Of a DNA stretch of 64,000 bases, positions 1 to 64,000 are shown piece after piece. The notes beneath the pieces were generated by a model. The model saw nothing but the letters and a program-made list of their open reading frames with translations. It was not told where the DNA came from and did no database searches. Source of the DNA: a virus. The stretch lies in the IMG/VR virus record IMGVR_UViG_3300045738_001212, positions 64,001-128,000 of that record. The stretch is one strand, 5' to 3'. Within the stretch, counting starts at the first letter, position 1. Every line of letters starts with the position of its first letter. The translations under genes and the position numbers were made by a program.

Positions 1-422
1 GACAAATATGGTTTTCCCTCACAAAGTTCTGTCGCCATTGCAATTGCTCCGTCAGCGTATTTTCTTGCGAGTCTTGATTCGGTTGCTCTTTCTTCTTCGG
101 TAAGTTCTTCGCCTTCTACTCCAATGTCCACCTCGTAGTAGAATCTTAATTCGCCGAATTTTATTTTTACTTGTTTCGCAATGAACTTGGGTTTAATTAT
201 CTTGCCACCCCCAAGTCCCACTCTATATGGATTAGTTAGGACATGACTTAATTTGTCAATTACTGGCAACCAATCTTCGGGTACATCCAAGCCCCAATGC
301 ATACAAGACTTGTAGTAGTAGGCCCAAGCTCGGGAACTGTAGGCCTCAGCGTAATCCGGCTTTAGCCCTATGGCTTCCCGATAGAGGCTGGGGTATTTTT
401 CTAGTATTTCTTGTTTTTCCAT
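1..422 (-). CDS. hypothetical phage protein, truncated by the window edge
   Basis: ATG at 420-422, frame open to position 1 (MEKQEILEKYP...QVKIKFGELRFYY); not in the ORF track. Confidence 0.6.
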   Translation of the reverse strand, partial: MEKQEILEKYPSLYREAIGLKPDYAEAYSSRAWAYYYKSCMHWGLDVPEDWLPVIDKLSHVLTNPYRVGLGGGKIIKPKFIAKQVKIKFGELRFYYEVDIGVEGEELTEEERATESRLARKYADGAIAMATELCEGKPYL

Positions 423-456
423 TTTGTCCCAACTGTAAAGGAATCCTTGTCAGTTG

Positions 457-1059
457 CTAATCCCACAAATTTAAATAATATTTACCAAACAAGTCCAGCC
501 CCTCTTGAGTTCTCTTGCCGTGCTTGTCGCATAGTGTCCAATCCCACTTTCTCTTATCCAATCCATCATACGCAACGCTACCATCGCTATAAGTGGTCTT
601 CTTGTGCCTTTCGTCATAGTCCTTGGGCTTAATTGGCTCAATTGGGTCATCCCAGTGCTTGAACGACCAAATCATTTTATCTAAAGTTCTCTCCCATTTA
701 CGCATGGCCCTGTCCATAGCTAACGCGCTCTCATTTCTGCTTAATTCAGAGTCGGCTGCATGGTCATAATCCTTTTCAAACATCTCGCTAGGACAACCGT
801 TAAGATTATTTCGGAGGTACTTCAAGCGGGGCAAAACCGTCTTTGAGTGCCAACTATGAAAGTTCCACGCCTGTTCATGTGGGAAGCCCGTTTGCCAAGT
901 CTGACGTTTATTACGCCACCAACCCGCAATCACTTCATACTTCCAGTAGAATCGCCACCAGACTCTTGTGTACCAAGGAGTCTTTGCCCTATCGGCAATA
1001 TCTTCCATGAATCGTCCAACGATTTCTTCTTTTATGATTGTTCTTTCTTCTTTACTCAT
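457..1059 (-). CDS. hypothetical phage protein
   Basis: ORF 457-1179; start moved to MSKEER at 1059, which overlaps the upstream stop. Confidence 0.65.
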   Translation of the reverse strand: MSKEERTIIKEEIVGRFMEDIADRAKTPWYTRVWWRFYWKYEVIAGWWRNKRQTWQTGFPHEQAWNFHSWHSKTVLPRLKYLRNNLNGCPSEMFEKDYDHAADSELSRNESALAMDRAMRKWERTLDKMIWSFKHWDDPIEPIKPKDYDERHKKTTYSDGSVAYDGLDKRKWDWTLCDKHGKRTQEGLDLFGKYYLNLWD

Positions 1060-1342
1060 CGCTTGTCTTATGCTTGTCTTTCGCTCCACAGCACTCCGGT
1101 GACGGAGTAACGGTTTCTTCAGGGGTTTCCCTCTGTAACCCAAGTTGCCACGCAAGTTCTTCATCGAGGTATTTTGCAATGCTCTCGTTGTGAAATCCCC
1201 ACGCTTGCAGAGCTTTCACTACTTGCCCCATTGTCTCACCAATATCCAAGTCGTCGTTGGTAATACTTATGCTTACCTTCGAGTGCATAGTGTCCGCACT
1301 TAAGCGAGACTGATCTTCGGTTGGTTCAATTGTTATTTTCAT
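1052..1342 (-). CDS. hypothetical protein
   Basis: ORF tiled with neighbours, GGAG upstream. Confidence 0.6.
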   Translation of the reverse strand: MKITIEPTEDQSRLSADTMHSKVSISITNDDLDIGETMGQVVKALQAWGFHNESIAKYLDEELAWQLGLQRETPEETVTPSPECCGAKDKHKTSDE

Positions 1343-1716
1343 TATACTCCCCCGTGCTCATGGGTTATGTCCTTTTCTAAAGCTGGGTCGAGGGACACGG
1401 CTTTCAGGAGAGCGGCCTCATCTTCGGACTCCTTGTCTATCTCCCTTACCCACGTCGTAACATCGTCATGTTCTTCTTGAATCCACAGGGCAAGTTCTAT
1501 GGCTTTTTCTTTATTTAGAATAACTTCGTCTTCGAAGTAATTGCCTTTGATTAGCACCATCCAGCACAGTCTCAGTCGCATCCACCAAGATAATTTGATG
1601 GGATTGATGCCCTGACGCCAATAGCTAAAGTACATCTCTTCCTCACCGTCGAACTTGGTAATGAGCATACCTTCGCCCCAACAGTCACACTTTATGAATT
1701 TTTCTCTGTCCGCCAT
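1342..1716 (-). CDS. hypothetical protein
   Basis: ORF downstream of a TTGACA-17-TACCCT promoter-like site. Confidence 0.6.
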   Translation of the reverse strand: MADREKFIKCDCWGEGMLITKFDGEEEMYFSYWRQGINPIKLSWWMRLRLCWMVLIKGNYFEDEVILNKEKAIELALWIQEEHDDVTTWVREIDKESEDEAALLKAVSLDPALEKDITHEHGGV

Positions 1717-1771
1717 CTAAATAGGGTAACAGAATTCTTCAGACGTGTCAAGCTTAAATCGACCACTTTAC

Positions 1772-2197
1772 TCATAATTCTAATTGCCGTTTTAACTCTC
1801 GCCAACCGTCCTTTACGTTTCGATCTGTATTCATCTCGTGGTTTGGAGCCCCGTCTTCAAAATCTTCTACATGATGTTCTTTTCTTAGCCTCCTGTTCGA
1901 TCTTAGTAAAATTTCTATTATTTGTCCCTTATTATTGCTTCTTAATTCTTTTCGCAGATGCTCATAAGGGTTTACTAAGCACATAACTACATGAGCACTT
2001 TTTTTGTTTAAATAGGTCGCCACAGCGTTTGCGTTTCTTATATTTTCTTCACGACCTTCTCTGCCGTAGTTTATATTCGTAAACATTTCTCGAAACTCGT
2101 CTCCATCAATGACGAATGGAGTTTGAAGACGTTCCGCTAATAGCTTACCCAAGGTCGTTTTGCCCGACCCCGGTTGCCCATACAACAGATAGATCAC
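1772..2197 (-). CDS. adenylylsulfate kinase-like P-loop kinase
   Basis: GQPGSGKTT Walker A, IDGDEFR and REENIR motifs typical of the CysC family. Confidence 0.75.
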   Translation of the reverse strand: MIYLLYGQPGSGKTTLGKLLAERLQTPFVIDGDEFREMFTNINYGREGREENIRNANAVATYLNKKSAHVVMCLVNPYEHLRKELRSNNKGQIIEILLRSNRRLRKEHHVEDFEDGAPNHEMNTDRNVKDGWRELKRQLEL

Positions 2198-2200
2198 CTG

Positions 2201-2275
2201 TTATTTGCCCTTTTTCTTCTTCTCTTTTTTGGGCTTCTTTTTTTCTCTTTTTGGTTTTGCTTTATCTCTTCCCAT
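2201..2275 (-). CDS. 24-aa Lys-rich micropeptide MGRDKAKPKREKKKPKKEKKKKGK
   Basis: AAGGAG RBS then ATG; fills the gap between flanking genes. Confidence 0.55.
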   Translation of the reverse strand: MGRDKAKPKREKKKPKKEKKKKGK

Positions 2276-2287
2276 GATGTTTCTCCT

Positions 2288-2653
2288 TTATTTTACAAAT
2301 CTATCTACATTATATCCACTATCTTCAACAGCTTTTATGATGCGCGTCTTGTCGTGTTTTTTGATACCTTTGGGGTCAATGCGCGGATGTATTTCATATA
2401 TTAAAACCAAGCCAGTTTTATAATTAACATGTATTGATTTAATAAAGGACAATTTCATCAATCCCTTTTTCAGTCCAACCGCGCAAGATGGACACACCAA
2501 CCCCTTTACGTAAACTTTATATGCGAGTATGGAATCAATTTCACCAGTCACCGATATCGGACCCAAGGGGTGTAGCTCTGGGCGTGATTGCTGTTGGGTT
2601 GACGGACAACCCGCCACAAAAACTGCCGCAATTAATAATAGTAATTTTTTCAT
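2288..2653 (-). CDS. lipoprotein with heavy-metal-associated (HMA) domain
   Basis: signal peptide with lipobox FVAGC; GLVCPSCA metal-binding motif. Confidence 0.75.
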   Translation of the reverse strand: MKKLLLLIAAVFVAGCPSTQQQSRPELHPLGPISVTGEIDSILAYKVYVKGLVCPSCAVGLKKGLMKLSFIKSIHVNYKTGLVLIYEIHPRIDPKGIKKHDKTRIIKAVEDSGYNVDRFVK

Positions 2654-2843
2654 TTAATAGTGTCCTCCCTCGCATCCTTCATCGGGTATATTATGTAAAT
2701 TATTTTTTGGGTCTTGTTTCCCCCACATTTCAGCAAACCCCTTAAAGAACAAGTAGGCGATTAACCCCCACAAAGAAGCAGCTATACAAATCAGAGTCCA
2801 TTTGATAATTCCTATTTCTTTTAATAATTCTTCCCACATAATT

Positions 2844-3152
2844 TTAATATATTTTAGTTTTTGTAAAGGTTCCATCGTCTTCCAGCACCCAAACTACATC
2901 TCCTTCTCCACAGTCTTTAGTTAATTTTATTTCGTATTCGCCCTTCTCGTTTATAATTCCTACTGTTTTCGTGCAGTGCCGTAAATATTCTGCCTTTGCT
3001 GTCCTTATGCCTTCGTTTACCGTTCCCTCTTTTAATTTCTTTTCCGTTATTTTTTTAGCCTTGGGCTTCTTCTTGGTCTTGGCGGGTTCTTTCTTCTTTA
3101 GGCTACCTACTATACCTACTCCTAAATTTTTATGTTCTCCGGTGTCTTTCAT
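2844..3152 (-). CDS. hypothetical basic protein
   Basis: ORF tiled in operon. Confidence 0.5.
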   Translation of the reverse strand: MKDTGEHKNLGVGIVGSLKKKEPAKTKKKPKAKKITEKKLKEGTVNEGIRTAKAEYLRHCTKTVGIINEKGEYEIKLTKDCGEGDVVWVLEDDGTFTKTKIY

Positions 3153-3159
3153 TTGTGGT

Positions 3160-3390
3160 TCATCCGTCGTCTCCTATAGCGTCAACTGGGCAACCGTTCA
3201 TGGCCTCGGCGCACAAAGCTTCTTCTTCCTCGTTCTCGGGTTGTTTGTAGACGAACGAATAGCCGCCGTCTTCATTACGTTTATAATTGTCCGGGGCCGT
3301 TTCGCGGCACAGGTCGCAGTCGATACACTCGGTATCGCAGTAATATTTCCCCGCAACGTTATCTTCGTATTTGTCCTCTTTGAATGCCAT
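3160..3390 (-). CDS. ferredoxin (single 4Fe-4S/3Fe-4S cluster type)
   Basis: CIDCDLC...CPVDAI motif, acidic 76 aa. Confidence 0.9.
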   Translation of the reverse strand: MAFKEDKYEDNVAGKYYCDTECIDCDLCRETAPDNYKRNEDGGYSFVYKQPENEEEEALCAEAMNGCPVDAIGDDG

Positions 3391-3391
3391 A

Positions 3392-3991
3392 TTATTCTCC
3401 TAACGGATTCAGCAAGCTCGCTGGTAATTCATTGATTTCTACCACTTTTCCGTTCTCGTCTGTCCTAAAGCGGAAGGCTGTTTTCTCGTCGCCCGTTGCG
3501 TTAAAAATTTTTTTCTTTAATACTATTTCTTTGTAAGGCTTAATTCTTATTAGCGTTATCGTCGCCTCTATAGGTTTTTTGTCTTTCTTGGAGTAGACGT
3601 GGACATTAACAATGTTGTCTCCCTGCACTGCCCCGCGAAAAGCCACAATTTCCTCATTGAACCCAATTATCTTGCCTTTCTCATCTTTTGCTAGGCTGTT
3701 ATTCCTAGACTTACCAAGGGCATCATGATTCAAACTAATCAAGCTACCCTCTCCTCCTTCCCTGTTATTAAAGCTTACGACATGCCCCGACGCTGCTTGC
3801 ACATAAAGGTCTAGGTCATCCTCACTGTCCCCAGCCCACGTTAATGTCACTTCGTATAGAGTATTCGGAGGGCGCGTCTTCGTCTTCTCTTCCTCGTTTT
3901 TAAGTAAGAAAAGAATAGCTACCAACATCAACAAGCAACAAAAAAGCACATCGATGAATGGCCTAAATGAAAAATATCTTCTAATCGTCAT
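3392..3991 (-). CDS. ExbD/MotB-like membrane anchor fused to a YfaP/DUF2135-like domain
   Basis: N-terminal PFIDVLF TM helix with Asp; LTW..DLDLYV motif. Confidence 0.6.
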   Translation of the reverse strand: MTIRRYFSFRPFIDVLFCCLLMLVAILFLLKNEEEKTKTRPPNTLYEVTLTWAGDSEDDLDLYVQAASGHVVSFNNREGGEGSLISLNHDALGKSRNNSLAKDEKGKIIGFNEEIVAFRGAVQGDNIVNVHVYSKKDKKPIEATITLIRIKPYKEIVLKKKIFNATGDEKTAFRFRTDENGKVVEINELPASLLNPLGE

Positions 3992-4466
3992 GCTCTAACT
4001 TAGACTTTAAAATCATTAGCTGCACTTGAAGTGGCAAACTAAAGACTATACCACAAATAGTGGTATAAAATGCAGTATTTAAACCGATCTTAAGTCCGGC
4101 CACTATGCTACTTACAGACGCTTCCTCGTTAAGATTAGTAGCTGTAGCTAAACACAGCCCAAAGACCGTACCCAGCAAACCGAGGGAAAAGAAATGCTCG
4201 GCAGCAAACCAACCCACATCTGAACGAGCAATCAATTTCGCTCTGTCGTCCTTTTCTCCGATTGTGCTTCCGCTCCCTATCCTGTCGGCTAGATAGCATA
4301 GCCTTCCCACTAAACCAGAAACAGCCACATACAGGGTCATTATCACGATACTCAAGTAACTAACGTCACCCTTGATCATTAATGAAACAACCCCCTTTGT
4401 CTCAGCAAAGAAAATTGCCGTTAACATAACGGCGTTTAACAAGAACCATTTTACAAAAGTAGTCAT
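3981..4466 (-). CDS. MotA/TolQ/ExbB proton channel family protein
   Basis: LGLLGTVFG...GLNTAFYTTICG helix pair. Confidence 0.8.
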   Translation of the reverse strand: MTTFVKWFLLNAVMLTAIFFAETKGVVSLMIKGDVSYLSIVIMTLYVAVSGLVGRLCYLADRIGSGSTIGEKDDRAKLIARSDVGWFAAEHFFSLGLLGTVFGLCLATATNLNEEASVSSIVAGLKIGLNTAFYTTICGIVFSLPLQVQLMILKSKLEHDD

Positions 4467-4651
4467 TTGTTTCCCTCCCCTTTGTCGAAAAAGTCTATCT
4501 CTATTTCGCCTTTAGCTTTTTTCCATTTTGAGTGACAGACCGCTGCCCTTTGCTTCGGGTCTGCGAATTCTTTTCTCATTACTGGATCGCTCATGCATTT
4601 GCTTATGAAACCCTTTTGGTCTTGGTTTCCCTTCGGTGACGGTAATGGCAT
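4463..4651 (-). CDS. small hypothetical phage protein
   Basis: ORF with FISKCM...QRAAVC pattern, tiled in operon. Confidence 0.5.
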   Translation of the reverse strand: MPLPSPKGNQDQKGFISKCMSDPVMRKEFADPKQRAAVCHSKWKKAKGEIEIDFFDKGEGNK

Positions 4652-4652
4652 T

Positions 4653-5048
4653 TTATAGTTCCTCTATTCTTTTAGATTTGTCATCTATGATTAAATCACA
4701 AGCTGGCTTGATATACTTACCCTTGGAACCTGTCGATAAATCATGAAATTTACAACCCCAAGATTCCAACTGCCCCCAAGTAAATTCATAATAACACCTC
4801 TCTAGTGCTCTAGATTTCTTAGAACCACCCCTAGCGGTCCAATAGATAACGTACCAACCTTCGTCATATAGTTTGTTTATTTTTGCAATATTAGCCGTGT
4901 GCCCAATGGCTTTATCATATCTTCTTTCGCCCTCATAAAAACATATCGTTTCGTCTACGTCTACCAATACGACCCGTCTATCATCAGAAGAAAGCTTCTT
5001 CGACTCATGGAATTCTGCGTTTTCGGTGCTCTTCGGGTGTTCTGTCAT
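4653..5048 (-). CDS. HAD-superfamily phosphatase (capsule-biosynthesis phosphatase-like)
   Basis: DVDETI motif I, WTARG motif II, KP..IIDDK. Confidence 0.8.
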   Translation of the reverse strand: MTEHPKSTENAEFHESKKLSSDDRRVVLVDVDETICFYEGERRYDKAIGHTANIAKINKLYDEGWYVIYWTARGGSKKSRALERCYYEFTWGQLESWGCKFHDLSTGSKGKYIKPACDLIIDDKSKRIEEL

Positions 5049-5155
5049 TTTTCTCTCCTCTTTCCACGTTTTTCATAATGCTAAGGCAATTATTTAACAT
5101 ACCCCAACATAAAAAAGCGACTACCACGGCTACTACGAAAAGAACAATCTCCATC

Positions 5156-5470
5156 TTATTCATCCTTACGCTTGAACTTTTTCATTCCATACCTTACAGC
5201 CAACAAGACCGCTAAAGTAACGACGCAATACCAGAGTAAATTCCCCACTGTTTCTGCTGTGATAGGCGGATTGTTCGAGACGGGAAGCTTTATCACCTTA
5301 CCATTTTCGTCAACGACAGGCTCGGATTTTGTTTCGTTTTCCTTTTTCAAACCTATCGCTTCGCCAATGTCTTCCCCAACTGATTTTGCAATCGTATAGG
5401 GAAGCTTTATGATCTTGCACCCAGATAAACAAATCAAAATACAAAATAAATATACACCTACATTTTTCAT
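5156..5470 (-). CDS. lipoprotein with C-terminal TM helix
   Basis: lipobox CLSGC; hydrophobic C-terminus. Confidence 0.6.
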   Translation of the reverse strand: MKNVGVYLFCILICLSGCKIIKLPYTIAKSVGEDIGEAIGLKKENETKSEPVVDENGKVIKLPVSNNPPITAETVGNLLWYCVVTLAVLLAVRYGMKKFKRKDE

Positions 5471-6948
5471 TTCATTCCTTGCGGGAAGCTCAACCCCTCT
5501 CCGTGATTAATAGTCCAACTAATTTCATGAGTTACGGCTCTAAATGTTCTAGCCGCACTTGGAAAACCGTTACCTGATTTCTTTACGCCACCGAAAGCTA
5601 GGTGAGATTCCGCAGCGATAGAGCCACCGTTCCAATAGATCATCCCAGCGTCACATTCGTCTCGCATGATTCTGGCTTTCTTAAAGTCTTCCGTCACAAC
5701 CCCGAGAGCTAATCCATAATCAGTATCATTATAGATTCTCATGGCGTCACCAATGTCTCCGAATGGAACTATCGCTATGTGAGGACCAAACACTTCTTCC
5801 TTCAAATAAGGGACATCTCTCCACTCCGTCCCATAGATGGTCGGGCTCATAAAGAAACCCTTTGAGCCTATCCTTCCTCCCTCCCTCATTAATGTTGCCT
5901 TCGGGTCGCGGACTACCATTTCGTTATACGCTTTAACTTTCTCCATTCCCTGCCTGTTAATTAGCGGGCCGTAATAAATGCTTGCGTCAGGCTTTCCGTT
6001 AGGTAAGAAAGGGTTGCCCGTTTTGACTTTATCGACTTCAGAAACAAACCTCTTAGCAAATTCATCAGCAATTCCCTGCTGGACAATAAGCCTTCCAGAA
6101 GAAACGCATCTCTGACCTGAAAGTTTCAACGCGCTTGATAAACACGCATCTAAAGCTAAGTCCATATTGGCATCATCGAATACGACAACGGCACTTTTAC
6201 TTCCCATCTCGCAAGAAGTTGTCTTGTGCCAGCTTTCGGCTGCCACTTTCCTAATGTGTTGTCCTACTTCCGCGCTCCCAGTAAAACAAATGTGATCAAC
6301 GTCTGCGTGAACAAGGGCGTCACCAGCTTCACCCTCTCCATGAATAACATTAAAAACCCCATCGGGTATCCCAGCTTCATTATATATCTCAGCACACAAC
6401 TGGCTCGAATAGGGAGCGTCCTCGCTTGGTTTTAAAACGACAGTGTTACCTTCTACTATGGCAGGAGCAGCGCACCAAAACCCCCCTATGGCTACGGGAA
6501 AATTAAAAGGACTAATAATTGCGATAACTCCTTTAGGCTTACGCAACATATAACTATCTTTTTCCGCCAATTCAGAAGCTAACGCTTCGCCTTGTGGCGT
6601 CCTCCCTGAGCCAAAGGTGTACTGAGCCATATGAATAGCTTCATTAATCTCCGCGATGCTTTCGTTAAAATTTTTGCCTGTTTCCAAAGATATAGCCTCG
6701 GCGACTTCCCAAGTCCTTCTCCCAAGTATTGCAGCTACCCTAAGCATGTATTCGGCACGTTCTATTCGGCTGACCCTCTTCCACTTCTCAAAAGCTTCCC
6801 GAGCAACGCCTACCGCTCTGTTAACTACGTCCTCTGAAGACTTTGGAAACAACCCCAGTACTTCTTCTGTCGCGGGATTTATGTTTTCATAGTTCTCGGA
6901 TTCCTCCTCAAACTGCCCATTGATATAATTTTTTCCGTTCCAGATCAT
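5467..6948 (-). CDS. aldehyde dehydrogenase
   Basis: SPFNFP, KPSE, FTGSAEVG, EMGSK, GQRC, EEVFGP, FGGVKKSG. Confidence 0.95.
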   Translation of the reverse strand: MIWNGKNYINGQFEEESENYENINPATEEVLGLFPKSSEDVVNRAVGVAREAFEKWKRVSRIERAEYMLRVAAILGRRTWEVAEAISLETGKNFNESIAEINEAIHMAQYTFGSGRTPQGEALASELAEKDSYMLRKPKGVIAIISPFNFPVAIGGFWCAAPAIVEGNTVVLKPSEDAPYSSQLCAEIYNEAGIPDGVFNVIHGEGEAGDALVHADVDHICFTGSAEVGQHIRKVAAESWHKTTSCEMGSKSAVVVFDDANMDLALDACLSSALKLSGQRCVSSGRLIVQQGIADEFAKRFVSEVDKVKTGNPFLPNGKPDASIYYGPLINRQGMEKVKAYNEMVVRDPKATLMREGGRIGSKGFFMSPTIYGTEWRDVPYLKEEVFGPHIAIVPFGDIGDAMRIYNDTDYGLALGVVTEDFKKARIMRDECDAGMIYWNGGSIAAESHLAFGGVKKSGNGFPSAARTFRAVTHEISWTINHGEGLSFPQGMK

Positions 6949-6950
6949 TA

Positions 6951-7520
6951 TTATTTTCCTTTTGTGCTCTTCATGAGCTTCTTAACGCTATCTCTACAAA
7001 AGCCATCACCTTCTCTGCTGATAAGCTCGTAAACTACCCCAGTCAATTCGCTAGGTTTGGTAAATACTTGCACTAGATTGGGAGATTCACAAGTAATAGG
7101 TTCCTCAGAATAAAATTCAGCGAACCCTTCTTTTTCCCACTTGCTCATAACGGCTTCTACGTCATCTGTTTGATAAGCTATATGATGTACGCCGCCCACG
7201 CCTCCTCTTTCCGCTACCCAATCATCTACGATAGAACCAATAGACCCATCACTAACAAAAATCTCAGGTGGAGCGTGATACGAATGAAATTCGACTTCCA
7301 CATCCATCGGTGTCGTAGGCCGATCCGCCAATAATATATCCCACTCTCCCGTGTCGATAGGGCGATCCTCCGGTGGAAGCAAGGCTAAACAATCGGCTGT
7401 AGAATCATCTTCAAACTTTATCTGAAACTCCGTCCCAACCGAATAACCGAAAGCTTTTTCAAAAAAAACAGCAGTTTTACGCCTATTTTTCACTCGGTAC
7501 GCGATATGGTCGAGTCTCAT
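6951..7520 (-). CDS. VOC (glyoxalase/HPPD-like) metalloprotein
   Basis: LDHIAY, GGVHHIAY, QVFTKP...YELISR.G. Confidence 0.8.
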   Translation of the reverse strand: MRLDHIAYRVKNRRKTAVFFEKAFGYSVGTEFQIKFEDDSTADCLALLPPEDRPIDTGEWDILLADRPTTPMDVEVEFHSYHAPPEIFVSDGSIGSIVDDWVAERGGVGGVHHIAYQTDDVEAVMSKWEKEGFAEFYSEEPITCESPNLVQVFTKPSELTGVVYELISREGDGFCRDSVKKLMKSTKGK

Positions 7521-7605
7521 ACTTATTATATTAGTCTCACTTTCGTTTTCTACTTAGAAATAGCCAACTCCCTAAAGTATTATAGGTATACCTTCGGGGA
7601 AAGGA

Positions 7606-7947
7606 ATGAAAAGGAATCCTTGGAAAAAACTGCTGAGAAAAGTGGAGCTATGCGGTAGTGCGAAAGCAAATAGATCGCGGATAAAAGACGTGACAATCAC
7701 AGAGGAAGACCTCAAAGAGCAATTCCTAGCTCAAAATGGCTGTTGTTACTGGTTCGAAATCCCAATTGATATCGATGACGTATATACGTCTAACAATCCT
7801 ATGGCCCCTTCCGTGGATAGAATCGATAACGACAGAGACTATCACAAAGACAACATTGTTATCTGCACCATCTTCGCGAACATGGGGCGCGGCAAATGCG
7901 AGTTCGAAAAATTTAAAAAAATTATCCAATCACTCCGATGGAACTAA
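7606..7947 (+). CDS. HNH-like endonuclease
   Basis: QNGCCY..SVDRIDN..Y.KDNIV.C...N motif. Confidence 0.7.
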   Translation: MKRNPWKKLLRKVELCGSAKANRSRIKDVTITEEDLKEQFLAQNGCCYWFEIPIDIDDVYTSNNPMAPSVDRIDNDRDYHKDNIVICTIFANMGRGKCEFEKFKKIIQSLRWN

Positions 7948-8489
7948 AAGGAAAAAAATCCAGAAATATTATTAACGTTCTTTGGCTCATCGCTATATTG
8001 CTATTTGTTATTTGGGCTATGATAGGACACAGATACCGCTTCACCCACAACAGAGGAGAAAGCATGGAACCTGCTCACTCTGATGGCGAGTGGATGATTG
8101 TCGAAAAAAGAAACAGGTTGCCGAAAGACTGGACGCCCGATAGATATGATGTCGTCGTTATTGAAAACAGGGGGGAGAAAGAGAACCTTGTCAAAAGAGT
8201 GATAGGCTTACCCGACGATACAATAGAAATTAAAAAAGGATATATTTTTCTAAATGGAAAAAAATTAGAAGACCCCTACGGGAACAACCAAAGGCTGTCC
8301 TTTTTTTTGACTGACGAAAATGGAAAAGATTTACACTACTGGGGCACAAAAGAGAAAGTGATCCAATACGTAAACCAAAAACGAATCACCATAAGCAAGG
8401 GATTCGTCTGGGTTATTGGAGACAACAGAGCCATTTCTTGGTTTGGTGAACTACCCCTAGTCGATATTAAGGGACTGGTAGTCCTCTAA
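7938..8489 (+). CDS. lepB: signal peptidase I
   Basis: N-terminal TM, GESMEP (Ser), VKRVIGLP (Lys), GDNR. Confidence 0.9.
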   Translation: MELKGKKSRNIINVLWLIAILLFVIWAMIGHRYRFTHNRGESMEPAHSDGEWMIVEKRNRLPKDWTPDRYDVVVIENRGEKENLVKRVIGLPDDTIEIKKGYIFLNGKKLEDPYGNNQRLSFFLTDENGKDLHYWGTKEKVIQYVNQKRITISKGFVWVIGDNRAISWFGELPLVDIKGLVVL

Positions 8490-9154
8490 TCGGTCTTCGG
8501 CTGTGGTCCTCTAGACATAAGGCTCCAAGAAAAATATATGTTTTCAGTCATCTCTTTCGAGAAGGTCGCTTGATACTGAAGCCAAGCGGGAAACACCATG
8601 ACTTTCCCTTCTTTAAGGTCCATCGAAAAAGCGTCAGAATTAAAAATATTAGGTGAAGCGACAGGAGGCTTGATTATCCACGCTTGGGGTCTGGGGTCAT
8701 AAAACGTGACTTTACCTCCTGTTCCCTTCAAGCAATAAATGCCCGCCAACAAGTTATTCGGGCGCATTTCCATCGGGGAAAACTCAGGCTCCTTGACTTT
8801 ATATCCCTTCAGCGATGTCACCATCAAGCTTTCGAAACGAATTCCCACAAACCCAAGCACCCTCTGGGCACTTTCCGAAAGAACATGAGCCAAGGGTTTG
8901 TACTCTTCGAAAGTCTGAAGATTAAAATCGGTAGTCCAATTCGGAGAGTCTTTGGCTCTCATCTTTTCCAAGCTCTCGGGTAAAGAAGAATCCAATTTCT
9001 CCTTCTCTTCCTTGTTGAACTCAAATTCGAAAAGATTCGTCGGGAATATCGGAAAATGCTTTTTGTCCTCAAAAATGGTATCTTCATCTGGTTTTGGAGG
9101 CTCGACGGCTTTCATGGGTTTGATCTCTTCTGGTGCTATTTCTTCAGTATTCAT
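8486..9154 (-). CDS. 2OG-Fe(II) oxygenase-like protein (TIGR02466-like), iron ligands apparently lost
   Basis: IFPT, PNN.LAGIY, F.DPRP, G..MVFPAWL motifs but no His at the expected positions. Confidence 0.65.
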   Translation of the reverse strand: MNTEEIAPEEIKPMKAVEPPKPDEDTIFEDKKHFPIFPTNLFEFEFNKEEKEKLDSSLPESLEKMRAKDSPNWTTDFNLQTFEEYKPLAHVLSESAQRVLGFVGIRFESLMVTSLKGYKVKEPEFSPMEMRPNNLLAGIYCLKGTGGKVTFYDPRPQAWIIKPPVASPNIFNSDAFSMDLKEGKVMVFPAWLQYQATFSKEMTENIYFSWSLMSRGPQPKTD

Positions 9155-9543
9155 TTGTATGCCTTATTTTTCCGCCCTTTATTTCTCTTTTTTTGATGTT
9201 TTTTATACTTCTCTATGCGATCATACACCTCTTGATCTTCGGTTTCATACTCAGGAAACAAAAGGCCAAACGTGTCGCAATATTTTATAAACCAATCCAC
9301 GCACTCATGCAAGACTAAATTGGTATGATTTAACATCAACTTAACTGGGACATGGCTCTTGGAAATGGTACTAATCATCTGATCTGCGGCGTTAATGTTC
9401 ACGAAGTCCTTCGTGAAAACAAAACCGTCATTACTGACAGACAAAACGTAATCCTTCGGATAAATACGCATATTCCAAACGCAATCATTAACTAAGTCTA
9501 CGCTGCCCCTGATCTTCTTCTTCTTATCCGAGGATTTCCGCAA
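9151..9543 (-). CDS. hypothetical protein
   Basis: ORF tiled in operon. Confidence 0.55.
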   Translation of the reverse strand: MRKSSDKKKKIRGSVDLVNDCVWNMRIYPKDYVLSVSNDGFVFTKDFVNINAADQMISTISKSHVPVKLMLNHTNLVLHECVDWFIKYCDTFGLLFPEYETEDQEVYDRIEKYKKHQKKRNKGRKNKAYK

Positions 9544-10450
9544 GCTCTTTCTTTCTCCTCTCTAAGGTAAAACGTAATTTACGAAAAGCTATTGCTTCAA
9601 TTTGGCGAATACGTTCTCTGGTCACCTTATACTTTGCCCCAATTGTCTCTAGGGTACTATTGTCTCTCGTCCCGAACCCAAAACGAAGTTTCAAGATATC
9701 TACTTCCCTTGGGGTAAGTCTTTCTTCCATTAGCTCACGTAACTGCGTGAACCTATCATTCATCTCCACTTCCTTATCTGGACGCATGAAAACGTTATCA
9801 GGAATAATTTCTGCCATATCCTGATCTTCACTTTCTCCGATTTTCTTATCCAACGAAACTACAGAGTCTCTTGCGAAAAGAATGTTCTGCACTTGCAAAA
9901 CTGATATTCCTATTTCGTGAGAAATTTCTTCCTGAGAGGGTTCATGCTTAAACTCTTCCTTATATGTATTAATGAAATCAAAGACTTTCTTGGTCTTTCC
10001 TTGGTAGTGGACAGGAAGCCTGATTAAATTAGCTTTATTCGCTATAGACCGTAGGATATTTTGCTTGATCCACCAGACCGCGTAAGTAGAAAACTTTACA
10101 GTTACTCCGCTCTTAGCCTTCACTCCGGGTAGATACTTGTCTACCGCCGTGGCTAGACCAATGTTTCCTTCGCTTATTAAATCAATAAAATCCATCCTGC
10201 CTTTGTATCTTTGAGCGATGTTAACCACAAGACGTAGATTTGCCAGTATCATTTTTTCCCTAGCTGCCGCTCCAGCTTTGCGGGTGTGTTGTCCGGCCCT
10301 AGCGTTAGTTTTCCATTTTTGGATTTTAGTCGCAAGAACTTGCTCTTCTCCCCTAGATAAAAGGGGGGCGTTTAGAGCTTCCGAACTATACATCCCCATA
10401 AGGCTGCGATCTTGATATATACTATCCTTGATTTTGGCCTTTTTTTTCAT
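9524..10450 (-). CDS. RpoD/RpoS-like sigma-70 factor
   Basis: ANLRLVVNIA, DLISEGNIGL, KFSTYAVWWIKQ, TLETIG..VTRERIRQIE. Confidence 0.95.
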   Translation of the reverse strand: MKKKAKIKDSIYQDRSLMGMYSSEALNAPLLSRGEEQVLATKIQKWKTNARAGQHTRKAGAAAREKMILANLRLVVNIAQRYKGRMDFIDLISEGNIGLATAVDKYLPGVKAKSGVTVKFSTYAVWWIKQNILRSIANKANLIRLPVHYQGKTKKVFDFINTYKEEFKHEPSQEEISHEIGISVLQVQNILFARDSVVSLDKKIGESEDQDMAEIIPDNVFMRPDKEVEMNDRFTQLRELMEERLTPREVDILKLRFGFGTRDNSTLETIGAKYKVTRERIRQIEAIAFRKLRFTLERRKKELAEILG

Positions 10451-10986
10451 CGTAATTCCTTTTTTAGTAATCTCCATCTATCGCTATCTATCTTTTTCTC
10501 TCCACTGTCAATGCTCTTCAACATGGCTACTACTTCTTCAATGTTATCGTAAATATAATGATGAGGCAGCATCCCCATCATCCATAGAGGAGTCGCGTGT
10601 TTGCCCCCCTCCATAGAAATGAAAATGGGCTTCTTCATTCTAACCGCTGTGACTATCTCCTCCGCGCTACCCCAGCTTGCTATCTCTGGTAAAAGGTGAG
10701 CTATAATAAAATCGCATCTATCAACAAGATTCAAGTCGTAGCTGCGAACGGTCTTCATTCTCTCGGCTACGTCATTAAAGTAACCATGCTTCTGGCAATG
10801 ATCTAGTGAAAGACGAGTGTCTTCATCCTCATTTACATCCTTTACGAATGGCTTTTTGTAGGGGTTAAAAATTCTAATATCTAGGGGGGCGAGTTCTCCT
10901 TCTACATACTCCCTCCAATCGCGACCATTCGCATATTGCATATGGCCGACCAAATAAGTCCTAGTCTTATATAAGAGGTTTTCCAT
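10447..10986 (-). CDS. nucleoside 2-deoxyribosyltransferase-like protein
   Basis: YLVGHM, FNP, DL..VDRCD, GSAEE pattern. Confidence 0.65.
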   Translation of the reverse strand: MENLLYKTRTYLVGHMQYANGRDWREYVEGELAPLDIRIFNPYKKPFVKDVNEDEDTRLSLDHCQKHGYFNDVAERMKTVRSYDLNLVDRCDFIIAHLLPEIASWGSAEEIVTAVRMKKPIFISMEGGKHATPLWMMGMLPHHYIYDNIEEVVAMLKSIDSGEKKIDSDRWRLLKKELR

Positions 10987-11028
10987 AGGTAATACTTATG
11001 GAAAGTATAATCCTCTTCAAGGAAAATG

Positions 11029-11238
11029 TCAAGAAGAAAAGTTGCTATCCAATGACTCCAAACAGTCCTCGGCATTAGCCAATATTTCTAACTGTTTAGC
11101 CATTTCGTCTACTATTTGTGGGTGTTCCCCGATTCCAGCGGCATTTGAGGAGTAAACATCTAGCGTAGCAAGGGCAGAAGCTTTTTCAGCTTCGTACCTT
11201 TGTCGTAGGGCGTTGAATAATAATTTATTTTTTTTCAT
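11029..11238 (-). CDS. small hypothetical phage protein
   Basis: GIGEHPQI motif recurrent in phage ORFs. Confidence 0.6.
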   Translation of the reverse strand: MKKNKLLFNALRQRYEAEKASALATLDVYSSNAAGIGEHPQIVDEMAKQLEILANAEDCLESLDSNFSS

Positions 11239-11239
11239 T

Positions 11240-11779
11240 TTAAAAAGACTGTTCGAGTTCGTCGATTCTTAGATTGTACATATCTACTAGGGTTGTAAAG
11301 TCATTTGACTCATCCCTGTCCCCTTTCTCGAAGAGCCTTGCTTTCTGAAAATACTCTTCTGCTGACATATCCCCGCAATACCAAACATTTTTCAATCCGT
11401 GATAGTCTACTCCCCCCTGTCTCTCTAGACCATCCGCTGCTTTCCCGTAAAAATTACGTCCAGAAAACTCCAGACTAATGAAAACGTACCTATCGGGAAG
11501 CTGGTGCCTACTGGTCTTAGCTACTGAGACATCATAATGTGGAAGTGGAGCAACTGTTCTCCTTTTTGTTTTCACTTCGAGTTTTTCGGAATCATATTCC
11601 AAGTCATGGTCTTTATGATCTGCCACCTCGACCCCAAGGTGCTTGCAGAGAGCAAGTTCCCCTAATCTACCAGCAGCATTACCTTTTCCTTTGACTATGG
11701 AATCTTTAATGCCGCCCAACTGTCTGGCCCATTCATTGGCCGACCTTATCATCTCTCGGTTGTGCGGAAGAATTTTCAT
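11240..11779 (-). CDS. hypothetical protein, possible PD-(D/E)XK fold
   Basis: G.LGE.A...D..LEVKT pattern. Confidence 0.5.
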   Translation of the reverse strand: MKILPHNREMIRSANEWARQLGGIKDSIVKGKGNAAGRLGELALCKHLGVEVADHKDHDLEYDSEKLEVKTKRRTVAPLPHYDVSVAKTSRHQLPDRYVFISLEFSGRNFYGKAADGLERQGGVDYHGLKNVWYCGDMSAEEYFQKARLFEKGDRDESNDFTTLVDMYNLRIDELEQSF

Positions 11780-12160
11780 TTATATTGTATGGGCGATTAA
11801 ACTCGATGGCGTTTGAATTGGTGTTGTCATCCTCTTTAACTATTACTTCTTTTAAAACCACCAGCGATGAAGGAATCTTCCCTTGGGATATCAAATAAAG
11901 AAACACTGATTGAAATGTCGCTAAAAATAGCAAAAAACAAACTAATACCCTTAAGTTCCTAACTTTTTTCCTTAGCTCTTCCACAGTCTTGTTTCGATTT
12001 AATACATACGTCTAAACTGTTCATAGCATTCCTAAGATATAAGCTCTCACTCTTGGAATGCTTACCCACCTCCACTATTCTCTCAATTTTGGAATAAACC
12101 TTTTCCAACGCTGGAAGGTGTACCTTTTGTCCTCTAATCATAACAAGTGGTAGTAACCAA

Positions 12161-12242
12161 TGTCGTAATCCTCTGTATTTAGAATCAATAAATTTGCAGT
12201 ATATTGATAGCTACTCCAGTGGTGTCGCATGTCGTAATCCTC
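12161..12242 (-). CRISPR. mini-array D: 2 copies of the 13-nt repeat
   Basis: TGTCGTAATCCTC at 12161 and 12230 (+ strand), intergenic. Confidence 0.7.
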
Positions 12243-12252
12243 TTAACTGTCC

Positions 12253-12486
12253 TTAACGAGCCTTTTTGATATCGGCAGTTACCTTATCGAAAGGCTCCTT
12301 GACGTAATGAGAGTTAGCTTCAGTAACGACAACCGTTCCTTCTTTATCGGTCTGCTGCCCGTCGGCTTGCCCCGCAAAGGAGTAGTACTCGATGATTTTG
12401 TCAACTCTGACAGCTAACTGTTCGGTAGCTGCGCGGAGTGTCCCATGTACGTTGGTTTTATACTTATTTAGTTTTAGTGTTTTCAT
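12253..12486 (-). CDS. hypothetical protein
   Basis: ORF; start moved to MKTLK at 12486. Confidence 0.55.
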   Translation of the reverse strand: MKTLKLNKYKTNVHGTLRAATEQLAVRVDKIIEYYSFAGQADGQQTDKEGTVVVTEANSHYVKEPFDKVTADIKKAR

Positions 12487-12579
12487 AAAATTTAAGCGCG
12501 AGAGACAGAGCAGAAAGGTATTAACGACCCCGCCTCTCGCAAGTGTAGTTCCGCGTGACACTTCCCTACACTAAATTAA

Positions 12580-12745
12580 TGGGTGAGAGGATTCTCATTT
12601 ACCTCTATCGTTTCGGAGTCACAGCTTGAGTTTCAGTGAGAAACCCTACTTTGAACCAGCCCTTGTAAGCCCCCAGAGACGGTAATCTCCTGCAAACAAG
12701 CCCTGTACCTTAACTGCCGCGACAGCAGTTTATTCGGTCACACCC
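12580..12745 (-). ncRNA. structured ncRNA candidate with tRNA-like ends
   Basis: intergenic; 5' GGGTG pairs with 3' CACCC-A; T-arm-like AGAGG..AATCCTCT hairpin; internal hairpins. Confidence 0.6.
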
Positions 12746-12774
12746 TTCGCTGGCGATCAACCAGCAAAATTATT

Positions 12775-13107
12775 TTAAAGAACAAATATTTTAGAATCTT
12801 CTATGAAGACTCTGGGGTGATATTGATCAATATCTTTCCCGTCTTTTACATTTACAAATTTTCTTTTTTTGTTTACCCGCACTTGATGTTTCCATTTGGG
12901 GCGAGAAGACTTCTTTTCCTCTAGGGAACGAATGTCGCCCAAGTCTACGCAACCCGTAAGAGTTCGCTTGGTGATAGCGACATCCCCCATGTGCAAAGCG
13001 TGTGTGCGCTTAAGCACTACAGGTTTGTCGCCGTATGCGTGTGCTCGCTTACTGCCCTTAACCTCTAGGCACTTCTTCTTTGAATTGTAAATTACTACTA
13101 CTTGCAC
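12775..13107 (-). CDS. hypothetical basic protein
   Basis: GGAG RBS, GTG start. Confidence 0.55.
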   Translation of the reverse strand: MQVVVIYNSKKKCLEVKGSKRAHAYGDKPVVLKRTHALHMGDVAITKRTLTGCVDLGDIRSLEEKKSSRPKWKHQVRVNKKRKFVNVKDGKDIDQYHPRVFIEDSKIFVL

Positions 13108-13124
13108 GTTGTTATTTCTCCAGT

Positions 13125-13171
13125 TGTCGTAATCCTCTATAAATCGGTTAAGGGGTATTGTTGTAATCCTT
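13125..13171 (-). CRISPR. mini-array C: 2 repeats, 21-nt spacer
   Basis: TGTCGTAATCCTC at 13125 and TGTTGTAATCCTT at 13159, intergenic. Confidence 0.75.
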
Positions 13172-13662
13172 CAATTAACTCGCCAACTTGACCCTGCCAA
13201 GCCTTGATCCTCGTAATCGCTCTCTGATAAATACTGCTGAACTTCCTCATCGGAAGCGAAAAGCATATTCTTCTCATCAATGTAAAAAATACTTTTGTGG
13301 TAAGCCATCTTGCGAATTACGCCTCCATGAAAGCCTACTCCGCTATCTTCCTTACCGTGAACGCAGGTTATTTTAACTACGTTAGCTGCGTCACTCATAT
13401 ATTTGGCGCATAAGCCCAGCCCTTTCACTTTATAAATCCTGCCTCTGACGGGCTCATGGACGCTTTCGAACGCGCTCTTGATTTCTTCAATATCCTTATC
13501 AACACCATCATCCAGCCAATCGTCCTCATCATCTCCGTACTTCCAAGCTCCTTCAACCCCCTTGGTTCCTTCGTGGCCTACTGGACAGGAATGCTCCTTG
13601 GGCTGCTCTTCCGGCTTGTCCTCGTAAAAAACTTCAATTCCTAAAAGATGAGACTTTTTCAT
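13171..13662 (-). CDS. hypothetical acidic protein
   Basis: ORF translationally coupled to the ECF sigma gene. Confidence 0.55.
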   Translation of the reverse strand: MKKSHLLGIEVFYEDKPEEQPKEHSCPVGHEGTKGVEGAWKYGDDEDDWLDDGVDKDIEEIKSAFESVHEPVRGRIYKVKGLGLCAKYMSDAANVVKITCVHGKEDSGVGFHGGVIRKMAYHKSIFYIDEKNMLFASDEEVQQYLSESDYEDQGLAGSSWRVN

Positions 13663-14303
13663 AACAGATTTCTATTTTTTATTATCTTCCTTGCTCTTCG
13701 TCTAGCGTAAAATACCCTGCTCATAATCGTTCCTATCGAGCACTTCATTATTTTAGCAGCTTCGGCATAAGATTTTTCTTCTTCTATCACTAGCTCAATA
13801 ACCCTTTTTTGTTCGGGGTTCAGGCTCCCTTTTATCTGCGCCAAAACCTTCTTAAAGTGCTCAAAGCTTTCTTTCTCTTCAAGTCGGTTGCTGGGGCTTT
13901 CATCGTTAAGTAAGAGTATACCAGAACCTTGTAAGAAGTCAAGAGGATTTTTATCATTTTCTAAACAAAAATCTGCACAAAAATCTGAATAGGAAATCTC
14001 CTTAGATTTACGTCTTTTGTCCTGCCTGTAGAAATCATAGAAAGAATTGCGCCCAACCCTGAAAAACCACGTAGCAAAGGCACTTTTGAACTTAAAGGTC
14101 TTTATCCTCCTCCAAGATTTTACGCATGTAAGCTGCAAGATGTCTTTCGCGTCGGCTTCAGATACCCCCATTTTGAACAAAGAAGAGCGCACTAGGGCAC
14201 TATGACGCCCAAGAAGAACCTCGAATGCCTCCTTGCTACCTCTTTGACTCTTCTTTACTAAAGCTTCGTCTTTGAGGTTGGAAAGTTGAACTTTTTTGCT
14301 CAA
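13659..14303 (-). CDS. ECF (RpoE-like) sigma factor
   Basis: AFEVL, DILQ, F.TWFFRV..N, SYAEAAKIMKCSIGTIMSRVFYAR. Confidence 0.92.
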   Translation of the reverse strand: MSKKVQLSNLKDEALVKKSQRGSKEAFEVLLGRHSALVRSSLFKMGVSEADAKDILQLTCVKSWRRIKTFKFKSAFATWFFRVGRNSFYDFYRQDKRRKSKEISYSDFCADFCLENDKNPLDFLQGSGILLLNDESPSNRLEEKESFEHFKKVLAQIKGSLNPEQKRVIELVIEEEKSYAEAAKIMKCSIGTIMSRVFYARRRARKIIKNRNLL

Positions 14304-14324
14304 TTTTTCTTAAGCTACGGCGAA

Positions 14325-14556
14325 TGTTGTAATCCTCTATACCGATTGGAAGTACTATGTTGTGATCCTCTCAAATACTGGAACAACTCAAATGTTCTAA
14401 TCCTCTGTGCTTCTTTCATTCGGTGGTGTCGTAATCCTCACGCTTATCAAACGAGATGTCGTAATCCCCTTACTTGATACTAGGCTGTGCATAGTTCATC
14501 CCATGTTCTAATCCTCATCCTAATCCTAATCGATTTCGTGGTGTGTCGCAACCCTA
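14325..14556 (-). CRISPR. array B: 7 degenerate 13-nt repeats directly 3' of the tmRNA
   Basis: repeats at 14325, 14358, 14393, 14427, 14457, 14504, 14544 with unique 17-34-nt spacers. Confidence 0.85.
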
Positions 14557-14561
14557 AAAAA

Positions 14562-15020
14562 TGGTGGAGGCGGCGGGAATCGAACCCGCGTCTTTGGAGC
14601 CATCGGCTCAAATATACTACAAGCTTAATCAGTGCCATGTTCCTCGTATATAGCAGGTCACTGATTAAACCAACCGGGCCGCTCAAAGAGCGACTGGGAC
14701 TAACGTAAAACGTTAGACGCCTACACGAGTTTGAAGTCACATTTTATACTAGCGTTACAACCGCCCTAGTTTTTTGCTCGCTATCGACGCCCTAGCTCCT
14801 TAACGAGCATCCAGAGTAGGACGGGGCAGAACTTAAGCTGCCAGCGTGGCCTCTTCGGCCCAACCGAAACGAGCGAGAATCTCGTCTGCTTCAGCCAGAG
14901 AAGGAGCCATGTCAATATTACTATTGGCATATATGTTTTTAATGGAAGTTTTAAGAGGCCAACCATCATCCTCTGCTTGCAATCTGGCGTAAGATTCCAA
15001 ATCGAATCCAGTACGCCCCC
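14562..15020 (-). ncRNA. ssrA: tmRNA
   Basis: 5' GGGGGCGTACTGGATTCGA, 3' GGGTTCGATTCCCGCCGCCTCCACCA with G3-U pair; tag ORF 14833-14928 ANSN...ATLAA. Confidence 0.95.
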
Positions 15021-15534
15021 ACAAATATTACACTATAATTCACACCGATGGATTAATTGTTTCGCCTGTTTTGGGCTTTTTTTATTTCTTTTACTCCGTT
15101 TTTGGCAAATTCCTGACAGTGCTTTGCAAAAAAACCGTCCATCCCACATTTTTCCGCCCCTAAATATGAGTATAAGACTATAGCTAGGTTATTTTGCCCA
15201 GCTATCTGGCATTCGTCCGCCATGTCTTCAAGCACCGTCGCCAAAGTCTCTTCTCTGTTCTTCTTCCTCATTTAATTATTTTTAAAAAGATTTTTATCCT
15301 TCAACTCCGCTTTAAAGTTCCGTATCCCTTCCCATCTATAAACAGTGATCGGTATGGTAACGGGCGTCAACAATACATACCATTTTACTGTAAAAAACAC
15401 AAGATACAAAAGGTTACCCAATCCAAATAGCCAAGGATTTGATAACCAGCCCCAATCGTACTGAAACTGCTGCCATAAGAAGACCGAATAGGCGTCTAAT
15501 ACTCCTGAAAGATTTTCTGGATTCATGTCGTTTG

Positions 15535-15897
15535 TTATTTGATTTTTTTTGCGTGTCCCGCTTTTACCAAGAATTCGTTTACGGATTTGCCGTGGTATTT
15601 TCTCGTCCTTATGAAATTTTTAGTTAGTTGAACCTCGCCCAAGCACCTTCCGTATTTTCCGACACCAAGGGAAATCAGGGAAATTTCATTGTCACTGTTC
15701 TCAAGTATCTCCTTGAGCTTGGCCTTGGCTGCGAGCCCTTTCTTTTTCTCCACCTTGTCTCTCGTCCTGCTTTCGTAGGCGTCTATACCCGCTAACCTAA
15801 TGCGCTTCTTAACCCAAGTCTCAAAACCAAGGTCAATCATAGCGTCAATAGTGTCTCCGTCAACTACTTTAACTACTTTAGCTTTGTAGCGATACAT
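15535..15897 (-). CDS. thermonuclease (SNase-like)
   Basis: VVDGDTID, IRLAGIDAYE, GKYGR.L. Confidence 0.9.
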   Translation of the reverse strand: MYRYKAKVVKVVDGDTIDAMIDLGFETWVKKRIRLAGIDAYESRTRDKVEKKKGLAAKAKLKEILENSDNEISLISLGVGKYGRCLGEVQLTKNFIRTRKYHGKSVNEFLVKAGHAKKIK

Positions 15898-15902
15898 CTT
15901 AG

Positions 15903-16094
15903 CTATTCCCCAGCCCACTCTTCTTGTATTACGTGGTCTATTAAGCCCTCTATCCAGTCATTAAACGTATCTTGATCGAAGTCAGTCTCCCCCGTTTCCG
16001 CCCTGTACATGTCGAGAAACTCTTCATCCACCTCCATGAGGAGTTCTCTCTTGTTGCCCTTCACTTCTAGTTCTCTTATTACTTTTATTTTCAT
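15903..16094 (-). CDS. small acidic hypothetical protein
   Basis: AGGAG RBS, ORF tiled. Confidence 0.5.
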   Translation of the reverse strand: MKIKVIRELEVKGNKRELLMEVDEEFLDMYRAETGETDFDQDTFNDWIEGLIDHVIQEEWAGE

Positions 16095-16263
16095 TAATAG
16101 CTCCTATTTTAGCCAGAAGTTCGTCTATCAAATCAAGCTGAGACATTGCGTAGACGAATCTCGTTCTGCTTAGATTGCTACCATGAGGGCTATATTTGTG
16201 CAACTCTTTTGTTCGTAGTTTTTTCCTTTTTTCAAGGATTTCTATAATCTTGTGTTTATCCAT
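16024..16263 (-). CDS. hypothetical protein immediately downstream of array A
   Basis: start moved to MDKHK at 16263 because the longer ORF runs into the array. Confidence 0.5.
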   Translation of the reverse strand: MDKHKIIEILEKRKKLRTKELHKYSPHGSNLSRTRFVYAMSQLDLIDELLAKIGAINENKSNKRTRSEGQQERTPHGGG

Positions 16264-16272
16264 ATACTCGTA

Positions 16273-16894
16273 TGTCGTAATCCTCTTAATATCGTCGGGA
16301 CGAAGCATGTCGCAATCCTCTTGTGCAGTCCAACCATATTTGTGTTCTAATCCTCTTAAAATCAGACTATGCGTACCCTGCGTGTTCTAATCCTCTTAAA
16401 ATATACAGGAGCAATCATGTTGCAATCCTCACTCTTAAAAGTTCACTACGGCGTGCTGTGTTGTAATCCTCTTTAAATCGCAAGCTGCTCATGTGTTATA
16501 ATCCTCTTGGTCCAAAGTATGACTGATGTTGTAATCCTCTTATACTTAAATTCGGTTACATGAGGTGCGTGTTGTAATCCTCGCTGGTTTTGTTGGTAAT
16601 GTTTTAATCCTCTTATACTTAAAAAACGCGCACAGCTTGAAATGTTTTAATCCTCTCAAATTTTACCACGATACTCCATGTTGTAATCCTCTCATGCTAA
16701 AATTACTTCTTCTGTTGTCGTAATCCTCTTTAACAGCCGTCGCAATGTTTTAATCCTCATACTTAAACTGTGCAGATTGACTCCCTGTGTTGTAATCCTC
16801 TTATACTTAAATTAGGATAAATCCGAATTATGTTTTAATCCTCTTACTTAAATTGTCAAATTCAGTCATCAGTAGGGTAAGTGTTTCAATCCTC
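16273..16894 (-). CRISPR. array A: 17 degenerate 13-nt repeats (minus-strand consensus GAGGATTACAACA) with unique spacers
   Basis: repeats start (+ strand) at 16273, 16308, 16343, 16383, 16418, 16459, 16494, 16527, 16570, 16600, 16643, 16679, 16716, 16746, 16788, 16831, 16882; period 30-51 nt; the first copy reads GAGGATTGAAAC. Confidence 0.9.
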
Positions 16895-17137
16895 TTATGC
16901 TTGTTGATTCCTTATTTGCCTTATGGCTCTACGATGCATCCTCATGTGCTGGGGGTGAGCTTCGCACTCGCCATCAATTAATTCCATATCACATATCTCG
17001 CATTTAGGCTCGTTTAAGTCAGTCGAATGGTGTGTTTCACGGTAATGTTGTAATCCTAAATCTTCTGCTGTCGAAGGAAACTTGCAGTTAGCCCTTTCGA
17101 GTTCAAGAATAGTTATGTTTCTTTCTTCTTCAGTCAT
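16895..17137 (-). CDS. 80-aa protein with CxxC-x8-CxxH putative Zn finger, between nuclease and array
   Basis: start overlaps the nuclease stop (ATGACTGA); its TAA abuts repeat 1 of array A. Confidence 0.6.
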   Translation of the reverse strand: MTEEERNITILELERANCKFPSTAEDLGLQHYRETHHSTDLNEPKCEICDMELIDGECEAHPQHMRMHRRAIRQIRNQQA

Positions 17138-18608
17138 TCTTACCTCCCAGCACGTAATTCTTAATGTTCATCGCCGCCAGCTTGTCGCGGTCATTCACCA
17201 CTCCACACTCAGGACACTCCCACACGCGCTGTGAGAGCTTTAAATCGTTGTAGATGTACCCACAGCCACACTTTTTAGATGTAGGCTCAAAACGGTCAAT
17301 TCTGATCATGTGTTTACCCGAGTGGTCGGCCTTATATTGGAACTTCGTGAAGAAGCTCCCCCAAGCAACGTCACTGATTCGGCGACTCATACCTCGCTGC
17401 TGGGCTCGACCATTGCGCTTATATTTTCCGTCCTTACCCTTTATGGGAGCTTTCTTTTCCTTCATTTGGGCAATGTTCAAATCCTCAACCGCAAAAGCAT
17501 TGAAGGGCATGTCTACTAGCGATCTGCTAAGTTCATGAGTGAAGTCGTCTCTCTTGTTTTTAATAGCCTCATCGATCTTCGCGCAAACCAGTCTTTGCTT
17601 ATTGTAGTTCTTACTCTTGAACTCCTTTCTAGCGAGCCGCCTTTGTCGAATTTTCTTTCGACGCAAGAGTCTTTGGTCGGTTTTGTACGGAGATAGCTTA
17701 TCGTCCGAGTATTCAAGCCCGAACTTGTCTAGGAAAACAGAGTTCTCAATTTTCGATTCGTCTGAAAGAGTTATGTAGTTTTTAATCCCTACGTCAATCC
17801 CAACAGTATTGGACTCATCAAATTCTTTCTTCTCTGGCATCGGAACTCCAGTATCCACGGGAATGAATACGTAATATTTATTCGTTGGAGTCCGAGTGAA
17901 AACGCACATGCCGAGTTTGGCCTTTGGGTGCTTCTCCAAAAACTCTTGCATGTTGATGTGCTGCTTAAACTTAATCCAAGTTTTGCACAGGGGCAGCTTG
18001 AATCGATTTTTTTCCCACTCCCATTTCATTTGGTTCGCTTCGCAATCAAAGTATTGGTTGTCCATCCAACTTCTAAAACGGGGGAATCCTTTATTTGGTT
18101 TTTTTGCAAAGTCTTTTTTGCTCTTCCAAAAGCCCTTAACTCTACGCTTTTTAAAACCCTCCCTATATGAAACTGCCAGCCTTTTGTATTGCCCTCCGAC
18201 AAGCCTACTCGGTGTTTCTTTTATCCAGTTGTATTCTTTGTCGTCGCCCTTTCTAAGCTTACGAAAATCTTTATCGGCCTGAGCAATGTCCAGCAACGGA
18301 AACCCAGAACATCTAATCTCTTTCTGGACTGCCTTATGTTCGTCTGACTTCTCTTCGTATACCCCGTCAGCAAGGTCTTTTTTCATTTTATCCTTAAGGT
18401 CTTGAAGATGTTTTTCGCCCCCAGACTTTTTCCATTCCTCGGTTCGTTCGTTTCTGGTATCCCAGTTTTTGGTTTGTCGGTCTACTTGCCAATTCCAATA
18501 CTTGCGGGCAGCGGCGAAGCTTTTGCTGAGAAAGTGGGTGCCGTCTTTATTTGTGTCAATTCGGTATTTTATGGCGATGACGATATTCTTAAGTTCTTTT
18601 TTGTCCAT
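17130..18608 (-). CDS. tnpB: TnpB/Cas12f-like RNA-guided RuvC endonuclease
   Basis: RuvC-I VGIDVG, RuvC-II AVEDL, Zn ribbon CGCG...CPEC, RuvC-III DRDKLAAMNI; GFPRFR motif; 492 aa. Confidence 0.92.
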   Translation of the reverse strand: MDKKELKNIVIAIKYRIDTNKDGTHFLSKSFAAARKYWNWQVDRQTKNWDTRNERTEEWKKSGGEKHLQDLKDKMKKDLADGVYEEKSDEHKAVQKEIRCSGFPLLDIAQADKDFRKLRKGDDKEYNWIKETPSRLVGGQYKRLAVSYREGFKKRRVKGFWKSKKDFAKKPNKGFPRFRSWMDNQYFDCEANQMKWEWEKNRFKLPLCKTWIKFKQHINMQEFLEKHPKAKLGMCVFTRTPTNKYYVFIPVDTGVPMPEKKEFDESNTVGIDVGIKNYITLSDESKIENSVFLDKFGLEYSDDKLSPYKTDQRLLRRKKIRQRRLARKEFKSKNYNKQRLVCAKIDEAIKNKRDDFTHELSRSLVDMPFNAFAVEDLNIAQMKEKKAPIKGKDGKYKRNGRAQQRGMSRRISDVAWGSFFTKFQYKADHSGKHMIRIDRFEPTSKKCGCGYIYNDLKLSQRVWECPECGVVNDRDKLAAMNIKNYVLGGKND

Positions 18609-18621
18609 AATTATAATCCTT

Positions 18622-18788
18622 ATTAAGTTTGGGGGTGGGAGGGAGGATTATTTCACTCCCACCCCCGAGGATTTTGTTGCCCCGAAAGCGACCCTTATGT
18701 AGACGAGCTATATAAGAAATCTTAATCTCTCGTATCTGACAACCGTAACTTCCCGTCCAACCGACGGTAGAGTTCGTATCAGCGAACT
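18622..18788 (-). ncRNA. tracr/scout-like structured RNA (5' leader of the nuclease gene)
   Basis: several hairpins plus anti-repeat segments AATCCTC (18667-18673), TAATCCTC (18643-18650) and GTTGT (18739-18743). Confidence 0.6.
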
Positions 18789-18794
18789 ATGAAG

Positions 18795-18822
18795 AGTATA
18801 CCTGAAACTGTTTTGAAGTCAA
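18795..18822 (-). promoter_or_regulatory. sigma70-type promoter for leader RNA, nuclease and array A
   Basis: TTGACT-16-TATACT. Confidence 0.75.
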
Positions 18823-19979
18823 GAGTTTTTTCCGAAAACTTCGTTCGACTGTTGGGTAACGCGAACGAAAGTGGCGCACTTGGGCATATCCTTTAGCCTT
18901 CTTGCTCCGATGTAAGTGCAGGTAGAGCGTAATCCACCAAGAATATCTTCTATCGTGCGCTTAACAAGTCCTCTATGTTCTACCCTAACCGTTTTCCCTT
19001 CGGACGAACGATAGTCCGCAACGCCACCGTTGTGCTTTTTCATGGCCGTCTCGGAACTCATTCCGTAAAAAGTCTTATATTTTTTGCCATCTATTTCTTC
19101 TTCTTGTCCTTCGCACTCCGTATGTCCAGCCAACATCCCGCCAAGCATGACAAAATCAGCACCTCCACCAAAAGCCTTGGCAACGTCCCCAACACAGGTA
19201 CAACCGCCATCAGCCATAATATACCCGCCAACGCCATGAGCGGCGTCGGCACACTCAACCACCGCGCTAAATTGGGGATAACCAACACCAGTCTGAATAC
19301 GAGTAGTGCAAACAGAACCACTTCCAATACCAACCTTGACGATATCTGCTCCATTTAAAATTAATTGCTCCGTCATCTCGCCAGTGACAACGTTCCCAGC
19401 AATGATAATAAGTGCTGGGTGCTCTTCCCTGACCCGTTTAATAAAGTCACAAAACCTCGCGGTATAGCCATTGGCTGCGTCAATACAAACAAATTGAGTA
19501 TGATAAAAATTCCAAGTAATATTATGGAGGTAGTCCATATCGTCAAATTTATTTTCGTCGTATTTAATGCCAATAGAGGGAGATATATGTTCATAAATTC
19601 TATTTTGCCAACAAGCTGAGTCTGGATCATGTTTCCAGTCCGCTGAGTTAGCTTCCTTGCTTTCCTGTGTTTTGTAAACTCCGTAGCCATCCATCTTGTG
19701 TAGCCATCTTTTTATATCGTTGTGTTTGCTGATGCAGGTAAGCATACGGTGTCGAGCGAAAGCCTTTGCCATCTCAAAGGTTCCGACTGTATCCATATTT
19801 GAAGCTACAATTGGAACGCCTTTCCAACCGTAAGCTTTTGGGTCAGCACCTTCCCCGCCAGCGTTAGGAAAAGTAAACTCGCGAACCAAGTCAACTTCCT
19901 TACGAGAAGTTAAGGTGGAACGCTTCGGGCGAAGAAGAACGTCCTTGTAGTCTAATTTTATTTCTGGTTCAATTCTCAC
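18819..19979 (-). CDS. guaC: GMP reductase
   Basis: [48 protein letters not shown]. Confidence 0.95.
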
Positions 19980-20248
19980 TATGAATTATCTAAAGGATTA
20001 TTTTCATTTGGATTATTTTCCATACCACTCCCTAGCTCTATTTGGGTGGTGACAGGAAAGGGGGCGTTCATTTGTCGGTGTTTTTTCGAAATGATTCGTC
20101 TGAGATTTTTTCATTTTCCTCTGTTTCTTTTCAATTTTTTGATCAAGCAACCAGCCTTTAACAATCTGAGACTTGGTGAGGTCAGGGAATTCCTTCCTTA
20201 ACCGAGACATTTTTCTCTTGGATATCTGCGATTTCCCTTTCTTAGTTT

Positions 20249-20920
20249 TCATTTACGAACCAGTGGGGTTAAAATGAGGTATCCTGTATCGGAAAAAGAT
20301 TTCGTGATGTTATGGGTATCCTCAAATAACCTATATACGAAATCACTACCTCCAGAATTACTGAACTGATGCCTATCGGCCCAATTTCCCTCCTCAAACG
20401 CTCCCTCCTCGTAAATTCTCAAATCGTCAATGATCAAAACGTCTCCAGAGACATTTTTGTGTTCAACGATCATAGTTAGCTCGCTCTCAAGAGGTAACTC
20501 AATTTCATCTTTTTTGTTCTCGTCTCCGTCATGGTGATGAGTAGGCAAGTGAGCATCTAGCCAAAAGAAAGTCGGAACGTCTTTATTGTCCTCTAGTATC
20601 TTAGGCAAAACATCTGCGGAATGACCCAAATGAGAACGAACGCTTGGGACACTAGAGAAGTCATATTTATTGAAAGAGCTTTCTACCAACTCAACCGTGT
20701 AAATCTCCTCAAATGGCTTAATGTCATTTAAGCCCCATTCGCGAGTCGGACACCAATCATTTTCGAACTCGGCGTGAACCTTGACCCTTTCCTTCTCGTC
20801 ATTTATTCCTGCTAAAAATAGTGCCCCACGCGGAGGGCAACCCGTGCCTGTCTCAATGGCAATTTTAAGGCCGTGGTCGTCCTTGATCCTTTCAACTTCC
20901 CATTTCCATAGTACTCCCAT
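20249..20920 (-). CDS. SAM-dependent methyltransferase-like protein
   Basis: IETGT, G.S..VL, FWLDAH, IIDD.R. Confidence 0.6.
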   Translation of the reverse strand: MGVLWKWEVERIKDDHGLKIAIETGTGCPPRGALFLAGINDEKERVKVHAEFENDWCPTREWGLNDIKPFEEIYTVELVESSFNKYDFSSVPSVRSHLGHSADVLPKILEDNKDVPTFFWLDAHLPTHHHDGDENKKDEIELPLESELTMIVEHKNVSGDVLIIDDLRIYEEGAFEEGNWADRHQFSNSGGSDFVYRLFEDTHNITKSFSDTGYLILTPLVRK

Positions 20921-21171
20921 GCTTAAATAATATTAAATAATTTTAATAGGATCACCACCTGAAGAGTTAGGGTGCAGAAGCCCAAAAAGGTACGCAAAAA
21001 CTCCATTAGGTGATTATACCTGTCCAGTTTGTACTCCGTTTTTCTTAGCCAATCTGGACTATTTTCGTACTTACCCTCTCCAATTCCGACATTTTTGAGC
21101 TTTTTCCGAAATTTTGCCGCTTTTTTCTTCTGTTTTTCCTCTTCCATCTAAGGATTATGCTCCAGTTCTTC

Positions 21172-21444
21172 TTACATGTCAAGCCAATTTAAATAACCAT
21201 AAATATTTAAAATCACCAAAGCGAAAGACATCGCCGCTGTCGGATACGCTTCTTTCTTGAGGCAATAGATTCCTATAAGAGTATTTCCGACCACCCAGAC
21301 AAGCCAAGAACTTATCATCTGATTAGCGTTCAGGTAGTACCCGACAAGAACGAACAACGCCCCTATCCACCCTAACATGTGCGTTTCGTAATACTTCTTC
21401 ACACGGTTGTGACTCCCCTCTTTGCGACCACTCGGGAGGCGCAT
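21172..21444 (-). CDS. PnuC-like small membrane protein
   Basis: three TM segments, W..W..GN and N.YGY.NW. Confidence 0.6.
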   Translation of the reverse strand: MRLPSGRKEGSHNRVKKYYETHMLGWIGALFVLVGYYLNANQMISSWLVWVVGNTLIGIYCLKKEAYPTAAMSFALVILNIYGYLNWLDM

Positions 21445-22151
21445 TTATTTGCGAAATCTAAAGCTCTGGACGCGCTCTTGCAGGACATTATGTTCACGGC
21501 GAATGAGGCTAGAAAAGTATCTCCTGCCCCCGACAAGTCTTGGACTTCTCTCGCTTTAAATGATGGGTGTAGTTCTTTTTGGTAACGGCAGCCTTTCTCT
21601 CCTTGGGTAACTATAAGTTTATCCATCCAGACGTTATCAAAGTCTTCATTATCTTTCTTGTAGTGTTCCTTGCTTTTTTCGTACTCTTGCTGGTTTATAA
21701 CGAAGAATCTCATATCGCGCCCCAAGGGCAAAATAAAATTTTTCTTACTATGCACGAAGGTATTCGGATGGCTCTTACAAATCCAAGCAATATCTAGATT
21801 AGTAAGGAAGCCCTTATTATAGTCTGAGACGATTACCCCGTCATATCCCTCTAGACACCCCGGAGTTTGCTCGAACTTCTCCTTGGTGTGATCGTTTTCA
21901 TCAACCCTAAGAAGCATTTGGTTAGTTTTCATATCAACGTATCTTGATTTGATGATATGATTTTTGTTAGTAAATATGTCGCATTCGACACCGTGAGCCT
22001 CGACATTAGCTTGCACGTTTTTCGCCATCCCCCCGTTTGAAATTTCCTCTACTGGATTAAAAACAGGAACAGGTGCCTCTGGGCAAATCCTATCGCAGTC
22101 TCCATACTTAAACTTATCCGTGCAACTATCGCCTATTACTAAAAATTTCAT
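21399..22151 (-). CDS. HldA/RfaE-like heptose-7-phosphate kinase (PfkB family)
   Basis: VIGD...D, RICPEAPVPV, GGMAKNV, SDYNKG, DLSGAGDTF. Confidence 0.85.
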   Translation of the reverse strand: MKFLVIGDSCTDKFKYGDCDRICPEAPVPVFNPVEEISNGGMAKNVQANVEAHGVECDIFTNKNHIIKSRYVDMKTNQMLLRVDENDHTKEKFEQTPGCLEGYDGVIVSDYNKGFLTNLDIAWICKSHPNTFVHSKKNFILPLGRDMRFFVINQQEYEKSKEHYKKDNEDFDNVWMDKLIVTQGEKGCRYQKELHPSFKAREVQDLSGAGDTFLASFAVNIMSCKSASRALDFANKCASRVVAKRGVTTV

Positions 22152-22759
22152 ATTAACCTTTGGCTTTCTTTGTCTTTGAAAAGTTTTTTCTCCGTGCAGT
22201 AATAACACCTAAGCAGATCGCTGTCTATCCCTAGCAGACGCCTTATTTCTACCAATTCGTATCCCGACAACGCCCTAAAGTCTGCTGTAGAAAGGTCTAC
22301 GTTACACCTACTGCCCGCCATTACGCCATTGTAAAAGACAAACCTCTCTTCTTCTCCAAACTCGTATCCCTCTGGATACAGATACTTGCAAACCCACATG
22401 AACAAATTTCTGCGCCACCTTCTCATCTTCTTAGCTGACCCCATCGTGTAGCCGATAACGAAAGCTTCATCTTTGACCAGCAGCCCCCTGCCTAAAACAA
22501 TATGTATACAATCATGAGTAAATAAATCTACTGCTCCAGTAAATAATCTAGATGTAAAATATTTAGGATTTTCAGTTAACTTAATCATTAATGGAACATC
22601 TTCTTGGGCCAGCGCAAAAGACTTCATGCTGTCTTTCGCTTTGCCTAACGTGATCTCCCTGCCTAAGCGGATATGCCACGCTTCAGCCCTTTCTTGGGCT
22701 ATCCGTTTCTGCCACCTCTCTTCTCCCTTAGCATACGCTTTGTGTTGTAGAGGGGTCAT
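22148..22759 (-). CDS. hypothetical protein with HD..H..E motif (Coq4-like)
   Basis: HDCIHIVLG...DEAFV. Confidence 0.5.
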   Translation of the reverse strand: MTPLQHKAYAKGEERWQKRIAQERAEAWHIRLGREITLGKAKDSMKSFALAQEDVPLMIKLTENPKYFTSRLFTGAVDLFTHDCIHIVLGRGLLVKDEAFVIGYTMGSAKKMRRWRRNLFMWVCKYLYPEGYEFGEEERFVFYNGVMAGSRCNVDLSTADFRALSGYELVEIRRLLGIDSDLLRCYYCTEKKLFKDKESQRLI

Positions 22760-22761
22760 TT

Positions 22762-23499
22762 CTACTCATGTGCCGACTCGTCTGGCTTTAAATGAAAACC
22801 CCTAAACTCATCCCACCCCATCGCCTCAAGCTCCTCCTTAGTCCATTCGTGGGCCTTCCAATCTAAGGCTTCACTTGTACTTGGGAATTCTTCGATAAAG
22901 ATATTTTTTATGGCATTAGCTACGTCTCTATGTTCTTTCTGGGTATTTTCTTCTGTCCTTAACTGGATGTAATGAATCCAACTACGAACAGTCCCATTCA
23001 TGTACATCGTGGTCTGTGTGCCTAACGGAAGAACGGCTCTGGCGCATTCTTTAGCTACGCCAGATTCAATAAGCCTGTCGTAAACCTCTTTCGCTTTGTG
23101 CATTGAATCTAAAGCTAGGTCAATCAACGCGCTGTCTTTAACGGGAACCAAGCTGCTTTGCCTGTTTTTTGTTGCTGGAGAACGAAGCTCTAGGGGCTCA
23201 AGGTCTGTAGCTTGACTGTATCGTTGGCTAAATTCTTGAAAACTAAAGCTCCTATGTCTTAATATTTGCGCCGCTATCGCTCTGCTGGTGACTATCCCCA
23301 CGCACATGCTCGCGAGTTCGAATGGCGACCAATGCTTATGTTTGATAAGAAACTTAAGTAATTTTGGTGCGGTTTTTGTATTTGATTGATTCTCCGGGTT
23401 AGAGACTCTCGCGCAGTAGGCGATAAGGTCTTCTGCCGTTTTAGGCGAATGATGCAACGGGCGACGAGGTTTCGTAATTGAGATTAGCTCAACTTTCAT
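22762..23499 (-). CDS. thyX: FAD-dependent thymidylate synthase
   Basis: HWSPFE, QILRHRSFSFQEFSQRY, KECAR.VLP. Confidence 0.95.
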   Translation of the reverse strand: MKVELISITKPRRPLHHSPKTAEDLIAYCARVSNPENQSNTKTAPKLLKFLIKHKHWSPFELASMCVGIVTSRAIAAQILRHRSFSFQEFSQRYSQATDLEPLELRSPATKNRQSSLVPVKDSALIDLALDSMHKAKEVYDRLIESGVAKECARAVLPLGTQTTMYMNGTVRSWIHYIQLRTEENTQKEHRDVANAIKNIFIEEFPSTSEALDWKAHEWTKEELEAMGWDEFRGFHLKPDESAHE

Positions 23500-23503
23500 A
23501 AGA

Positions 23504-23782
23504 TTAGAACCCGTTCTCTCTCATCCCTTCGGCAACTTCCCAAAGGCAGTCTTCTATCTTCGCTTCTACGCTATAGGTCTTTTTTACTGCATCTTTAAAT
23601 TCGCCCCACTCACTACTGCTTTCCCCAAACAAATCTGAAAGCTGGGTATCGTCATCAATATCAAATTCAAGCTTACCCGCCAAAAAGAGTAATTCTTCAA
23701 TTTGCCTATGGAACCTTTCGCTTGCGTAAGAGGGGTTCTCGAAATCGTGGATCGGTTCATCGTCTTCTGGGAAAATTGGCAT
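23504..23782 (-). CDS. small acidic hypothetical protein
   Basis: GGAGG RBS, ORF tiled. Confidence 0.5.
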   Translation of the reverse strand: MPIFPEDDEPIHDFENPSYASERFHRQIEELLFLAGKLEFDIDDDTQLSDLFGESSSEWGEFKDAVKKTYSVEAKIEDCLWEVAEGMRENGF

Positions 23783-23785
23783 GTT

Positions 23786-24037
23786 TTAGTCCTCCTTTTT
23801 GCTGTATCTAACCTCTTTGAATTTTTCTTTTTTGTAGTTTTTTCTTTTTATCACGAGGTCACGGTCATAATGGTCCATCATGTTCCCAATTCTGTAAAGA
23901 ACATCCCCCATTTCTTCTACTATGCCCTCGGAAAGGTCTTTGTGAGGCTTGTTTATTTGCTGCATCAAGACCGTGGCGAGTTCATTTAGCTCTTCCACGC
24001 ATTTGCGAAAATCATATTCTTTTAGGTCGTTAGGCAT
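23786..24037 (-). CDS. MazG-like NTP pyrophosphatase
   Basis: EELNEL...EEMGDV. Confidence 0.7.
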   Translation of the reverse strand: MPNDLKEYDFRKCVEELNELATVLMQQINKPHKDLSEGIVEEMGDVLYRIGNMMDHYDRDLVIKRKNYKKEKFKEVRYSKKED

Positions 24038-24614
24038 ACTCTACTTTGCTCCAGTCTGTAAGTCTCTCGCCTGTTTGGGCGTTAACGAGGAAGGCTTTGC
24101 CCTCCTTGTCTTTGAGTTCGGCAATTTCGTCTACCTCCCAATGAATTTGTCTACCCGTATCTCCATTGAACCAATAGTGAGCAATGTGATACTCGGTAGG
24201 AGGCGCACCTTGGGACAAACTCTTGTCGTAATGATATACATTCCTGTAAAAAATATCATAAATAGAATCCATAAGATTTATGTCGTCTTTAGTTCTAACG
24301 TGCATATCAACAAAATCTGTAGCATCATCAAAGGCCCGAAAATGTAGGACGCCGCCGTCCATCCAGCCAGCGTAAGGCCAACCCTTATCTTCTTCAAAAG
24401 TCATATACTCTCTTTGGTGGGCAAAGCTACCTCTGATGTTCTTACTAAATGTCCATTCTCCCTGTCCTCGCTCATAACAGTAGACCCTGTAAGGCCAATC
24501 GCACTTACTTTCTTTCTCTGGCCCTTTTTCGTCATCTTCATATTTACAGGTAATTGCGATAGCTGGAATTGCCACCACAGGAACCGCCGATTTGATGAAT
24601 TGTCTTCTGTTCAT
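24030..24614 (-). CDS. protein with twin-arginine (Tat) signal
   Basis: MNRRQFIK followed by a hydrophobic stretch and Cys. Confidence 0.65.
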   Translation of the reverse strand: MNRRQFIKSAVPVVAIPAIAITCKYEDDEKGPEKESKCDWPYRVYCYERGQGEWTFSKNIRGSFAHQREYMTFEEDKGWPYAGWMDGGVLHFRAFDDATDFVDMHVRTKDDINLMDSIYDIFYRNVYHYDKSLSQGAPPTEYHIAHYWFNGDTGRQIHWEVDEIAELKDKEGKAFLVNAQTGERLTDWSKVEYA

Positions 24615-24949
24615 GATTTATAGACTTTATAGAATTTACGTTTTCTGAGAGCTTTAAGCTCCTTGACGGAAGTCCCTTCTCCCAGCTTGTTATTTGCTCG
24701 GTCCATAAGAATCTTCGTGATAAATGTATGCATTCCTTTTTGGGTAACTCGCTTTTTTCCGGTCTGTTGCTTGTAATATTCCTCAAACATTTTATCCCAA
24801 ACATATCTAACAGTTACCGTCCCATCTTCCTCCACTTCATTTTCTGCTACTTTGAAATGCCCAGCGTTGCCAGCATCTTGATAGGCGGCTCCAGCCTTCA
24901 CTATCTTGTCTATCCCCGATCCTTCCTTATTTCTTTTTTTTCGGGGCAC
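24611..24949 (-). CDS. hypothetical protein
   Basis: ORF tiled. Confidence 0.5.
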   Translation of the reverse strand: MPRKKRNKEGSGIDKIVKAGAAYQDAGNAGHFKVAENEVEEDGTVTVRYVWDKMFEEYYKQQTGKKRVTQKGMHTFITKILMDRANNKLGEGTSVKELKALRKRKFYKVYKS

Positions 24950-25092
24950 CGCTGTCTCCTGTTAAAATTCTGTTAATTCTAAATATGTGGAATTTAGCTT
25001 TTATTCTTTCCTCTATTTTCTCGGCCAAATCCTCTCGACACGCTTCAGAAGCCAAATTTAGCTGTTTGGCCGATTCGTCCTCAAACACCCCT

Positions 25093-25380
25093 TCAACAAT
25101 TTTTCTGAATTCGCGTGTCATATCTTTTTAAAAAAATAGGGGTGTGTTCACCGACGTATGCATCTATCACATTAAAAACAAAATACTCTTCCGCTTCCTC
25201 ATAGGACATCCCGTCACTTCGCAAAACCTCAAGGCACTTATCATAATCGTAACAAGCTTTCGGGACTACATCTTTCCCCGAAGCAATCCCCAAAAAAGCT
25301 TTTTCAAAATTATCAGCGAAAAGAACATTGTCCCTATCGTGGGGATAGTGCTCTTCAACGAAATTTAATATATCGTCCAC
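25093..25380 (-). CDS. hypothetical phage protein
   Basis: YDYDKC...EEAEEYF.FN...YVGE.TP motif recurrent in phage ORFs. Confidence 0.65.
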   Translation of the reverse strand: MDDILNFVEEHYPHDRDNVLFADNFEKAFLGIASGKDVVPKACYDYDKCLEVLRSDGMSYEEAEEYFVFNVIDAYVGEHTPIFLKRYDTRIQKNC

Positions 25381-25680
25381 TATAGCTAAATTTCCCCGTC
25401 GGGGAAAAAATCATTTTTTTTCTTTGTCAAAAATTTTCTTAATTTCGCTAAGGAGCTCCGTCCTTTTCGCTTTAGACAGTTCCCCCTCCGACGCTTGCAT
25501 GGCTCTCACACAAGGGGCAACCTCCGCCAAAAGTTCTGCCAAAAATTGATCTTCTTCGCGTAACTCCTTGGGGTATGGGAATTTGGCCTGTTCTCCCTCT
25601 CTATCTTCGGTGTTAAACTTAAATGTATTCATAATCTTCCCAGAATAGTAACCTAATCTGGCTAAAAGTCAAGAAGAGAA

Positions 25681-25787
25681 TCCATGCCCCCGTTGGCAAT
25701 CACCTACAAACAGCAGGAAATCTACGCCTGTAACCCTAGACCGCGTAGCTTCCGCTGCGGCAACATCTTGCTTCCAGAGGGCATGGA
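25681..25787. ncRNA. rod-shaped ncRNA candidate
   Basis: TCCATGCCC...GGGCATGGA closing stem and inner CAGCAGGAAATCTACGC/GCGTAGCTTCCGCTG stem; intergenic. Confidence 0.5.
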
Positions 25788-25930
25788 CAGGGGGCTAGTC
25801 GCCCCCTTAAATTTTTTCTAACCCTTCAACTACCTCATCCCTTTCTACAATTGATTGAAATTCATTAACGCAAAGAATTGATGTCACTAAAGCCCTTGAA
25901 GCGGCCTCTTCGTGTTCTGAAGAATAAAAC

Positions 25931-26896
25931 TCATAGTCTAGGCTCTCGATTAGCCCAGCTATATGATTTACTTTCTTGTCTAGTTGCCGTGGAGACATTT
26001 TGGTTTTTTATCCAATTTTTAAGCCTGTCCTCTGGTGGAGATTTCAATAGTTTTTTTAGTCTATTTGTGTCTGCCCTGCTTGTCCTGACTTCTCCGGTTC
26101 TCCCCGGTTCAAATTCTATTGGCCAATCTACAGCCTTCGCTATGTCTAAAATGCTGTGACTCTCGCCTGTCCCTATGTTTATTATACCTCCCAAGATTTC
26201 TTTATTATCAGAAAAAGCGCACAAAATATTGTATCTGGCTACGTCTCCCACGTATATAAAGTCTCGCTCCTGCAAACCGTCTCCGTAAATCTTGAGCGAC
26301 CTACCTCCATCCTTAGCGTCTAAAAACGTCCCGATTACTGGAACGTAAGCCCCTCGTACTGGTTGCCGTTCTCCGTAAACATTGAAGTACCTCAAAGAAA
26401 CTGTCCCCAAACCGTAAACCTTATAATATGATCTCACCGCATTTTCACCCATGACCTTGCTTGCCGCGTAAGGATTCAACGGATCGGGAGCAAGGCTCTC
26501 TGTTAAGGGCGGATCAAGGGAACCGTACACGGAAGCAGAAGAAGAAAAGATAAGCCGCTTGCCTCCGTAAAGCCAAGTGCAATCTAAAACATTCATCGTG
26601 CTAGAAAAATTATTCTCTAAGGTCCGCCTTGGGTTTTGTATCGCTTCCTGAATATTGGAATAAGCGGCAAGGTGAAAAACATACTCTGGTTTTTTTTCAC
26701 GAAAAAGGGCAGCGGTCTTAGAGTAGTCGCATAAATTAAAACGATGATTGTCTGATTTTTTATTCCAATAAAACGAGTCGTGAGATGAAGACGATTCGTT
26801 ATCTACAACAGTAACCTCATGCTCCGACGAGATAAGAGCGTCTACTACGTGGCTCCCTATGAAACCAGCACCGCCAGTTACTAGGCATCTACTCAT
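25931..26896 (-). CDS. NAD-dependent nucleotide-sugar epimerase/dehydratase
   Basis: TGGAGFIG, HLAA, SSASVYG, YAASK, LRYFNVYG. Confidence 0.92.
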   Translation of the reverse strand: MSRCLVTGGAGFIGSHVVDALISSEHEVTVVDNESSSSHDSFYWNKKSDNHRFNLCDYSKTAALFREKKPEYVFHLAAYSNIQEAIQNPRRTLENNFSSTMNVLDCTWLYGGKRLIFSSSASVYGSLDPPLTESLAPDPLNPYAASKVMGENAVRSYYKVYGLGTVSLRYFNVYGERQPVRGAYVPVIGTFLDAKDGGRSLKIYGDGLQERDFIYVGDVARYNILCAFSDNKEILGGIINIGTGESHSILDIAKAVDWPIEFEPGRTGEVRTSRADTNRLKKLLKSPPEDRLKNWIKNQNVSTATRQESKSYSWANREPRL

Positions 26897-27569
26897 CTTG
26901 TTTAGGCGTGATTCTAGAGTCGGGGTTTAGGTCTATCACTTTTCCGTCTTCAGCAAGATGCCGCCAGAAGGTGAGTTCTGTCTTTGGTCTGTGATTTCTC
27001 CCAAGAGTTTGCCTGTCTCCCAGATGATGCTTGTCGTTACTTTCTAAGTCCCACCAATCAAAACCAAGTAAAGTTATTTGATCACATTCTGGCGGCGGAA
27101 CGTCTTGGGTGTAACGTTCTCTGGGGCGATATTTTTTATCGAGACTTTGACTTGTGAACCACCAAGCTGCTATGGCTCCTGTTGACCAAGCTAAGTAATC
27201 TACATGGTGATCTAGTCGTTTTGGTTGTCCGGCCTTCATCCTCATGTAGTTGTCCATGTCGTAGACCATTTGCCTCTTTGTTTTGTACAGCAAATCCACC
27301 GACTCATGCCCCTTGAATTTCTTGTAGGTTTTGTCTGCCCGTGGGTTCCACTCCCAAGAGTGTTCGTAAATTGCGTCATACTTTTCCCGCATCCTTACGG
27401 CATCAAAAACGGTAGTAAACCAAATATTTGTTTTGGCCCCCACCTGTTTTTCAAACCCCTTAATGTGGTACCAATTGAAACGAACAACGATATCAAAAGA
27501 GTCTACTACCCCTCCAAACTCGTGATCCATGACGGACGGGCCATTTCCAACTAGAATAAGACTGCTCAT
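26889..27569 (-). CDS. GT29 (sialyltransferase-like) glycosyltransferase
   Basis: sialylmotif-like LVGNGPS...D.VVRFN...VG.KT; STG..A; GFD; H. Confidence 0.7.
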   Translation of the reverse strand: MSSLILVGNGPSVMDHEFGGVVDSFDIVVRFNWYHIKGFEKQVGAKTNIWFTTVFDAVRMREKYDAIYEHSWEWNPRADKTYKKFKGHESVDLLYKTKRQMVYDMDNYMRMKAGQPKRLDHHVDYLAWSTGAIAAWWFTSQSLDKKYRPRERYTQDVPPPECDQITLLGFDWWDLESNDKHHLGDRQTLGRNHRPKTELTFWRHLAEDGKVIDLNPDSRITPKQDE

Positions 27570-27577
27570 GTTAGCCT

Positions 27578-28144
27578 CTACATTAACCAACGCTCTATCT
27601 TCCACGTTAGTTTTATCCCCCATCCAAGTATCCACCGCGAACAAAACGTCGCTCTTCTAACGCACAGAACGTAAAGAAAGTGCACCTTGTACCACCACTT
27701 GTCTTGTTTTTCGGTTTCTTCTTTAACAAATTCGAGAAGCTTTTTCTGAGCGTTTAACCTGCTAGAGTTATCTTCCTTATCGCACTCCATTAGACGCACC
27801 TCTTTGACTTCCCCCTTCCAAAATAAAATCTTATACTGAACCCAGTAGTCGTATTTTTTTGCAAGATGAACGGCTCCGAATGTCATTTCTCCTGAATAGT
27901 CCTGTTTTTCAAGTTCTCTTGATTTTTCTTTTATTTCTGGGCCGTATTTCCCGGCGACAACTTCTTTTTCTATCTTCCATAGGTAAACTTGTCCATCGTC
28001 TGTTATCTCATATTCGTCCAAGGAAGCGGGAGGCATAGAGAAGGTCTGGAATTCTATCTTCTCGGGTTTAAAGGTCTTGCTGCCCTTGAGCTCGTCTGGC
28101 ACGGGCAGGGGGTATTCGCATTTTACATAATCAAACAACATCAT
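27578..28144 (-). CDS. hypothetical phage protein
   Basis: FDYVKC..PLP, FQT, YEI..DG motif. Confidence 0.6.
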   Translation of the reverse strand: MMLFDYVKCEYPLPVPDELKGSKTFKPEKIEFQTFSMPPASLDEYEITDDGQVYLWKIEKEVVAGKYGPEIKEKSRELEKQDYSGEMTFGAVHLAKKYDYWVQYKILFWKGEVKEVRLMECDKEDNSSRLNAQKKLLEFVKEETEKQDKWWYKVHFLYVLCVRRATFCSRWILGWGIKLTWKIERWLM

Positions 28145-28479
28145 GTCGATATCTCCTCGGCGTCAACAATCGCTTGATCTAGGGGTACACGACAGGTGTT
28201 GTCGGATTTTTTCCACTCATGCTTTTCTCTCCAAGGCTCTCCCTCATCAATACACTTAATGATACGATATATCGTGTCACATGACTCTATGCCAAACCAA
28301 TTACCTTCTCCGTGTACATTTTCATCCCAAATAACCTCCCCCCCATAACTTACCACAACTCTGTTCTCTGAAGTTTCTATCCCTATCTTGCGTTGAGCAA
28401 CCCAAATAAGTATGGAGATGTCCTGCTTCAAAGCTCTAGACATAAACTCTAACTCTTTGACTAGACCTACGGTGATCAT
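28141..28479 (-). CDS. hypothetical protein
   Basis: ORF tiled. Confidence 0.5.
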   Translation of the reverse strand: MITVGLVKELEFMSRALKQDISILIWVAQRKIGIETSENRVVVSYGGEVIWDENVHGEGNWFGIESCDTIYRIIKCIDEGEPWREKHEWKKSDNTCRVPLDQAIVDAEEIST

Positions 28480-29031
28480 TCTTCGTCAACAATCTCCTTT
28501 AACAACTTCAGGTGATGGAGTATCCAACTGTCTCCAACCCTATCCTCTGCCTTGGAATTAAGCTTTGCTCTTGCCTCCATTATCTCTTCGTGTTCGATCA
28601 TTTGATCGAGTAGTTTGTAGAACTCTGGTTTCATGATTCTTCAACAACGAAATCTTCGTTATGCTCTCCCTTAAGAATCTTAACATAGTCTTTGGCTTTC
28701 TTTCGTCCTTCTTTGGTTAGGGGGAACGCTCCGTATCTGTGTCTTCTTTTCTTTGAGAGAACCAGATAGCACCTCTTTGAGGACTTTCTTTTAGCGGGCT
28801 TCTTCATTATTTTTCATGTATTTTACAATATTGTTTTCTTCAATCTGAAGTTTTCGCAAAATCTGCCATATTTCCTTCCTCTTTTCCTCTGTTTCTGGCG
28901 AGTCTTCTGGCAGCTTCTCTATTTCTTCGATCCTTTTATCGAGTTTTTTTTCCCACCAGTTAACACTGCTCTCAAGCATCGAGTGTTGAAATAAGGCTTC
29001 TCTTAATTTTTTCTTTTGGGAATCAGTCATA

Positions 29032-29358
29032 TTAAAAGTTCATCACTATTTCTTCGTCTCCCAAGTCAAGCTTGACTAGGATTTTCTTAGCTTGGAGTTC
29101 CTCCTTCATCTTACGCGCTATATTATACAAGCACTCATGACAAACCCTAACTTTCGGGTTGTTTTTGTCGAAAAAGTAACTGATCTTGCGGTTATCAAAT
29201 AGAATCCTGTACTCTCTCAGGCTATAGGTTATCCCGCATTCAGAACAAACGAACTTTCTCTTACGAGTTTCGTGGGGCTGGATCAATCCAAGCTCTACTA
29301 TGGGAATCTTCTTTGCCATTTGCCTACTATATTTTAATTTTAAATTAATAAAAATCAA
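29032..29358 (-). CDS. Zn-ribbon protein
   Basis: CSEC...CHEC. Confidence 0.55.
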   Translation of the reverse strand: MIFINLKLKYSRQMAKKIPIVELGLIQPHETRKRKFVCSECGITYSLREYRILFDNRKISYFFDKNNPKVRVCHECLYNIARKMKEELQAKKILVKLDLGDEEIVMNF

Positions 29359-29631
29359 CTAAATTTAATTTTCCGAGATGATTTCCAAGATAATTTGCTC
29401 CTGATTTTTCAAAAACCCCTCTGTATGGAGGTATTTTATGATCAAAATAGCTTCAGGCTTGGACAGGTCACCTGCCACATCGTAAATTTTCACCCTATCC
29501 TCAAGGACATCAACACTTAAGCCGTTAACAACTATTTGTTTCACATGGATAATTACACTTGACTTTCCGCAAGGTCTTGACATAATTCTCGAATCCTGAC
29601 TTTCAGTCGGGGTTTTAATAAGAAAACATAT

Positions 29632-29823
29632 ATGAAAACACTAATAGCTATAGCAACAATCGCGCTCCTCGGAGCGGGTTGTACAAGTACCGTAACCCTT
29701 GGACCAGAGGCTAACGCAGATGGAATCATTGGAGCTTCGGCTAACGAATCAGGAGCAAGCCTAACCTTGCCACTCGTTAAGGCTGAACTCGGTACTACTA
29801 CCACGACCACTAAGAAAAAATAA
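29632..29823 (+). CDS. small lipoprotein
   Basis: lipobox LGAGC; own promoter near 29559 (TTGACT..CATAAT) and terminator. Confidence 0.75.
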   Translation: MKTLIAIATIALLGAGCTSTVTLGPEANADGIIGASANESGASLTLPLVKAELGTTTTTTKKK

Positions 29824-29856
29824 ATTAATTTAATTTAATTTTTCTAAAAGAACACA

Positions 29857-29884
29857 CCCTCGCCTTTTCGGGCGGGGTTTTTTC
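29857..29884 (+). terminator. intrinsic terminator
   Basis: GC hairpin followed by a T tract. Confidence 0.7.
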
Positions 29885-29909
29885 GTTTTTAGGTGTAATT
29901 ACTTCTAAG

Positions 29910-30332
29910 ATGAAGAATGTCGTTCTAAAAATCAAAAATTTACTGCTCGGCTCACTAAGAACCCTCGAAAAACACCAAGTCACCGTATACGCATCAATTA
30001 TCTTAACGATTTTCTTTGTTTCGTTTTGGACCCTCCAAAAAGTTAATCACGCAAAAGAAATGGCTCAAATAAAAAAAGAAAATATTTCATTACGAGGAGC
30101 TCTAAGCGAGTCCGACAAAGCTATAGAAGATTCTTGGGAAGTGATTCAGCTTCAAGCCAAAACCTTACAAAAGTATGAAAACATCGTTGATAGAGCTCAA
30201 AACGCTCTGAATACTCAAGCTAGATTTATCAACGACCTAGTAGAATACCTAAAAAAAATCAAACACTGGCCGCCGAAAGAACCAAGACCAGAAAGTGACC
30301 CTAGCAAATGGATAACCTTTACAAAGGAATAA
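29910..30332 (+). CDS. membrane-anchored coiled-coil protein
   Basis: TM helix then heptads; GTGTAA motif upstream. Confidence 0.6.
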   Translation: MKNVVLKIKNLLLGSLRTLEKHQVTVYASIILTIFFVSFWTLQKVNHAKEMAQIKKENISLRGALSESDKAIEDSWEVIQLQAKTLQKYENIVDRAQNALNTQARFINDLVEYLKKIKHWPPKEPRPESDPSKWITFTKE

Positions 30333-30336
30333 AAAA

Positions 30337-31065
30337 ATGAGCGAAGAAAAAGACCACAGATCAAAAAAAGAAATCGCCGCTGATATTCTTCTCAAAGAGG
30401 CCGAGGCAGCACTAAAGGTGGCCGAGGCAACCAAGGTGAACGCGGAAGCAAAAAAAGCCCAGTTCCACGCCCACGAAGCCGAACTCAAGTATCACGAGAC
30501 ACGACTAAAGTATGACCGCGATCAAGCGGTAGACGAAAGAAACTTCCTTTACAGATTCGACGGTGGCGTCGATGCAAGCTCCGTGAAAGCGTGTATGAAA
30601 AAGCTCACAGAATGGTCAAGGCTAAATTCGAAATGCGACATCGAAATTGTTTTCTCCTCCCCCGGAGGAAATATTATTGATGGGTTTGAATTATTTGATT
30701 TTATCCAAGAGTTAAGAGCTAAGGGGCACCACATAACAACAGGTTCCTTGGGCTATGCGGCGTCAATGGCTGGAATTCTATTGATGGCTGGAGACACTCG
30801 TTGGATCGGACATCAAAGTTGGATGATGATTCACCGAGCAGCCTTCGGAGCTTATGGAAAAACGTTTGAAATCGAAGACGAAGTTAAGTTCGTCAGAAGA
30901 ATTGAATCCAGAATCGTAAACATCTTTGCCCTAAGATCAAAGCTGACGAAACAAAAGATCAAGAGAAACTGGGATAGGAAAGACTGGTGGATTTCGGCAG
31001 ATGAATGTCTAGAACTCAGCCTAGTTGATGAAATCAGAGGGATGATGCCTGAGTATAAGAAGTAA
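30337..31065 (+). CDS. clpP: ClpP-like serine protease
   Basis: SPGG, AASM (Ser), MIH (His), DWWISADE. Confidence 0.85.
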   Translation: MSEEKDHRSKKEIAADILLKEAEAALKVAEATKVNAEAKKAQFHAHEAELKYHETRLKYDRDQAVDERNFLYRFDGGVDASSVKACMKKLTEWSRLNSKCDIEIVFSSPGGNIIDGFELFDFIQELRAKGHHITTGSLGYAASMAGILLMAGDTRWIGHQSWMMIHRAAFGAYGKTFEIEDEVKFVRRIESRIVNIFALRSKLTKQKIKRNWDRKDWWISADECLELSLVDEIRGMMPEYKK

Positions 31066-31066
31066 G

Positions 31067-31420
31067 TTACTTCTTCTTTTTCTTTAGCCACGGTGGGAGA
31101 TTATTTCCGCCTTCCTTCTCCTCTCCCTTCTTGTCTCCCTTCTTGTCCCCTTTCTTGTCCCCTTTCTTGTCTCCCTTTTTCTTGAAGGGGTTTTCTTTGT
31201 TCTTCTTCGCGCTATCCTCTACAATTTTAACGCACTTCGTTTTGTCTTCGTTTACCTCGTAGCCCGAATTACATTTAGGTGGATAGCCCGCTTTCTGTTC
31301 AGCCCTAAGCTCCTCGATGGCCATTCGGACGCCCTCAACGTCCTCGGTAAAATCAATTTCCAAAGTGCCGCGTTCGTCCACTTTTTTTAACCAAGTCTTT
31401 TTGTTTTTATAGTCCCACAT
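31067..31420 (-). CDS. hypothetical protein with (KKGD)n tandem repeat
   Basis: ORF with 12-nt tandem units; GTGTAT 8 nt upstream. Confidence 0.55.
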   Translation of the reverse strand: MWDYKNKKTWLKKVDERGTLEIDFTEDVEGVRMAIEELRAEQKAGYPPKCNSGYEVNEDKTKCVKIVEDSAKKNKENPFKKKGDKKGDKKGDKKGDKKGEEKEGGNNLPPWLKKKKK

Positions 31421-31534
31421 AATATTTTATACACAAAATTACCCACTTAGGGAAGAGAAGGGCACGGTACATAGAACTGGGTATGCACCGCACCCTCCTC
31501 GTTTACTCGCCTACATGTCTTATTTCGGGCCTGT

Positions 31535-31699
31535 TTATTGGCCTGAATCTTTAGAACAAGAACACCCACAATCAGCCACCGAACAAGCACCAGACTCACA
31601 ACAATTTGCTGCGTCACAGTTACAGTTGGAACAACCAGAGCTTCCCCAGTTACAACCAATAGCCAATGCCATTACGAATAAAACTAAAATCTTTTTCAT
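31535..31699 (-). CDS. 54-aa Cys-rich metallothionein-like lipoprotein
   Basis: MKKILVLFVMALAIGCNWGSSGCSNCNCDAANCCESGACSVADCGCSCSKDSGQ; 10 Cys; TAATG coupling to the protease gene; missing from the ORF track. Confidence 0.75.
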   Translation of the reverse strand: MKKILVLFVMALAIGCNWGSSGCSNCNCDAANCCESGACSVADCGCSCSKDSGQ

Positions 31700-32640
31700 T
31701 ATCTTTTATCCTGAATGATTATTACTTTAGGATAAATTACGCGCAACATGAATGGAAACATCTTCTTCACGGCTTCCTCCTCTGCGTCTTTGACCTCTTT
31801 TTTCTCTTTCGGCGTGTTTTCGACGGGCATTTTCTCTAATTCATCTTCGCTAGGCATTTCCACTGAACCGTCTAAGGCCCACATAATTTTGTGCTCCTGA
31901 CAATACCCAACCATGCGGCGTATAGGTACGATTAAATTAAACCCTTCTCCCGCTCCTCTCACCAACATCCCCACGTATTTTGCATTTTCATCACGCTTTA
32001 AGAACACTCCGCCGCCGCTAGAGCCCGGAAACGCCGTACAAGTAGTCTGATCGAAGATGCGCTTGTTTAAATTTTTTAAAATTCTACCATGCTGAGAATA
32101 GATTCCGTCCGTCATACTGTTTGCGCCTAATTGGCCTAGTAGAGAGCCAACGTGCAGAAGGTCTACGCCCAGTTCGGGAAGTTTCTTGTCGAGATAAAAC
32201 GTTACTGAATCAGTTACGAAATTGAACTTACGAACTCGTAATAGTGCTAAATCATGCCCATCCGTAGCGTCACTATATTTTAATACTTCCGCATCCATTT
32301 GAAGACGGCCAACGGTTCTGCCGTTTTGCCTGATTTCCTTAATGATTACTGGGTCTTTGAATTCTACTAGAGTTTTGGTTAAACCTTCAACTAACACCTT
32401 CCTTTCGGATCGAAGATTGCCCACAACATGAGCGGCGGTCCAAACAAAGTTCACCAAGTCCCCTTTAGAGTTCTTCCTAGAGAAGATCACCCCCGAGCCT
32501 TCGCTCGCGCTAAATGCGCCTTCTGCCCTAATCGTTACGGATACGTTTTGGAGATGTTCTGCTGTAGACTGCTTTTTCTCTGCTCCGTACAGTGTTCCTG
32601 TAAGGATGAGACCTAACGTAAAGGCTTTTAGAGCTTTCAT
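31699..32640 (-). CDS. secreted trypsin-like serine protease
   Basis: signal peptide; TAAHV, DLALL, PGSSGGG triad motifs. Confidence 0.88.
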   Translation of the reverse strand: MKALKAFTLGLILTGTLYGAEKKQSTAEHLQNVSVTIRAEGAFSASEGSGVIFSRKNSKGDLVNFVWTAAHVVGNLRSERKVLVEGLTKTLVEFKDPVIIKEIRQNGRTVGRLQMDAEVLKYSDATDGHDLALLRVRKFNFVTDSVTFYLDKKLPELGVDLLHVGSLLGQLGANSMTDGIYSQHGRILKNLNKRIFDQTTCTAFPGSSGGGVFLKRDENAKYVGMLVRGAGEGFNLIVPIRRMVGYCQEHKIMWALDGSVEMPSEDELEKMPVENTPKEKKEVKDAEEEAVKKMFPFMLRVIYPKVIIIQDKR

Positions 32641-32714
32641 AGTAAAAGATACTCCTTATTCTAGGGAAACTCTTTGCAAAGTTCTAAGGAAAATGCGTGT
32701 AATTAAAATTAGAG

Positions 32715-33053
32715 ATGAATTTAATTATAACTGCCAATCTATCTACAGACCCCCCCTCTGAAGGGCTTTACTTTCGTTTCCTTACGATGGTGGCCAAAAA
32801 AGACCTGAGTTATGATATAGCCTTGGAAGCGGACAAGGAAATTATTGATTTTTATTATCATTTTTTGAAAAAAAGAGGCTGGTTTGATTTCGTGGACGGT
32901 TTCGTAACTCCAGAAGAAAAAGAAGAAGGAATAAGAATCGACACTGAACTAACTTATCCGATGACAATACGAACAAAGAATATCAGGTGTGAAAATACGC
33001 CCAACCTGATAGGGCAAATAAAGTCCTTAAGGGATATAGATATTAATTTTTAA
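32715..33053 (+). CDS. hypothetical protein
   Basis: ORF with GTGTAA motif upstream. Confidence 0.55.
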   Translation: MNLIITANLSTDPPSEGLYFRFLTMVAKKDLSYDIALEADKEIIDFYYHFLKKRGWFDFVDGFVTPEEKEEGIRIDTELTYPMTIRTKNIRCENTPNLIGQIKSLRDIDINF

Positions 33054-33175
33054 GAGCGTCAATTTTTTCTTCTTAAGAGGCCAATATTGTTAATACCCAC
33101 GCTAGAAAAACGCCAAAGCCAAAGGCTAAAAGTCCAGCTAGTACACAGAGTCTTGCGGTTTTCCAAGACATAGGC

Positions 33176-33460
33176 TTATTTTTTAAGTCCGTCTATCTTT
33201 TCTTCCAGACGGTCAAACCTGTCATTCATGCGCTCTGAGAACATTTTGAAATCTGATTTGCTAACGTACTTTTCTGGTAGGGAAAGAGCTAGGTCGTTGT
33301 GTTTTTCTCTTAGCTTATCGATATCGACGTGATGGTTTTTCATCAAATCATGATGCTCACCTTTGATTTCGTTCAAGGTGCCAAGAATCATTTTGAAAAT
33401 CCACCCCCCCATAAGCGTAATCACAGCTACGGCTATATTGACAAGAATTTGGTAGTCCAT
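33176..33460 (-). CDS. TM plus coiled-coil protein (holin-like topology)
   Basis: N-terminal TM, YVSK.DF..RLEEKID; GTGTAA 8 nt upstream. Confidence 0.6.
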   Translation of the reverse strand: MDYQILVNIAVAVITLMGGWIFKMILGTLNEIKGEHHDLMKNHHVDIDKLREKHNDLALSLPEKYVSKSDFKMFSERMNDRFDRLEEKIDGLKK

Positions 33461-33501
33461 ACCTTTACTTACACTTAAAGAAGAGTGAGCTAAAATATTT
33501 T

Positions 33502-33879
33502 TTAGACCAACTCAAGAATCGATATCGCTGTAGCGTAGTCCGTACAATGAGCCATAGATAGATGACATGTGTAGCCGTTTTTTTTAATTTTTTTTCCTAT
33601 CTCGTTCCTGAATTTGATAAACGGTTTTCCTTTGTCGTTATTGCACACTACAATATCCTTCCAATCTAGGGCTTTACCAAAGCCAACACCCAAAGCCTTA
33701 GCCGTGGCTTCTTTTGCGGCAAATCGAACAGCGTAATGTTGAGCCGAATTGTCATACTGGCCACAGTACTTTTTTTCTGACGACGTGAATACCCTATTAA
33801 GGAACTTGTCGCCATATTTTTGCTCCATTCTACGTACTCTGGGTATGCTTATTGCGTCTGTGCCCGTTCCAATGATCAT
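33502..33879 (-). CDS. acpS: holo-ACP synthase (4'-phosphopantetheinyl transferase)
   Basis: GTD..., F..RVFT..E, RFAAKEA..KALG, GKP, LSMAH. Confidence 0.93.
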   Translation of the reverse strand: MIIGTGTDAISIPRVRRMEQKYGDKFLNRVFTSSEKKYCGQYDNSAQHYAVRFAAKEATAKALGVGFGKALDWKDIVVCNNDKGKPFIKFRNEIGKKIKKNGYTCHLSMAHCTDYATAISILELV

Positions 33880-34213
33880 TTTTTTGTCCTTTTAAGAAGT
33901 TTACCCTGACTTTGGAATAAAAGCAAGAAATTATAAAAAAGTGTAACTGTTAGTATGTATTATTACGCTTGCCCATATTGCGACCCAAGTAGCAAGGCTC
34001 ATCTAAAAATAGTGATAACCGAAGCGGTGGGCTGCAAATATGACAATGAAGATGTTTGCGAAGAAAAGCACAAGTGCAAAGAGACAATGGAATGCAAAGT
34101 GTGTCAAAACCGATTCAAAATCACTAAAAGTTTTTTAAAATCACAGAAGAGGAAAATAAAAGACGGATAAACTCCTTGACAACAGCCCCAAGCCGTGCTA
34201 TCATCCTTGTGAT

Positions 34214-34417
34214 ATGAATGACCCTACGACACAACTACCTCATTACAAGCTAAAGTATCGGAACGCCGAGGGCAAGGTAAGAGAACACGACATCAGTCAA
34301 CCATTCGACTCTGTGATGAACAAAGGCGAACGAGTTGGATTCGTGGCTTACAGCTACGGCAGGGGCATCCGCTCATTCCGAAACGATAGGATTCTTGAGA
34401 TGAGTCCTACGGCATAA
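34214..34417 (+). CDS. small WYL-like protein
   Basis: Y.NAEG..R...RSFR.DRI; TTGACA-17-TATCAT promoter just upstream. Confidence 0.55.
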   Translation: MNDPTTQLPHYKLKYRNAEGKVREHDISQPFDSVMNKGERVGFVAYSYGRGIRSFRNDRILEMSPTA

Positions 34418-34420
34418 AGC

Positions 34421-34495
34421 TGGTAGCCCGTAGGGGAATCGAACCCCTCTCTCAGCCTTGAAAGGGCCGTGTCCTGTCCGCTAGACGAACGGGCC
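34421..34495 (-). tRNA. tRNA-Glu(TTC)
   Basis: cloverleaf, TTCGA T-loop, encoded CCA. Confidence 0.92.
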
Positions 34496-34497
34496 AA

Positions 34498-34573
34498 TGG
34501 TGGAGGTAATCGGACTTGAACCGATGACATCCTGCTTGCAAAGCAGGTGCTCTCCCAACTGAGCTATACCCCC
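34498..34573 (-). tRNA. tRNA-Ala(TGC)
   Basis: cloverleaf, encoded CCA. Confidence 0.95.
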
Positions 34574-34575
34574 AC

Positions 34576-34651
34576 TGGAGCCGAAGACCGGACTCGAACC
34601 GATAACCTGTGGTTTACAAAACCACTGCTCTGCCATTGAAGCTACTTCGGC
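34576..34651 (-). tRNA. tRNA-Thr(TGT)
   Basis: cloverleaf, encoded CCA. Confidence 0.93.
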
Positions 34652-34725
34652 GTCAAACCACCAGCCACACTTCGGGTACTTTCTCACGCGACAAGAGTTA
34701 CTTTAAACTTTCGCTATGTCAAAAC

Positions 34726-34746
34726 AAAAACCCCGCCGAAGCGGGG
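34726..34746 (-). terminator. intrinsic terminator
   Basis: CCCCGC-TTCG-GCGGGG followed by TTTTT. Confidence 0.8.
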
Positions 34747-34836
34747 TCTGGGTTAAGACGCCGATTAGCTAGTCCGGTCTTTCCTTGCCGCAACAAGGAC
34801 GTGCAAGCTCACACTACGTCTGGGGAAAAATGCTTT

Positions 34837-35109
34837 TTACAGCCACTTCCACCTGTCTTTTAGGTCCAGCAATAAACGGACGACCCCAACTAAGAGAGCC
34901 CCCCAAGCGATTACAGTCCAAGGCACAATGGATGGACATAACATAGCCAAGCCAAAGAGCACAAGCCCTATGGACCAAAGCGTATGAGTATTCCATTCGA
35001 GCCAGTTCAGTAAACCTTCTCCCCAGCCCTTGAGTTTGTCCCAGTACCTTCTCAAAATAGAGGGTTTCTGAGCCTTTTTTCTAGTTTTTCTTTTCTTTGT
35101 CGTTTTCAT
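34837..35109 (-). CDS. small membrane protein
   Basis: basic N-terminus, two TM helices, GGAGG RBS. Confidence 0.6.
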   Translation of the reverse strand: MKTTKKRKTRKKAQKPSILRRYWDKLKGWGEGLLNWLEWNTHTLWSIGLVLFGLAMLCPSIVPWTVIAWGALLVGVVRLLLDLKDRWKWL

Positions 35110-35355
35110 GATAAAATACCTCCCGTCAAAGGAGGCTCATTTAATTACACTAAAAAAGTGTAATACTTTACGTGAACCTCACGATAAATTCATATCCTGT
35201 GGTCTTTCAGCCCGATCTAGACAACGGCTTTTGGATGCAGGAGAAGATCATAATTCATGATTCCCAAGGCTCCTTGGGTGAATCAGGGATTAGGTTGATT
35301 ATCCAATACCTATACGATGAGGGCTTCATACTAGACAGAAGAGCTCCTTATGAAG

Positions 35356-35430
35356 TGGTACGAGCGGAAGGGATCGAACCTCCGACAAGCACGGTGTAAA
35401 CGTGCCGCTCTACCTCTGAGCTACGCTCGC
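35356..35430 (-). tRNA. tRNA-Val(TAC)
   Basis: cloverleaf, encoded CCA. Confidence 0.93.
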
Positions 35431-35456
35431 AAAAAAAAAGGCCCGATAAACGGGCC
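35431..35456 (-). terminator. intrinsic terminator-like hairpin
   Basis: GGCCCG-TTTAT-CGGGCC followed by T9. Confidence 0.65.
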
Positions 35457-35468
35457 AGCCCTCTCGGG

Positions 35469-35753
35469 CTACTCCTTCTCTCGCGTGGGAAGAGCGGGTT
35501 GCTCTCCTTGAGATTCGGTAGCCGCTGGGGTCTGTGGAGTTGCCTTTAGGGACAGCGGCGTTGTTGACGCTGATGACTCCGTAAGACTATCAATTTGAGC
35601 TTGAGTGGCCTGAGTCATATTAAGGACTACGTAGCCAGTGAGACAAAAGTTAAGAGCTAGGAGAACTATAGCGGCTCTCGCGTAAACGGTCTTAACTGTT
35701 GTGAACTTGTTGCCGCCGCTAGTGCTGCAACTTTCTGTGTTTGTTGTTGTCAT
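35469..35753 (-). CDS. single-TM hypothetical protein
   Basis: ORF; start moved to MTTTN. Confidence 0.5.
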   Translation of the reverse strand: MTTTNTESCSTSGGNKFTTVKTVYARAAIVLLALNFCLTGYVVLNMTQATQAQIDSLTESSASTTPLSLKATPQTPAATESQGEQPALPTREKE

Positions 35754-36016
35754 GGTTTTTTTTGTTCTACGACGACTGGTCGCAAAGTCTTGTACTTCCA
35801 AATATCCGGGTTCTCCTCTCTTTTCCTCCTCATGTAGTCGCGCTTCTGCTGACGCCTTCTTTCGGGGTCTCTCGAATCATACGCTTTCCTTGCTTTCTGT
35901 AAAGCTTTTTTTCCTTTTATTGTTTTAAAATATTTTTTAGTAGCTCCACTCATGATATATCGTCCACCATGTTTCTTTTTCTTCGTTCGGTTAAAATTTT
36001 ATTTTTTTAATAACGG

Positions 36017-36090
36017 CAGGAGAGGTGGGACTCGAACCCACAACCCTCGGTTTAGAAGACCGATGCTCTATCCAATTGAGCTACTCCCCC
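36017..36090 (-). tRNA. tRNA-Arg(TCT)
   Basis: cloverleaf; followed by CCG rather than CCA. Confidence 0.9.
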
Positions 36091-36096
36091 TAAACT

Positions 36097-36170
36097 TGGA
36101 GCGAGCGAAGGGGATCGAACCCTCATCAAGAGCTTGGAAGGCTCCCGCACTACCGTTGTGCTACACTCGC
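36097..36170 (-). tRNA. tRNA-Gly(TCC)
   Basis: cloverleaf, encoded CCA. Confidence 0.92.
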
Positions 36171-37025
36171 AAGGGCCAAGTGGTCCCTGTATTTTTTTGT
36201 CCCTGATTCTACATCGAACTCAGGCGTCCAGCCAAGTAATCTTTTGTCCTTATCTGCACAGGTGTAGTGCTGGTACCAAGAGGGAATCTTGTCCGACCTG
36301 TGATGTTTATATTCCAATCCCATTCCATCAAGCAGCGACTCAAATGTCCGAGCTTCTCCATAACCAATCTCATAGACTCCCTTTTTAGCTGTTACGGCGT
36401 GAAGGTTAGCCTCGATAACGTCATCGATATAAATAAAATCTCTTTGGGGTTGCGTAGGAAACAGCCTAAAAAAAGAATCCTTTTGAATCAAAGAACCAAC
36501 CTCCTGCCTCAAACGTATCCGTTGGTTCACGGCAGCTTTTCCCATAGCTCTTTCCCAAGCCTGATACGCCACCGAAGCCATGCGCCCCTTGCATTCTTCT
36601 CCCGGCCCGTAAACATTAAAATATCTTAACGAGACAAATTCGTCACACTTAACTATGCCATATTCTTCGGCAATCAACTTAGACCAACCGTAAATATTAT
36701 TTGGGGTGTCGCCGTCGCCAAGACAGGCCGCAGACGACGAATATATAACTTTCTTGTTGTGGGTTTGAGCTAAGTTGAATAACTCTTTGCTCGCGGAATA
36801 ATTGTACCGCATCATTTTCCCCATGTCTTGCAATGAGGTATCTGACATGGCTCCGACATGAAAAATTATGTCTGCTCGCTCTACCATACGACCCAACACC
36901 TTGTCGCGAAGGCCGTTGTCGAAAAGCTGCTTCCCTACCGTGTCTACGGTATAGTTTAAGGCTCTTAGCTTTTCCAACAAACGCTTGCCGATGAATCCTT
37001 CGTGACCCGTTAGCAATATTTTCAT
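36150..37025 (-). CDS. hldD: ADP-L-glycero-D-manno-heptose 6-epimerase-like SDR
   Basis: TG..GFIG, FH.GA.S.T, YSSSAA, YGWSK, YFNVYGPGE..KGRMAS, RDFIY, YQ.YTCAD. Confidence 0.8.
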   Translation of the reverse strand: MKILLTGHEGFIGKRLLEKLRALNYTVDTVGKQLFDNGLRDKVLGRMVERADIIFHVGAMSDTSLQDMGKMMRYNYSASKELFNLAQTHNKKVIYSSSAACLGDGDTPNNIYGWSKLIAEEYGIVKCDEFVSLRYFNVYGPGEECKGRMASVAYQAWERAMGKAAVNQRIRLRQEVGSLIQKDSFFRLFPTQPQRDFIYIDDVIEANLHAVTAKKGVYEIGYGEARTFESLLDGMGLEYKHHRSDKIPSWYQHYTCADKDKRLLGWTPEFDVESGTKKYRDHLALASVAQR

Positions 37026-37121
37026 AACAAAAAGTAAAATTTTAGTATCCTACTCGGAATGAGTTGTCTCATATTAAGACCTTTTTCTCGTATCTACTTT
37101 CGTACTTATAATTACACCTTT

Positions 37122-39467
37122 TTACGAGCCACAGGCTTCACAATTTTGAGGATCGCTTATTGAGCACGATAGGTCCGGTGTTTTTTCAGATTCCACCCCT
37201 AGTCCTTTTAGGGCAAAAGCTTTCGGTTGAGTGCGTAAATAATACATTCCTGTCTTAAGACCCTTCTCCCATCCGTAAAAATGAGCACTGTTTAACATGC
37301 CAACGGTGGGTTCTGCCATGAATAAATTCATAGATTGAGATTGGCAAACATAAATCCCCCTTTCTGATGCCATATCTATAATTGATCGCTGCGGTATCTC
37401 CCAGACGGTTTTATAAAGTTTCTTAACGTCCTCGGGTATAGCAGTGATTTCTTGGACAGACCCATCGTTCTCGTAAAGTTTTAACTTCATTTCCTCGTCC
37501 CAAAGATTCAAGTTAATTAAATCTTGAATAAGATGTTTGTTGATGACGACGAACTCTCCTCCCAAGGTGTTCCTTTTATAGAGGTTACTCGTAAACGGTT
37601 CAAAGCATTCGTTGTTGCCAAGTATCTGAGCGGTAGAAGCGGTGGGCATGGGAGCAATCAAAAGCGAATTCCTTGCTCCATGTTTAAGTAAAGCTTTCCT
37701 TAACTCTTCCCAATCCCACGTTTTAGAAGGTGTCGCTTTCCAAAGGTCAAATTGAAATTTACCTTCTGATAGGGGCGAGCCTTTATAGGAATCATAAGCT
37801 CCTTCTTTTTTCGCTAGGTGCACTGAGGCCCACATGGCTCCGTGATAAATTGCCGCAAACACTTCTTTGTTTAATTCTCTTGCGTCCGGTGAGTCGAACG
37901 CATAACCCATAAGGACGAAGGTGTCCGCTAACCCCTGAACCCCAATCCCTATGGGGCGATGACGTAAGTTGGATTTTTCTGTTTCTTTCGTGGGGTAAAA
38001 ATTAATATCTATAACCCTATTAAGATTAAGAGCTATTTGATATGCTGTTTCTTCCAGCCTCTTCAAGTTGTACGTTCTCTTTGATTTTTTTTGCGAACGA
38101 ATTTGACCACTTGGTATTTCTACAAATTTATTTAAGACAATGCTCGCCAGATTACATACGGCTTGCTCTTTGTGATCTGAGTACTCTATGATTTCGGTGC
38201 AAAGGTTACTGGATTTTATTGTCCCAATATTTTTTTGATTGGATTTATTGTTGGCCGCATCTTTGTATAAAATGTAAGGGGTGCCTGTTTCTATTTGAGC
38301 TTTTAAAATTTCGGTCCATAGCTCTCTTGCTTTTACCTTTCTTCTAGCTAGTCCTTCTTTCTCATATTTTAAATACAGTTTCGTAAACTTTTTGCCCTTT
38401 GGGGTGTCAAAGATATCAGACAACCCCGGAGCGTCGTTCGGACAAAAAAGACTCCACTCTTCATCGTTCTTTACTCTCTCCATGAAAAGGTCTGGAACCC
38501 ACAGGGCGAGGAACAGGTCTCTGGTTCTCATTTCTTCTTTGCCGTGGTTTTTTCTAAGCTCTATGAACTCAAAAACGTCAGAGTGCCAAGGCTCAAGGTA
38601 CACAGCAAACGACCCCTTACGTTTACCTCCTTGATTAATCCATCTAGCTATTTCGTTATAGGTCCGCATCATTGGGACCAGCCCGTCTGACTGCCCACCC
38701 GTCCCAAGAATAGCACTACCCTTAGCTCTTACGTTATGGACATGAATACCTACGCCCCCTGCCCACTTGGAAATGTTTGCTACGTCTTTAATGGTATCAA
38801 ATAACCCGTCAATGCTGTCTCCTTTGTTGGCGATTAAAAAGCATGAGGCTAATTGGCTGGTAGGAGTTCCCGCGTTAAATAAGGTAGGAGTTGCGTGGGT
38901 AAAATACCCTTCAGACAACAGGTCGTAAGTTTTTTGTACGTTCTCAAGATCGTCCCCCCAGATTCCTAACGCCACCCTCATGTACAGATATTGTGGGCAT
39001 TCCGCGAGTTCTCCATCCACCTTTTGTAAATAGCTCCTTTCGAGAGTTTTGAACCCGAAATAGTCAATGTTAAAATCCCTATCTCCCACAATCATAGAGT
39101 TTATTTTCCGAGCATTGGATTTAATTATTTCATATGTCTCCTCTGAAAGCTTCCCTGCTTCATAGATTCTCTTGGAATTCTTAGAGAAGGGTTTCATCAG
39201 ACCCTTATAGAGCCTTGTGATAGCAATACGTGAGCCCAGTAGGGAATAGTCAGGATGAATAGAAGACAAACTCGCCGCTGTTTCAGCCGCAAGGTTGTCT
39301 AACTCCGTGGTAGTAATGCCGTCATGAAGCCCGGAGATGGTCTTTTTAACCACTTCCATGTAGTCCACGTAGTCTGGGTTCAGATCATACGTCTGTTTCT
39401 TTATCCTAGCTGTAATTTTATCAAGCTTTACGGGCTCGGAACTGCCGTCTCGTTTTAAAACTTCCAT
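37122..39467 (-). CDS. nrdA: class Ia ribonucleotide reductase, alpha subunit
   Basis: ATP cone, ATPTLFNAG, SSNLCTEI, PMPTASTAQI, C-terminal CxxC. Confidence 0.97.
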   Translation of the reverse strand: MEVLKRDGSSEPVKLDKITARIKKQTYDLNPDYVDYMEVVKKTISGLHDGITTTELDNLAAETAASLSSIHPDYSLLGSRIAITRLYKGLMKPFSKNSKRIYEAGKLSEETYEIIKSNARKINSMIVGDRDFNIDYFGFKTLERSYLQKVDGELAECPQYLYMRVALGIWGDDLENVQKTYDLLSEGYFTHATPTLFNAGTPTSQLASCFLIANKGDSIDGLFDTIKDVANISKWAGGVGIHVHNVRAKGSAILGTGGQSDGLVPMMRTYNEIARWINQGGKRKGSFAVYLEPWHSDVFEFIELRKNHGKEEMRTRDLFLALWVPDLFMERVKNDEEWSLFCPNDAPGLSDIFDTPKGKKFTKLYLKYEKEGLARRKVKARELWTEILKAQIETGTPYILYKDAANNKSNQKNIGTIKSSNLCTEIIEYSDHKEQAVCNLASIVLNKFVEIPSGQIRSQKKSKRTYNLKRLEETAYQIALNLNRVIDINFYPTKETEKSNLRHRPIGIGVQGLADTFVLMGYAFDSPDARELNKEVFAAIYHGAMWASVHLAKKEGAYDSYKGSPLSEGKFQFDLWKATPSKTWDWEELRKALLKHGARNSLLIAPMPTASTAQILGNNECFEPFTSNLYKRNTLGGEFVVINKHLIQDLINLNLWDEEMKLKLYENDGSVQEITAIPEDVKKLYKTVWEIPQRSIIDMASERGIYVCQSQSMNLFMAEPTVGMLNSAHFYGWEKGLKTGMYYLRTQPKAFALKGLGVESEKTPDLSCSISDPQNCEACGS

Positions 39468-39469
39468 CT

Positions 39470-40429
39470 TTAAAAATCCGCATCAAAGGTTAGTTCTTGG
39501 TTTGGTGAGCCTACGTTAGCTTTAGCGTACTCAGCCACCCTCTTCTCAAAAAAATTAGTTTTATTTTGCAGAGCTATGTTCTGCATAAAATCAAAGGGGT
39601 TCTTGGTGCCGTATGTCTTTTCACACATTAAGTCAGCCAAAAGCCTGTCGGCCACGAACTCAAGATACTGCCTCATCAGACCACAATTCATCCCAATTAA
39701 ATCGACTGGCAAGGAGTCAGTAATGAACTCCTTTTCAATTTCCAACGCCGAGGCAATTATTTCTTTAATCCTGTCTTCTGAAACCTTGTTGACTACGTGA
39801 TGATTATGAAGGTGGCAAGCAAAGTCGCAATGTAAGCCTTCGTCCCTGCTGATAAGTTCATTTGAGAAACTCAGACCGGGCATTAGCCCTCTCTTCTTCA
39901 ACCAAAAAATTGAACAAAAACTACCGCTAAAAAAGATTCCCTCTACAGCGGCAAAGGCGACGAGTCTTTCTGCAAAACTGTCAGAGTCAATCCACTCCAA
40001 AGCCCAGACAGCCTTCTTCTTCACGCAGGTGATCTCCTCTATGGCGTTGAAATATTTTAGCTGCTCTACGGGGTCTTTCACATAGGTGTCGATTAACAAC
40101 GAATACATCTCGCTGTGGACATTTTCCATCATGATCTGGAAACCATAAAAAAACTTAGCTTCTGCATATTGGACCTCACTCACAAAATTTTCAGCAAGGT
40201 TTTCGTTAACTATCCCATCAGAGGCAGCGAAGAAAGCCAACACATTGTTAATGAAATGCTTTTCTCCACTCGTCAAGTTTTCGTACTGGGCCAAATCGTC
40301 AGACAGATCGACCTCCTCCGCTGTCCAAAAGCTTGCTTCTGCTCTCTTGTAGAAATCCCAAATGTCGGGATGCTTGATCGGGAAAATAACGAAGCGGTTC
40401 GGGTTGTTTACGAGGATGGGTTCTTCCAT
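39470..40429 (-). CDS. nrdB: class Ia ribonucleotide reductase, beta subunit
   Basis: [36 protein letters not shown]. Confidence 0.97.
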
Positions 40430-40502
40430 TACTCAAGTATCATATCATAATCTGTTTTGAATGGAAGGAAAAAGAGAAGCGGTCTGGCGTTTTGCCTAAA
40501 GC

Positions 40503-40784
40503 CTAAGAGGGATTGAGCATCTCTTCAACCGTGTCGGACACGAGATTGATGAACTCTGCGGCTGACAGTTCCATTGCCGTTCCTATCTCGATCTTGGATG
40601 AAATCTTCTCGTCTAGCCCAAAACCCTCCTCCACCACAAGAAAGACTTCGAGTATGGCTATCGAATCAAAATCAAGTTCCTTCACCTTTCTTTTCAAAAA
40701 GAAATCTTCAAACTCAAAGTCCTCGAAAGAGTAGTGTCCTTTCAAAATTAAAACGAGCTTTTCTTTGGTCTTGATCGAGTTCAT
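40503..40784 (-). CDS. acyl carrier protein-like
   Basis: acidic 93 aa, L.FDSI..LE....VEE.FG with the phosphopantetheine Ser. Confidence 0.65.
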   Translation of the reverse strand: MNSIKTKEKLVLILKGHYSFEDFEFEDFFLKRKVKELDFDSIAILEVFLVVEEGFGLDEKISSKIEIGTAMELSAAEFINLVSDTVEEMLNPS

Positions 40785-41386
40785 ATCTCCAGAAAAATCT
40801 CTTCATTGGAAGAGAATATAATTTTTTTTGTTTTTAAAATTTCTTTCATCTTGGGCATCAGGGCCGTCTCTTTATTCTGTTGGACAAACTGCACGTAGTA
40901 GTCTTCAACCATCTTTCTCCTCTGCTCAAGTTTACATTTACACCCATTCGTAATCGATTCGACCGCTGACTTCACAGAGTCTATCGCTGGGTGCTGCCAT
41001 TCGTCAAACTGTTCTCTGTTTATGGTAAAAAAATCTCTAAGATCAAAACAATTTGCAAAAGTAAACTCTTCCTTCTCCTCGTCAAGATACTCTCGGACCT
41101 CGGGAGGCAAATCTTCTTTCGTGAGTTCCGGTTCGGGGAGGGGTGGCTCTTCTGGAATCGTCCCTTTAGCGAGCATCCTGCGCTGCATTTCTTCCGCCTT
41201 CTCTGCCGAGTTATTTAAATCCTCCCTTTCTTTTAGCTCGTCTTCAGAAAAAAAGCTCGACACGTCTTCCAAGGGAGGGTCGGGGTCAGAAGGCATCCTG
41301 TGCTCTACGGTATGCTCAGGGCTTTCTAAAACGCCTTTGTTCTGGCCTATCTGTTTTAGGATTCTATTGAGTGCCGGGTGATCCAT
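40781..41386 (-). CDS. hypothetical protein
   Basis: ORF tiled. Confidence 0.55.
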   Translation of the reverse strand: MDHPALNRILKQIGQNKGVLESPEHTVEHRMPSDPDPPLEDVSSFFSEDELKEREDLNNSAEKAEEMQRRMLAKGTIPEEPPLPEPELTKEDLPPEVREYLDEEKEEFTFANCFDLRDFFTINREQFDEWQHPAIDSVKSAVESITNGCKCKLEQRRKMVEDYYVQFVQQNKETALMPKMKEILKTKKIIFSSNEEIFLEI

Positions 41387-41387
41387 G

Positions 41388-41747
41388 TTATCTATCCGAC
41401 GCTTTCACCACAGCCTTCAAGGTAAAAAATAAAAGCCAAGCGAAAACGATCTCTCTAAATATTATAGAGGAAGACATCTCCTTATTATACAGAAAAGACA
41501 CAAGAGGAGCCACCCACACCATCAAACAAACAGGGCAAGTCACGAGCTTCACAAAAAAAGAGCTAGGAAACCTCATCAACAGATGGGTATGATAATCAAA
41601 CATTGGCTTCTCCTCTTTCTCGCTCAGGTATTTCCCCAAGCCGAACCAATAAAGACCGAAGGTCTTGCTGTACACTTCAAATGCGTCCGTCTCAAACCAA
41701 GCGTACATCAAAACAACGGTAATGAAAGTGGGATATAAAAACTCCAT
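41388..41747 (-). CDS. membrane protein (DUF1360-like)
   Basis: L.TCPVC...W motif and TM helices. Confidence 0.55.
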   Translation of the reverse strand: MEFLYPTFITVVLMYAWFETDAFEVYSKTFGLYWFGLGKYLSEKEEKPMFDYHTHLLMRFPSSFFVKLVTCPVCLMVWVAPLVSFLYNKEMSSSIIFREIVFAWLLFFTLKAVVKASDR

Positions 41748-41748
41748 A

Positions 41749-42168
41749 TTAGGTAAATTTCAATAGTTCAATGTTGTAAAATCCAAGTATCTCTTTAGCC
41801 TTGTCGTCGTTCTTGTAGTCCTCGTGGTACAAAACCTCTTTCACTCCATAGGCTGCTATCATAGTAGCGCAAAACGAGCAAGGCAACAAGCTAACAGCCA
41901 GCAGTTCCACCTCCCCTTTCTTGCATAAAGAAAGACAGTTTGTTTCAGCGTGGATCATGTAGGGACGCCGAGCGTCCCTATCCTTCCAGAAAGACGGAGG
42001 AGCATCCCGCCCCGAGGCCAACCCATTATACCCAAGCCCCAAGACCATGTGGTCTTTACCAAAGGCGCAAGCCCCCACTTTGTGGTGAGGGTCTTCGCTT
42101 CTTTTAGCCGCAGCGAAGGCCAAAAGCATGGCGTATTCGTACCAATCTATCCTTTCCTCTTCAAACAT
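41749..42168 (-). CDS. dCMP deaminase
   Basis: RS.DP..KVGA, GYNG, HAE.N, PC..C. Confidence 0.92.
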   Translation of the reverse strand: MFEEERIDWYEYAMLLAFAAAKRSEDPHHKVGACAFGKDHMVLGLGYNGLASGRDAPPSFWKDRDARRPYMIHAETNCLSLCKKGEVELLAVSLLPCSFCATMIAAYGVKEVLYHEDYKNDDKAKEILGFYNIELLKFT

Positions 42169-42235
42169 CAGCTAGGATACTATCACACAGAAACAAAAAA
42201 ACAAATATTTTTTACCCGGAACAAGTACAATAAGA

Positions 42236-42700
42236 GTGACCGTATACGAAGCTTATTCAAAACTTTGGGAGTATTTCAAGGATACGGACTCTTTTGTCAT
42301 GGAGGAAGACTTTCGCAAGGTCTCCCTCGTTTCAGATACCCCGACGAGAGACAGGGCGGCGTTTCAATCAGCCCTTGACGACTGGGCAAAGCAAGACATT
42401 CTAACTCGCCAAGTCCAACACGTCTGGAACAAGGAGATCAAAGACAACGAGACCAAAACAGTCTACGTCCTCAGAAAACCCCTCGACTCAAATGAGCAGT
42501 CAATCAGTGTTCACGCAAACCTCGCAACCTACATGATGAAGGAGATAAACAGTTTCTGCGAACTCATTGATGACAAAACTGACCTCTGCGACCCAACGGA
42601 TTTGCGTAGCAAAGACATTTTGAACTTGATCCATATCCTAAATTTCTACAAAAACAAATACCAAGAAGAGATAGGAATGGACAATGAAAAAGATGATTGA
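42236..42700 (+). CDS. hypothetical protein
   Basis: ORF at the strand switch. Confidence 0.6.
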   Translation: MTVYEAYSKLWEYFKDTDSFVMEEDFRKVSLVSDTPTRDRAAFQSALDDWAKQDILTRQVQHVWNKEIKDNETKTVYVLRKPLDSNEQSISVHANLATYMMKEINSFCELIDDKTDLCDPTDLRSKDILNLIHILNFYKNKYQEEIGMDNEKDD

Positions 42701-42724
42701 CACCGAAACAGGTTCCGGTATGAT
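42697..42724 (+). promoter_or_regulatory. sigma70-type promoter
   Basis: TTGACA-16-TATGAT. Confidence 0.75.
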
Positions 42725-42730
42725 GCTCAA

Positions 42731-43050
42731 GTCAAAAGGGAAGAGCCCCTTTCAGCCCACCGGGAGTAAACGGCAGGGTTTCCCAAGGTGAGTGAATTTC
42801 ACAGGACTTGAGCGTGGGTCCATATCCGAAGGGCAAACCGCTTTCAAAAAAAACTGACAGGTAGTCCCTGTCGCATAACCCCGGCGTGATGCGGGTAATC
42901 ACTGTAATGAGTTTTTAGCACAGTTTCTCACCCTGTAATAAGGGAGGTGATCCAAAGTACTTGGTTGTACGTGGGCTGGCTACCCACTTAAAAAACTTTA
43001 GCCCTCAAAAGGAAATCAATGTACCCTTACCCCCCAAAAGGGGGTATTGT
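42731..43050 (+). ncRNA. large structured ncRNA or leader candidate (~320 nt)
   Basis: non-coding, starts at a promoter, contains a run of 8 or more hairpins. Confidence 0.5.
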
Positions 43051-43107
43051 ACCTATTTGCTAAAAGGAAAGTGCAACATACGATACGTAAGATACGTAAG
43101 ATACGAT

Positions 43108-43749
43108 ATGAGTAACATATACATTGGTCTCGCTGGCGTCGCCGGATCAGGCAAAGACCTTTTCTTTTCCATGCTCTCCGAAAGGATGCAGTGCCAACGC
43201 TTTTCCCTCGCAGACGCCCTTAAGAAAGAAGTGTCCGAGTTCACCAAATGGTCCTACGGCATAGACCCACTCACTTGCTCCCGTAAGGACAAGAACCTAA
43301 TTAGACCCTTCCTTGTCTTTCACGGCTCCATGAAAAGAAGCAGGACTAATGGTAGATATTGGATAGATCAAATGAATAATAAAATTTTAAAAAATAAAAC
43401 AACCAGTAAGATCGTCATAATAACAGACGTTAGGTATGACGACTACCCTAGAGACGAGGCATATTGGTTGAAAAAGGAGCTTGGGGGCTACCTTGTTCAC
43501 ATTTCTTTGTACGATGACATCCCTAGATTAAGTTCATCTTACAAGAAATATAAACCCCCCGCGAACGAGGAAGAAAGAAGGAATGACCCCAAATTGAAAG
43601 CCCAAGCTGATTATTTAATCGATTGGGGAAGGGTCAAAGGAGTCGTTAAGCCGCAACTCATACCGTTTGTAGATGAGTTCATTGAGTGGCTCAATAGAAA
43701 AGAAGACGGACTCTCAGCTTACGAAAAAGCTGAAGAAGGACGGGTGTGA
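43108..43749 (+). CDS. deoxynucleoside monophosphate kinase
   Basis: GVAGSGKD, SLADALK, YWI, IITDVRY..E. Confidence 0.85.
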   Translation: MSNIYIGLAGVAGSGKDLFFSMLSERMQCQRFSLADALKKEVSEFTKWSYGIDPLTCSRKDKNLIRPFLVFHGSMKRSRTNGRYWIDQMNNKILKNKTTSKIVIITDVRYDDYPRDEAYWLKKELGGYLVHISLYDDIPRLSSSYKKYKPPANEEERRNDPKLKAQADYLIDWGRVKGVVKPQLIPFVDEFIEWLNRKEDGLSAYEKAEEGRV

Positions 43750-44287
43750 GCAAAGCTTTCTAGAGCTCTGCCGGAGATATGAAAATGTATACTATAAAAT
43801 CTGCCAAAAATATCGATACACCCTCATTAAAGCTGGCGTTCAACCGGAAGATGTATTCGCAGAGAAAGACATGATCGTGCTAAAATGCGCCCTGTCGTTC
43901 GACCCCTCTAGAAAAACCAAATTCTCCACTTGGCTGGGAAACTACGCTAAATTTACCTGTCTCAACTTTGTAAATTCAAAAAGATATATCTTCAATGCTG
44001 ACACTGAAGAGCTTCACGACTTTATAGGAGAAATCCAATGTGCCCCAAAAGCCGAAGACTTTTCAGAGGAAGCTGGGATAGCCTTGGAGATTTTAAACAG
44101 CCTTAAAGACGAAAGGATAAAAAAAATCTTTAACATGAGGTACTTTCGTGATAAAAAGAAAGATGGCACTTGGAAAAAAATCTCAGAGAAGCTAGGCATA
44201 AGCATTCAAACCGCTATAAACCTACATAAAAAAGGTCTTAGGCTTTTAAGGAGTAGATTAAGCAACAAAATAAACATTGACATGTGA
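43673..44287 (+). CDS. divergent sigma-70-family factor
   Basis: FDPSRKTKFSTWL (region 2) and C-terminal HTH TWKKISEKLGIS. Confidence 0.75.
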   Translation: MSSLSGSIEKKTDSQLTKKLKKDGCEQSFLELCRRYENVYYKICQKYRYTLIKAGVQPEDVFAEKDMIVLKCALSFDPSRKTKFSTWLGNYAKFTCLNFVNSKRYIFNADTEELHDFIGEIQCAPKAEDFSEEAGIALEILNSLKDERIKKIFNMRYFRDKKKDGTWKKISEKLGISIQTAINLHKKGLRLLRSRLSNKINIDM

Positions 44288-44314
44288 CCAGAACAAGGGT
44301 ACATTCTCCCGAGT

Positions 44315-44617
44315 ATGACTGATACAAATACAAATAAAGAACCAAGTGAGTGGACAAAACGCGAAATCGGAGCCTTGTGGATACGGGAAAGTCCTAATCA
44401 AAAATACTTTTCTGGACACTTCACGACTCAAGATGAAATGGGAGTGGAAAAAAAGGTTAAAGTGGTGATCTTCACCAACAAGCATAAAAAGAAAGATAAC
44501 CATCCCGACTTCCGCATTTACCGCTCAGAACCCCAAGCCGCACAGGCGACTGCTGCGACGGAAGAAGTAGCAGAAGTTATGGGAGAAACTAACGTGGTAG
44601 AAGAAGAATTAATCTAA
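44315..44617 (+). CDS. DUF736-like putative ssDNA-binding protein
   Basis: IGALW, Y.SG, PDFRIY, acidic tail; TTGACA-17-TACATT promoter. Confidence 0.6.
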   Translation: MTDTNTNKEPSEWTKREIGALWIRESPNQKYFSGHFTTQDEMGVEKKVKVVIFTNKHKKKDNHPDFRIYRSEPQAAQATAATEEVAEVMGETNVVEEELI

Positions 44618-45718
44618 ATGTCTTCAATCGCCTTCAATGTACCGATAAATTCGGTCTCGTTCGGGCAAATATCGACCCTCCTGTTAAAGACCTATCACAA
44701 GAAGTCTTTGGCAGGAGAGTCCTTGCCTGAGCTTAAGGTTTTCCCTTTGGGTGGGCAGGTTGACCTTTCCTCTCAGAAAAAAGACGACCTGTTCGATCTG
44801 TGGTTGAACAAAAGAAGCACGGAAGCGTTGGAGAGTCATAAAAAAAGCGATCCATGTTTTAAGCTGTGGCATTTAGTTGGATCAATAGAATCTTTCTCCT
44901 GTGATCAAACTCTATTTTCTTTTTATGAACTAAATTCTCCGACCAAGGTTGAAACCAATATAGTAAAGAATAATAGAACTATTTTTAGTTCCCAATACAC
45001 TTGCGACATATTTAAAAGCTCGGGAGTAGACACTGAATACGTCCCCCTAGCATTTGATGACTTCAATTTCAAAAGACTAGAGGGCAAGGAGTACTTTTCT
45101 GACGGAAGAATAACTTTTGGGCTTGTCGGCAAAATGGAGAGAAGAAAGAGGCACGATAAAATCCTTAGTGCGTGGGCTAAAAAATTTGGAGATGATAAAA
45201 GATACGCCCTACATTGCGCTCTATACAATCCCTTCCTCAACCCAGAGCAAAACAACGCCTTCGTCCACAAAGCCCTGAATGGAAAGAAATATTTTAATAT
45301 AAACTTCTTGAATTACATGGGCGAAAATGAAACCTATAATGATTACCTTAATTCAATAGATATAATCATCGGCATGTCAGGCGGCGAAGGGTGGGGACTC
45401 CCAGAATTTCATACGGTTGCAATAGGTAAACACGGAATAATTATGGACGCTCACGGATATAAGGGATGGGCAAATGAAAAAAATGTTACCTTGGTCGGTC
45501 CCTCTGGGAAAATTGATGCTGCTGACGGTATATTTTTCAGTAAAGACGTAAACCATAATCAAGGTCAAATCTTTGATTTCGATGAGGATGATTTTATATC
45601 TGCCTGTGAAGAAACCATAAAGAAATATGAGGCTAACCCCAAAAACGAAGAAGGCATTAAGCTTCAAAAAGAGTTTACAAAAGACAAGTTCCTAAACAAT
45701 ATACTCTCAAAGATATGA
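44618..45718 (+). CDS. GT4-family glycosyltransferase
   Basis: GKME.RK, EGWGLPEF. Confidence 0.8.
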   Translation: MSSIAFNVPINSVSFGQISTLLLKTYHKKSLAGESLPELKVFPLGGQVDLSSQKKDDLFDLWLNKRSTEALESHKKSDPCFKLWHLVGSIESFSCDQTLFSFYELNSPTKVETNIVKNNRTIFSSQYTCDIFKSSGVDTEYVPLAFDDFNFKRLEGKEYFSDGRITFGLVGKMERRKRHDKILSAWAKKFGDDKRYALHCALYNPFLNPEQNNAFVHKALNGKKYFNINFLNYMGENETYNDYLNSIDIIIGMSGGEGWGLPEFHTVAIGKHGIIMDAHGYKGWANEKNVTLVGPSGKIDAADGIFFSKDVNHNQGQIFDFDEDDFISACEETIKKYEANPKNEEGIKLQKEFTKDKFLNNILSKI

Positions 45719-46473
45719 TGACACCAGAATTCACAATCAGAACATTCACCGACGACCAATACGTCCTAGATAAAATCTTCTACGCGAACAACTATAGACT
45801 TAAAAAGTTCCCCGAAGAAGGTGAGTCTGTAGTCGTGGATATCGGAGCACATACAGGATTCTTCTCTCTTCTTTGCCTAATGAGAAACGCCACTCAGGTT
45901 TACAGCGTGGAACCGTTTGGTGAAAACTACAGAATCCTATCAAGAAACACGGAAGCCTTTGCCGACAAATTAACCAGCATGAAGCTTGGCATTTATACAG
46001 AAACAAAATTTGCTAGGCTAAAATATCCCAAACCCGAAAACAACTTTTTCTTTTTGAGCCATATCGGTTTTTACGATGGAGAAGAAGAAGCCTTTTCAGA
46101 GACGTGCCACTTCATTAAGCTGGATACCCTCTTGGGGGGGCTAACGGAGGAAAAGGTTGACCTATTAAAAATTCACATAGGCTATGGAGAGGCGGACATA
46201 CTATTGTCTTCTGAAAAGATTGATAAGTGTAGGTTCGTTTGTGGGGAAACCTCTGCTAACGAAAAGAAACTTAAGGAACTGGTTCAATACATGACCGACA
46301 AGGGGTTTCAAGATTCTTTCTTGTCTAAATCTAAAGAGAAAGAAGAGTTGCACATGTTTGTGTTTGCTAAAGATTCATGCCAAGAACTGTTTGACATATA
46401 CGCCCCCGGTTCCGCCGAAGAAGCAGATCAACAGCAAGCGGAGACTGATCAAATGACGAAATTTTCCCCATGA
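45715..46473 (+). CDS. FkbM-family methyltransferase
   Basis: VVDIGAHTG, VEP, DLLKI. Confidence 0.8.
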   Translation: MMTPEFTIRTFTDDQYVLDKIFYANNYRLKKFPEEGESVVVDIGAHTGFFSLLCLMRNATQVYSVEPFGENYRILSRNTEAFADKLTSMKLGIYTETKFARLKYPKPENNFFFLSHIGFYDGEEEAFSETCHFIKLDTLLGGLTEEKVDLLKIHIGYGEADILLSSEKIDKCRFVCGETSANEKKLKELVQYMTDKGFQDSFLSKSKEKEELHMFVFAKDSCQELFDIYAPGSAEEADQQQAETDQMTKFSP

Positions 46474-46474
46474 T

Positions 46475-46822
46475 ATGCCAGTATATGAGTTTGAACATCC
46501 CGAGACGGGAGAAATCGTAGACGTAGTGCAAAAGATGAGTGGCGAACACGTTTACGAAAACCCCAAAGGAGTAAAATGGAACAGGGTATGGATGTCTCCG
46601 AACGCCGCCATAAAGGACAACCTAATTAACGCGGACACGACAGCCGAAGAATTCGTGAGAAAAACCAAAGAGAAGAACTATAATGTAGGAGAGATGTGGG
46701 ACTTATCTAAAGAACTCAGCGAAAAAAGAAAAAGAGTAGCAGGTAAAGATCATGTCAAAGAAAAAACGAAAAAAGCATACCAAAAAAAATGCGACAAGGC
46801 CCACCCTCATGGAAACGACTAA
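46475..46822 (+). CDS. FmdB-like small protein
   Basis: MPVYEF N-terminus. Confidence 0.5.
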   Translation: MPVYEFEHPETGEIVDVVQKMSGEHVYENPKGVKWNRVWMSPNAAIKDNLINADTTAEEFVRKTKEKNYNVGEMWDLSKELSEKRKRVAGKDHVKEKTKKAYQKKCDKAHPHGND

Positions 46823-47888
46823 AGAAAAACCAGAAGAAACCCCAGCAAGCGCAGAGGTTGTCATAGATGTAGCTGAAGACGCCCAACAAATGGTAGAACA
46901 AGCCCCGCCGGAGCCATCGGACGCTAAAACTTACGAACTTGGTAGCGTAGAGCCCAACAAAATGGCAATTCCGGCAAAGGCTGATGACTCTCGTATGTTT
47001 GGTGAGCAATCAACACTTCAGAATTGCTATGAAAAAATTACAGTAAGAAATTCTCCCATTGAGGGCTTCGGGGTGTTTGCTCTTGTAGATATCCCACGCG
47101 ATACCGTATTGGAAGAGATTCCTTTCGTCATGTGGCCACGATCCTGTCAATTAGGAGACAAGGTGTATGCAATCATGGACCAAGACGGTTTCATCTCTCA
47201 AGATGAAAAACATTACGAACATATGAGGGCTGTGTTCGGTTTTAAACATCCAACCAAATACTATTTCAAATGGTATCCGCCCAACGCCCCAACAAATTCG
47301 GACGGAAAACCTCTCGATTTTCAAGTTCTTCCCCTTGGCTTTGGCCCGATTTATAACTCGTCAAACTCTGAAAATAATGCTGGCTGGAAGGTGAAGGAAA
47401 AGACATTCGTATTCCATACGATGAGAGACATAAAGGCGGGAGAAGAAATCCAAACCTTTTACGGATATTTTGTGACCGAAGACGGGTCAACATTTAATGT
47501 TAGCGACACGTTCGGCTTAGGTCTTGATTTTCAATCTGATCACGAAGGTGTTCTACGGGTTTTTTGCAGGTCGATGAGGTTCTCTGGAGATAAAGAAAGA
47601 GAACTCAGGTTAAAAGAGAGCGGCGTTCAAGAACTCCTCAAGCTTTTTGATCTTAGCAACAGGCAACTCAGGCTTCGCAAGATAAGTGTTATAGACGGAG
47701 CAGAGGAAAAGCACCCCTTCGAGTTCCCAGATGGATTCTCTTTGAAATTTCACTATATGAAACTGAAGGAATTCAAGCAGACCAGATTCAAAATGATCAA
47801 ACTAGTCTTTTCGTTCTACGGTAAAGAAGACTCCAAGCACGAAAAAGAACTAGCCAAGGAAGTCATCCTTCAGAACTATAATGGTTGA
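46809..47888 (+). CDS. SET-domain protein
   Basis: SPIEGFGVFA..DI, G...YNSS...NA, RDIKAGEEI...YG. Confidence 0.8.
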   Translation: METTKEKPEETPASAEVVIDVAEDAQQMVEQAPPEPSDAKTYELGSVEPNKMAIPAKADDSRMFGEQSTLQNCYEKITVRNSPIEGFGVFALVDIPRDTVLEEIPFVMWPRSCQLGDKVYAIMDQDGFISQDEKHYEHMRAVFGFKHPTKYYFKWYPPNAPTNSDGKPLDFQVLPLGFGPIYNSSNSENNAGWKVKEKTFVFHTMRDIKAGEEIQTFYGYFVTEDGSTFNVSDTFGLGLDFQSDHEGVLRVFCRSMRFSGDKERELRLKESGVQELLKLFDLSNRQLRLRKISVIDGAEEKHPFEFPDGFSLKFHYMKLKEFKQTRFKMIKLVFSFYGKEDSKHEKELAKEVILQNYNG

Positions 47889-48850
47889 TGAATATAAGTA
47901 TAAGGCTAGAAGGTGGACTAGGGGATCATTTATTGGGTAACAGGTTTGTCCCTGCTATCCTTGAAGAGTATCCAGACGCACAAATTACGGCCTTCTCTGA
48001 TACGGAGAACAATTCTTTTCAAAAAGAGTGCATAGAAATCCTCTATCCTCATTTCTATAAAGACATAAAGGTAATCCCTCACAAGAAATACAAGGAGTTC
48101 TGGGTAGACTGTCAGTTTGGGGAAGATAATTATTATGGAGCTTTGGAAAACTTACCAGACGAGGTGGTCCATGAAATGGAATCCTATGATAAGTTTTACG
48201 ATCTCCATATCGACTCCTTAAAATGGCTTGATTACGATTTCGATTGGTATAGGTATTTTAAGTTTTTCCCCGCGCCCGCGATTAAGAAAGACAAGAGTAA
48301 AGACCCCTACATAGTCTTTCAACTTCACACTTCTAGATCAGGAGTAAAGAACACCAACCACTATCTAGAGCCTTGGTACGTCAACAAGCTTATCCACACC
48401 CTAAGAGAAAGGCATAAGTGTAAGATCATAGCCACCCCGGAACTGCTAGAAGAATACAAGGAGCTTAAAGACTGTGAAAATGTTGAGATCGTTATTGGGG
48501 AAATTGAAGACATTATAGAAGAGATAAAAGACGCCTCTTTGTTTATTGGTATCGACTCAGGCTTTAGGTTTATCGGTTATTCTTTCGGGGTTCCTGCTAT
48601 TTTGTACGGAATTTGGTACAAGCAACCCTATTGGTGTGTACCTTTTCATCAAATTAGGTGGAGTTTTTATCCTGAGCAGTGCTTTCCGTTGCATCACGAC
48701 TACAAAGAAATAACGTCTCTCGCTTTTAAAATTATGGAGAACAAGGCCATATCAGTATATCCTTTCGTTCAAGATTTTGATATGGAAATGGTAAGGAGAA
48801 AATGGACCATCAACAAAGAGAAGAGTATCTTGAGGGGAGAGTCACATTAG
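47885..48850 (+). CDS. GT-B glycosyltransferase (GT9/heptosyltransferase-like)
   Basis: GGLGD.L, FIGIDSG. Confidence 0.7.
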   Translation: MMNISIRLEGGLGDHLLGNRFVPAILEEYPDAQITAFSDTENNSFQKECIEILYPHFYKDIKVIPHKKYKEFWVDCQFGEDNYYGALENLPDEVVHEMESYDKFYDLHIDSLKWLDYDFDWYRYFKFFPAPAIKKDKSKDPYIVFQLHTSRSGVKNTNHYLEPWYVNKLIHTLRERHKCKIIATPELLEEYKELKDCENVEIVIGEIEDIIEEIKDASLFIGIDSGFRFIGYSFGVPAILYGIWYKQPYWCVPFHQIRWSFYPEQCFPLHHDYKEITSLAFKIMENKAISVYPFVQDFDMEMVRRKWTINKEKSILRGESH

Positions 48851-49572
48851 GGATAGGAATGCCTAGTGTTATCGGGCTTGGAGATGCCATTCAGTTCTCC
48901 TGTATACCGGAAAACTTCTACAAAAACACCAACCAAAGACTGGTAGACTTCAATAACTCTTACGTCTTTGACTACAACCCTTATGTTGTGCGTGATATAA
49001 CACCTCAAAAAATATTTGACCCTTGGGGGTTTAAGTGGAGTTCGGGTCACAATTTCCGTTCAAAATCAGCGAGGTGGTGTGACGGGTTGGGCCTAGAAAA
49101 ATGTTACCTAAGACACCCTCGTCTCTACATATATGAAGATACCCAAAGTCATCTAAATTCCCCTACGGTTTCCATCCATTGCTCTGGCAAAACAAGAGGG
49201 CACCTGTCTGATAAGGTGATAAACGTAATCAAAAAAAACTATAAAGACTTTGACATTATTCAGGTCGGAGGGGCAAACGACAGAGACACCCCCTTTATAG
49301 ACAGGAGAGGGTTAACCTTTTTCGAAAGCGCAAAAATCATAGCCAACAGCCAAACGTTTATTGGTATTGACTCGGCGATGTACCATGTGGCAAGGTGTTA
49401 CCCTCGTGTACGAAAGAAGATCATCATTCAAGACGACCACTTCAGCGAAGAAGAACTGCGGGATTTTTTTCCTTACAAAAAAGGATTTGATGACTGGATA
49501 GATTTTGATTCTGAATATTTTAATGAATTTGATTACGACATAGGTATAACGAACGCGCTACACAAGGTTTAA
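48802..49572 (+). CDS. GT9-like glycosyltransferase
   Basis: GLGD, IIQVG, FIGIDSAMYHVA; true start may be 48859. Confidence 0.7.
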   Translation: MDHQQREEYLEGRVTLGIGMPSVIGLGDAIQFSCIPENFYKNTNQRLVDFNNSYVFDYNPYVVRDITPQKIFDPWGFKWSSGHNFRSKSARWCDGLGLEKCYLRHPRLYIYEDTQSHLNSPTVSIHCSGKTRGHLSDKVINVIKKNYKDFDIIQVGGANDRDTPFIDRRGLTFFESAKIIANSQTFIGIDSAMYHVARCYPRVRKKIIIQDDHFSEEELRDFFPYKKGFDDWIDFDSEYFNEFDYDIGITNALHKV

Positions 49573-49574
49573 TT

Positions 49575-50177
49575 ATGGGAAAAGAAACAAGCAAATCTTA
49601 CAACTACAGACTGAAAAAGGGTTATGATAAATACCTACAAGGGAAAGGGGTAGACATCGGTCACGGTGGAGACCTTCTCTCTATGAGAATGTTTACTGGC
49701 ATATCAGAATTGACCCCTTACGACCTCATTGACGACTCTTCGAACGACGCCGTTACTTGTCACAACTTGCCAGACGAAGCTTTTGATTTCGTATACAGTT
49801 CTCATTGTCTGGAGCATACGAGAGACCCGCACACTACGTTTTCGAATTGGATTAGGATATGTAAAACAGGTGGGCATATCTTCACTAGCGTCCCTCACGA
49901 AGTCTTTTATGAAAAATGCCAATGGCCAAGCAGATTTGCCCCTTCTCAGATTGAGGGCGGTCACGGTCATCATTGCTCGTGGACCTTAGAGTGGAAATCA
50001 AACCTGCCTCAATCAATAAATGTTAAAGATTTTATCAAAAAATTTGAAGACGAAGGCTTGGTCGAATTTGTATTAGCCGAAACCGCTTTGGAACATTTTG
50101 ATTTTCGAAATTTTTTTGAAGATCAAACTCGGAGCAAGGCGATTTGCCAAATAGATTTCGTAGTCAGGAAACGATGA
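49575..50177 (+). CDS. class I SAM methyltransferase
   Basis: GVDIG.G, FDFVYSSHCLEH, W.R..K.GG. Confidence 0.85.
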   Translation: MGKETSKSYNYRLKKGYDKYLQGKGVDIGHGGDLLSMRMFTGISELTPYDLIDDSSNDAVTCHNLPDEAFDFVYSSHCLEHTRDPHTTFSNWIRICKTGGHIFTSVPHEVFYEKCQWPSRFAPSQIEGGHGHHCSWTLEWKSNLPQSINVKDFIKKFEDEGLVEFVLAETALEHFDFRNFFEDQTRSKAICQIDFVVRKR

Positions 50178-50596
50178 AAGTTTTTACCAATGGATGTTTT
50201 GACGTTCTCCACAGGGGGCACTTGGAACTGCTTAAGTACTGTCAGCAGTTAGCTTGCCCCGCGACAGGTGGATGGCTCATCGTCGGTTTGAATTCGGACA
50301 TGAGTGTCAGGGGATTAAAAGGGAAAAACAGGCCCATCAACAAGGAAGAAGATAGAAAATTTATGCTGGAAAGCTTGAAATTTGTTGACGAAGTTCACAT
50401 TTTTTCCGAGGATACCCCATACGAGTTAATCAAGAACCTCCGCCCAGATGTCATAGTAAAAGGGGGAGACTACAAGGCTGAAGATGTAGCGGGAAGCGAC
50501 ATTTGCGAGGTCAGAATTTTTAACCACTTAGAGGGGTATTCTACTTCGAACCTGATTAACTCGTGCGAAAGATTAACTTATGCTAGAAAACTATAA
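50174..50596 (+). CDS. HldC/RfaE domain II heptose-1-phosphate adenylyltransferase
   Basis: FTNGCFDVLHRGH, GLNSD.SV, RPI, VKGGDY, YSTS. Confidence 0.9.
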   Translation: MKVFTNGCFDVLHRGHLELLKYCQQLACPATGGWLIVGLNSDMSVRGLKGKNRPINKEEDRKFMLESLKFVDEVHIFSEDTPYELIKNLRPDVIVKGGDYKAEDVAGSDICEVRIFNHLEGYSTSNLINSCERLTYARKL

Positions 50597-51212
50597 AAAA
50601 CTATCTACCACTGGAGTGATTAGGCAAGTAGATGTAGAGCCCATTGTTTACGATGAGAAATACGTTGTTCATTATAACGCTGGGCTTGGTGGACTATCTA
50701 ACGAGCTATCCTGTCTACGTCTTGGGGCCATACTGGGCTGCCTAAATCAACCAATAAATAAAATTCTAGACGTGGGGTATGGTGATGGGAATTTTTTAGA
50801 ATGGGCTTCCAAGGTTGTTGAAGGGTGTTACGCCTACGACTCTTCCCCTGCGTATCCTCTTCCTTCGAATAGGCTTAAGATGGTGAACGACACGACTAGT
50901 AACTATTATGATGTAGTTACGTTTTTTAACAGTCTCGAACACATGCCTGATATTGATTTTCTTGAAAATTTAAGGTGCAAGTATGTTATTATTACGGTCC
51001 CTTGGTGTCACTACTTTTCAGATGATTGGTTTAAAGGCTGGAAACACAGAAAACCCAACGAACATATTTGGCATTTCAATGATGAATCTTTAAATAGGAT
51101 GATGAGGTCCAAGGGATATTCTTCTGTTTATTATTCTAATCTTGAGGATATTATAAGGGGAGAAAAGATTGGCTATCCGAGTTATCTAACCGCCGTTTTC
51201 TCTAAGGGTTAA
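50580..51212 (+). CDS. SAM methyltransferase
   Basis: ILDVGYGDG, SLEH, EH.WHF. Confidence 0.8.
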   Translation: MLENYKKLSTTGVIRQVDVEPIVYDEKYVVHYNAGLGGLSNELSCLRLGAILGCLNQPINKILDVGYGDGNFLEWASKVVEGCYAYDSSPAYPLPSNRLKMVNDTTSNYYDVVTFFNSLEHMPDIDFLENLRCKYVIITVPWCHYFSDDWFKGWKHRKPNEHIWHFNDESLNRMMRSKGYSSVYYSNLEDIIRGEKIGYPSYLTAVFSKG

Positions 51213-52274
51213 ATGAGTAATGTTATTGTTACGGGTGTGCTTGGGCAAGATGGCTCCAATATGGCGGACTTCTTGCTTAAGAATACTAGACATAAAATTT
51301 ACGGGATGATGCGGCGTAGTGCCACGCCTAACTTTAAAAACATTAAAGACCTAAAGAGCGTTCGATTTGAATTAGTTTACGGTGATCTAACCGACGAAGT
51401 AAGTATCAACAGGCTAGTTAAGAGAATCAAACCTAGATATTTTATAAACTTCGCAGCAAATTCTTTTGTCGGGTGTAGCTGGGACATGCCATTGCAAGTG
51501 TTCGACACCAATACGACAGGCGTTATCAGGTGCTTGGAAGCTATAAGAAATCACAAACCCAACTGTAGATTTTACAGTGCCGGAAGTAGCGAAGAGTTCG
51601 GTGACGTTAACTACTGCCCGCAAGATATAAGTCACCCTTTAAAACCACGAAGCCCTTACGGAGCCTCTAAGTGCGCGGCTAGACACATGGTTAAAGTCTA
51701 TCGAGAAAGCTACAACATGTATGCTGTTCACGGCGTACTATTTAACCACGAAGGCATCAGGAGGGGAGAAGAGTTTGTAACAAGGAAGATCACGAAAGGA
51801 GTTGCTCGCATTTACCACGAAATGAGAGACGTGGATAAATGGAGGCAAAGACACGGAACCAAGCCGGTGTTTGACCCTATAGAACTTGGAAACCTTGACG
51901 CCAAAAGAGACTGGAGCGACAGCGAAGATTTTGTCCAAGGAGTATGGCTGATGTTGAACCAAAAAAGCCCCAAAGACTATATCCTTGCCAGTGGAGAAGC
52001 TCATTCGATCAAGGAGTTTGTCGAAGAAGCTTTTGGTTGCGCTAAGATAGACGGAAAATGGGCTGGTAAAAATGAAAACGCAGCCTTCCTTCACTCTTGG
52101 GACGAATACAAAGTCGCCCTAGTGAAGGTCAATCCAGAATTTTACAGACCAGCAGAGGTTAACCTTTTGATGGGAGATTCCACTCCTATCAGAAAGGAGT
52201 TAAAATGGAAACCTAAAACAAATTTCACGGGGCTTGTCCGAAAAATGGTGGAATACGACATTAAAAATCCTTGA
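51213..52274 (+). CDS. gmd: GDP-mannose 4,6-dehydratase
   Basis: TGVLGQDG, PRSPYG.SK, LFNHE, FVTRKIT, LGNLDAKRDW, RPAEV. Confidence 0.93.
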   Translation: MSNVIVTGVLGQDGSNMADFLLKNTRHKIYGMMRRSATPNFKNIKDLKSVRFELVYGDLTDEVSINRLVKRIKPRYFINFAANSFVGCSWDMPLQVFDTNTTGVIRCLEAIRNHKPNCRFYSAGSSEEFGDVNYCPQDISHPLKPRSPYGASKCAARHMVKVYRESYNMYAVHGVLFNHEGIRRGEEFVTRKITKGVARIYHEMRDVDKWRQRHGTKPVFDPIELGNLDAKRDWSDSEDFVQGVWLMLNQKSPKDYILASGEAHSIKEFVEEAFGCAKIDGKWAGKNENAAFLHSWDEYKVALVKVNPEFYRPAEVNLLMGDSTPIRKELKWKPKTNFTGLVRKMVEYDIKNP

Positions 52275-52326
52275 CTTCATTCTGGATTCGCGCTATACTC
52301 TCATTGTCATTCAACTGACTGAGAGG

Positions 52327-52698
52327 ATGAAGAAGAAAGGTCCAACACCTAAAGGATTCTACCTATTTATGGTGGAAAATTTCCTGAAAGGAAAAGGAAA
52401 TCATCTTACCAGCGCGGGGTGGGCTAGGGAAACTAAAATCGCTAAAAAAATTTTTAATTTATACCCCAACGTGTATCTCTGGCACCAGATAGACCTTGGC
52501 TTTCTTTTAAATTCTTTAGCGTATTTTCTTACCCCCGAAGGAAAGTATACGTTGATTACCCAACGCAAAGGGATAGCCTTTAGACTAAAAAAAATTAAGT
52601 CCTACAAGCTTTCCCGCAGGAAGATAGGCAAAGACAAAAAGATCGTTAGAACGAAAAAAACATTAATGGATTTTTTAAATGAGCAAAAAAAGAATTAA
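52327..52698 (+). CDS. hypothetical protein at the head of the replication operon
   Basis: follows TTGACT-17-TATACT promoter at 52271; GAGG RBS. Confidence 0.55.
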   Translation: MKKKGPTPKGFYLFMVENFLKGKGNHLTSAGWARETKIAKKIFNLYPNVYLWHQIDLGFLLNSLAYFLTPEGKYTLITQRKGIAFRLKKIKSYKLSRRKIGKDKKIVRTKKTLMDFLNEQKKN

Positions 52699-53755
52699 AT
52701 CGCTCCTTGTAGACAAAAGATTCAAGGGAGATCACTACAATCACCTAGAAAAAGTAAAATGGATTTGTAGCACGGGCAGTATACAACTAGACCTTTTCCT
52801 TGACGGGGGACTTAGGCCGGGATTCTTCAGGATGTCTGGCGAACCAGAAAGTGGTAAGACTAGTTTCGCCCTTAACGTGGCAAGAATATTTCAAGAAACC
52901 ATCCCGAATGCTTTTGTGTTCTATATTAATGCGGAGGGAAGACTTACTGAAGAGCTTTTGGAGCGGTCAGGAATCGACACCAGCGAAGACAAATGGTGCA
53001 GTTTCGATTCAAATATTTTAGAAACGGCGATGGGGATGGTAAAAGAACTTATTACCGAAAACGGAAGCGGGGAAGACAAGGAGCAGTATCGATATTTGTT
53101 CGTGGTTGACTCTACGGATGCGCTGATAAAAAAGGCAGACCTTAGCAAAAAATTTGACGAAGGGCAGAAAGTAGCAGGGTCAGCGGTTATCTTTTCTCAT
53201 GTCGGGAAAGTCACGAGCTTGCCTCTCACCAAGAATGGCCACGCGATGTTTATACTTTCGCAAACTCGATATAAAATGAACATGGGTATGGGCACGGGGA
53301 TGGGGACCACCCAATCAGGCGGGAAGGCTCTCAATTTCTACAGTTCCCTTATCGCTGAGATTAAACCTCTTTGGACTGATCTTTATATCTGGGAAAACCC
53401 AAGCGGAGCATCTATAGAGAAGAAGGGTAAAAGATTAGGCCACCAATGCGTTCTTAAATTTACTAAAACCCGCAACGAAAAAACAGGGCAAACGGTAGAA
53501 GTGCCGATCAAATACGGATCGAAAGGAGAAGGCTCAATATGGGCTGAACATGAAGTTATGAATCTCTGTTTGCAATTCGAATTTCTTCACAAGAAAAACG
53601 CTGGGTGGTTTGAATTTGATAAAGAACTGGTCGAAGACGCAAAAAGCGTTGACCTCAAGCCGAAACATCAAGGACTAAACAATTTAATTGGCTACTTAGA
53701 AAAAAACGAAGAGGTGACGCAGTTTCTTATGAACAAGTTTAAACAATTACTATGA
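52679..53755 (+). CDS. RecA/UvsX-like recombinase
   Basis: STGS..LD..L.GG, GEPESGKT, VVDS, GGKAL.FYSS. Confidence 0.9.
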   Translation: MSKKRIKSLLVDKRFKGDHYNHLEKVKWICSTGSIQLDLFLDGGLRPGFFRMSGEPESGKTSFALNVARIFQETIPNAFVFYINAEGRLTEELLERSGIDTSEDKWCSFDSNILETAMGMVKELITENGSGEDKEQYRYLFVVDSTDALIKKADLSKKFDEGQKVAGSAVIFSHVGKVTSLPLTKNGHAMFILSQTRYKMNMGMGTGMGTTQSGGKALNFYSSLIAEIKPLWTDLYIWENPSGASIEKKGKRLGHQCVLKFTKTRNEKTGQTVEVPIKYGSKGEGSIWAEHEVMNLCLQFEFLHKKNAGWFEFDKELVEDAKSVDLKPKHQGLNNLIGYLEKNEEVTQFLMNKFKQLL

Positions 53756-54165
53756 GGCTATACAGCACAGCAGGAAGACTGGTCAACAAAAACGTTAGCA
53801 AGTACCTGATAGACTGGGACAAAAAATCCAGATCGAAAATACAATTTAGAATAAAGCAATTTTTAAAAGAGCACTGGCAGAATCATATTGTTTATGAAGA
53901 GTTTCCAGTGTACGGGACGAGACTGAAAGTGGACATATTAAACGCGACAAAGAAAATAGCGGTAGAGGTGAACGGGAATCAGCACACCTCTTTTAACAAG
54001 TTCTTTCACAAGACTCGCATTAACTTTTTGCAGTCCCTCAAAAGGGACCACAAAAAACTAGAGTGGTTGAAAACAAACGACTTTGAACTAATAGAAATAG
54101 AAGAAAAAGAAGTTCCTTTGGTGACATATAAGTTTATCAAGGACAAATTTGGGATAGAAATATGA
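53752..54165 (+). CDS. PD-(D/E)XK (DUF559/Vsr-like) endonuclease
   Basis: EEFP, VD, AVEVNG.QH, RD..K. Confidence 0.75.
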   Translation: MRLYSTAGRLVNKNVSKYLIDWDKKSRSKIQFRIKQFLKEHWQNHIVYEEFPVYGTRLKVDILNATKKIAVEVNGNQHTSFNKFFHKTRINFLQSLKRDHKKLEWLKTNDFELIEIEEKEVPLVTYKFIKDKFGIEI

Positions 54166-55658
54166 CGGCACTTTATTCATACAACATAGAAAAACACGTA
54201 TTGGGAGGGTTAGTGAAGAACCCAGAGGTATTTGCGGACATTGACACGTTCGTTACGGAGAAAGACTTTTACTCAGATGTACACTCAACAATTTATTGCT
54301 GTGTCAGGGACATCCTGCTTAAGGATTCAAAAATTGATCAAGTCATTCTGGCCCAGAGAATTAAGAACTTAGGGATATCATTCAAGGATGATATTAATAT
54401 TTTCGATTATATTGATTCAATTTCATTTACCCATATCACGGCGAAGGCGACCATAGAATCAGCAAAGGAACTTGTTTCCCTTAGAGTCAGAAGAGACCTA
54501 GATGCGACTGCGGACAAAATCAAGAGGCACATAAAAGACACGCTAGACAAAGGGATATCTACCGTTATATCTGAAGTGGATGCTATTTATGGAGAAAAAG
54601 TTTCGGGCTACTACTCGGAAGAAAACGGTCCACAACGTCTCCTTAGTAGGATCATTGAAGAGATAGAAATCCGAAGCAACTCCGAAAACGAACTGGAAGA
54701 AATAGGATTCGCTGTCCCCTATCCAGAATTCAACAGGCTCTATGGGGGGCTTAGACCCAAATGCCTTTACTCGATAATTGCCCGCCCCGGCAACGGCAAG
54801 ACCACGTTTCTTAATGACCTTGTTTTCAAAACTTGCATAAGCAGCAAGGTGAAAGCTCTTATCCTAGATACAGAAATGCCAACTGAAGATATAGAATTTA
54901 GGATGTTCTCTGCAATTTCTCAGGTTCCCGTATGGCATCTAGAGACTGGGCAATGGAGGAGGAATACTGAGCTAGTACGAAAAACGAATGAAGGGTTTGT
55001 CAAAGTTAAAGAGTATCTCAAAGAAAATCAAGTCGATCACTACTTTATTGGGGACAAGTCAATTGACGAAGTGTGCTCCATTGTGAGAAGGTGGAAGCTT
55101 TCTGAGGTAGGGAGAGAGAACAGGTGCATTATAGCCCTTGACTACCTAAAGCTGACTGGGGAAAAAGTAAACCAGTCGTGGCTTGAATATCAGGCTATTG
55201 GAGAAAAGGTTAACAAGCTAAAAAAACTAGCGATAGAAATCGATTGCCCCATCATCACCGCTGTCCAATCTAATCGGAGTGGGGAAGGTCGAAGGGTGGG
55301 AGACCCGGTTGACTCTAGCGTAATATCTCTTTCAGATAGGATTCAATGGTTTTCTGATTTCACCGCGTTTCTTACTCGAAAAATCAGAGAAGAGATGGCT
55401 TGGGATGGGGAAGATTATGGCACCCACATGCTTGTACCATTCAAAACGAGATATCAAGGAAGAGACGCGGCGGGACATCAAGACCTAGTAAGGAGAAGAG
55501 ACCCCAATGGCAGAGAGAAATACTATAATAACTTTTTAAATTTTCATATTGAAAACTTTAATGTAGAAGAAAGAGGGTCACTACATGACATAGCCGAAAG
55601 AGAAAGAGCGCAGCATACGCCAGATGACGCCAGCGAAAGGGATGGAGAGTTGTTGTAA
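54162..55658 (+). CDS. dnaB: DnaB-like replicative helicase
   Basis: ARPGNGKTT, DTEM, LDYL, AVQSNR. Confidence 0.92.
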   Translation: MTALYSYNIEKHVLGGLVKNPEVFADIDTFVTEKDFYSDVHSTIYCCVRDILLKDSKIDQVILAQRIKNLGISFKDDINIFDYIDSISFTHITAKATIESAKELVSLRVRRDLDATADKIKRHIKDTLDKGISTVISEVDAIYGEKVSGYYSEENGPQRLLSRIIEEIEIRSNSENELEEIGFAVPYPEFNRLYGGLRPKCLYSIIARPGNGKTTFLNDLVFKTCISSKVKALILDTEMPTEDIEFRMFSAISQVPVWHLETGQWRRNTELVRKTNEGFVKVKEYLKENQVDHYFIGDKSIDEVCSIVRRWKLSEVGRENRCIIALDYLKLTGEKVNQSWLEYQAIGEKVNKLKKLAIEIDCPIITAVQSNRSGEGRRVGDPVDSSVISLSDRIQWFSDFTAFLTRKIREEMAWDGEDYGTHMLVPFKTRYQGRDAAGHQDLVRRRDPNGREKYYNNFLNFHIENFNVEERGSLHDIAERERAQHTPDDASERDGELL

Positions 55659-56582
55659 ATGGACAATCCCATTAAAAACATATTAATTGAAATTGGATAC
55701 GACCTGATGGATCGCGGGAAAAACTATAGGGCTAAACCCCTGTACCGCGACTCTGACAGCGGCGATGTATTGTCTATTGATAAAGAGTCTGGGGTATGGT
55801 ATGACTTCAAAGAGAGAAAAGGGGGCAAATTCGAGGAACTCGTTAGGCTTTCCTTGAAGCAAGGAGACGTTTCCGAAACTAAAGAGTGGCTAAAATCTAG
55901 AACGAATGGGTACGCAATCGTTCGTAATAAAAAACCAGAAATTAAAACACCAAAAAAATACTCAAAGGAAATACTCCTAAAGCTGCAAAAGGACCACTCT
56001 TATTGGCTAGGAAGAAACATAGATAAAGAAACGCTAGAGGTTTTCGATGGGGGCTTGGCAAACTCTGGGCAGATGGCGAACAGGTATGTATTCCCCATCT
56101 TCAACTCTCAAGATGACCTAGTTGGTTTTACGGGAAGATACGTGAAGGAAATTCCAAAAGAATTCAAAATACCAAAATGGAAGCATGTAGGGACGGTCTC
56201 TAACTGGTGCTATCCATTAAAGCATAATCTCAAAGACATACGAGAAGCGAAGAAAGTCATCCTAGTAGAGAGCGTGGGAGATATGCTTTCCCTTTGGAAT
56301 GCGGGAATAAAATACTCCGTGGTTACATTCGGCCTAACGATAAGCAAAGCTATTACTATTGTGTTGCTTAAAATGGATGTCCAAAAAGTTATAATCTCTT
56401 TCAACAACGATAGCCAAAATAACCACGCAGGGAACAAGGCGGCAGAAAAAGCGGCCAGTAGACTTTACTATCACTTTGACAAGCAGCAGGTGAGAGTCGC
56501 TCTGCCTACTAAAAATGATTTCGGAGAGATGACGAGAAAGGAAATCCAGCAGTGGTGCTCGACTGCTCTTGGGGATGTCTAA
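55659..56582 (+). CDS. Toprim DNA primase
   Basis: FPI, GFTGR, PKW, LVES..D, FNND. Confidence 0.85.
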   Translation: MDNPIKNILIEIGYDLMDRGKNYRAKPLYRDSDSGDVLSIDKESGVWYDFKERKGGKFEELVRLSLKQGDVSETKEWLKSRTNGYAIVRNKKPEIKTPKKYSKEILLKLQKDHSYWLGRNIDKETLEVFDGGLANSGQMANRYVFPIFNSQDDLVGFTGRYVKEIPKEFKIPKWKHVGTVSNWCYPLKHNLKDIREAKKVILVESVGDMLSLWNAGIKYSVVTFGLTISKAITIVLLKMDVQKVIISFNNDSQNNHAGNKAAEKAASRLYYHFDKQQVRVALPTKNDFGEMTRKEIQQWCSTALGDV

Positions 56583-57549
56583 AAATAAAAAATATCTATC
56601 AGCTTCTAGAATCAAGACCTTAGAGTCCTGTTCTTGGCTGTATTGGTGTCATTATCATTTAAAGATTCCCCAAGGGGGGAACTCTGGCATGTGGATGGGT
56701 AGCGTTTGTCACTTGGTTCTGGAGTTATTACTACTACCCAAGCACAAAAAACATTACGATCTAATTACCGAAGCCAAAACGATAGAAGCTTCGAAGCCCA
56801 TCCAGAGGCTGGTCATAAAGCACCTTAAGTCGTATGGAATATACGAGGACGAGTTCTATAAGATGGTTGACAAGATGCTAGTCATCGGTCTCAACCAAGA
56901 CTTCTTTGTAGAGGGGGCTGAACTGGAAGAGCCAGAAATTGAATTTGATATAGAAAGCGAAGACCCAGAATATAGAATCTATGGGTTCATTGACAAAGCT
57001 GCTCGGTTCGAGAAAGAAAAGAAAATTGTTATCTCTGACTACAAGAGTAGCAAAAAGAAATTTACCGGAGAAGGATTAGACTCTAATGTGCAAGCGTTAA
57101 TGTACAGCTTGGTAGCTAAGAAGATGTGGCCGAAGCTGAAACCTGTCGTTGAATTTATTTTTTTAAGATTTCCGAGAGCCCCCATTCAAAAACTAGAGTT
57201 CAGCGACGATGCCCTGAAGGGGTTTGAGTATTATCTTGAGGCAATGTTTAAGAGGGTGACAGAGTTTAGTGAGAAGGACGCCGCTTCAGATTTCGCAGCA
57301 GTAAAACCCAAGCCTTCTGACGGGGGGTGGGGTGGGTGTCTCAACTGCGGGTTTGCTCGATACGAAGGGCACTTGAAAAAAGACGGCAACCCCATGTGGC
57401 ACTGTCCATATAAGTTTAGCTTTGATTACTATGCGCTGAAGGATAAGGAAGGAGAAATGGTTAAAACGAACCTAGAGAACGTCTTTACCCCGAAAGAGGG
57501 CCAAAAGGTGGTAAGGATGAAGTACAAGGGGTGCCCACATTTTTCTTGA
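56575..57549 (+). CDS. PD-(D/E)XK Cas4/RecB-like nuclease
   Basis: LSASRI....C, G...H, GFID, DYKS, Q...Y, C-terminal Cys cluster. Confidence 0.85.
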   Translation: MSKNKKYLSASRIKTLESCSWLYWCHYHLKIPQGGNSGMWMGSVCHLVLELLLLPKHKKHYDLITEAKTIEASKPIQRLVIKHLKSYGIYEDEFYKMVDKMLVIGLNQDFFVEGAELEEPEIEFDIESEDPEYRIYGFIDKAARFEKEKKIVISDYKSSKKKFTGEGLDSNVQALMYSLVAKKMWPKLKPVVEFIFLRFPRAPIQKLEFSDDALKGFEYYLEAMFKRVTEFSEKDAASDFAAVKPKPSDGGWGGCLNCGFARYEGHLKKDGNPMWHCPYKFSFDYYALKDKEGEMVKTNLENVFTPKEGQKVVRMKYKGCPHFS

Positions 57550-57580
57550 CACAGGCCAGAAACATGGTATAATCTTACCT

Positions 57581-58936
57581 GTGACCGAATGTATTCCATT
57601 ATTTAAGTCTCACTATTCGCTAGGGAGGTCTATCCTTACTTTGAATAGCCCCGGAGAACACGCTGATGAATCTCCGGTCTCAATTTTCGATATCCTTATT
57701 GAGAATAAAATCGAAGAGCTCTTCCTCTTAGAAGATTCTTTCGGAGGCTTCCTGCAAGCGCACCAAAATTGTAAGGAGAATAATATCAAACTTAACTTCG
57801 GGTTAAGGTTTAATTTTCTATGTGACGTTAAAGAAAAAAATGAAGAAGCCCTTAAGTCTAGGTGCAAATATTCCATCTTCGCCAAGAATAACGAGGGCTA
57901 CAAGCGGCTTGTAAAAATCTGGAGCCTCGCAGCGAAAGAGGGCTTTTATTATACACCTAATCTTGACTTTAAAGTCTTACGGGACTTTTGGAATGACGAC
58001 GACTTATTGATGTGCGTACCGTTCTACGACTCGTTCTTACACAGGAACACCCTAGAGGGTGCTGTCTGCATACCCGACTTTGAATACTGTAAGCCTGTAC
58101 TTTTTTTAGAAGATAATGATGTTCCATTTGATTACCTTATAAGGGACAGGGTAGAAGCCTACGCTAAATCTTCCGGTCTCCTTACTCAAGAAGTGAAAAG
58201 CATTTTCTACAAAGGAAAGAAAGACTTCATGGCTTATCTTACGTTTAAATGCGTTAACAAAAGGTCCACGTTAGACAGGCCCAACATGGACCATATGTGC
58301 AGTGATGAATTTTGCTTCGAAAGCTGGGCGAAACAAAAGAAGCTAAAGGTTGCTGACGACAAACCCAAAAAAAAAGTCGCTGTTCCTAAGAAGGAGAAAG
58401 ACAATGTGATAGTTCTGACAAAAGAACAACAGAAATACGCAAACCAAATCGGAGCTAAACGACAAAAATATAACGAATCTATAAACAAAAAAGATGCTTA
58501 CGGCTTTAAAGGCAACGGAGAAAAAATTCACATACAAGGAGCAAGAGCAGAACTGTCCGTATCCCTAATTCTAAAGCAAGATTGGACAGATTTTAAGAAG
58601 AACTATACGTCCATAATGGCTGATGTTGGAAAGAATATTCAAGTTAGAAGCACTAATTACAGAGAGGGTAACCTTTTGGTCCACCCGAAAGACAAGGATG
58701 ATCAGGTTTTTGTTTTGGTGAAATCTCATAACTATCCAGAGATGGAAATTTCTGGTTGGATTCTGGGCAAGGACGCCAAAAGAAAAGAGTTTTGGGAGGA
58801 TGGTACTAACTGGCCCAAGTTTAAGGGGCGAGCTTGCTATCGGTTCCCTTATGAAAGACTAAATCCGATTACAACTTTAGAATCACTGGGTGTAATTACA
58901 AAGAAGGCTGAAGGAATCGGGGGTACCCATGCGTGA
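57581..58936 (+). CDS. stand-alone PHP domain of Pol III alpha fused to an extra C-terminal domain
   Basis: SHYS..S, AKNNEGYKRL, FYY.P..D; Lys-rich linker, then a second domain; TTGACA-16-TATAAT promoter. Confidence 0.75.
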   Translation: MTECIPLFKSHYSLGRSILTLNSPGEHADESPVSIFDILIENKIEELFLLEDSFGGFLQAHQNCKENNIKLNFGLRFNFLCDVKEKNEEALKSRCKYSIFAKNNEGYKRLVKIWSLAAKEGFYYTPNLDFKVLRDFWNDDDLLMCVPFYDSFLHRNTLEGAVCIPDFEYCKPVLFLEDNDVPFDYLIRDRVEAYAKSSGLLTQEVKSIFYKGKKDFMAYLTFKCVNKRSTLDRPNMDHMCSDEFCFESWAKQKKLKVADDKPKKKVAVPKKEKDNVIVLTKEQQKYANQIGAKRQKYNESINKKDAYGFKGNGEKIHIQGARAELSVSLILKQDWTDFKKNYTSIMADVGKNIQVRSTNYREGNLLVHPKDKDDQVFVLVKSHNYPEMEISGWILGKDAKRKEFWEDGTNWPKFKGRACYRFPYERLNPITTLESLGVITKKAEGIGGTHA

Positions 58937-59570
58937 GCACCTACTTAGATTCGACAAGTCTAAGACTTATGTATTCATAGATTGCGAGACGTTCAACCTG
59001 TGTCTAAACAAGGTCTATAATCTTCCTTGGCAAATAGCGATGATCAAGGCTGTTGCTGGTAAAAAAATTGCCGAAAAGAACTTCTATATTAAATGGAAAA
59101 CAGACCTGAAAATAGGAGACGAAGCCGCTAGGATTACCCGCTATAGCCAAAAAACGATGGACGAGAAGGGCATCTCTCCAGAAGAAGCTTTCCCCACGAT
59201 ACGAGACTGGTTGGATAACTCTGATTGGATAATCGCTCATAACATGCTGGGGTTTGATCTTTACCTAATAAAGGACTATTACAGGCTGAATAACCTTGAT
59301 TATAAGCACCTGATGCCCAAGATTCTTGACACCAACTCCCTCGCTAAGGGTGTTAAGCTTGACATCCCCTACAAGGAGGATGAGGGGTCTTTAATTGAGT
59401 ACCAGTATAGGATGACCAATATGCGTAAAAAGGGCGTTAGAACGAACCTGATGGCCTTGGGGAGGGACTATGACATCGAACATGACAGCGACAAACTCCA
59501 CGATGCTATAGTAGATTTGGAACTTAATCTGAAAGTCTGGAACAAGCTAAAATGGCAGATAGAAATATAA
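58929..59570 (+). CDS. DEDDh 3'-5' exonuclease (DnaQ-like)
   Basis: DCET, AHN..GFD, HDAIVD. Confidence 0.88.
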   Translation: MREHLLRFDKSKTYVFIDCETFNLCLNKVYNLPWQIAMIKAVAGKKIAEKNFYIKWKTDLKIGDEAARITRYSQKTMDEKGISPEEAFPTIRDWLDNSDWIIAHNMLGFDLYLIKDYYRLNNLDYKHLMPKILDTNSLAKGVKLDIPYKEDEGSLIEYQYRMTNMRKKGVRTNLMALGRDYDIEHDSDKLHDAIVDLELNLKVWNKLKWQIEI

Positions 59571-62128
59571 ATTTTAAGTCTCACTTTAAAGGCATTGATC
59601 TACCTATTCATGGGGTTCGTTTACCTCGGTTCGAGATAGAGAAGAAGTTCAAAAGAGAGCTCGGGGTAAGTGAAGATATTAGTAACTATGACTTCTTACG
59701 TTCATTAGCTAACGCTGGATTTAAAAATTTAAAAATAAATAAAAAAAGTAAGAAATACAAACTCTATGCCGAAAGAGCGAAGCACGAAATAGACACCCTA
59801 GAAGACTTGGGATTTGTTGACTATGTGCTTTTAGTTTGGGACGTAATTAACTACTGCAAGCGTAGTGATATACCGACAGGTCTCGGGCGGGGCAGTGCTG
59901 CTGGAAGCCTTATCCTTTATTTAATTGGAGTGACCAAGGTTGACCCAATTGAGTACGGCCTTTATTTCGAGAGATTTATTTCAAAAATTAGAGCGAAGAA
60001 GCAGGTCGTTGACGGCATCACTTATCTTGATGGTTCGCTAATGTGTGATGTCGATTTAGACATTTGTTATTACAATCGTGGTAAGGTTATCGATTACCTT
60101 GAAGAAAAGTTTAAAGGGAGGACTTCTAAAATTATAACCTTCAACACCCTTAGTGGGAAGCTGTGCATGAAGGAATGCGGGAAGATTGTAGGGGGGAAGA
60201 CCGAACAAGAAATGAGCCTTGTGTCTTCAATGATACCTAAAGTCTTTGGTAAGGTGAAAGACATAGAAGAAGCGAACGAAGAAGTTCCCGAGTTTAAAGA
60301 GTGGTGCGACAAAAACAGGCGGGCCTACAAGATAGCCTTGAACCTTAGAGGCTTAATCAAAAACAAAGGAGTTCACCCATCGGCCCTTTCCTTATCGTAT
60401 GAAGACATGGAGGACAGTTGTCCCACAGAATTTTCATCAGACAAAGCTTCCATCTCGTCTTTCGACATGAACTGGACCTCGATTTCCAATGTTAAGCTAG
60501 ACTTGCTGGGACTAAGGTCCGTATCGGTAATCGATGACGTTTGCAAAAGTGTTAAAATTAAAATAGAAGACATTAATCCTAACAGCAAATTTATATACAG
60601 GCACCTTCAAGATTTAAGAACGCCTCATGGCTTATTTCAAATTGAAGCCGATACAAACTATGGGGTTTGTAGGAAGGTGATGCCCAAGAATCTTGAAGAA
60701 CTAAGCGCGGTACTAGCCCTTGCTCGTCCCGGAGCATTAGCTTTCGTTAACCAATACGCAAACTACTCAAACAACGGGGTGAAAGAATCCATACACCCAT
60801 TCTTTGATGACATTTTGGCGTCAACTGGTGGTGTTTGTTTATATCAAGAGCAGATGATGCAAATGGCTCACAAGGTTGGGTTCACGCTTGACGAAGCTGA
60901 AATTCTACGTCGTATCGTGGGCAAAAAGAAAGTTACTGAGGTACGCAAGTGGAAGAAGAAAATTAAAAACAAAATCACAGAGAAGAAGCTCGATTCTGAG
61001 ATCGGTAAAATCCTCTGGAAAATCCTTGAGGATTCAGCCAACTACTCTTTCAATAAGTCCCATTCTATTTCATACGCCGCGCTTGCCGCGACGACGATTT
61101 ATCTTAAGTTCAAATACCCTATGGAATTTTTCTTAAGCCTGTTGCGTATGACCAGACACGAACCAGACCCGATTAACGAAATTTCCAAAATCCAGAAAGA
61201 GATGCACAACTTTAATATAAAGTTACTGCCTCCTCATATCACAAAATCACGGATGGATTTTATGTCTGAAGGCGAAGATATTCGATTCGGACTACTCTCG
61301 ATTAAGGGAATTTCAGATAAGTCTATAGAAAAACTAAACAGGTTTAAAAGAGACACCTCCACAAAGTTCGAGGTATTCGAGGCGGCAAACGAAGCCAACC
61401 TAACGATTGGTATACTGTGTGCGCTTATTCAAGCGGGGGCTTTTCAGGGGTTTGTGCAATCCAGAACCAAGATAGCATACGAAGCTCAACTTTGGAATGT
61501 CCTTACCCAAAAAGAAAAGAAGCTCTGCATAAGCCTATCTAAAGAACACAGGCACGATCTGGTTGCCGTTCTTAAAGACATCTTAGGCAAGAAAAACGAA
61601 AAAGGGAAACCCCTTATTAAGCCTTCTCGTTTTGAGACTATCCAAAGAAAATCTCAACCTTACAAGGAAATTTTTAACAAGAACAGGTACTCTGAAAGCT
61701 TTGCGAATTGGTACTACGAAAATCATTTACTAGGATACACCTACGGAAAGACCCTCAAGGATATTTTCGCTAAAGAAAGACCCAACTTGCTTTCCCTTAG
61801 CTCAGTCAACGCCAGAACTAAGGGGGCAGAGGTAGAGTTTATTGCTCCCGTTGGGAGTAAGCCAGCCACGCGCATGTCTAGAAACGGCAACCGTTATCTT
61901 GTCATGGAAGTCCAAGACGAAACAGATAGAACGAAGGTAATGATATTCGGTGACAGACTGGATGGGTGCGAAGAAACGAACGGAGGTCTTCCTCAAGAAA
62001 AGAACATTGTGATAGTCACGGGGCAGAAACAAGATGACAACACGGTCTTTGCCAACTCCATCACTATCCAGACAAATAAAATTTACACCCGCTATTCTGA
62101 AATAGAATCAGAAAGAAAACTTAAGTAG
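59552..62128 (+). CDS. dnaE: DNA polymerase III alpha (family C) lacking the N-terminal PHP domain
   Basis: GRGSAAGSL, FERF, DVDLD, KLDLLGL, YQEQ, YSFNKSH, OB fold. Confidence 0.93.
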   Translation: MADRNINFKSHFKGIDLPIHGVRLPRFEIEKKFKRELGVSEDISNYDFLRSLANAGFKNLKINKKSKKYKLYAERAKHEIDTLEDLGFVDYVLLVWDVINYCKRSDIPTGLGRGSAAGSLILYLIGVTKVDPIEYGLYFERFISKIRAKKQVVDGITYLDGSLMCDVDLDICYYNRGKVIDYLEEKFKGRTSKIITFNTLSGKLCMKECGKIVGGKTEQEMSLVSSMIPKVFGKVKDIEEANEEVPEFKEWCDKNRRAYKIALNLRGLIKNKGVHPSALSLSYEDMEDSCPTEFSSDKASISSFDMNWTSISNVKLDLLGLRSVSVIDDVCKSVKIKIEDINPNSKFIYRHLQDLRTPHGLFQIEADTNYGVCRKVMPKNLEELSAVLALARPGALAFVNQYANYSNNGVKESIHPFFDDILASTGGVCLYQEQMMQMAHKVGFTLDEAEILRRIVGKKKVTEVRKWKKKIKNKITEKKLDSEIGKILWKILEDSANYSFNKSHSISYAALAATTIYLKFKYPMEFFLSLLRMTRHEPDPINEISKIQKEMHNFNIKLLPPHITKSRMDFMSEGEDIRFGLLSIKGISDKSIEKLNRFKRDTSTKFEVFEAANEANLTIGILCALIQAGAFQGFVQSRTKIAYEAQLWNVLTQKEKKLCISLSKEHRHDLVAVLKDILGKKNEKGKPLIKPSRFETIQRKSQPYKEIFNKNRYSESFANWYYENHLLGYTYGKTLKDIFAKERPNLLSLSSVNARTKGAEVEFIAPVGSKPATRMSRNGNRYLVMEVQDETDRTKVMIFGDRLDGCEETNGGLPQEKNIVIVTGQKQDDNTVFANSITIQTNKIYTRYSEIESERKLK

Positions 62129-63998
62129 ACGAGCCGATAGGAACCGACCCCCCCGCTTCGTCAGGCGGTCTTAGAATCGTCTTTTCGGCTGACACGATTC
62201 CTTGTTCAATGTCATTGACGGTTGTTCCTTTCGGGACCACATATCCTCCTCCGGGGAAAAAGTTATGTCCGACTTCGCCTCTTCGCATCCACTCTCTATT
62301 TATTGTGGGGTCGGTAACTACGCCATCGTAAAACATCCAATGCTGGGTTACCACGTAGTGTCTTTGCGTGAAGATACTAGTGTCGTCGTTAGCCGTGGGT
62401 TGTCCAGCGGCAGCAGAACAAAGTAAAGCACTGACCGGATAAGTTTGAGAGTCGCTAGTCGGCAAACTTTCCCAAGATAATAAGTGGCCATTAAAATGAT
62501 GAAGATCGCTTATGGTTGGCCACAAATATCTATTGTAATAATAGGGAGCCCCCCTATATAAGTCATGATAGTTATGCATCCCGCTACCCATCGTTACCAA
62601 TTCATTAGCTCTTACCTGCATCCTTGAAGGAGCAAAGAGGATGTCTTTCGTTACGGGGGCAAAGTCTGGATTAAACAGGCCGAATTGGGCTTCGTATGCA
62701 TCACCAGTCGGGAATGTAACCCCATCTCTCTTGATTACTTCTGAGGCGTAGTGAGGGTAGTCCAAGTCATTTAGGTCAGGGTCTTCTGATACGTCTTCCA
62801 TCACGATACCCTCGGTATATATCGAAGCCTCCTGTTGATGTTGGTATTGCAGGTATCCCGAGACTTGACACGCTCCGCTTTGTTCCATTGCGAAATAAGA
62901 ATCTACAGGCATTCTTCCAAGTCCATCTATTTTTATGTCTGTGATTAGAATTTTTATTCTTGATGTCTCTTTCCATCCCGATACGGGTATTAAAAGACTA
63001 GCGTCCGTTGGGTCTGGCGTCGTAGGCGTTGGAGCGCAAAGGCTTATCTCAACCCCTTGGAAACTTGCGTTAGGCTGTCCGGTCTCGGCGGAACCATGCA
63101 CACCACATGTCCAAGATACCCCATTGGGCAGATGATTCGAGCCATCACCGGGGCACGGCCATTGGAGGGTGGCATTATCCACGGCGAGTGCCCAACATGA
63201 TGCTTTCGAGTAATCGTAATGATTAGGGATATCATCCTTATTTCCAATCAACCAGTGCGTATTGCCACCGGGCACATCTGTACGTCCGAACATACTGACT
63301 CCATTTTCTGAGTCCACCATGTCCCACTCTGTCTGTGAATAATTGAGGTAATCATAAGCGAGTCTCCAGTATCCATTAAGCGATTCATCTTCAAAGCCAA
63401 CAGACTTCAAACATCCAGCGCAACTTCCGGGTATGAATTCAGGAGTGGTAGAAGTAGTGGTAGTAGGGGGGGTGGGATCGACAGTGGTTCCCACCGCTCC
63501 TCCGACAGCTATCCTTGCTCCGTGTTCGAGTAGTGTTTCCCACCGAGTCCCGCCAGCATGAGATTTATAGGCCCACGGTTGGGTTGGTTTTTCAAACACG
63601 ATACCATCTGCGATGGGGAACGCCCCCTCGAAAGAAAGTGTTTTTTCGTCTATCCATGATTCCTTAAACAACTCGATAGGCTTATTGTTTGGGTTTCCGT
63701 ATACCGCCTCTACTCCCTCTGGCAACTCCTCCATCCCTACGCGAGCAATTTGGTCTGTTCCAGTCAAGTAACACAAGACTACCTGCTTGGCCCAGCCCAT
63801 TCCTGCCAACGAACCACCACCCCCGTCATACATGGACATCTCACCTATCGTCCCCACTCCGGTTGGATCATAGACTCTCCCCTCTGTGTCCTCTGATACG
63901 TAGTCGGGTGCCCTAATGTGTATATCGACTTCAGTTGGTCGAATATTAAATAAGTATACCCTTGATTCCGCTTCTCTTAGGGTAGGATATTCGTCGAA
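62121..63998 (-). CDS. large low-Lys protein, probably virion structural; 5' end lies beyond the window
   Basis: frame stays open from 63857 to the window end; Pro/Thr-rich linkers, Cys/Trp/Gly-rich. Confidence 0.55.
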   Translation of the reverse strand, partial: FDEYPTLREAESRVYLFNIRPTEVDIHIRAPDYVSEDTEGRVYDPTGVGTIGEMSMYDGGGGSLAGMGWAKQVVLCYLTGTDQIARVGMEELPEGVEAVYGNPNNKPIELFKESWIDEKTLSFEGAFPIADGIVFEKPTQPWAYKSHAGGTRWETLLEHGARIAVGGAVGTTVDPTPPTTTTSTTPEFIPGSCAGCLKSVGFEDESLNGYWRLAYDYLNYSQTEWDMVDSENGVSMFGRTDVPGGNTHWLIGNKDDIPNHYDYSKASCWALAVDNATLQWPCPGDGSNHLPNGVSWTCGVHGSAETGQPNASFQGVEISLCAPTPTTPDPTDASLLIPVSGWKETSRIKILITDIKIDGLGRMPVDSYFAMEQSGACQVSGYLQYQHQQEASIYTEGIVMEDVSEDPDLNDLDYPHYASEVIKRDGVTFPTGDAYEAQFGLFNPDFAPVTKDILFAPSRMQVRANELVTMGSGMHNYHDLYRGAPYYYNRYLWPTISDLHHFNGHLLSWESLPTSDSQTYPVSALLCSAAAGQPTANDDTSIFTQRHYVVTQHWMFYDGVVTDPTINREWMRRGEVGHNFFPGGGYVVPKGTTVNDIEQGIVSAEKTILRPPDEAGGSVPIGSST

Positions 63999-64000
63999 GT

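Follow-up and report, generated by a model that had tools for sequence, protein, structure and literature searches.

A phage-borne TnpB with a conserved upstream RNA and dispersed 15-nt repeats, possibly a guide RNA split in two

The omegaRNA of a canonical TnpB overlaps the 3' end of the gene and stops at the right end of the transposon, and ISDra2, an IS200/IS605 TnpB with a 3' omegaRNA, is one of the known systems closest to the locus described here. Others are the transposon-CRISPR intermediates (TranC) and the miniature type V systems with a tracrRNA (Cas12f), which the locus resembles in its TnpB-like RuvC effector (about 480-580 aa), a separate candidate scaffold RNA with short repeat-derived handles 5' of the putative guides, an array downstream of and co-oriented with the effector, the absence of an adaptation module and a short predicted pairing near the guide. 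A tracrRNA with an anti-repeat is typical of type V subtypes B, E, F, G and K, V-F, V-K and many V-U systems do without the adaptation genes cas1/cas2, and type V spacers are expected to match foreign genetic elements. The published path by which TnpB became Cas12 is a split of the omegaRNA into tracrRNA and crRNA (Jin et al. 2025, as cited in PMC13565253). Close as well are the omegaRNA arrays and Sigma-TnpB of Bacteroidota, for which half-repeat evolution has been proposed (Altae-Tran et al. 2023, PMC10691335); Sigma-TnpB is likewise a non-mobile TnpB relative with an ECF sigma neighbour and irregular repeats with sharp scaffold/guide edges.

Our window, the whole 64,000-nt stretch that was analysed, corresponds to positions 64,001-128,000 of the genome record of an uncultured T4-like phage with a whole genome of 158 kb. 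It encodes a nuclease followed by a small protein:

17130..18608, minus strand: gene of a TnpB-family RNA-guided nuclease, 492 aa, with RuvC D-E-D triad, zinc ribbon and profile matches
16895..17137, minus strand: small Cys-rich ORF of 80 aa that overlaps the stop codon of TnpB and is conserved as a protein at 7 loci

The 492-aa protein, which the earlier note had picked out for its three RuvC motifs and Zn ribbon, carries VGIDVG, AVEDL, NDRD and CxC...CxxC and matches the Pfam families OrfB_IS605, Cas12f1-like_TNB and HTH, the first two above their cut-offs. It scores 193.6 bits against the NCBIfam model guided_TnpB (cut-off 100), and stays below the cut-offs of the equivalog models IS200_TnpB (174, cut-off 425) and IS607_TnpB (119, cut-off 350). 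Profile comparison gave 1.8e-31 for ISDra2 TnpB and 3e-19 for LaTranC, where the match is confined to the C-terminal RuvC part, and the folds nearest to the AF2 model are the ISDra2 and ISFba1 TnpB structures, then Cas12f. The catalytic residues D272, E375 and D475, like the cysteines of the zinc ribbon, do not vary among 14 members of a clade of 18 proteins at 58% identity or more (next relatives, at most 39%), suggesting that guided nuclease activity is under selection. The protein is a genuine TnpB whose RuvC triad is intact. The earlier note saw no tnpA, IS ends or cas1/cas2; in the whole phage genome neither a Y1 TnpA transposase nor Cas1 was found, IS copies are lacking and TnpB is present in one copy; TnpA, transposon ends and multiple TnpB copies, which would associate it with a transposon, are missing, and relatives carry the module in at least three different 5' contexts. 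The protein shares with ISDra2 its fold, domain order, catalytic residues and a guided_TnpB score over cut-off, but differs in its single copy per genome, a helical N-terminal lobe enlarged in the AF2 model, a conserved 5' RNA gene and the lack of TnpA, transposon ends and a 3' omegaRNA.

The absence of a 3' omegaRNA holds for the clade and is new here. The small Cys-rich ORF sits in the usual place of the 3' omegaRNA, and its indels among the 7 loci stay in frame. Synonymous divergence of TnpB is flat (0.42-0.60) along nearly the whole gene, with no synonymous constraint at its 3' end, and Rfam returned no match there. In TnpB relatives at 30-39% identity, by contrast, the usual 3' omegaRNA is present and its end is sharp. 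In L084, a TnpB-less relative, the small ORF instead comes after a weak HNH-like gene.

Upstream of tnpB lies a conserved RNA gene of about 170 nt, also new here, in which covarying helices stand between a promoter and a terminator of its own:

18795..18822, minus strand: sigma-70-type early promoter, TTGACT / TATACT, found by promoter scan
18625..18794, minus strand: structured leader RNA of about 170 nt, from an alignment of 7 loci and a covariance model
18609..18621, minus strand: core-like element AAGGATTATAATT, directly adjoining the start codon of TnpB and doubling as Shine-Dalgarno region

The promoter (spacer of 16 nt by the scanner's count) drives both the leader RNA and TnpB and is retained ahead of tnpB throughout the clade; promoters of this type occur at eight minus-strand sites in the early region. 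The leader folds into four helices, a single-stranded AAAAUCCUC linker and a GC hairpin, followed in most relatives by the U tract of a terminator. Among 47 predicted pairs in the 7-locus alignment, 11 show compensatory changes. Searches with the covariance model give a single copy in each genome, in every case beside TnpB, and a scan of the collection returned the leader from TnpB-bearing contigs only; it has no Rfam match and carries no guide of its own. Its exposed AAUCCUC(U) is invariant and complementary over 7-8 nt to the invariant half of the repeat described below, and since both partners are invariant there is no covariation between them to score; the ISDra2 pseudoknot beside the guide measures only about 5 nt (PMC10097598). 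Array units are predicted to pair with the leader at -21.5 kcal/mol, against -18.7 +/- 1.4 kcal/mol with shuffled leaders. The tracr-like RNA of the earlier note exists and is conserved, with an invariant AATCCTC, but its proposed second anti-repeat GUUGU (18739-18743) varies between relatives and is buried in a helix. We regard the leader as a candidate tracr-like scaffold, with an sRNA or an attenuator as the alternatives.

The repeat itself is real and larger than first reported:

16273..16894, minus strand: array of 17 cores with unique spacers of 17-38 nt, beginning with the base that follows the stop codon of the small ORF
14325..14516, minus strand: array of 6 cores between a tmRNA gene and an ECF-type sigma gene
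13659..14303, minus strand: ECF-type sigma factor gene, 214 aa
13125..13171, minus strand: two cores, the second ending 17 nt ahead of the GTG start of a 110-aa ORF (orf110)
12161..12242, minus strand: two cores, the second ending 19 nt ahead of the ATG of a 60-aa ORF (orf60)

A search for the core as GAGGATTRNRACA with up to one mismatch gave 33 matches in the window, all on the minus strand, where chance predicts 1.3 +/- 1.2 (maximum 6 in 100 shuffles), and the exact core occurs 37 times on the minus and never on the plus strand of the genome. In total about 45 copies, all on the transcribed strand, form eight intergenic clusters across 45 kb, including clusters beyond the window at genome positions 42838-43187, 44567-44736 and 46679-46726. 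Within the window, the earlier count of 17 plus 11 copies comes close to our 17 plus 10 clear copies with further degenerate ones. A position table of 64 copies, every one of them parallel to transcription, resolves a 15-nt core with sharp bounds, its 3' edge included (A at -1 in 81%, never G at +13, about 0 bits in the flanks), which is sometimes extended 5' by about 11 nt and reads (A)GAGGAUU-RNR-ACA in RNA. A 25-nt element precedes the second core of 12161..12242 and recurs twice in a distant array. Cores follow one another at irregular distances of 30-51 nt. Every spacer has at least 17 nt and, as had been claimed, each is unique: compared in pairs, the spacers are no more alike than shuffled controls. 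The regular 25-40-nt repeats and similar-size spacers of type V CRISPR arrays are not what we find, and the idea that these are 13-nt half-repeats shrunk from CRISPR repeats is best regarded as conjectural. The CRISPR-like ending on which that idea drew is genuine in that GAGGATTGAAAC is the exact 3' end of many bacterial CRISPR repeats in the collection of genomes, among them repeats of Nitrosomonas, Deinococcus/Trueperaceae, Binatia and Dehalococcoidia, but in the array of 17 it is confined to the first copy.

Our single best reading, tentative and well short of an even chance, is that the phage has domesticated a TnpB module and that the guide RNA of this module comes in two separate parts. 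The fuller proposition of a phage-borne split-omegaRNA system, comprising active TnpB, an upstream tracr-like scaffold, about 45 minimal guide units and host RNases, and no Cas1/Cas2, we hold slightly more loosely still. The first reading of this locus is partly supported. The strong early promoter would make abundant tracr-like scaffold RNA of about 170 nt ending at its own terminator, and read-through would run on through the genes of TnpB and the small Cys-rich protein into the 17-unit array, giving a single transcript. A unit would consist of the 15-nt handle and at least 17 nt of unique sequence; the (A)GAGGAUU of the handle would pair with the exposed linker of the scaffold, TnpB would be loaded by reading the remaining ACA-proximal bases, and the next 17-20 nt or so would guide RuvC cleavage of matching DNA. 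Precursors would probably be cut at GG|AUU by a host RNase E-type enzyme, and the units scattered in the early region would supply the same TnpB effector. Anatomy, conservation and co-occurrence are what the sequences show, whereas pairing, loading, processing, guide function and targets are putative. In favour of a split guide, the leader is the only conserved RNA of a TnpB module that lacks a 3' omegaRNA, and its linker complements the repeat in predicted duplexes stronger than those with shuffled leaders; the sharp 3' edge of the repeat, the minimum spacer length of 17 nt, the uniqueness of the spacers and arrays that share the orientation and transcription of tnpB point the same way. Such a system would still differ from TranC and Cas12f in its 15-nt core, irregular spacing, eight dispersed clusters and 5'-UTR units, in a scaffold encoded upstream, in a protein that scores as TnpB and not as Cas12 and in a guide function that is putative.

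Across mosaic relatives, the co-occurrence of leader, repeat and TnpB is supported as strict by the sequences at hand. The repeat is present in the TnpB-bearing phages G000, G004, L167, L168, L169, L170 and L173, and exact copies number zero in the records of 19 TnpB-less relatives, including ones with the same early genes; L015, for instance, shares orf110 (77%) and the SNase gene (73%), yet its orthologous junction is without the repeat. Two further relatives, G001 and G002, have arrays in fragmentary records in which TnpB status is unreadable. The largest cluster always directly follows the TnpB operon, with 17 copies here and 0, 1, 3 or 4 in relatives, which together with the strict co-occurrence favours a split guide. 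In L087/L012, TnpB and leader come with a single core before tnpB, and no array was detected in the contig. The ECF sigma orthologue tracks the repeat as strictly as TnpB does (62-65% identity in the TnpB-bearing G004 and L167, at most 33% in TnpB-less relatives). Sigma-TnpB itself is nuclease-dead, without the zinc finger and with repeats of >60 bp (PMC10691335), whereas this phage has an intact nuclease, a sigma gene at a distance of 3 kb and repeats of 15 nt. The exception of L087/L012, the array-bearing fragments G001 and G002 and the equally strict co-occurrence of the sigma gene count against a split guide.

Spacer matches point both ways. We compared 69 spacers with 5 Mb of related phage DNA and with the phage's own genome, and 68 of them found no match there, their best scores equalling shuffled controls. 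The remaining one, from G002, matches 25/25 nt of a gene in L012, another phage of the group, in antisense (E = 1.6e-7), and this gene is the only other place in IMG/VR where the 25-mer occurs, a match that may speak for guide function. The allele in our genome matches 24/27:

22151..22759, minus strand: conserved phage gene, 203 aa (205 aa in L012), whose L012 allele the G002 spacer matches in full

Since the match begins 3 nt past the core, a TAM-proximal seed would be mismatched. This mismatch and the 68 matchless spacers weigh against the split guide, as do clusters scattered over 45 kb, irregular spacing, a complement of 7-8 nt and single cores placed as 5'-UTR elements of ordinary genes.

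Those single cores lead to a close rival, doubtful in its own right, in which the core is an RNA-level cis element of early polycistronic transcripts that serves processing or translation control. It would sit immediately beyond the stretch that a ribosome covers on the following gene, where host RNase E, the leader as an anti-core sRNA, or both would recognise it, the leader AAUCCUC mainly masking the SD-like core before tnpB (attenuator plus anti-SD); arrays would be tandem duplications that work as sponges or processing cassettes and yield no guides, and TnpB a homing-endonuclease-like passenger. Single cores do precede the start codons of sigma, orf110, orf60, a cupin gene and a Myb-like ORF by 17-19 nt, and the last core stands 17-21 nt ahead of a start codon in 9 of about 17 cases, with downstream genes mostly without an SD. 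One core lies 18 nt ahead of the ATG of the G004 orthologue of orf110, and the last spacer of the 6-core array, which G004 and L167 have in conserved form, makes up the 5' UTR of sigma. Such 5'-UTR "spacers" are conserved across phages whose TnpB is 66-78% identical, so that the core, standing before ordinary genes, looks like a 5'-UTR element. In three phages the first core of the distant array is at the transcript start. A core-like element precedes tnpB itself, in L087 and L086 26-28 nt before the ATG, L087 does without arrays, and TnpB plus leader occupies the site of the HNH-like gene of L084. T4 RAUUW sites fit the GG|AUU of the core, and T4-type RNase E sites are, like it, short single-stranded GGAUU-containing sites between cistrons; CsrB/RsmZ sponge RNAs are non-coding transcripts with many tandem GGA-containing repeats and variable spacers. 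GG|AUU is invariant in all core copies and, as a match of sequence, is a perfect RNase E motif RN|WUU (PMC5222698), and in the folded array the core has a mean unpaired probability of 0.54 against 0.47 overall. However, those sites are degenerate 5-7-mers read by the host, and here the 15-nt core is near-invariant and confined to TnpB-bearing phages; 15 nt are conserved although RNase E needs about 5, a motif read by a host enzyme would not explain its absence from 19 TnpB-less relatives sharing early genes, 17 tandem copies without an intervening ORF are unaccounted for, and an intact nuclease is left without a guide source.

It is improbable that the units, independently of TnpB, mimic mature crRNAs of host type I/III CRISPR-Cas systems with repeats ending in GGATTANAAC (8-nt 5' tag AUUxxxAC plus spacer), as decoys (RNA anti-CRISPRs) or as guides that hijack host Cas complexes. 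The presence of GAGGATTGAAAC at the end of many real repeats, a Cas6 cut 8 nt from the repeat end that would fall at GAGG|AUU, the one spacer matching a gene of a competing phage and the known virus-borne mini-arrays and RNA anti-CRISPRs would all suit such mimicry. But GAAAC is present in only 1-2 of about 45 copies, 60/64 have A and not G at tag position 4, the repeat hairpin or 5' half is absent, spacers are much shorter than those of type I/III, and the co-occurrence with TnpB and leader would be left unexplained. Least probable of all is a core acting on DNA, as an ECF-type sigma promoter element, activator box, iterons or centromere-like sites: TTRNAAC resembles ECF -35 elements and the co-occurring sigma gene is itself preceded by the motif, but no -10-like element follows at a fixed distance (about 0 bits from +14 to +37), helical phasing is absent, a start codon 17-19 nt after the core would put the transcript start inside the gene, and the cores are uniformly co-oriented with transcription, one beginning 7 nt past a sigma-70-type promoter.

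If the guide RNA of this phage TnpB is indeed split in two, the module would represent an intermediate between TnpB and Cas12 that is still alive, and it would serve in conflicts among phages or of phage with host.

Matches to the 15-nt repeat core, (A)GAGGATT-RNR-ACA, number 33 in the window against 1.3 expected, and exact copies number 37 genome-wide, in both cases on the minus strand only. This bears out and enlarges the repeat observation of the earlier note: the cores are grouped in eight intergenic clusters that extend from 36.9 kb to 81.5 kb of the genome, and three of these clusters are outside the window. The record is a single sequence of 157,997 bp with a G+C content of 43%, and the minus strand carries every gene in the region of the finding. 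Eight near-identical sigma-70-type promoters (TTGACW, 16-18 nt, TATACT) mark out an early region some 48 kb long, to which these genes belong; the same early stretch also encodes an SNase-like nuclease, and a further early-type promoter (TTGACT, spacer, TATACT) lies within the ECF sigma gene at window 13915-13942 (-).

Features of the window
12576-12766 (-): manA RNA motif, in the early region
13659-14303 (-): ECF-type sigma factor gene, same stretch
14562-15020 (-): complete tmRNA gene (123.9 bits in Rfam, not detected by ARAGORN; the related phages G004 and L010 have a tmRNA too)
18819-19979 (-): GMP-reductase/IMPDH-family gene, same stretch

Tabulated by position, 64 copies from four phages define a sharply bounded core: position -1 is A in 81% of them, and GAGGATT, semi-variable R, N and R positions and ACA follow, after which the next base is never G; the flanks carry zero information on both sides. 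Roughly one third of the units (a core plus its downstream spacer) bear an AT-rich 5' extension, TTTAAGTATAA, which was ruled out as an independent promoter because it occurs almost exclusively together with a core. The gaps that separate neighbouring cores span 17-38 nt. The spacers are unique, as previously claimed, with no similarity among them above a shuffled null; recent duplication into families was likewise rejected in the phage under study, and sharing is limited to orthologous or UTR spacers. A 25-nt element, AGCAAATTTATTGAYTCYAAATAYA, lies immediately 5' of three cores (window 12173-12200 (-); genome 42886-42915 and 43012-43040, both outside the window) that belong to two clusters 33 kb apart, so whole units seem to have been copied between clusters; the element is also found in the related phage G001. 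In the orthologous array behind the promoter at genome 43223, the first core at the transcript start is identical in three phages while copy numbers and spacers differ, a variation equally expected from neutral drift of unconstrained linkers at such divergence. Directly after the 9-copy array, outside the window, lie two small RNA genes with terminators (genome 42540-42800 (-)), which have a different promoter type and one of which shows ACCUCCU.

The intact RuvC protein with a Zn ribbon reported earlier is a TnpB with the full set of catalytic and zinc-binding residues, whose fold is nearest to the ISDra2 and ISFba1 TnpB proteins, with Cas12f next; neither TnpA nor Cas1 was found in the genome, as had been noted. 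Database searches placed it in a tight clade comprising some 18 proteins with identities of at least 58%, with the next relatives at no more than 39%, and ten clade loci were read, given as G000 (the phage under study), G004 (= L050/L086), L012/L087 and L167-L174. The earlier note had allowed for a conventional omegaRNA at the gene 3' end, which was not found. A small Cys-rich ORF of 63-83 aa (Cys-ORF), conserved downstream, overlaps the tnpB stop codon, and synonymous divergence stays flat through to the tnpB end, which together rule out an omegaRNA embedded there, whereas relatives at 30-39% identity do have a 3' omegaRNA of the conventional kind, whose right end is sharp. The clade has thus lost the canonical omegaRNA position, and its sole conserved RNA is the upstream one. 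In L173 (5771-7143), a contig otherwise near-identical to L169, the TnpB frame is broken into a 975-nt part and a 133-aa ORF after it, which means a pseudogene or a fault in the assembly. In the TnpB-less contig L084 (8519-9474), the Cys-ORF comes after a 247-aa protein whose weak HNH matches stay below Pfam cut-offs, and the two share the ATGA stop/start overlap seen with TnpB. The Cys-ORF site resembles a landing pad for selfish nucleases, and occupation by the TnpB module of the place held in L084 by this HNH-like gene suggests a homing-endonuclease-like life style.

At every clade locus with an upstream region available, an early-type promoter is followed by an RNA of about 170 nt, the leader, a candidate tracr-like scaffold. 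It folds into two 5' hairpins, a long-range helix around an inner domain, and a GC-rich hairpin followed in most loci by a U tract; compensatory changes occur in 11 of the 47 predicted pairs, and an invariant single-stranded AAAAUCCUC(UA) lies ahead of the GC-rich hairpin. A covariance model located one copy per genome, always adjoining tnpB, and a collection-wide pattern scan confined the leader to TnpB-bearing contigs. A known RNA family was ruled out, since an Rfam search gave chance-level matches alone (CRISPR-DR9, 17 bits, E = 2.4). The leader linker is complementary to the invariant half of the core over 7 bp in the phage under study and 8 bp in other loci, and predicted unit-leader pairing is somewhat stronger than pairing with shuffled leaders, by about 2 SD. 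A second anti-repeat proposed earlier, GUUGU, is not supported, as it differs among loci and forms one strand of helix P3.

The distribution of the core follows that of this module. Exact copies are absent from the whole records of 19 TnpB-less related phages, some of which have a GMP-reductase gene at 90% to that of the phage under study, versus 80% for the TnpB-bearing G004; in TnpB-less L015, orf110 (a 110-aa ORF, 77%) and the SNase gene (73%) are also retained, and orf110 abuts the preceding ORF with no core between. The proposed presence of the repeat near TnpB orthologues held for all TnpB-bearing contigs that extend far enough downstream, each of which has cores on the same strand as tnpB. 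The L012 phage, with both TnpB and leader, has just one core in cis. Copies directly after the TnpB/Cys-ORF operon range from none (L167) through one (L169, L170 and L173), three (G004) and four (L168) to 17 in the phage under study, and additional single cores are found ahead of orf110 and of the sigma gene. The association of the core with the sigma orthologue is as strict as that with TnpB, and this, like the lone core of the L012 phage, counts against guides. Collection scans found further array-bearing contigs in G001, G002 and G004 only, and a genome collection scan returned genuine CRISPR arrays and coding repeats and no locus of the TnpB clade. An unrelated viral contig (L003, 3885-3927 (-)) has a -10-like box between two GAGGATTGAAACA copies separated by 17 nt, the second of which is the ribosome-binding site of an ORF; this is probably a coincidence, and L003 was rejected as a further carrier because it shares no genes with the phage under study. 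A functional link of the repeat with the TnpB/leader module is likely.

Judged from sequence, the units may be guides, a reading we hold tentatively. A nuclease that selection keeps intact needs a guide, and the leader, which ends at its own terminator, carries no obvious one, leaving the arrays as the only candidates. They are co-transcribed with the module in the type V order, handle then variable part, and the minimum variable length of 17 nt is compatible with the 16-nt guide of the ISDra2 TnpB (PMC10097598). In ISDra2 no more than about 5 nt pair next to the guide to form the conserved pseudoknot (PMC10097598), which makes a short handle conceivable, and the published route to Cas12 (Jin et al. 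2025, cited through PMC13565253) leads through a division of the omegaRNA into tracrRNA and crRNA. One G002 spacer is antisense, over 25 of 25 nt, to a conserved gene (205 aa) in the L012 phage, and IMG/VR contains this 25-mer nowhere else; the gene has no Pfam match, and its allele in the phage under study (window 22151-22759 (-)) agrees at 24 of 27 positions. The 53-nt spacer concerned (L004/L244, 131-196) contains a 25-27-nt fragment antisense to L012 5378-5402 with unrelated sequence on both sides, like a captured piece.

Against guides, that match is the single case for 69 spacers searched in 5 Mb of related phage DNA and starts 3 nt after the core, and the other spacers score like shuffled controls; no spacer matches the phage's own genome, which rules out self-targeting or homing guides, and the 26-28-nt inserts following the leader in L086 and L087 have no matches. 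Many cores are singletons or terminal copies 17-21 nt 5' of the start codons of ordinary genes, and the "spacers" there are conserved across phages, as in the sigma 5' UTR of G000, G004 and L167; the 17-nt spacer after the Cys-ORF is conserved in five phages, and a core-like element precedes tnpB too, abutting the ATG or with 26-28 nt in between. These features would fit units that are targets or processing signals instead, an alternative only slightly less probable than guides, and GG|AUU in the core is a perfect RNase E core motif (PMC5222698). Micro-ORFs or ordinary ribosome-binding sites were rejected, with TG after just about 12% of cores and inconsistent reading frames. Mimicry of crRNA tags is conceivable because GAGGATTGAAAC does end many bacterial CRISPR repeats, as the earlier note held, but 60 of 64 copies have A where such repeats have G, and the units have no repeat hairpin. 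A DNA-level role as promoter or iteron is unlikely given the absolute strand bias, the lack of a conserved downstream element and start codons too near, the last two also excluding sigma-70, T4-late or ECF promoter arrays.

Should the units prove to be guides, no shorter natural repeat would be known for any effector of the Cas12/TnpB type, the nuclease would be a very compact programmable one that works with a scaffold supplied in trans and crRNAs about 30 nt long, and a whole class of arrays would have been missed by standard CRISPR finders. Even if they are not, a TnpB clade with a 5' structured RNA gene in place of a 3' omegaRNA is new, as is a 15-nt RNA signal moving with the TnpB module through mosaic phage genomes.

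What the first reader, a model, noticed from the sequence alone, without database searches (positions are those of the whole stretch)
14325..14562. Guide array placed directly behind the tmRNA 3' end
Seven repeats begin about 5 nt after the tmRNA CCA on the same strand, with no terminator between, and run up to the ECF sigma gene. Inference: the array uses the tmRNA promoter, and host tRNA-type 3' processing could release the pre-guide RNA. This would be a natural version of tRNA-gRNA multiplexing.
Basis: partly seen in the sequence, partly recalled or inferred. Interest (0 to 1): 0.75.

Follow-up and report, generated by a model that had tools for sequence, protein, structure and literature searches.

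The report
Mini guide array behind phage tmRNA
A marine phage carries a seven-unit array of very short repeats squeezed between its own tmRNA gene and a sigma-factor gene; it is probably transcribed together with the tmRNA, but the contact with the tmRNA looks like a side effect of a variable gene slot being empty rather than a purpose-built tRNA-guide design.

Summary
A full-length tmRNA lies on the minus strand (15020..14562). It is followed by a T6 run and seven co-oriented units: a 13-nt core GAGGATTACAACA plus 17-34 nt of unique sequence. They run up to an ECF-type sigma gene, with no predicted terminator or promoter between.

- **What the array is.** It belongs to about 45 same-strand units in this 158-kb phage. 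They go with a domesticated TnpB-like nuclease and a conserved ~170-nt sRNA whose invariant unpaired AAUCCUC complements the core.
- **Comparison with relatives.** The last unit is the conserved sigma leader, and the first unit is conserved too. One close relative also has tmRNA followed directly by an array (3 units). Another has a radical-SAM gene between the tmRNA and a 7-unit array. Three further lineages have a methyltransferase gene and a single unit. The array therefore belongs to the sigma leader and variable slot, not to the tmRNA.
- **Transcription.** Read-through from the tmRNA is likely, because ORFs or arrays start 3-26 nt after CCA in all six lineages. It is unproven: no RNA data could be obtained.
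- **The tRNA-gRNA analogy.** It is weak. There is one tRNA-like element upstream and none between units.

The scan had already noted this system on this genome, and other phage TnpB guide arrays on other DNA.

The parts
14562..15020 (-). Phage-encoded one-piece tmRNA; the tag reading frame 14928..14833 ends in LAA then a stop
   Evidence: Rfam RF00023, 123.9 bits, full length. Tag translated. Homologous tmRNAs in relatives score 133-138 bits.
15032..15037 (-). Candidate -10 box (TATAGT) of the tmRNA promoter, 11 nt upstream of the mature 5' end
   Evidence: It aligns with a conserved TATGAT that is preceded by TTGCAA-N17 in relatives L016 and L021. In this phage the -35 is weak. This is inference only.
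14556..14561 (-). T6 run directly after the CCA. It is a possible RNase E-type entry site or a weak pause, not a canonical terminator.
   Evidence: Sequence. The terminator scan found nothing here. T4-T6 or A/T-rich tracts follow the CCA in all relatives.
14517..14555 (-). Unit 1: degenerate core AGGGTTGCGACAC (14543-14555) plus a variable part beginning ACCACGAAATCGAT
   Evidence: The unit is conserved in L066 (directly after the tmRNA) and in L065 (after a radical-SAM gene). Its predicted duplex with the sRNA is weak, -5.7 kcal/mol.
14338..14516 (-). Units 2-6: cores at 14504-14516, 14457-14469, 14427-14439, 14393-14405 and 14358-14370, with unique 17-34-nt spacers
   Evidence: This stretch replaces the methyltransferase gene of relatives and keeps no remnant of it. 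Unit 6 and probably unit 4 have counterparts in L065, in a different order. L066 has one different middle unit.
14304..14337 (-). Unit 7: core GAGGATTACAACA (14325-14337) plus the conserved sigma leader TTCGCCGTAGCT...
   Evidence: The same core and leader precede the sigma gene in all relatives.
13659..14303 (-). ECF-type sigma factor gene (214 aa, TTG start)
   Evidence: Pfam Sigma70_r2, Sigma70_r4_2 and Sigma70_ECF. Homologues are 50-89% identical in related phage contigs.
17130..18608 (-). TnpB-like nuclease (492 aa) with RuvC and a zinc ribbon; presumed user of the units
   Evidence: Pfam HTH_OrfB_IS605, OrfB_IS605 and Cas12f1-like_TNB. Closest solved structures are ISDra2 TnpB 8h1j/8bf8 and LaTranC 9jfo. 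It forms a distinct clade, 58-78% identical, at the same syntenic place in relatives.
18619..18822 (-). Promoter (TTGACT-N16-TATACT, 18822..18795) and a conserved ~170-nt sRNA. The sRNA has an invariant unpaired AAAAUCCUC (anti-repeat) and a G+C-rich terminal hairpin.
   Evidence: Promoter scan. The alignment of 10 lineages and its consensus fold show 3 compensated pairs. Predicted duplexes with six array-B cores are -8.8 to -10.3 kcal/mol, against a mean of -3.2 for random 15-mers.
16273..16894 (-). Array A: 17-18 units of the same family, downstream of the nuclease operon

Best explanation
**What array B is.** It is one of about seven dispersed, co-oriented mini repeat-spacer arrays of this phage. 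Each unit is a 13-nt core (GAGGAUUACAACA) followed by a guide-sized stretch of about 17-21 nt.

**Where it sits.** It occupies a variable slot between a phage tmRNA gene and a conserved ECF-type sigma gene. In relatives this slot holds a methyltransferase gene, a radical-SAM gene or nothing. The first unit and the last unit (the sigma leader) are conserved. The middle units vary in number, order and sequence between relatives.

**How it is made (inferred).**
- The array has no promoter or terminator of its own. I infer that it is made as part of one primary transcript, tmRNA - array - sigma mRNA.
- That transcript would start at the tmRNA promoter and/or promoters further upstream, for example the one at 15863..15836.
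- Excision of the tmRNA would then set the 5' end of the array RNA as a by-product. This means RNase P at the 5' end, and an RNase E-type cut in the U-run followed by exonuclease trimming at the 3' end.

**What the units do (inferred).**
- Their GAGGAUU would pair with the invariant single-stranded AAUCCUC of the sRNA encoded in front of the TnpB-like nuclease.
- They would then serve that nuclease as short crRNA-like guides.

**Shown:** the anatomy, the conservation pattern, the complementarity and the absence of own signals.

**Inferred:** co-transcription, processing and guide function.

**On the contact with the tmRNA.** It is best read as a consequence of an empty cargo slot, not as a selected tRNA-guide module.
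For: - **Anatomy and statistics:**
- **No own signals:** no promoter or terminator between 14562 and 14304.
- **Six lineages compared**:
  - The next feature starts 3-26 nt after CCA in all of them.
  - Ours and L066 have tmRNA directly followed by an array (7 versus 3 units).
  - L065 has tmRNA, then a radical-SAM gene, then a 7-unit array sharing units 1, 6, 7 and probably 4.
  - The L025, L026 and L016 lineages have tmRNA, then a methyltransferase gene, then one unit.
- **Arrays are RNA genes:** the array at genome 42838-43187 has a TTGACT-N17-TATACT promoter placing the start at its first repeat, and a strong terminator behind it.
- **System parts:**
  - The TnpB-like nuclease is conserved in synteny.
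  - The sRNA has an invariant unpaired anti-repeat.
  - No Cas1, Y1 TnpA or Nop protein was found in the genome.
- **A short repeat can suffice:** in the Cas12 hacker structure the crRNA is a 10-nt repeat plus a 17-nt guide (bioRxiv 10.1101/2025.01.20.633832).
- **Precedent for a phage tmRNA in an operon** with a downstream gene: phage Melnitz (PMC9004378).
Against: - Co-transcription and processing are therefore untested.
- A T6 run follows the CCA and could end part of the transcripts.
- A weak promoter-like site lies inside the tmRNA 3' part (14638..14611, 9 of 12 matches).
- No spacer of array B has a convincing target in the phage, its relatives or IMG/VR.
- In relatives the same core mostly occurs singly, 16-21 nt upstream of start codons of ordinary genes. 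Several 'spacers' are conserved leaders. This fits a cis-regulatory role at least as well as a guide role.
- The anti-repeat pairing is only 7-9 bp.
- The first unit after the tmRNA is degenerate.
Confidence: 0.5

Rival explanations
1. The core is a cis-regulatory leader element, not a guide repeat. The sRNA, or a protein, binds GAGGAUU in the 5' leaders of a set of phage genes to control their translation or stability. Tandem arrays are multi-site leaders or sponge RNAs. On this reading, array B is simply an expanded 5' UTR of the sigma mRNA that tunes sigma expression.
For: - In relatives the core is mostly single, and it lies 16-21 nt (most often 18) before start codons of many genes, often right after the previous stop codon.
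- Leaders such as the sigma one are conserved across lineages.
- In all lineages at least one unit precedes the sigma gene.
- The core starts with a Shine-Dalgarno-like GAGGA.
- The nuclease gene's own ribosome-binding site is a look-alike, AAGGATTA-N5-ATG.
- No targets were found for the spacers.
Against: - The sRNA is tightly linked to a TnpB-like nuclease whose RuvC and zinc-ribbon motifs (GID, ED, CPECG, DRD) read intact and which is conserved in 10 or more lineages.
- The spacing between cores is never below 17 nt, and the units are guide-sized.
- Middle units turn over and shuffle like array spacers.
- A stand-alone array with its own promoter and terminator has no gene to regulate, although a sponge RNA would also look like that.
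Confidence: 0.25
2. Array B is transcribed independently of the tmRNA. The start could be a promoter inside the tmRNA 3' part, promoter-like A/T-rich boxes directly upstream of some cores, or a phage-sigma-specific promoter. The tmRNA transcript would end at the T-run.
For: - A weak sigma70-like site lies at 14638..14611.
- A T6 run follows the CCA.
- In other arrays many cores are preceded by conserved A/T-rich boxes: AATTTAAGTATAA, and a 24-nt GCAAATTTATTGAYTCYAAATAYA element. These could be promoters that start at the core, as type II-C repeats do in Neisseria (my own knowledge).
Against: - Array B lacks both conserved boxes.
- The internal site is weak, and it overlaps sequence conserved for tmRNA function.
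- In three relative lineages an ORF starts 12-15 nt after the CCA, which requires read-through or an internal promoter there too.
- No single-subunit RNA polymerase gene was found, but that search had no positive control.
Confidence: 0.15
3. Array B is non-functional debris. On this reading the tandem [core + leader] modules are remnants left by repeated gain and loss of small gene cassettes in a hyperplastic region, through recombination between cores.
For: - The slot is variable (methyltransferase, radical-SAM or empty).
- Unit order is shuffled between relatives.
- The first unit is degenerate, and there is a GATTAG slippage stretch at 14517-14531.
- Unit 2's 34-nt 'spacer' resembles the WD(D/E)LC-coding part of two small genes elsewhere in the genome.
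Against: - Cores keep 11-13 of 13 positions, and units keep guide-sized spacing.
- Units 1, 6 and 7 are conserved at 75-89% sigma identity.
- The same architecture recurs at about seven places, one of them with a dedicated promoter and terminator.
Confidence: 0.1

Closest known systems
TranC (transposon-CRISPR intermediates) and compact type V systems that use a tracrRNA (Cas12f, Cas12n, 'Cas12 hacker')
   Same: - The effector is TnpB-sized with a RuvC domain. The profile matches ISDra2 TnpB and LaTranC structures.
- A separate scaffold RNA carries an anti-repeat near its 3' end.
- The guide lies 3' of the repeat, and there is no Cas1/Cas2.
- In the Cas12 hacker structure only a 10-nt repeat plus a 17-nt guide make up the crRNA.
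   Different: - Repeats here are 13 nt (up to about 26 with an A/T-rich extension) and spacers about 17-21 nt. TranC arrays have 32-38-bp repeats (bioRxiv 10.64898/2026.03.27.714800).
- The arrays are dispersed over about 38 kb.
- Single units sit in mRNA leaders.
- One array abuts a tmRNA.
- No function has been tested.
Cas12r-CRISPR of Thermus Lalka phages (bioRxiv 10.64898/2026.04.20.719267)
   Same: A phage-encoded TnpB-like nuclease is followed by a degenerate CRISPR-like array, without an adaptation module.
   Different: Cas12r has 29-bp repeats and 31-33-nt spacers. It has a single array next to the gene, needs no tracrRNA, and its spacers match host integrative elements. Here the units are much shorter, a tracr-like sRNA is present, and no targets were found.
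Engineered polycistronic tRNA-gRNA (PTG) arrays
   Same: A tRNA-like, RNase P/3'-end-processed element lies directly upstream of guide-like units on one presumed transcript.
   Different: PTG places a tRNA between every guide, so that RNase P and RNase Z free each one (design as reviewed in PMC8526792, listed; details from my own knowledge). Here one tmRNA precedes the whole array and nothing tRNA-like separates the units. The contact is not conserved among relatives.
Phage-encoded tmRNA genes embedded in operons (OM43 phage Melnitz, pelagimyophages; PMC9004378)
   Same: A marine myophage-type genome carries its own ssrA behind an early-type promoter, with co-oriented genes directly downstream.
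   Different: Melnitz has a two-piece tmRNA with a glutamine riboswitch and a protein gene downstream. Here the tmRNA is one-piece and is followed by a repeat array.
TIGR-Tas arrays (PMC12045711)
   Same: Phage-borne tandem guide arrays with a period of about 36 nt that standard CRISPR finders miss.
   Different: TIGR units have two alternating 8-12-nt repeats, two 9-nt spacers and a Nop-domain Tas protein. Here there is one repeat, one spacer of about 17-21 nt, no Nop protein and a TnpB-like nuclease.

Membership tests
tmRNA (ssrA) | Full-length match to the tmRNA covariance model with a tRNA-like 3' end ...CCA | tested here: met
   RF00023, 123.9 bits, model positions 1-374, ends in CCTCCACCA at 14562.
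tmRNA (ssrA) | Internal tag reading frame ending in a hydrophobic degradation tail (…LAA) plus a stop | tested here: met
   The frame 14928..14833 ends in TLAA then a stop.
Canonical CRISPR array | Repeats of about 23-50 nt and spacers of about 26-50 nt with regular spacing | tested here: not met
   The core is 13 nt. In array B the distance between core starts is 30-47 nt, and the gap between cores 17-34 nt.
Canonical CRISPR array | Adaptation genes cas1/cas2 in the genome | tested here: not met
   No Cas1 (PF01867) in the 158-kb record, with a positive control in 7 genomes. Cas2 was not searched for.
Type V / TranC-like RNA-guided system | TnpB/Cas12-type RuvC effector next to guide-encoding DNA | tested here: met
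   Pfam OrfB_IS605 and Cas12f1-like_TNB. PDB profile hits to TnpB and LaTranC. Array A lies directly downstream.
Type V / TranC-like RNA-guided system | tracrRNA whose anti-repeat pairs with the repeat | tested here: inconclusive
   A conserved sRNA has an unpaired, invariant AAAAUCCUC complementary to GAGGAUU. The pairing is only 7-9 bp, and there is no covariation test because both sides are invariant.
Type V / TranC-like RNA-guided system | Spacers match foreign or host DNA next to a common PAM/TAM | tested here: inconclusive
   No match beyond chance level in the phage's own genome, its relatives or IMG/VR, and no shared flank. The guides are short and the databases limited.
IS200/IS605 TnpB-omegaRNA transposon | TnpA partner or mobile multi-copy element, with the omegaRNA overlapping the 3' end of tnpB | tested here: not met
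   No Y1 transposase. The gene is single-copy and syntenic in relatives. The conserved RNA lies 5' of the gene.
TIGR-Tas | Nop-domain Tas protein and dual-repeat units with two 9-nt spacers | tested here: not met
   No Nop domain. Units have a single repeat. Definition taken from PMC12045711.
Polycistronic tRNA-gRNA design (functional analogy) | A tRNA-like element flanks each guide, so that RNase P/Z release single guides | tested here: not met
   Only the tmRNA lies upstream. No tRNA or tRNA-like hit lies within 14304-14561.
Polycistronic tRNA-gRNA design (functional analogy) | Guides and the tRNA-like element lie on one transcript | not testable with these tools
The only evidence is the absence of signals and the layout in relatives.

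The most novel reading that the evidence does not exclude
The phage makes one precursor that holds a stable RNA (tmRNA), a guide array and the sigma mRNA. Maturation of the tmRNA by host RNase P and RNase E-type enzymes delivers the array RNA. The array units, like the single units embedded in other mRNA leaders, pair with a tracr-like sRNA and program a domesticated TnpB-like nuclease. This would be the shortest natural repeat-spacer guides known, and the first natural case of a tRNA-like gene serving as leader and processing module for a guide array.
Probability: 0.3. Interest if true: 0.7.

Novelty: new variant of a known kind. Interest (0 to 1): 0.5.

Why it matters
- **If the units are real guides.** This phage lineage would show how far a TnpB-derived system can be minimised: a 13-nt handle, a guide of about 17 nt, and a trans scaffold. 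It would also show that guide arrays can be scattered through operons, including behind a stable RNA gene whose maturation would trim the precursor at no extra cost. That bears on the origin of CRISPR arrays from transposon RNAs and on compact multiplex guide design.
- **If the units are leader elements.** The case would show that short tandem repeats next to TnpB-like genes can mimic guide arrays. It would also reveal an sRNA-controlled regulon that includes a phage sigma factor.
- **The narrower claim.** A tmRNA serving as a purpose-built driver of guides is not supported by the comparison with relatives.

Tried and rejected
- **Close relatives by single-protein scans of viral contigs.** Nothing found for sigma or for the nuclease.
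- **GenBank phages.** No DNA match for 13600-16300. The nuclease finds only distant TnpBs, about 29% identical.
- **DNA pattern 'CCA + gap + core' in IMG/VR.** No hit.
- **The sigma-leader 15-mer in IMG/VR.** 27 hits, of which only one (L060) is a true relative.
- **The sRNA pattern in IMG/VR.** Only two records.
- **Spacer targets.**
  - An all-against-all search of 16-mers after each core gave only orthologous leaders and chance-level hits.
  - The 18-mers of units 5 and 4 gave 8 and 1 IMG/VR hits, with no common flank. My own rough estimate is that this is within the number chance would give.
- **Methyltransferase remnant in array B.** None.
- **TIGR reading.** Rejected.
- **Prophage att-site relics of the tmRNA 3' end.** Rejected, because the core bears no likeness to the tmRNA 3' end.
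- **Single-subunit RNA polymerase promoter reading.** No such polymerase was found, but the control was uninformative.
That segment lies in a stem with compensatory changes, so I do not count it as pairing with the repeat.

Full report
**1. What is there**

The window is bases 64001-128000 of a 158-kb IMG/VR phage record, about 91% complete.

- **tmRNA.** On the minus strand, Rfam finds a full-length tmRNA at 15020..14562 (123.9 bits). ARAGORN misses it. Its tag frame ends in the usual ...LAA.
- **Array B.** Directly after the CCA come six T and then seven co-oriented copies of a 13-nt core with consensus GAGGATTACAACA.
  - The first copy is degenerate; the other six have 0-2 mismatches.
  - The copies are separated by 17-34 nt of unique sequence.
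  - The last copy lies 21 nt before the TTG start of an ECF-type sigma gene.
- **Chance.** With up to two mismatches the core occurs 35 times in the window against 2.67 expected. In total 34 of the 35 are on the minus strand.
- **Signals.** The consensus scans find no terminator and no good promoter on the minus strand between the CCA and the sigma start.

The first copy is degenerate. The last 'spacer' is the leader of the sigma gene.

**2. The family to which the array belongs**

The whole genome holds about 45-50 copies of the core on the gene-coding minus strand and only one doubtful 2-mismatch match on the other. They form clusters at genome positions 42.8-43.2, 44.4-44.8, 46.7, 76.2-77.2, 78.3-78.6 (array B) and 80.3-80.9 kb.

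- **Nuclease.** The largest cluster follows a 492-aa protein with the Pfam domains of TnpB/Cas12f. Its profile matches the structures of ISDra2 TnpB and LaTranC. It defines a distinct clade, 58-78% identical, then a drop to about 30% for ordinary TnpBs. The gene sits at the same syntenic place in related marine phage contigs.
- **Absent partners.** The genome has no Cas1, no Y1 TnpA and no Nop-domain protein.
- **sRNA.** In front of the nuclease gene lies a sigma70-type promoter (TTGACT-N16-TATACT) and an RNA of about 170 nt that is conserved in ten lineages.
  - It has three compensated base pairs.
  - It ends in a G+C-rich hairpin that is followed by a T-run in most relatives.
  - It has an invariant, predicted-unpaired AAAAUCCUC. 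This complements the near-invariant GAGGAUU of the cores.
  - Six cores of array B give predicted duplexes of -8.8 to -10.3 kcal/mol. Random 15-mers average -3.2, and 2% of them reach -9.
- **A stand-alone array.** The array at genome 42838-43187 has its own TTGACT-N17-TATACT promoter, which places the start at its first repeat. A strong terminator follows directly behind it. At least that array looks like a stand-alone RNA gene.

Together these points favour a tracr-dependent, TnpB-derived guide system with unusually short units. In the Cas12 hacker structure the crRNA is a 10-nt repeat plus a 17-nt guide.

**3. What the relatives say about the junction with the tmRNA**

I compared six lineages.

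| Lineage (loci) | What lies between the tmRNA and the sigma gene |
|---|---|
| This phage | T6, then 7 units |
| L066 (sigma 89% identical) | TTT, then 3 units |
| L065 (sigma 75% identical) | a radical-SAM/SPASM gene, then 7 units |
| L025 and L021-L023 | methyltransferase ORF starting 12 nt after CCA, then one unit |
| L026 | methyltransferase ORF starting 12 nt after CCA, then one unit |
| L015, L016, L018 | methyltransferase ORF starting 15 nt after CCA, then one unit |

- In L066 the first unit is homologous to ours and the last unit is the sigma leader.
- In L065 the first unit, one middle unit and the last unit are homologous to ours (units 1, 6 and 7). A further unit is probably related to our unit 4, in a different order.
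- In this phage the 217 nt that hold units 1-6 replace the methyltransferase gene and keep no remnant of it.

From this I conclude three things:
- The array is tied to the sigma leader and to a variable cargo slot, not to the tmRNA.
- Its middle units are gained, lost and shuffled as array spacers are.
- Direct contact with the tmRNA occurs only where the slot holds no gene.

**4. Transcription**

No lineage has a hairpin terminator after the CCA, and the next feature starts 3-26 nt downstream. For the methyltransferase ORFs there is no room for a promoter. They must be read from a transcript that crosses the tmRNA gene, or from a start inside it.

- The same argument holds for the sigma gene here. 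Array B has neither of the A/T-rich boxes that precede cores in other arrays, nor any sigma70-like site.
- Relatives have a conserved TTGCAA-N17-TATGAT in front of the tmRNA. This phage keeps the -10 box (TATAGT, 15032-15037) but has a poor -35. A stronger promoter-like site lies at 15863..15836.
- A phage tmRNA in an operon with a downstream gene has been described for phage Melnitz (PMC9004378).

I therefore rate co-transcription of tmRNA, array and sigma as likely, about two in three. Two caveats are the T6 run after the CCA and a weak promoter-like site inside the tmRNA (14638..14611).

**5. Processing**

In proteobacteria, CCA-encoding precursors of tRNA and tmRNA are cut downstream by RNase E and trimmed by exonucleases. 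This rests on established knowledge and was not tested here. A cut in the U-run would leave the array RNA with a monophosphate 5' end, six bases before unit 1.

That step only defines the outer 5' end. Nothing tRNA-like lies between the units, so single guides would need another route. One candidate is cuts in the A/U-rich linkers. The likeness to engineered tRNA-gRNA arrays is therefore shallow.

**6. What speaks against a guide role**

- In relatives the core is mostly single. It sits 16-21 nt (most often 18) before the start codons of ordinary genes, often right behind the previous stop codon. Those 'spacers' are conserved leaders.
- The core begins with a Shine-Dalgarno-like GAGGA, and the nuclease gene's own ribosome-binding site is a look-alike.
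- I found no targets for the spacers of array B.

A regulatory reading is therefore a serious rival. In it, the sRNA binds the leaders, and the arrays act as multi-site leaders or sponges. The two readings do not exclude each other.

**7. Verdict**

- The sequence facts are right.
- The inference of a shared transcript is reasonable but unproven.
- The claim of a natural tRNA-gRNA multiplexing device goes beyond the evidence. The contact is lineage-specific. Other arrays of the family have their own promoter or follow protein genes. Only one tRNA-like element is involved.
- The underlying system is the more remarkable thing. It consists of mini arrays, a tracr-like sRNA and a domesticated TnpB-like nuclease. 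Other notes on this genome already record it.
- The scan has also reported phage TnpB guide arrays on other DNA, including mini scaffolds beside tRNA-like and tmRNA genes in another phage. I did not check that report.

Noticed in passing
window 18619-18822 (-): A conserved ~170-nt sRNA with a strong sigma70-type promoter lies in front of the TnpB-like gene. It has an invariant unpaired AAAAUCCUC and a terminal G+C hairpin, which is followed by T5-T9 in most relatives but not in this phage.
   Followed up: partly
L067:1703-2224 (genome 42702-43223, minus strand): Another array of the same family (9-10 units) has its own TTGACT-N17-TATACT promoter, which places the start at the first repeat, and a strong hairpin+T6 terminator behind it. 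Syntenic arrays with different spacers occur in IMG/VR contigs L010 and L012.
   Followed up: partly
window 12161-12173, 13125-13137, 13159-13171, 14325-14337; L016, L021, L025: Single copies of the core sit 16-21 nt (most often 18) upstream of start codons of several ordinary genes, often directly after the previous stop codon. The 18-nt leaders are conserved between lineages. This is unexplained under a pure guide model.
   Followed up: partly
window 12175-12198 (-); L067 array; L010:629-652: A conserved 24-nt element, GCAAATTTATTGAYTCYAAATAYA, directly precedes some cores after longer gaps. It contains CTAAATA, which I recall as resembling late promoters of T4-like marine phages. Not tested.
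   Followed up: no
window 14470-14503 (-); genome 56778-56793 and 37432-37447: The long 'spacer' of unit 2 matches, with 1 and 2 mismatches over 16 nt, the WD(D/E)LC-coding part of two small ORFs elsewhere in the phage. It may be a gene remnant, or chance.
   Followed up: partly
between tmRNA and sigma in L016/L025/L026 (methyltransferase), L065:264-1016 (radical SAM/SPASM): The slot behind the phage tmRNA is a cargo hot spot. Different genes occupy it in different lineages, and each starts within 12-26 nt of the CCA, apparently without a Shine-Dalgarno sequence.
   Followed up: partly
window 16895-17137 (-): An 80-aa ORF overlaps the nuclease stop and contains a core-like TAGGATTACAACA in frame (coding LGLQ). 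Relatives have two such copies. It is unclear whether this is coding repetition or an old guide-RNA end.
   Followed up: no
window 12576-12766 (-): A manA RNA motif (RF01745, 57.3 bits) is conserved at the same place in relatives (60-64 bits).
   Followed up: no
window 14562-15020 (-): ARAGORN does not report this tmRNA, although Rfam scores it at 124 bits. Its tag is long (31 residues).
   Followed up: partly

What the first reader, a model, noticed from the sequence alone, without database searches (positions are those of the whole stretch)
16273..16894. Array A architecture: fixed 13-nt core, eroding 11-nt extension and ~17-20-nt guides
Periods vary from 30 to 51 nt, but much of the variation comes from a variably deleted extension. 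On the + strand TTATACTTAAA follows the core in full at 16527, 16600 and 16788, partly at 16746, 16831 and 16418, is reduced to TTAAA at 16343, 16383 and 16459, and is absent at 16570. Removing it leaves mostly 17-20 unique nt (e.g. TTCGGTTACATGAGGTGCG, CTGTGCAGATTGACTCCCTG), the guide length used by TnpB/Cas12f. On the coding strand 15 of the 16 spacers begin with a pyrimidine after the invariant A. Inference: an ancestral 24-nt or longer repeat (TTTAAGTATAAGAGGATTACAACA) is being minimised, and spacers are not added by precise Cas1-Cas2 repeat duplication.
Basis: partly seen in the sequence, partly recalled or inferred. Interest (0 to 1): 0.8.

Follow-up and report, generated by a model that had tools for sequence, protein, structure and literature searches.

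The report
Phage arrays of 13+17-nt modules
A marine phage carries stacks of a short module (a fixed 13-base tag, 17 unique bases, then an A/T-rich linker) that looks like a guide-RNA array beside a TnpB nuclease, but the same module also sits just in front of ordinary genes and is inherited and shuffled like a regulatory cassette, so its role is still open.

Summary
Array A (16273-16894, minus strand) holds 17 copies of GAGGATTANAACA spaced 30-51 nt apart. I refine the unit to a 13-nt core, a G-free next base, 17 nt of unique sequence with normal GC, then an A/T-rich linker of 0-40 nt.

The CRISPR-like reading is not supported as written.
- The module is not specific to this locus. The 158-kb phage has about 46 co-oriented copies in five or more clusters, and 55 related marine contigs carry over 300.
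- Copies next to genes sit 16-22 nt upstream of real start codons, for example the sigma-factor gene in several relatives.
- Every spacer match is a homologous unit in a relative's array. Units diverge by point mutation, duplicate in tandem, drop out and change order.
- No protospacer, Cas1 or Nop protein was found.
- TnpB relatives carry 17, 6-7, 3, 1 or 0 units at this locus.

Some evidence keeps a TnpB link alive.
- The 17/18 boundary is sharp.
- One array has its own promoter.
- A conserved structured RNA lies 5' of tnpB. It has an invariant AAUCCUC and ends, in relatives, with a core-like sequence plus variable bases.

My best reading (about 0.45) is an RNA-level leader or boundary module. 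A split TnpB guide system stands at about 0.22. Earlier first-reader notes from this scan cover the same genome, and none had been followed up.

The parts
16273..16894 (-). Array A. It has 17 modules, each a core GAGGATTANAACA followed by 17 unique nt and an A/T-rich linker (0-13 nt here, consensus AATTTAAGTATAA, usually ending TAA or TGA).
   Evidence: Its RNA folds no better than shuffled sequence (z = +0.94).
16895..17137 (-). 80-aa Cys-rich ORF between tnpB and the array. Its TAA stop abuts the first core.
   Evidence: It is conserved as a protein in L125 (83 aa) and L130 (64 aa), with 15-18 synonymous-only codon differences per pair and indels in multiples of 3. It is absent in L131. It has no Pfam or PHROG hit.
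17046..17058 (-). Core-like copy TAGGATTACAACA inside the 80-aa ORF, within an indel-prone segment.
   Evidence: In L125 it is duplicated in frame as a 33-nt unit. The segment is absent in L130.
17130..18608 (-). TnpB-family RNA-guided nuclease gene (492 aa) with its RuvC triad and zinc ribbon intact.
   Evidence: Pfam HTH_OrfB_IS605, OrfB_IS605 and Cas12f1-like_TNB. The closest solved structures are ISDra2 TnpB 8H1J/8EXA at E about 6e-22. D272, E375 and D475 are invariant in 11 homologues. It is the only copy in the genome.
18618..18800 (-). Conserved structured RNA 5' of tnpB. It contains hairpin CCGUC-GGUUG-GACGG, a long stem, a single-stranded AAAAUCCUC, and a GC-rich terminal hairpin with loop UGAAAUAAUCCUCC. 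It is followed by AAGGATTATAATTATG, which is tnpB's ribosome-binding site and start.
   Evidence: It shares 77-81% nucleotide identity with L125, L128 and L131. Of 45 predicted pairs, 9 show compensatory changes. It holds the only UAAUCCUC on minus-strand RNA in the genome.
18795..18822 (-). Sigma-70-type promoter TTGACT-16-TATACT driving the 5' RNA and tnpB.
   Evidence: It is conserved in L125.
16024..16308 (-). 94-aa ORF immediately 3' of the array. Its ATG overlaps the final A of core 16, so that core acts as an SD-N7-ATG initiation region.
14325..14516 (-). Array B, with 6 modules. The last one is the conserved leader of the sigma-factor gene (GAGGATTACAACAttcgccgtagct...).
   Evidence: The same leader is found in L125, L128, L145, L151 and L173.
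13659..14303 (-). Phage sigma-70-family factor gene (regions 2 and 4). Its start lies 21 nt after a core.
13125..13137 (-). Gene-proximal core, 17 nt upstream of the GTG start of ORF 12775-13107. A second core lies at 13159-13171.
   Evidence: The orthologous arrangement is seen in L125, L128 and L146.
12161..12173 (-). Gene-proximal core, 19 nt upstream of the ATG of ORF 11959-12141. A second core lies at 12230-12242.

Best explanation
Array A is a stack of a lineage-specific module that acts on the transcript. The module is a 13-nt tag (often preceded by a stop codon, then GAGGAUUA-N-RACA and a non-G base) followed by 17 nt of unique sequence. In single copy it forms the 30-31-nt stretch between the stop of one small early-region gene and the start codon of the next. 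In arrays it is repeated without ORFs, with the units joined by A/T-rich linkers.

I infer that a factor recognises the whole 13-nt tag on unstructured RNA and then occupies, or measures off, about 17-18 nt downstream. That would set the 5' boundary or leader of the following cistron, in a phage that already makes many leaderless mRNAs. The ORF-less arrays would then act as multi-site platforms or decoys for that factor.

Shown: the anatomy, the strand bias, the position relative to start codons, transcription of one array from its own promoter (by sequence), the lack of RNA structure, and the mode of evolution (duplication, unit loss, reshuffling, point mutation). Inferred: that it acts on RNA rather than DNA, the identity of the factor, and the measured-distance mechanism.
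For: (1) The logo of 74 copies shows one block, A-GAGGATTA-N-R-ACA-H, with nothing else conserved from -40 to +40.
(2) About 46 copies at up to 1 mismatch lie only on the minus strand of a 40-kb block of minus-strand genes. All 55 related contigs are strand-pure.
(3) Where an ORF follows a terminal copy, its start is 16-22 nt after the core in 16 of 39 cases. In 4 cases the start overlaps the core, so the core is the true SD. The same 8-mer (G/A)AGGATTA is the real SD of other genes, including tnpB.
(4) A stop codon abuts the 5' edge of the core in 183 of 334 copies.
(5) The spacer ccggagaatcacactt in L125 and L136 is the leader of a cupin gene in L128. The last spacer of array B is the sigma-gene leader in five relatives.
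(6) Array C has a TTGACT-17-TATACT promoter whose predicted start falls on the first core, and this is conserved in L117, L122, L141, L164 and L182.
(7) The arrays fold less well than shuffled sequence, with z = +0.94 and +1.98.
(8) Units are inherited and shuffled. A4, A6, A9, A11, A13, A14 and A15 recur in relatives in a different order, L176 has an exact tandem duplicate, and single units are present or absent among L141, L164 and L182.
(9) The phage has at least 20 leaderless early genes of the form TTGACA-17-TAnAnT, 5-7 nt, ATG.
(10) The 17-nt segment keeps GC 0.40-0.57 while the linkers sit at about 0.2. The segment is therefore not drifting neutrally.
Against: No factor has been identified: there are no CsrA, RegA or RegB Pfam matches in the genome. 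Array C has no ORF downstream, so a pure 'leader' role does not explain it. A unique 17-nt segment under selection behind a constant tag is also exactly what a guide RNA looks like. The largest array lies next to the only RNA-guided nuclease gene. Many terminal copies (53 of 92) have no ORF start within 60 nt under my crude ORF rule.
Confidence: 0.45

Rival explanations
1. A split TnpB guide system. The conserved structured RNA 5' of tnpB would be a tracr-like scaffold and the 13-nt core a minimal crRNA-like handle. GAGGAUU would pair with the scaffold's invariant AAUCCUC, RAC could pair with the GGUUG hairpin loop as a pseudoknot, and the final A would stay unpaired as in ISDra2 omega-RNA. 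The 17 nt after the handle would be the guide, and arrays scattered through the early region would feed one nuclease.
For: Handle-then-guide polarity and a guide of 16-17 nt match TnpB: ISDra2 has a 16-nt crRNA-like region, a 16-nt guide, a 3-bp pseudoknot at -5 to -3 and an unpaired -1A (PMC10097598). There is a hard 17-nt lower bound and a sharp GC drop at 17/18. The largest array lies 240 nt downstream of tnpB, and L136/L194 also show a tnpB 3' end followed by 6-7 units. The catalytic triad is intact. The 5' RNA is conserved with compensatory changes, and both AAAAUCCUC and the loop UAAUCCUCC are invariant. In L125, L128 and L131 this RNA ends with AAGGATT(A/C)(C/A)GAC followed by variable sequence before the tnpB ATG (20-28 nt in L125 and L131, about 190 nt in L128). 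No conserved RNA lies 3' of tnpB, where omega-RNA normally sits. Core position 9 varies only A/G, which fits pairing with U. Array C has its own promoter.
Against: No protospacer was found anywhere. Spacers are inherited, duplicated and reshuffled among relatives. More than 12 different genes start directly after core+17-18 nt, which a guide model does not predict. Six of 200 spacers are 9-14 nt. TnpB orthologues with the same 5' RNA carry 0-3 units at this locus. Complementarity to the scaffold is only 7-8 nt, has no covariation support, and equally fits sequestration of tnpB's own SD, AAGGAUUAU. Known TnpB-derived arrays have 32-38-bp repeats (bioRxiv 10.64898/2026.03.27.714800).
Confidence: 0.22
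2. A DNA-level promoter or activator box. The core would be bound by the phage sigma factor or an activator at -31 to -19 of leaderless transcription units, which would fix its distance to the ATG. Arrays would be clusters of boxes without a functional -10 element, acting as sinks or regulatory stacks.
For: The fixed 17-19-nt distance to start codons occurs in a phage whose early genes are demonstrably leaderless. A phage sigma-70-family gene is itself preceded by the box in every relative examined. Several gene-proximal copies have TAGnnn 5 nt before the ATG, which is the geometry of the early -10 elements. The information profile is bipartite, GAGGATTA plus AACA, about one helical turn apart.
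Against: No -35 or -10 block is conserved around the core. The core's position does not fit sigma-70 or ECF spacing, by my own geometry check on the sequences. Array-internal units lack the TAG element. Seventeen promoters 35-43 bp apart would overlap RNA polymerase footprints. The predicted start of array C's sigma-70 promoter falls on the first core, which suggests the core is read as RNA.
Confidence: 0.12
3. A Shine-Dalgarno decoy or sponge RNA. Arrays would be unstructured RNAs carrying many SD-like GAGG sites without start codons. They would hold 30S subunits or a CsrA-like SD-binding protein, biasing translation toward the phage's leaderless mRNAs or feeding ribosomes to the next gene.
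For: GAGGA followed by 7 nt and an A is a bona fide initiation region, and it is used as such at 16308 and elsewhere. The arrays are unstructured. A unit of 13+17 nt is about one ribosome footprint (inference). Array C is transcribed from a strong promoter and has no ORF. The phage has many leaderless early genes.
Against: Pairing with the anti-SD explains only GAGG, not the invariant AUUA-N-RACA. There is no 3-nt periodicity in unit lengths and no consistent mini-ORFs. No CsrA homologue is encoded. The host is unknown.
Confidence: 0.08
4. Non-functional recombination scars. The core would be a boundary sequence at which gene cassettes are exchanged, and the arrays would be leftovers of repeated cassette loss.
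For: Units and leaders are shared between different arrays and in different orders. The array locus varies from 0 to 17 units among relatives, with genes such as Methyltransf_21 or a cupin in its place.
Against: The core is almost invariant in over 300 copies while flanking sequence diverges freely. The 17-nt segment keeps a non-neutral composition and a hard minimum length. Array C's dedicated promoter is conserved.
Confidence: 0.06

Closest known systems
PeSL (promoter-early stem-loop) regulatory cassettes of T4-like phages (PMC2839356, PMC4122927)
   Same: Both are short conserved regulatory sequences repeated at the boundaries of small variable genes in hyperplastic early regions. Both are co-oriented with transcription and serve as points of homologous exchange that shuffle modules between related phages.
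   Different: PeSLs are composite promoter-plus-terminator-hairpin motifs. This element is a single 13-nt block with no hairpin (z > 0) and no promoter hexamers. It is followed by a length-defined 17-nt unique segment and forms ORF-less arrays of up to 17 units.
Type V CRISPR, TranC and omega-RNA arrays derived from TnpB (PMC10691335; bioRxiv 10.64898/2026.03.27.714800; PMC10097598)
   Same: Both have a constant 5' handle followed by a variable segment of about 16-17 nt, lie downstream of and co-oriented with a TnpB-family nuclease, lack adaptation genes (as in many V-F and V-U systems), and plausibly arose by serial duplication.
   Different: The repeat here is 13 nt (24 at most), against 32-38 bp or more than 60 bp. 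Spacing is irregular. No target was found. Units are shared and reshuffled among relatives. The same unit precedes ordinary genes. Arrays lie up to 38 kb from tnpB. The candidate scaffold RNA lies 5' of tnpB rather than 3'.
CsrB/RsmZ-type protein-sponge RNAs
   Same: Both are promoter-driven noncoding RNAs made of many imperfect repeats of an SD-like GGA motif spaced about 17-40 nt apart. The motif also occurs in the 5' leaders of regulated genes.
   Different: CsrB motifs sit in hairpin loops and only about 5-7 nt are conserved. Here the RNA is unstructured, 13 nt are near-invariant, and no CsrA homologue is encoded. The arrays were found in no bacterial genome.
TIGR-Tas tandem interspaced guide RNA arrays (PMC12045711)
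   Same: Both are phage-borne arrays with very short repeats and a period of about 36 nt.
   Different: TIGR arrays have two alternating 8-12-nt repeats, two 9-nt spacers, strict regularity and an adjacent Nop-domain protein. Here there is one repeat, one 17-nt segment and irregular linkers, and no Nop protein.

Membership tests
CRISPR array (any type) | Regular direct repeats of about 23-50 nt separated by spacers of similar, near-constant length | tested here: not met
   The conserved block is 13-15 nt. Inter-core distances range from 9 to 98 nt. Tandem Repeats Finder reports no array here.
CRISPR array (any type) | Spacers derived from foreign DNA (protospacer matches with a shared flank), and turnover of spacers between strains | tested here: not met
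   No protospacers were found. Every match is a homologous unit preceded by the core. Units are inherited with point mutations. The databases lack the unknown host, so absence of matches is weak evidence.
CRISPR array (any type) | Adaptation genes (Cas1/Cas2) nearby; optional for many type V variants | tested here: not met
   There is no Cas1 match in the 158-kb genome.
TnpB omega-RNA / TranC-type split guide | A TnpB-family effector with an intact RuvC adjacent to and co-oriented with the guide locus | tested here: met
   tnpB ends 240 nt upstream of the first unit.
TnpB omega-RNA / TranC-type split guide | A scaffold or tracr RNA whose anti-repeat pairs with the repeat, supported by covariation | tested here: inconclusive
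   A conserved structured RNA 5' of tnpB carries an invariant AAUCCUC twice, giving 7-8 nt of complementarity. Both partners are invariant in all four lineages, so there is no covariation. The proposed GUUGU half is inside a covarying stem.
TnpB omega-RNA / TranC-type split guide | Conserved association of effector and array across relatives | tested here: not met
   Orthologues at 78%, 65% and 58% identity have 3, 1 and 0 units at this locus. Most arrays lie on contigs without tnpB, though those contigs are short.
TnpB omega-RNA / TranC-type split guide | RNA-guided cleavage of matching DNA next to a TAM | not testable with these tools
   This needs biochemistry or a plasmid-depletion assay.
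TIGR-Tas | Two alternating 8-12-nt repeats with 9-nt spacers, a 36-nt unit, and an adjacent Nop-domain Tas protein | tested here: not met
   There is a single repeat block and no second conserved block. No Nop domain is present in the genome. The definition is from PMC12045711.
PeSL regulatory cassette | A composite early promoter plus terminator stem-loop at gene boundaries in hyperplastic regions | tested here: not met
   No hairpin and no conserved promoter hexamers surround the core. The boundary position and the shuffling role are shared.
CsrB/RsmZ-type sponge RNA | GGA motifs presented in hairpin loops, together with a cognate CsrA/RsmA protein | tested here: not met
   The arrays are less structured than shuffled sequence. 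There is no CsrA match in the phage. Whether the host has CsrA is unknown.

The most novel reading that the evidence does not exclude
This marine phage lineage may run a distributed, Cas1-free guide library for a nuclease-active TnpB. A structured RNA encoded 5' of tnpB would serve as a tracr-like scaffold. About 45 minimal 13-nt handles per genome, some in promoter-driven arrays and some wedged directly in front of genes, would each present a 17-nt guide. That would be a living example of the omega-RNA-splitting step between TnpB and Cas12, with the shortest repeat known, and it evolves by duplication and mutation rather than by spacer acquisition.
Probability: 0.2. Interest if true: 0.92.

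Novelty: new variant of a known kind. Interest (0 to 1): 0.6.

Why it matters
If the module is a leader or boundary element read by a sequence-specific factor with a measured 17-18-nt reach, it would be a new way for a large phage to organise expression of its fast-changing early genes, and possibly to generate leaderless messages. It would also be a new substrate for modular gene shuffling.

If instead the units are TnpB guides, the locus would capture the transposon-to-CRISPR transition in a minimal form and offer a very compact handle for guide design.

Either way, the 13+17+linker grammar is now defined on more than 300 copies in 56 related sequences. Simple tests can follow from that: small-RNA and 5'-end sequencing, TnpB pull-down, and reporter mutagenesis.

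Tried and rejected
- Mini-ORF array: only 3 of 17 units have ATG at the core's final A, unit lengths show no 3-nt periodicity, and frames are inconsistent. Rejected.
- Replication iterons or a centromere: spacing is not helically phased, copies precede ordinary genes, and there are five dispersed clusters. Rejected.
- TIGR array: rejected.
- Rfam: no family covers the array or the tnpB leader at E up to 5; only tmRNA and manA RNA were found nearby.
- Omega-RNA 3' of tnpB: the downstream 240 nt is a conserved protein-coding ORF that is absent in L131, and no conserved RNA is present.
- ECF-type -35 (xxAAC) or sigma-70 geometry for the core: the spacing to the ATG does not fit (reasoning).
- A single-copy 15-nt pattern scan of IMG/VR gave only chance hits.
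- A first TnpB peptide scan of IMG/VR found nothing. A scan with an alignment found L200 and L201.
- Whole-record searches of the long ENA and JGI contigs carrying TnpB homologues were not possible, so genome-wide co-occurrence of tnpB and arrays could not be tested.
- Relatives cannot be drawn for a virus record, so host genomes could not be scanned for spacer targets.
- Contigs L144, L152, L154, L169, L170, L180, L185, L188 and L189, and L208-L212, contain the core only inside ordinary tandem repeats or coding repeats. I excluded them as unrelated.
- L119 is a genuine CRISPR array in another phage whose repeat happens to end GAGGATTTCAAC. I did not pursue it.

Full report
**Observation.** On the minus strand, which carries all local genes, window 16273-16894 holds 17 copies of GAGGATTANAACA at 30-51-nt intervals. 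The excess over chance is clear. There are 38 matches at up to 2 mismatches in the window against 7.8 +/- 2.7 in shuffles. The whole record has 26 exact copies, all on the minus strand, and none for a reversed control.

**Context.** The window is bases 64001-128000 of a 158-kb IMG/VR phage record estimated 91% complete. The phage encodes a PolIII-alpha-like polymerase, ribonucleotide reductase, a DnaB-like helicase and a UvsX-like recombinase, and has no close cultured relative. Transcription on the minus strand runs through these features in order:
- an IMPDH gene;
- a TTGACT-16-TATACT promoter;
- an untranslated RNA of about 180 nt;
- a 492-aa TnpB-family gene (Pfam OrfB_IS605 and TNB; closest structures ISDra2 TnpB; D272/E375/D475 invariant);
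- an overlapping 80-aa Cys-rich ORF;
- array A;
- a 94-aa ORF whose ATG overlaps the 16th core.

Further along lie a staphylococcal-nuclease-like gene, a tmRNA gene (Rfam, 124 bits), array B with 6 units, and a sigma-70-family gene.

**The element is genome-wide and lineage-wide.** At up to 1 mismatch the genome has about 46 copies, all on the minus strand between 42 and 82 kb. They fall into array C (9 copies, genome 42838-43187), a cluster of 5, several pairs, array B, array A, and single copies in front of genes. A two-copy pattern scan recovered two IMG/VR fragments and 67 metagenome contigs. By tblastx, 55 of the 84 loci tested (L117-L200) are related to this phage, and all of those are strand-pure. 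The same pattern gave only five unrelated hits in 185,579 bacterial and archaeal genomes.

**Refined anatomy.** A logo of 74 copies shows a single block, A-GAGGATTA-N-(A/g)-ACA, followed by a base that is almost never G (4 of 334). Nothing else is conserved from -40 to +40. A stop codon abuts the 5' edge in 183 of 334 copies. In 200 distinct inter-core segments there is a hard minimum of 17 nt, with six exceptions of 9-14 nt. GC is 0.40-0.57 at positions 2-17 and drops to 0.32, 0.18 and 0.20 at positions 18-20. The unit is therefore 13 + 17 nt plus an A/T-rich linker of variable length, with consensus AATTTAAGTATAA. It does differ by small indels between orthologous units. Because the linker sits at about 20% GC while the 17-mers do not, the 17-mers are under some constraint.

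**Evidence against a CRISPR-like guide array.**
1. Spacer searches found only homologous units preceded by the same core. I searched INPHARED, the phage itself and about 200 fetched loci, and ran exact scans of IMG/VR and of bacterial genomes. No protospacer in another context turned up.
2. Units A4, A6, A9, A11, A13, A14 and A15 recur in relatives at 88-100% identity but in other orders and other arrays. L176 carries an exact tandem duplicate of A14. L141, L164 and L182 differ by the presence or absence of one of two diverged duplicate units. This is tandem-repeat dynamics with vertical inheritance.
3. The unit is also a gene leader. Where an ORF follows, its start is 16-22 nt after the core in 16 of 39 cases, and in four more the ATG overlaps the core's last A. 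The sigma-gene leader GAGGATTACAACAttcgccgtagct is conserved in at least five relatives. A spacer in L125 and L136 is the leader of a cupin gene in L128.
4. TnpB orthologues are syntenic, but at this locus they carry 6-7 units (L136), 3 units (78% identity), 1 unit (65%) or none (58%).
5. There is no Cas1 and no Nop-domain protein. The grammar differs from TIGR arrays and from TranC or type V arrays.

**Evidence that keeps a TnpB link alive.** The 13+17 geometry, the handle-then-guide polarity and an unpaired A before the variable part mirror the crRNA-like 3' end of ISDra2 omega-RNA (PMC10097598). The 240 nt downstream of tnpB, where omega-RNA normally lies, is a conserved protein-coding ORF that is missing in one lineage. 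By contrast, the 180 nt upstream of tnpB is a conserved structured RNA. It shares 77-81% nucleotide identity with lineages whose TnpB is only 58-78% identical, and 9 of 45 predicted pairs show compensatory changes. It contains an invariant single-stranded AAAAUCCUC and a terminal GC hairpin whose loop reads UGAAAUAAUCCUCC. That is the only UAAUCCUC on minus-strand RNA in the genome, and it is complementary to GAGGAUUA. In three relatives this RNA is followed by AAGGATT(A/C)(C/A)GAC and then variable sequence before the tnpB start: 20-28 nt in L125 and L131, and about 190 nt in L128. In this phage the core-like AAGGATTATAATTATG serves directly as tnpB's ribosome-binding site.

These facts fit a tracr-like scaffold. 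They fit equally well an anti-SD loop that sequesters tnpB's own SD, with tnpB being simply one more gene that carries the module in its leader.

**Level of action.** Array C is preceded by a consensus TTGACT-17-TATACT promoter whose predicted start falls on its first, degenerate core (GTGGATTACAACA). This arrangement is conserved in five relatives and is followed by a separate promoter-sRNA-terminator unit. Arrays A and C fold less stably than shuffled sequence (z = +0.94 and +1.98). The core contains a real SD (GAGG) at the right distance from its final A and is used as an SD at several genes. Even so, the invariance of all 13 positions points to recognition by a specific partner rather than by the ribosome alone. 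The phage also has at least 20 early genes with the ATG 5-7 nt after a -10 hexamer, meaning leaderless mRNAs. That makes a fixed core-to-ATG distance meaningful. It could reflect processing that trims internal cistrons to near-leaderless form, or a promoter-like box.

**Verdict.** I favour an RNA-level module recognised by an unidentified factor with a footprint or reach of about 30 nt (0.45). The alternatives are a split TnpB guide system (0.22), a DNA-level box for the phage sigma factor (0.12), an SD decoy (0.08) and non-functional scars (0.06).

Its mechanistic inference is unproven, and by its own refutation test largely fails. The element fits no described family that I could test, and its grammar is defined well enough for decisive experiments.

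Noticed in passing
window 18618-18800 (-): A structured RNA of about 180 nt, driven by its own promoter, lies 5' of tnpB. It is more conserved than the TnpB protein and shows compensatory base-pair changes. In L125 and L128 its terminal hairpin is followed by a U-tract, so it may also exist as a separate sRNA. No Rfam family matches it.
   Followed up: partly
window 14562-15020 (-): A phage-encoded tmRNA gene (Rfam RF00023, 123.9 bits) lies immediately upstream of array B. ARAGORN did not report it.
   Followed up: no
window 12576-12766 (-): A manA RNA motif (Rfam RF01745, 57.3 bits, just above the gathering score) lies between small early-region ORFs.
   Followed up: no
genome 27-40 kb (G000:C1, minus strand; upstream of the window): At least 20 genes have a near-consensus TTGACA-17-TAnAnT promoter only 5-7 nt before the ATG, which means leaderless mRNAs. 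Many of them begin ATGAAACCTAC.
   Followed up: partly
genome 42700-42830 (G000:C1, minus strand; L003): Directly after array C there is a TTAGAA-17-TATAAT promoter, an RNA of about 70 nt and a GC hairpin with a U-tract. The promoter (AAAAAAAATTAGAATAAATTT) is conserved after the homologous array in more than 15 related contigs.
   Followed up: no
window 13659-14303 and 17130-18608; L125-L130: tnpB and a sigma-70/ECF-like sigma gene are conserved neighbours, 3-4 kb apart, in several relatives. PMC10691335 describes an RpoE-linked clade of inactivated TnpB in Bacteroidota. Here the nuclease residues are intact.
   Followed up: partly
L125:4501-4546 (orthologue of window 17046-17058): Inside the small Cys-rich ORF, the core plus 20 nt is duplicated in frame as a 33-nt unit. 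The whole segment is absent in L130. This shows module-sized duplication acting even within coding sequence.
   Followed up: partly
L119:393-2142: An unrelated 182-kb IMG/VR phage contig carries a genuine CRISPR array with a period of about 73 nt and more than 20 repeats. Its repeat ends CCCCTGAGGATTTCAAC, which resembles the core.
   Followed up: no
window 34421-36170 (-): A cluster of six tRNA genes: Glu, Ala, Thr, Val, Arg and Gly.
   Followed up: no
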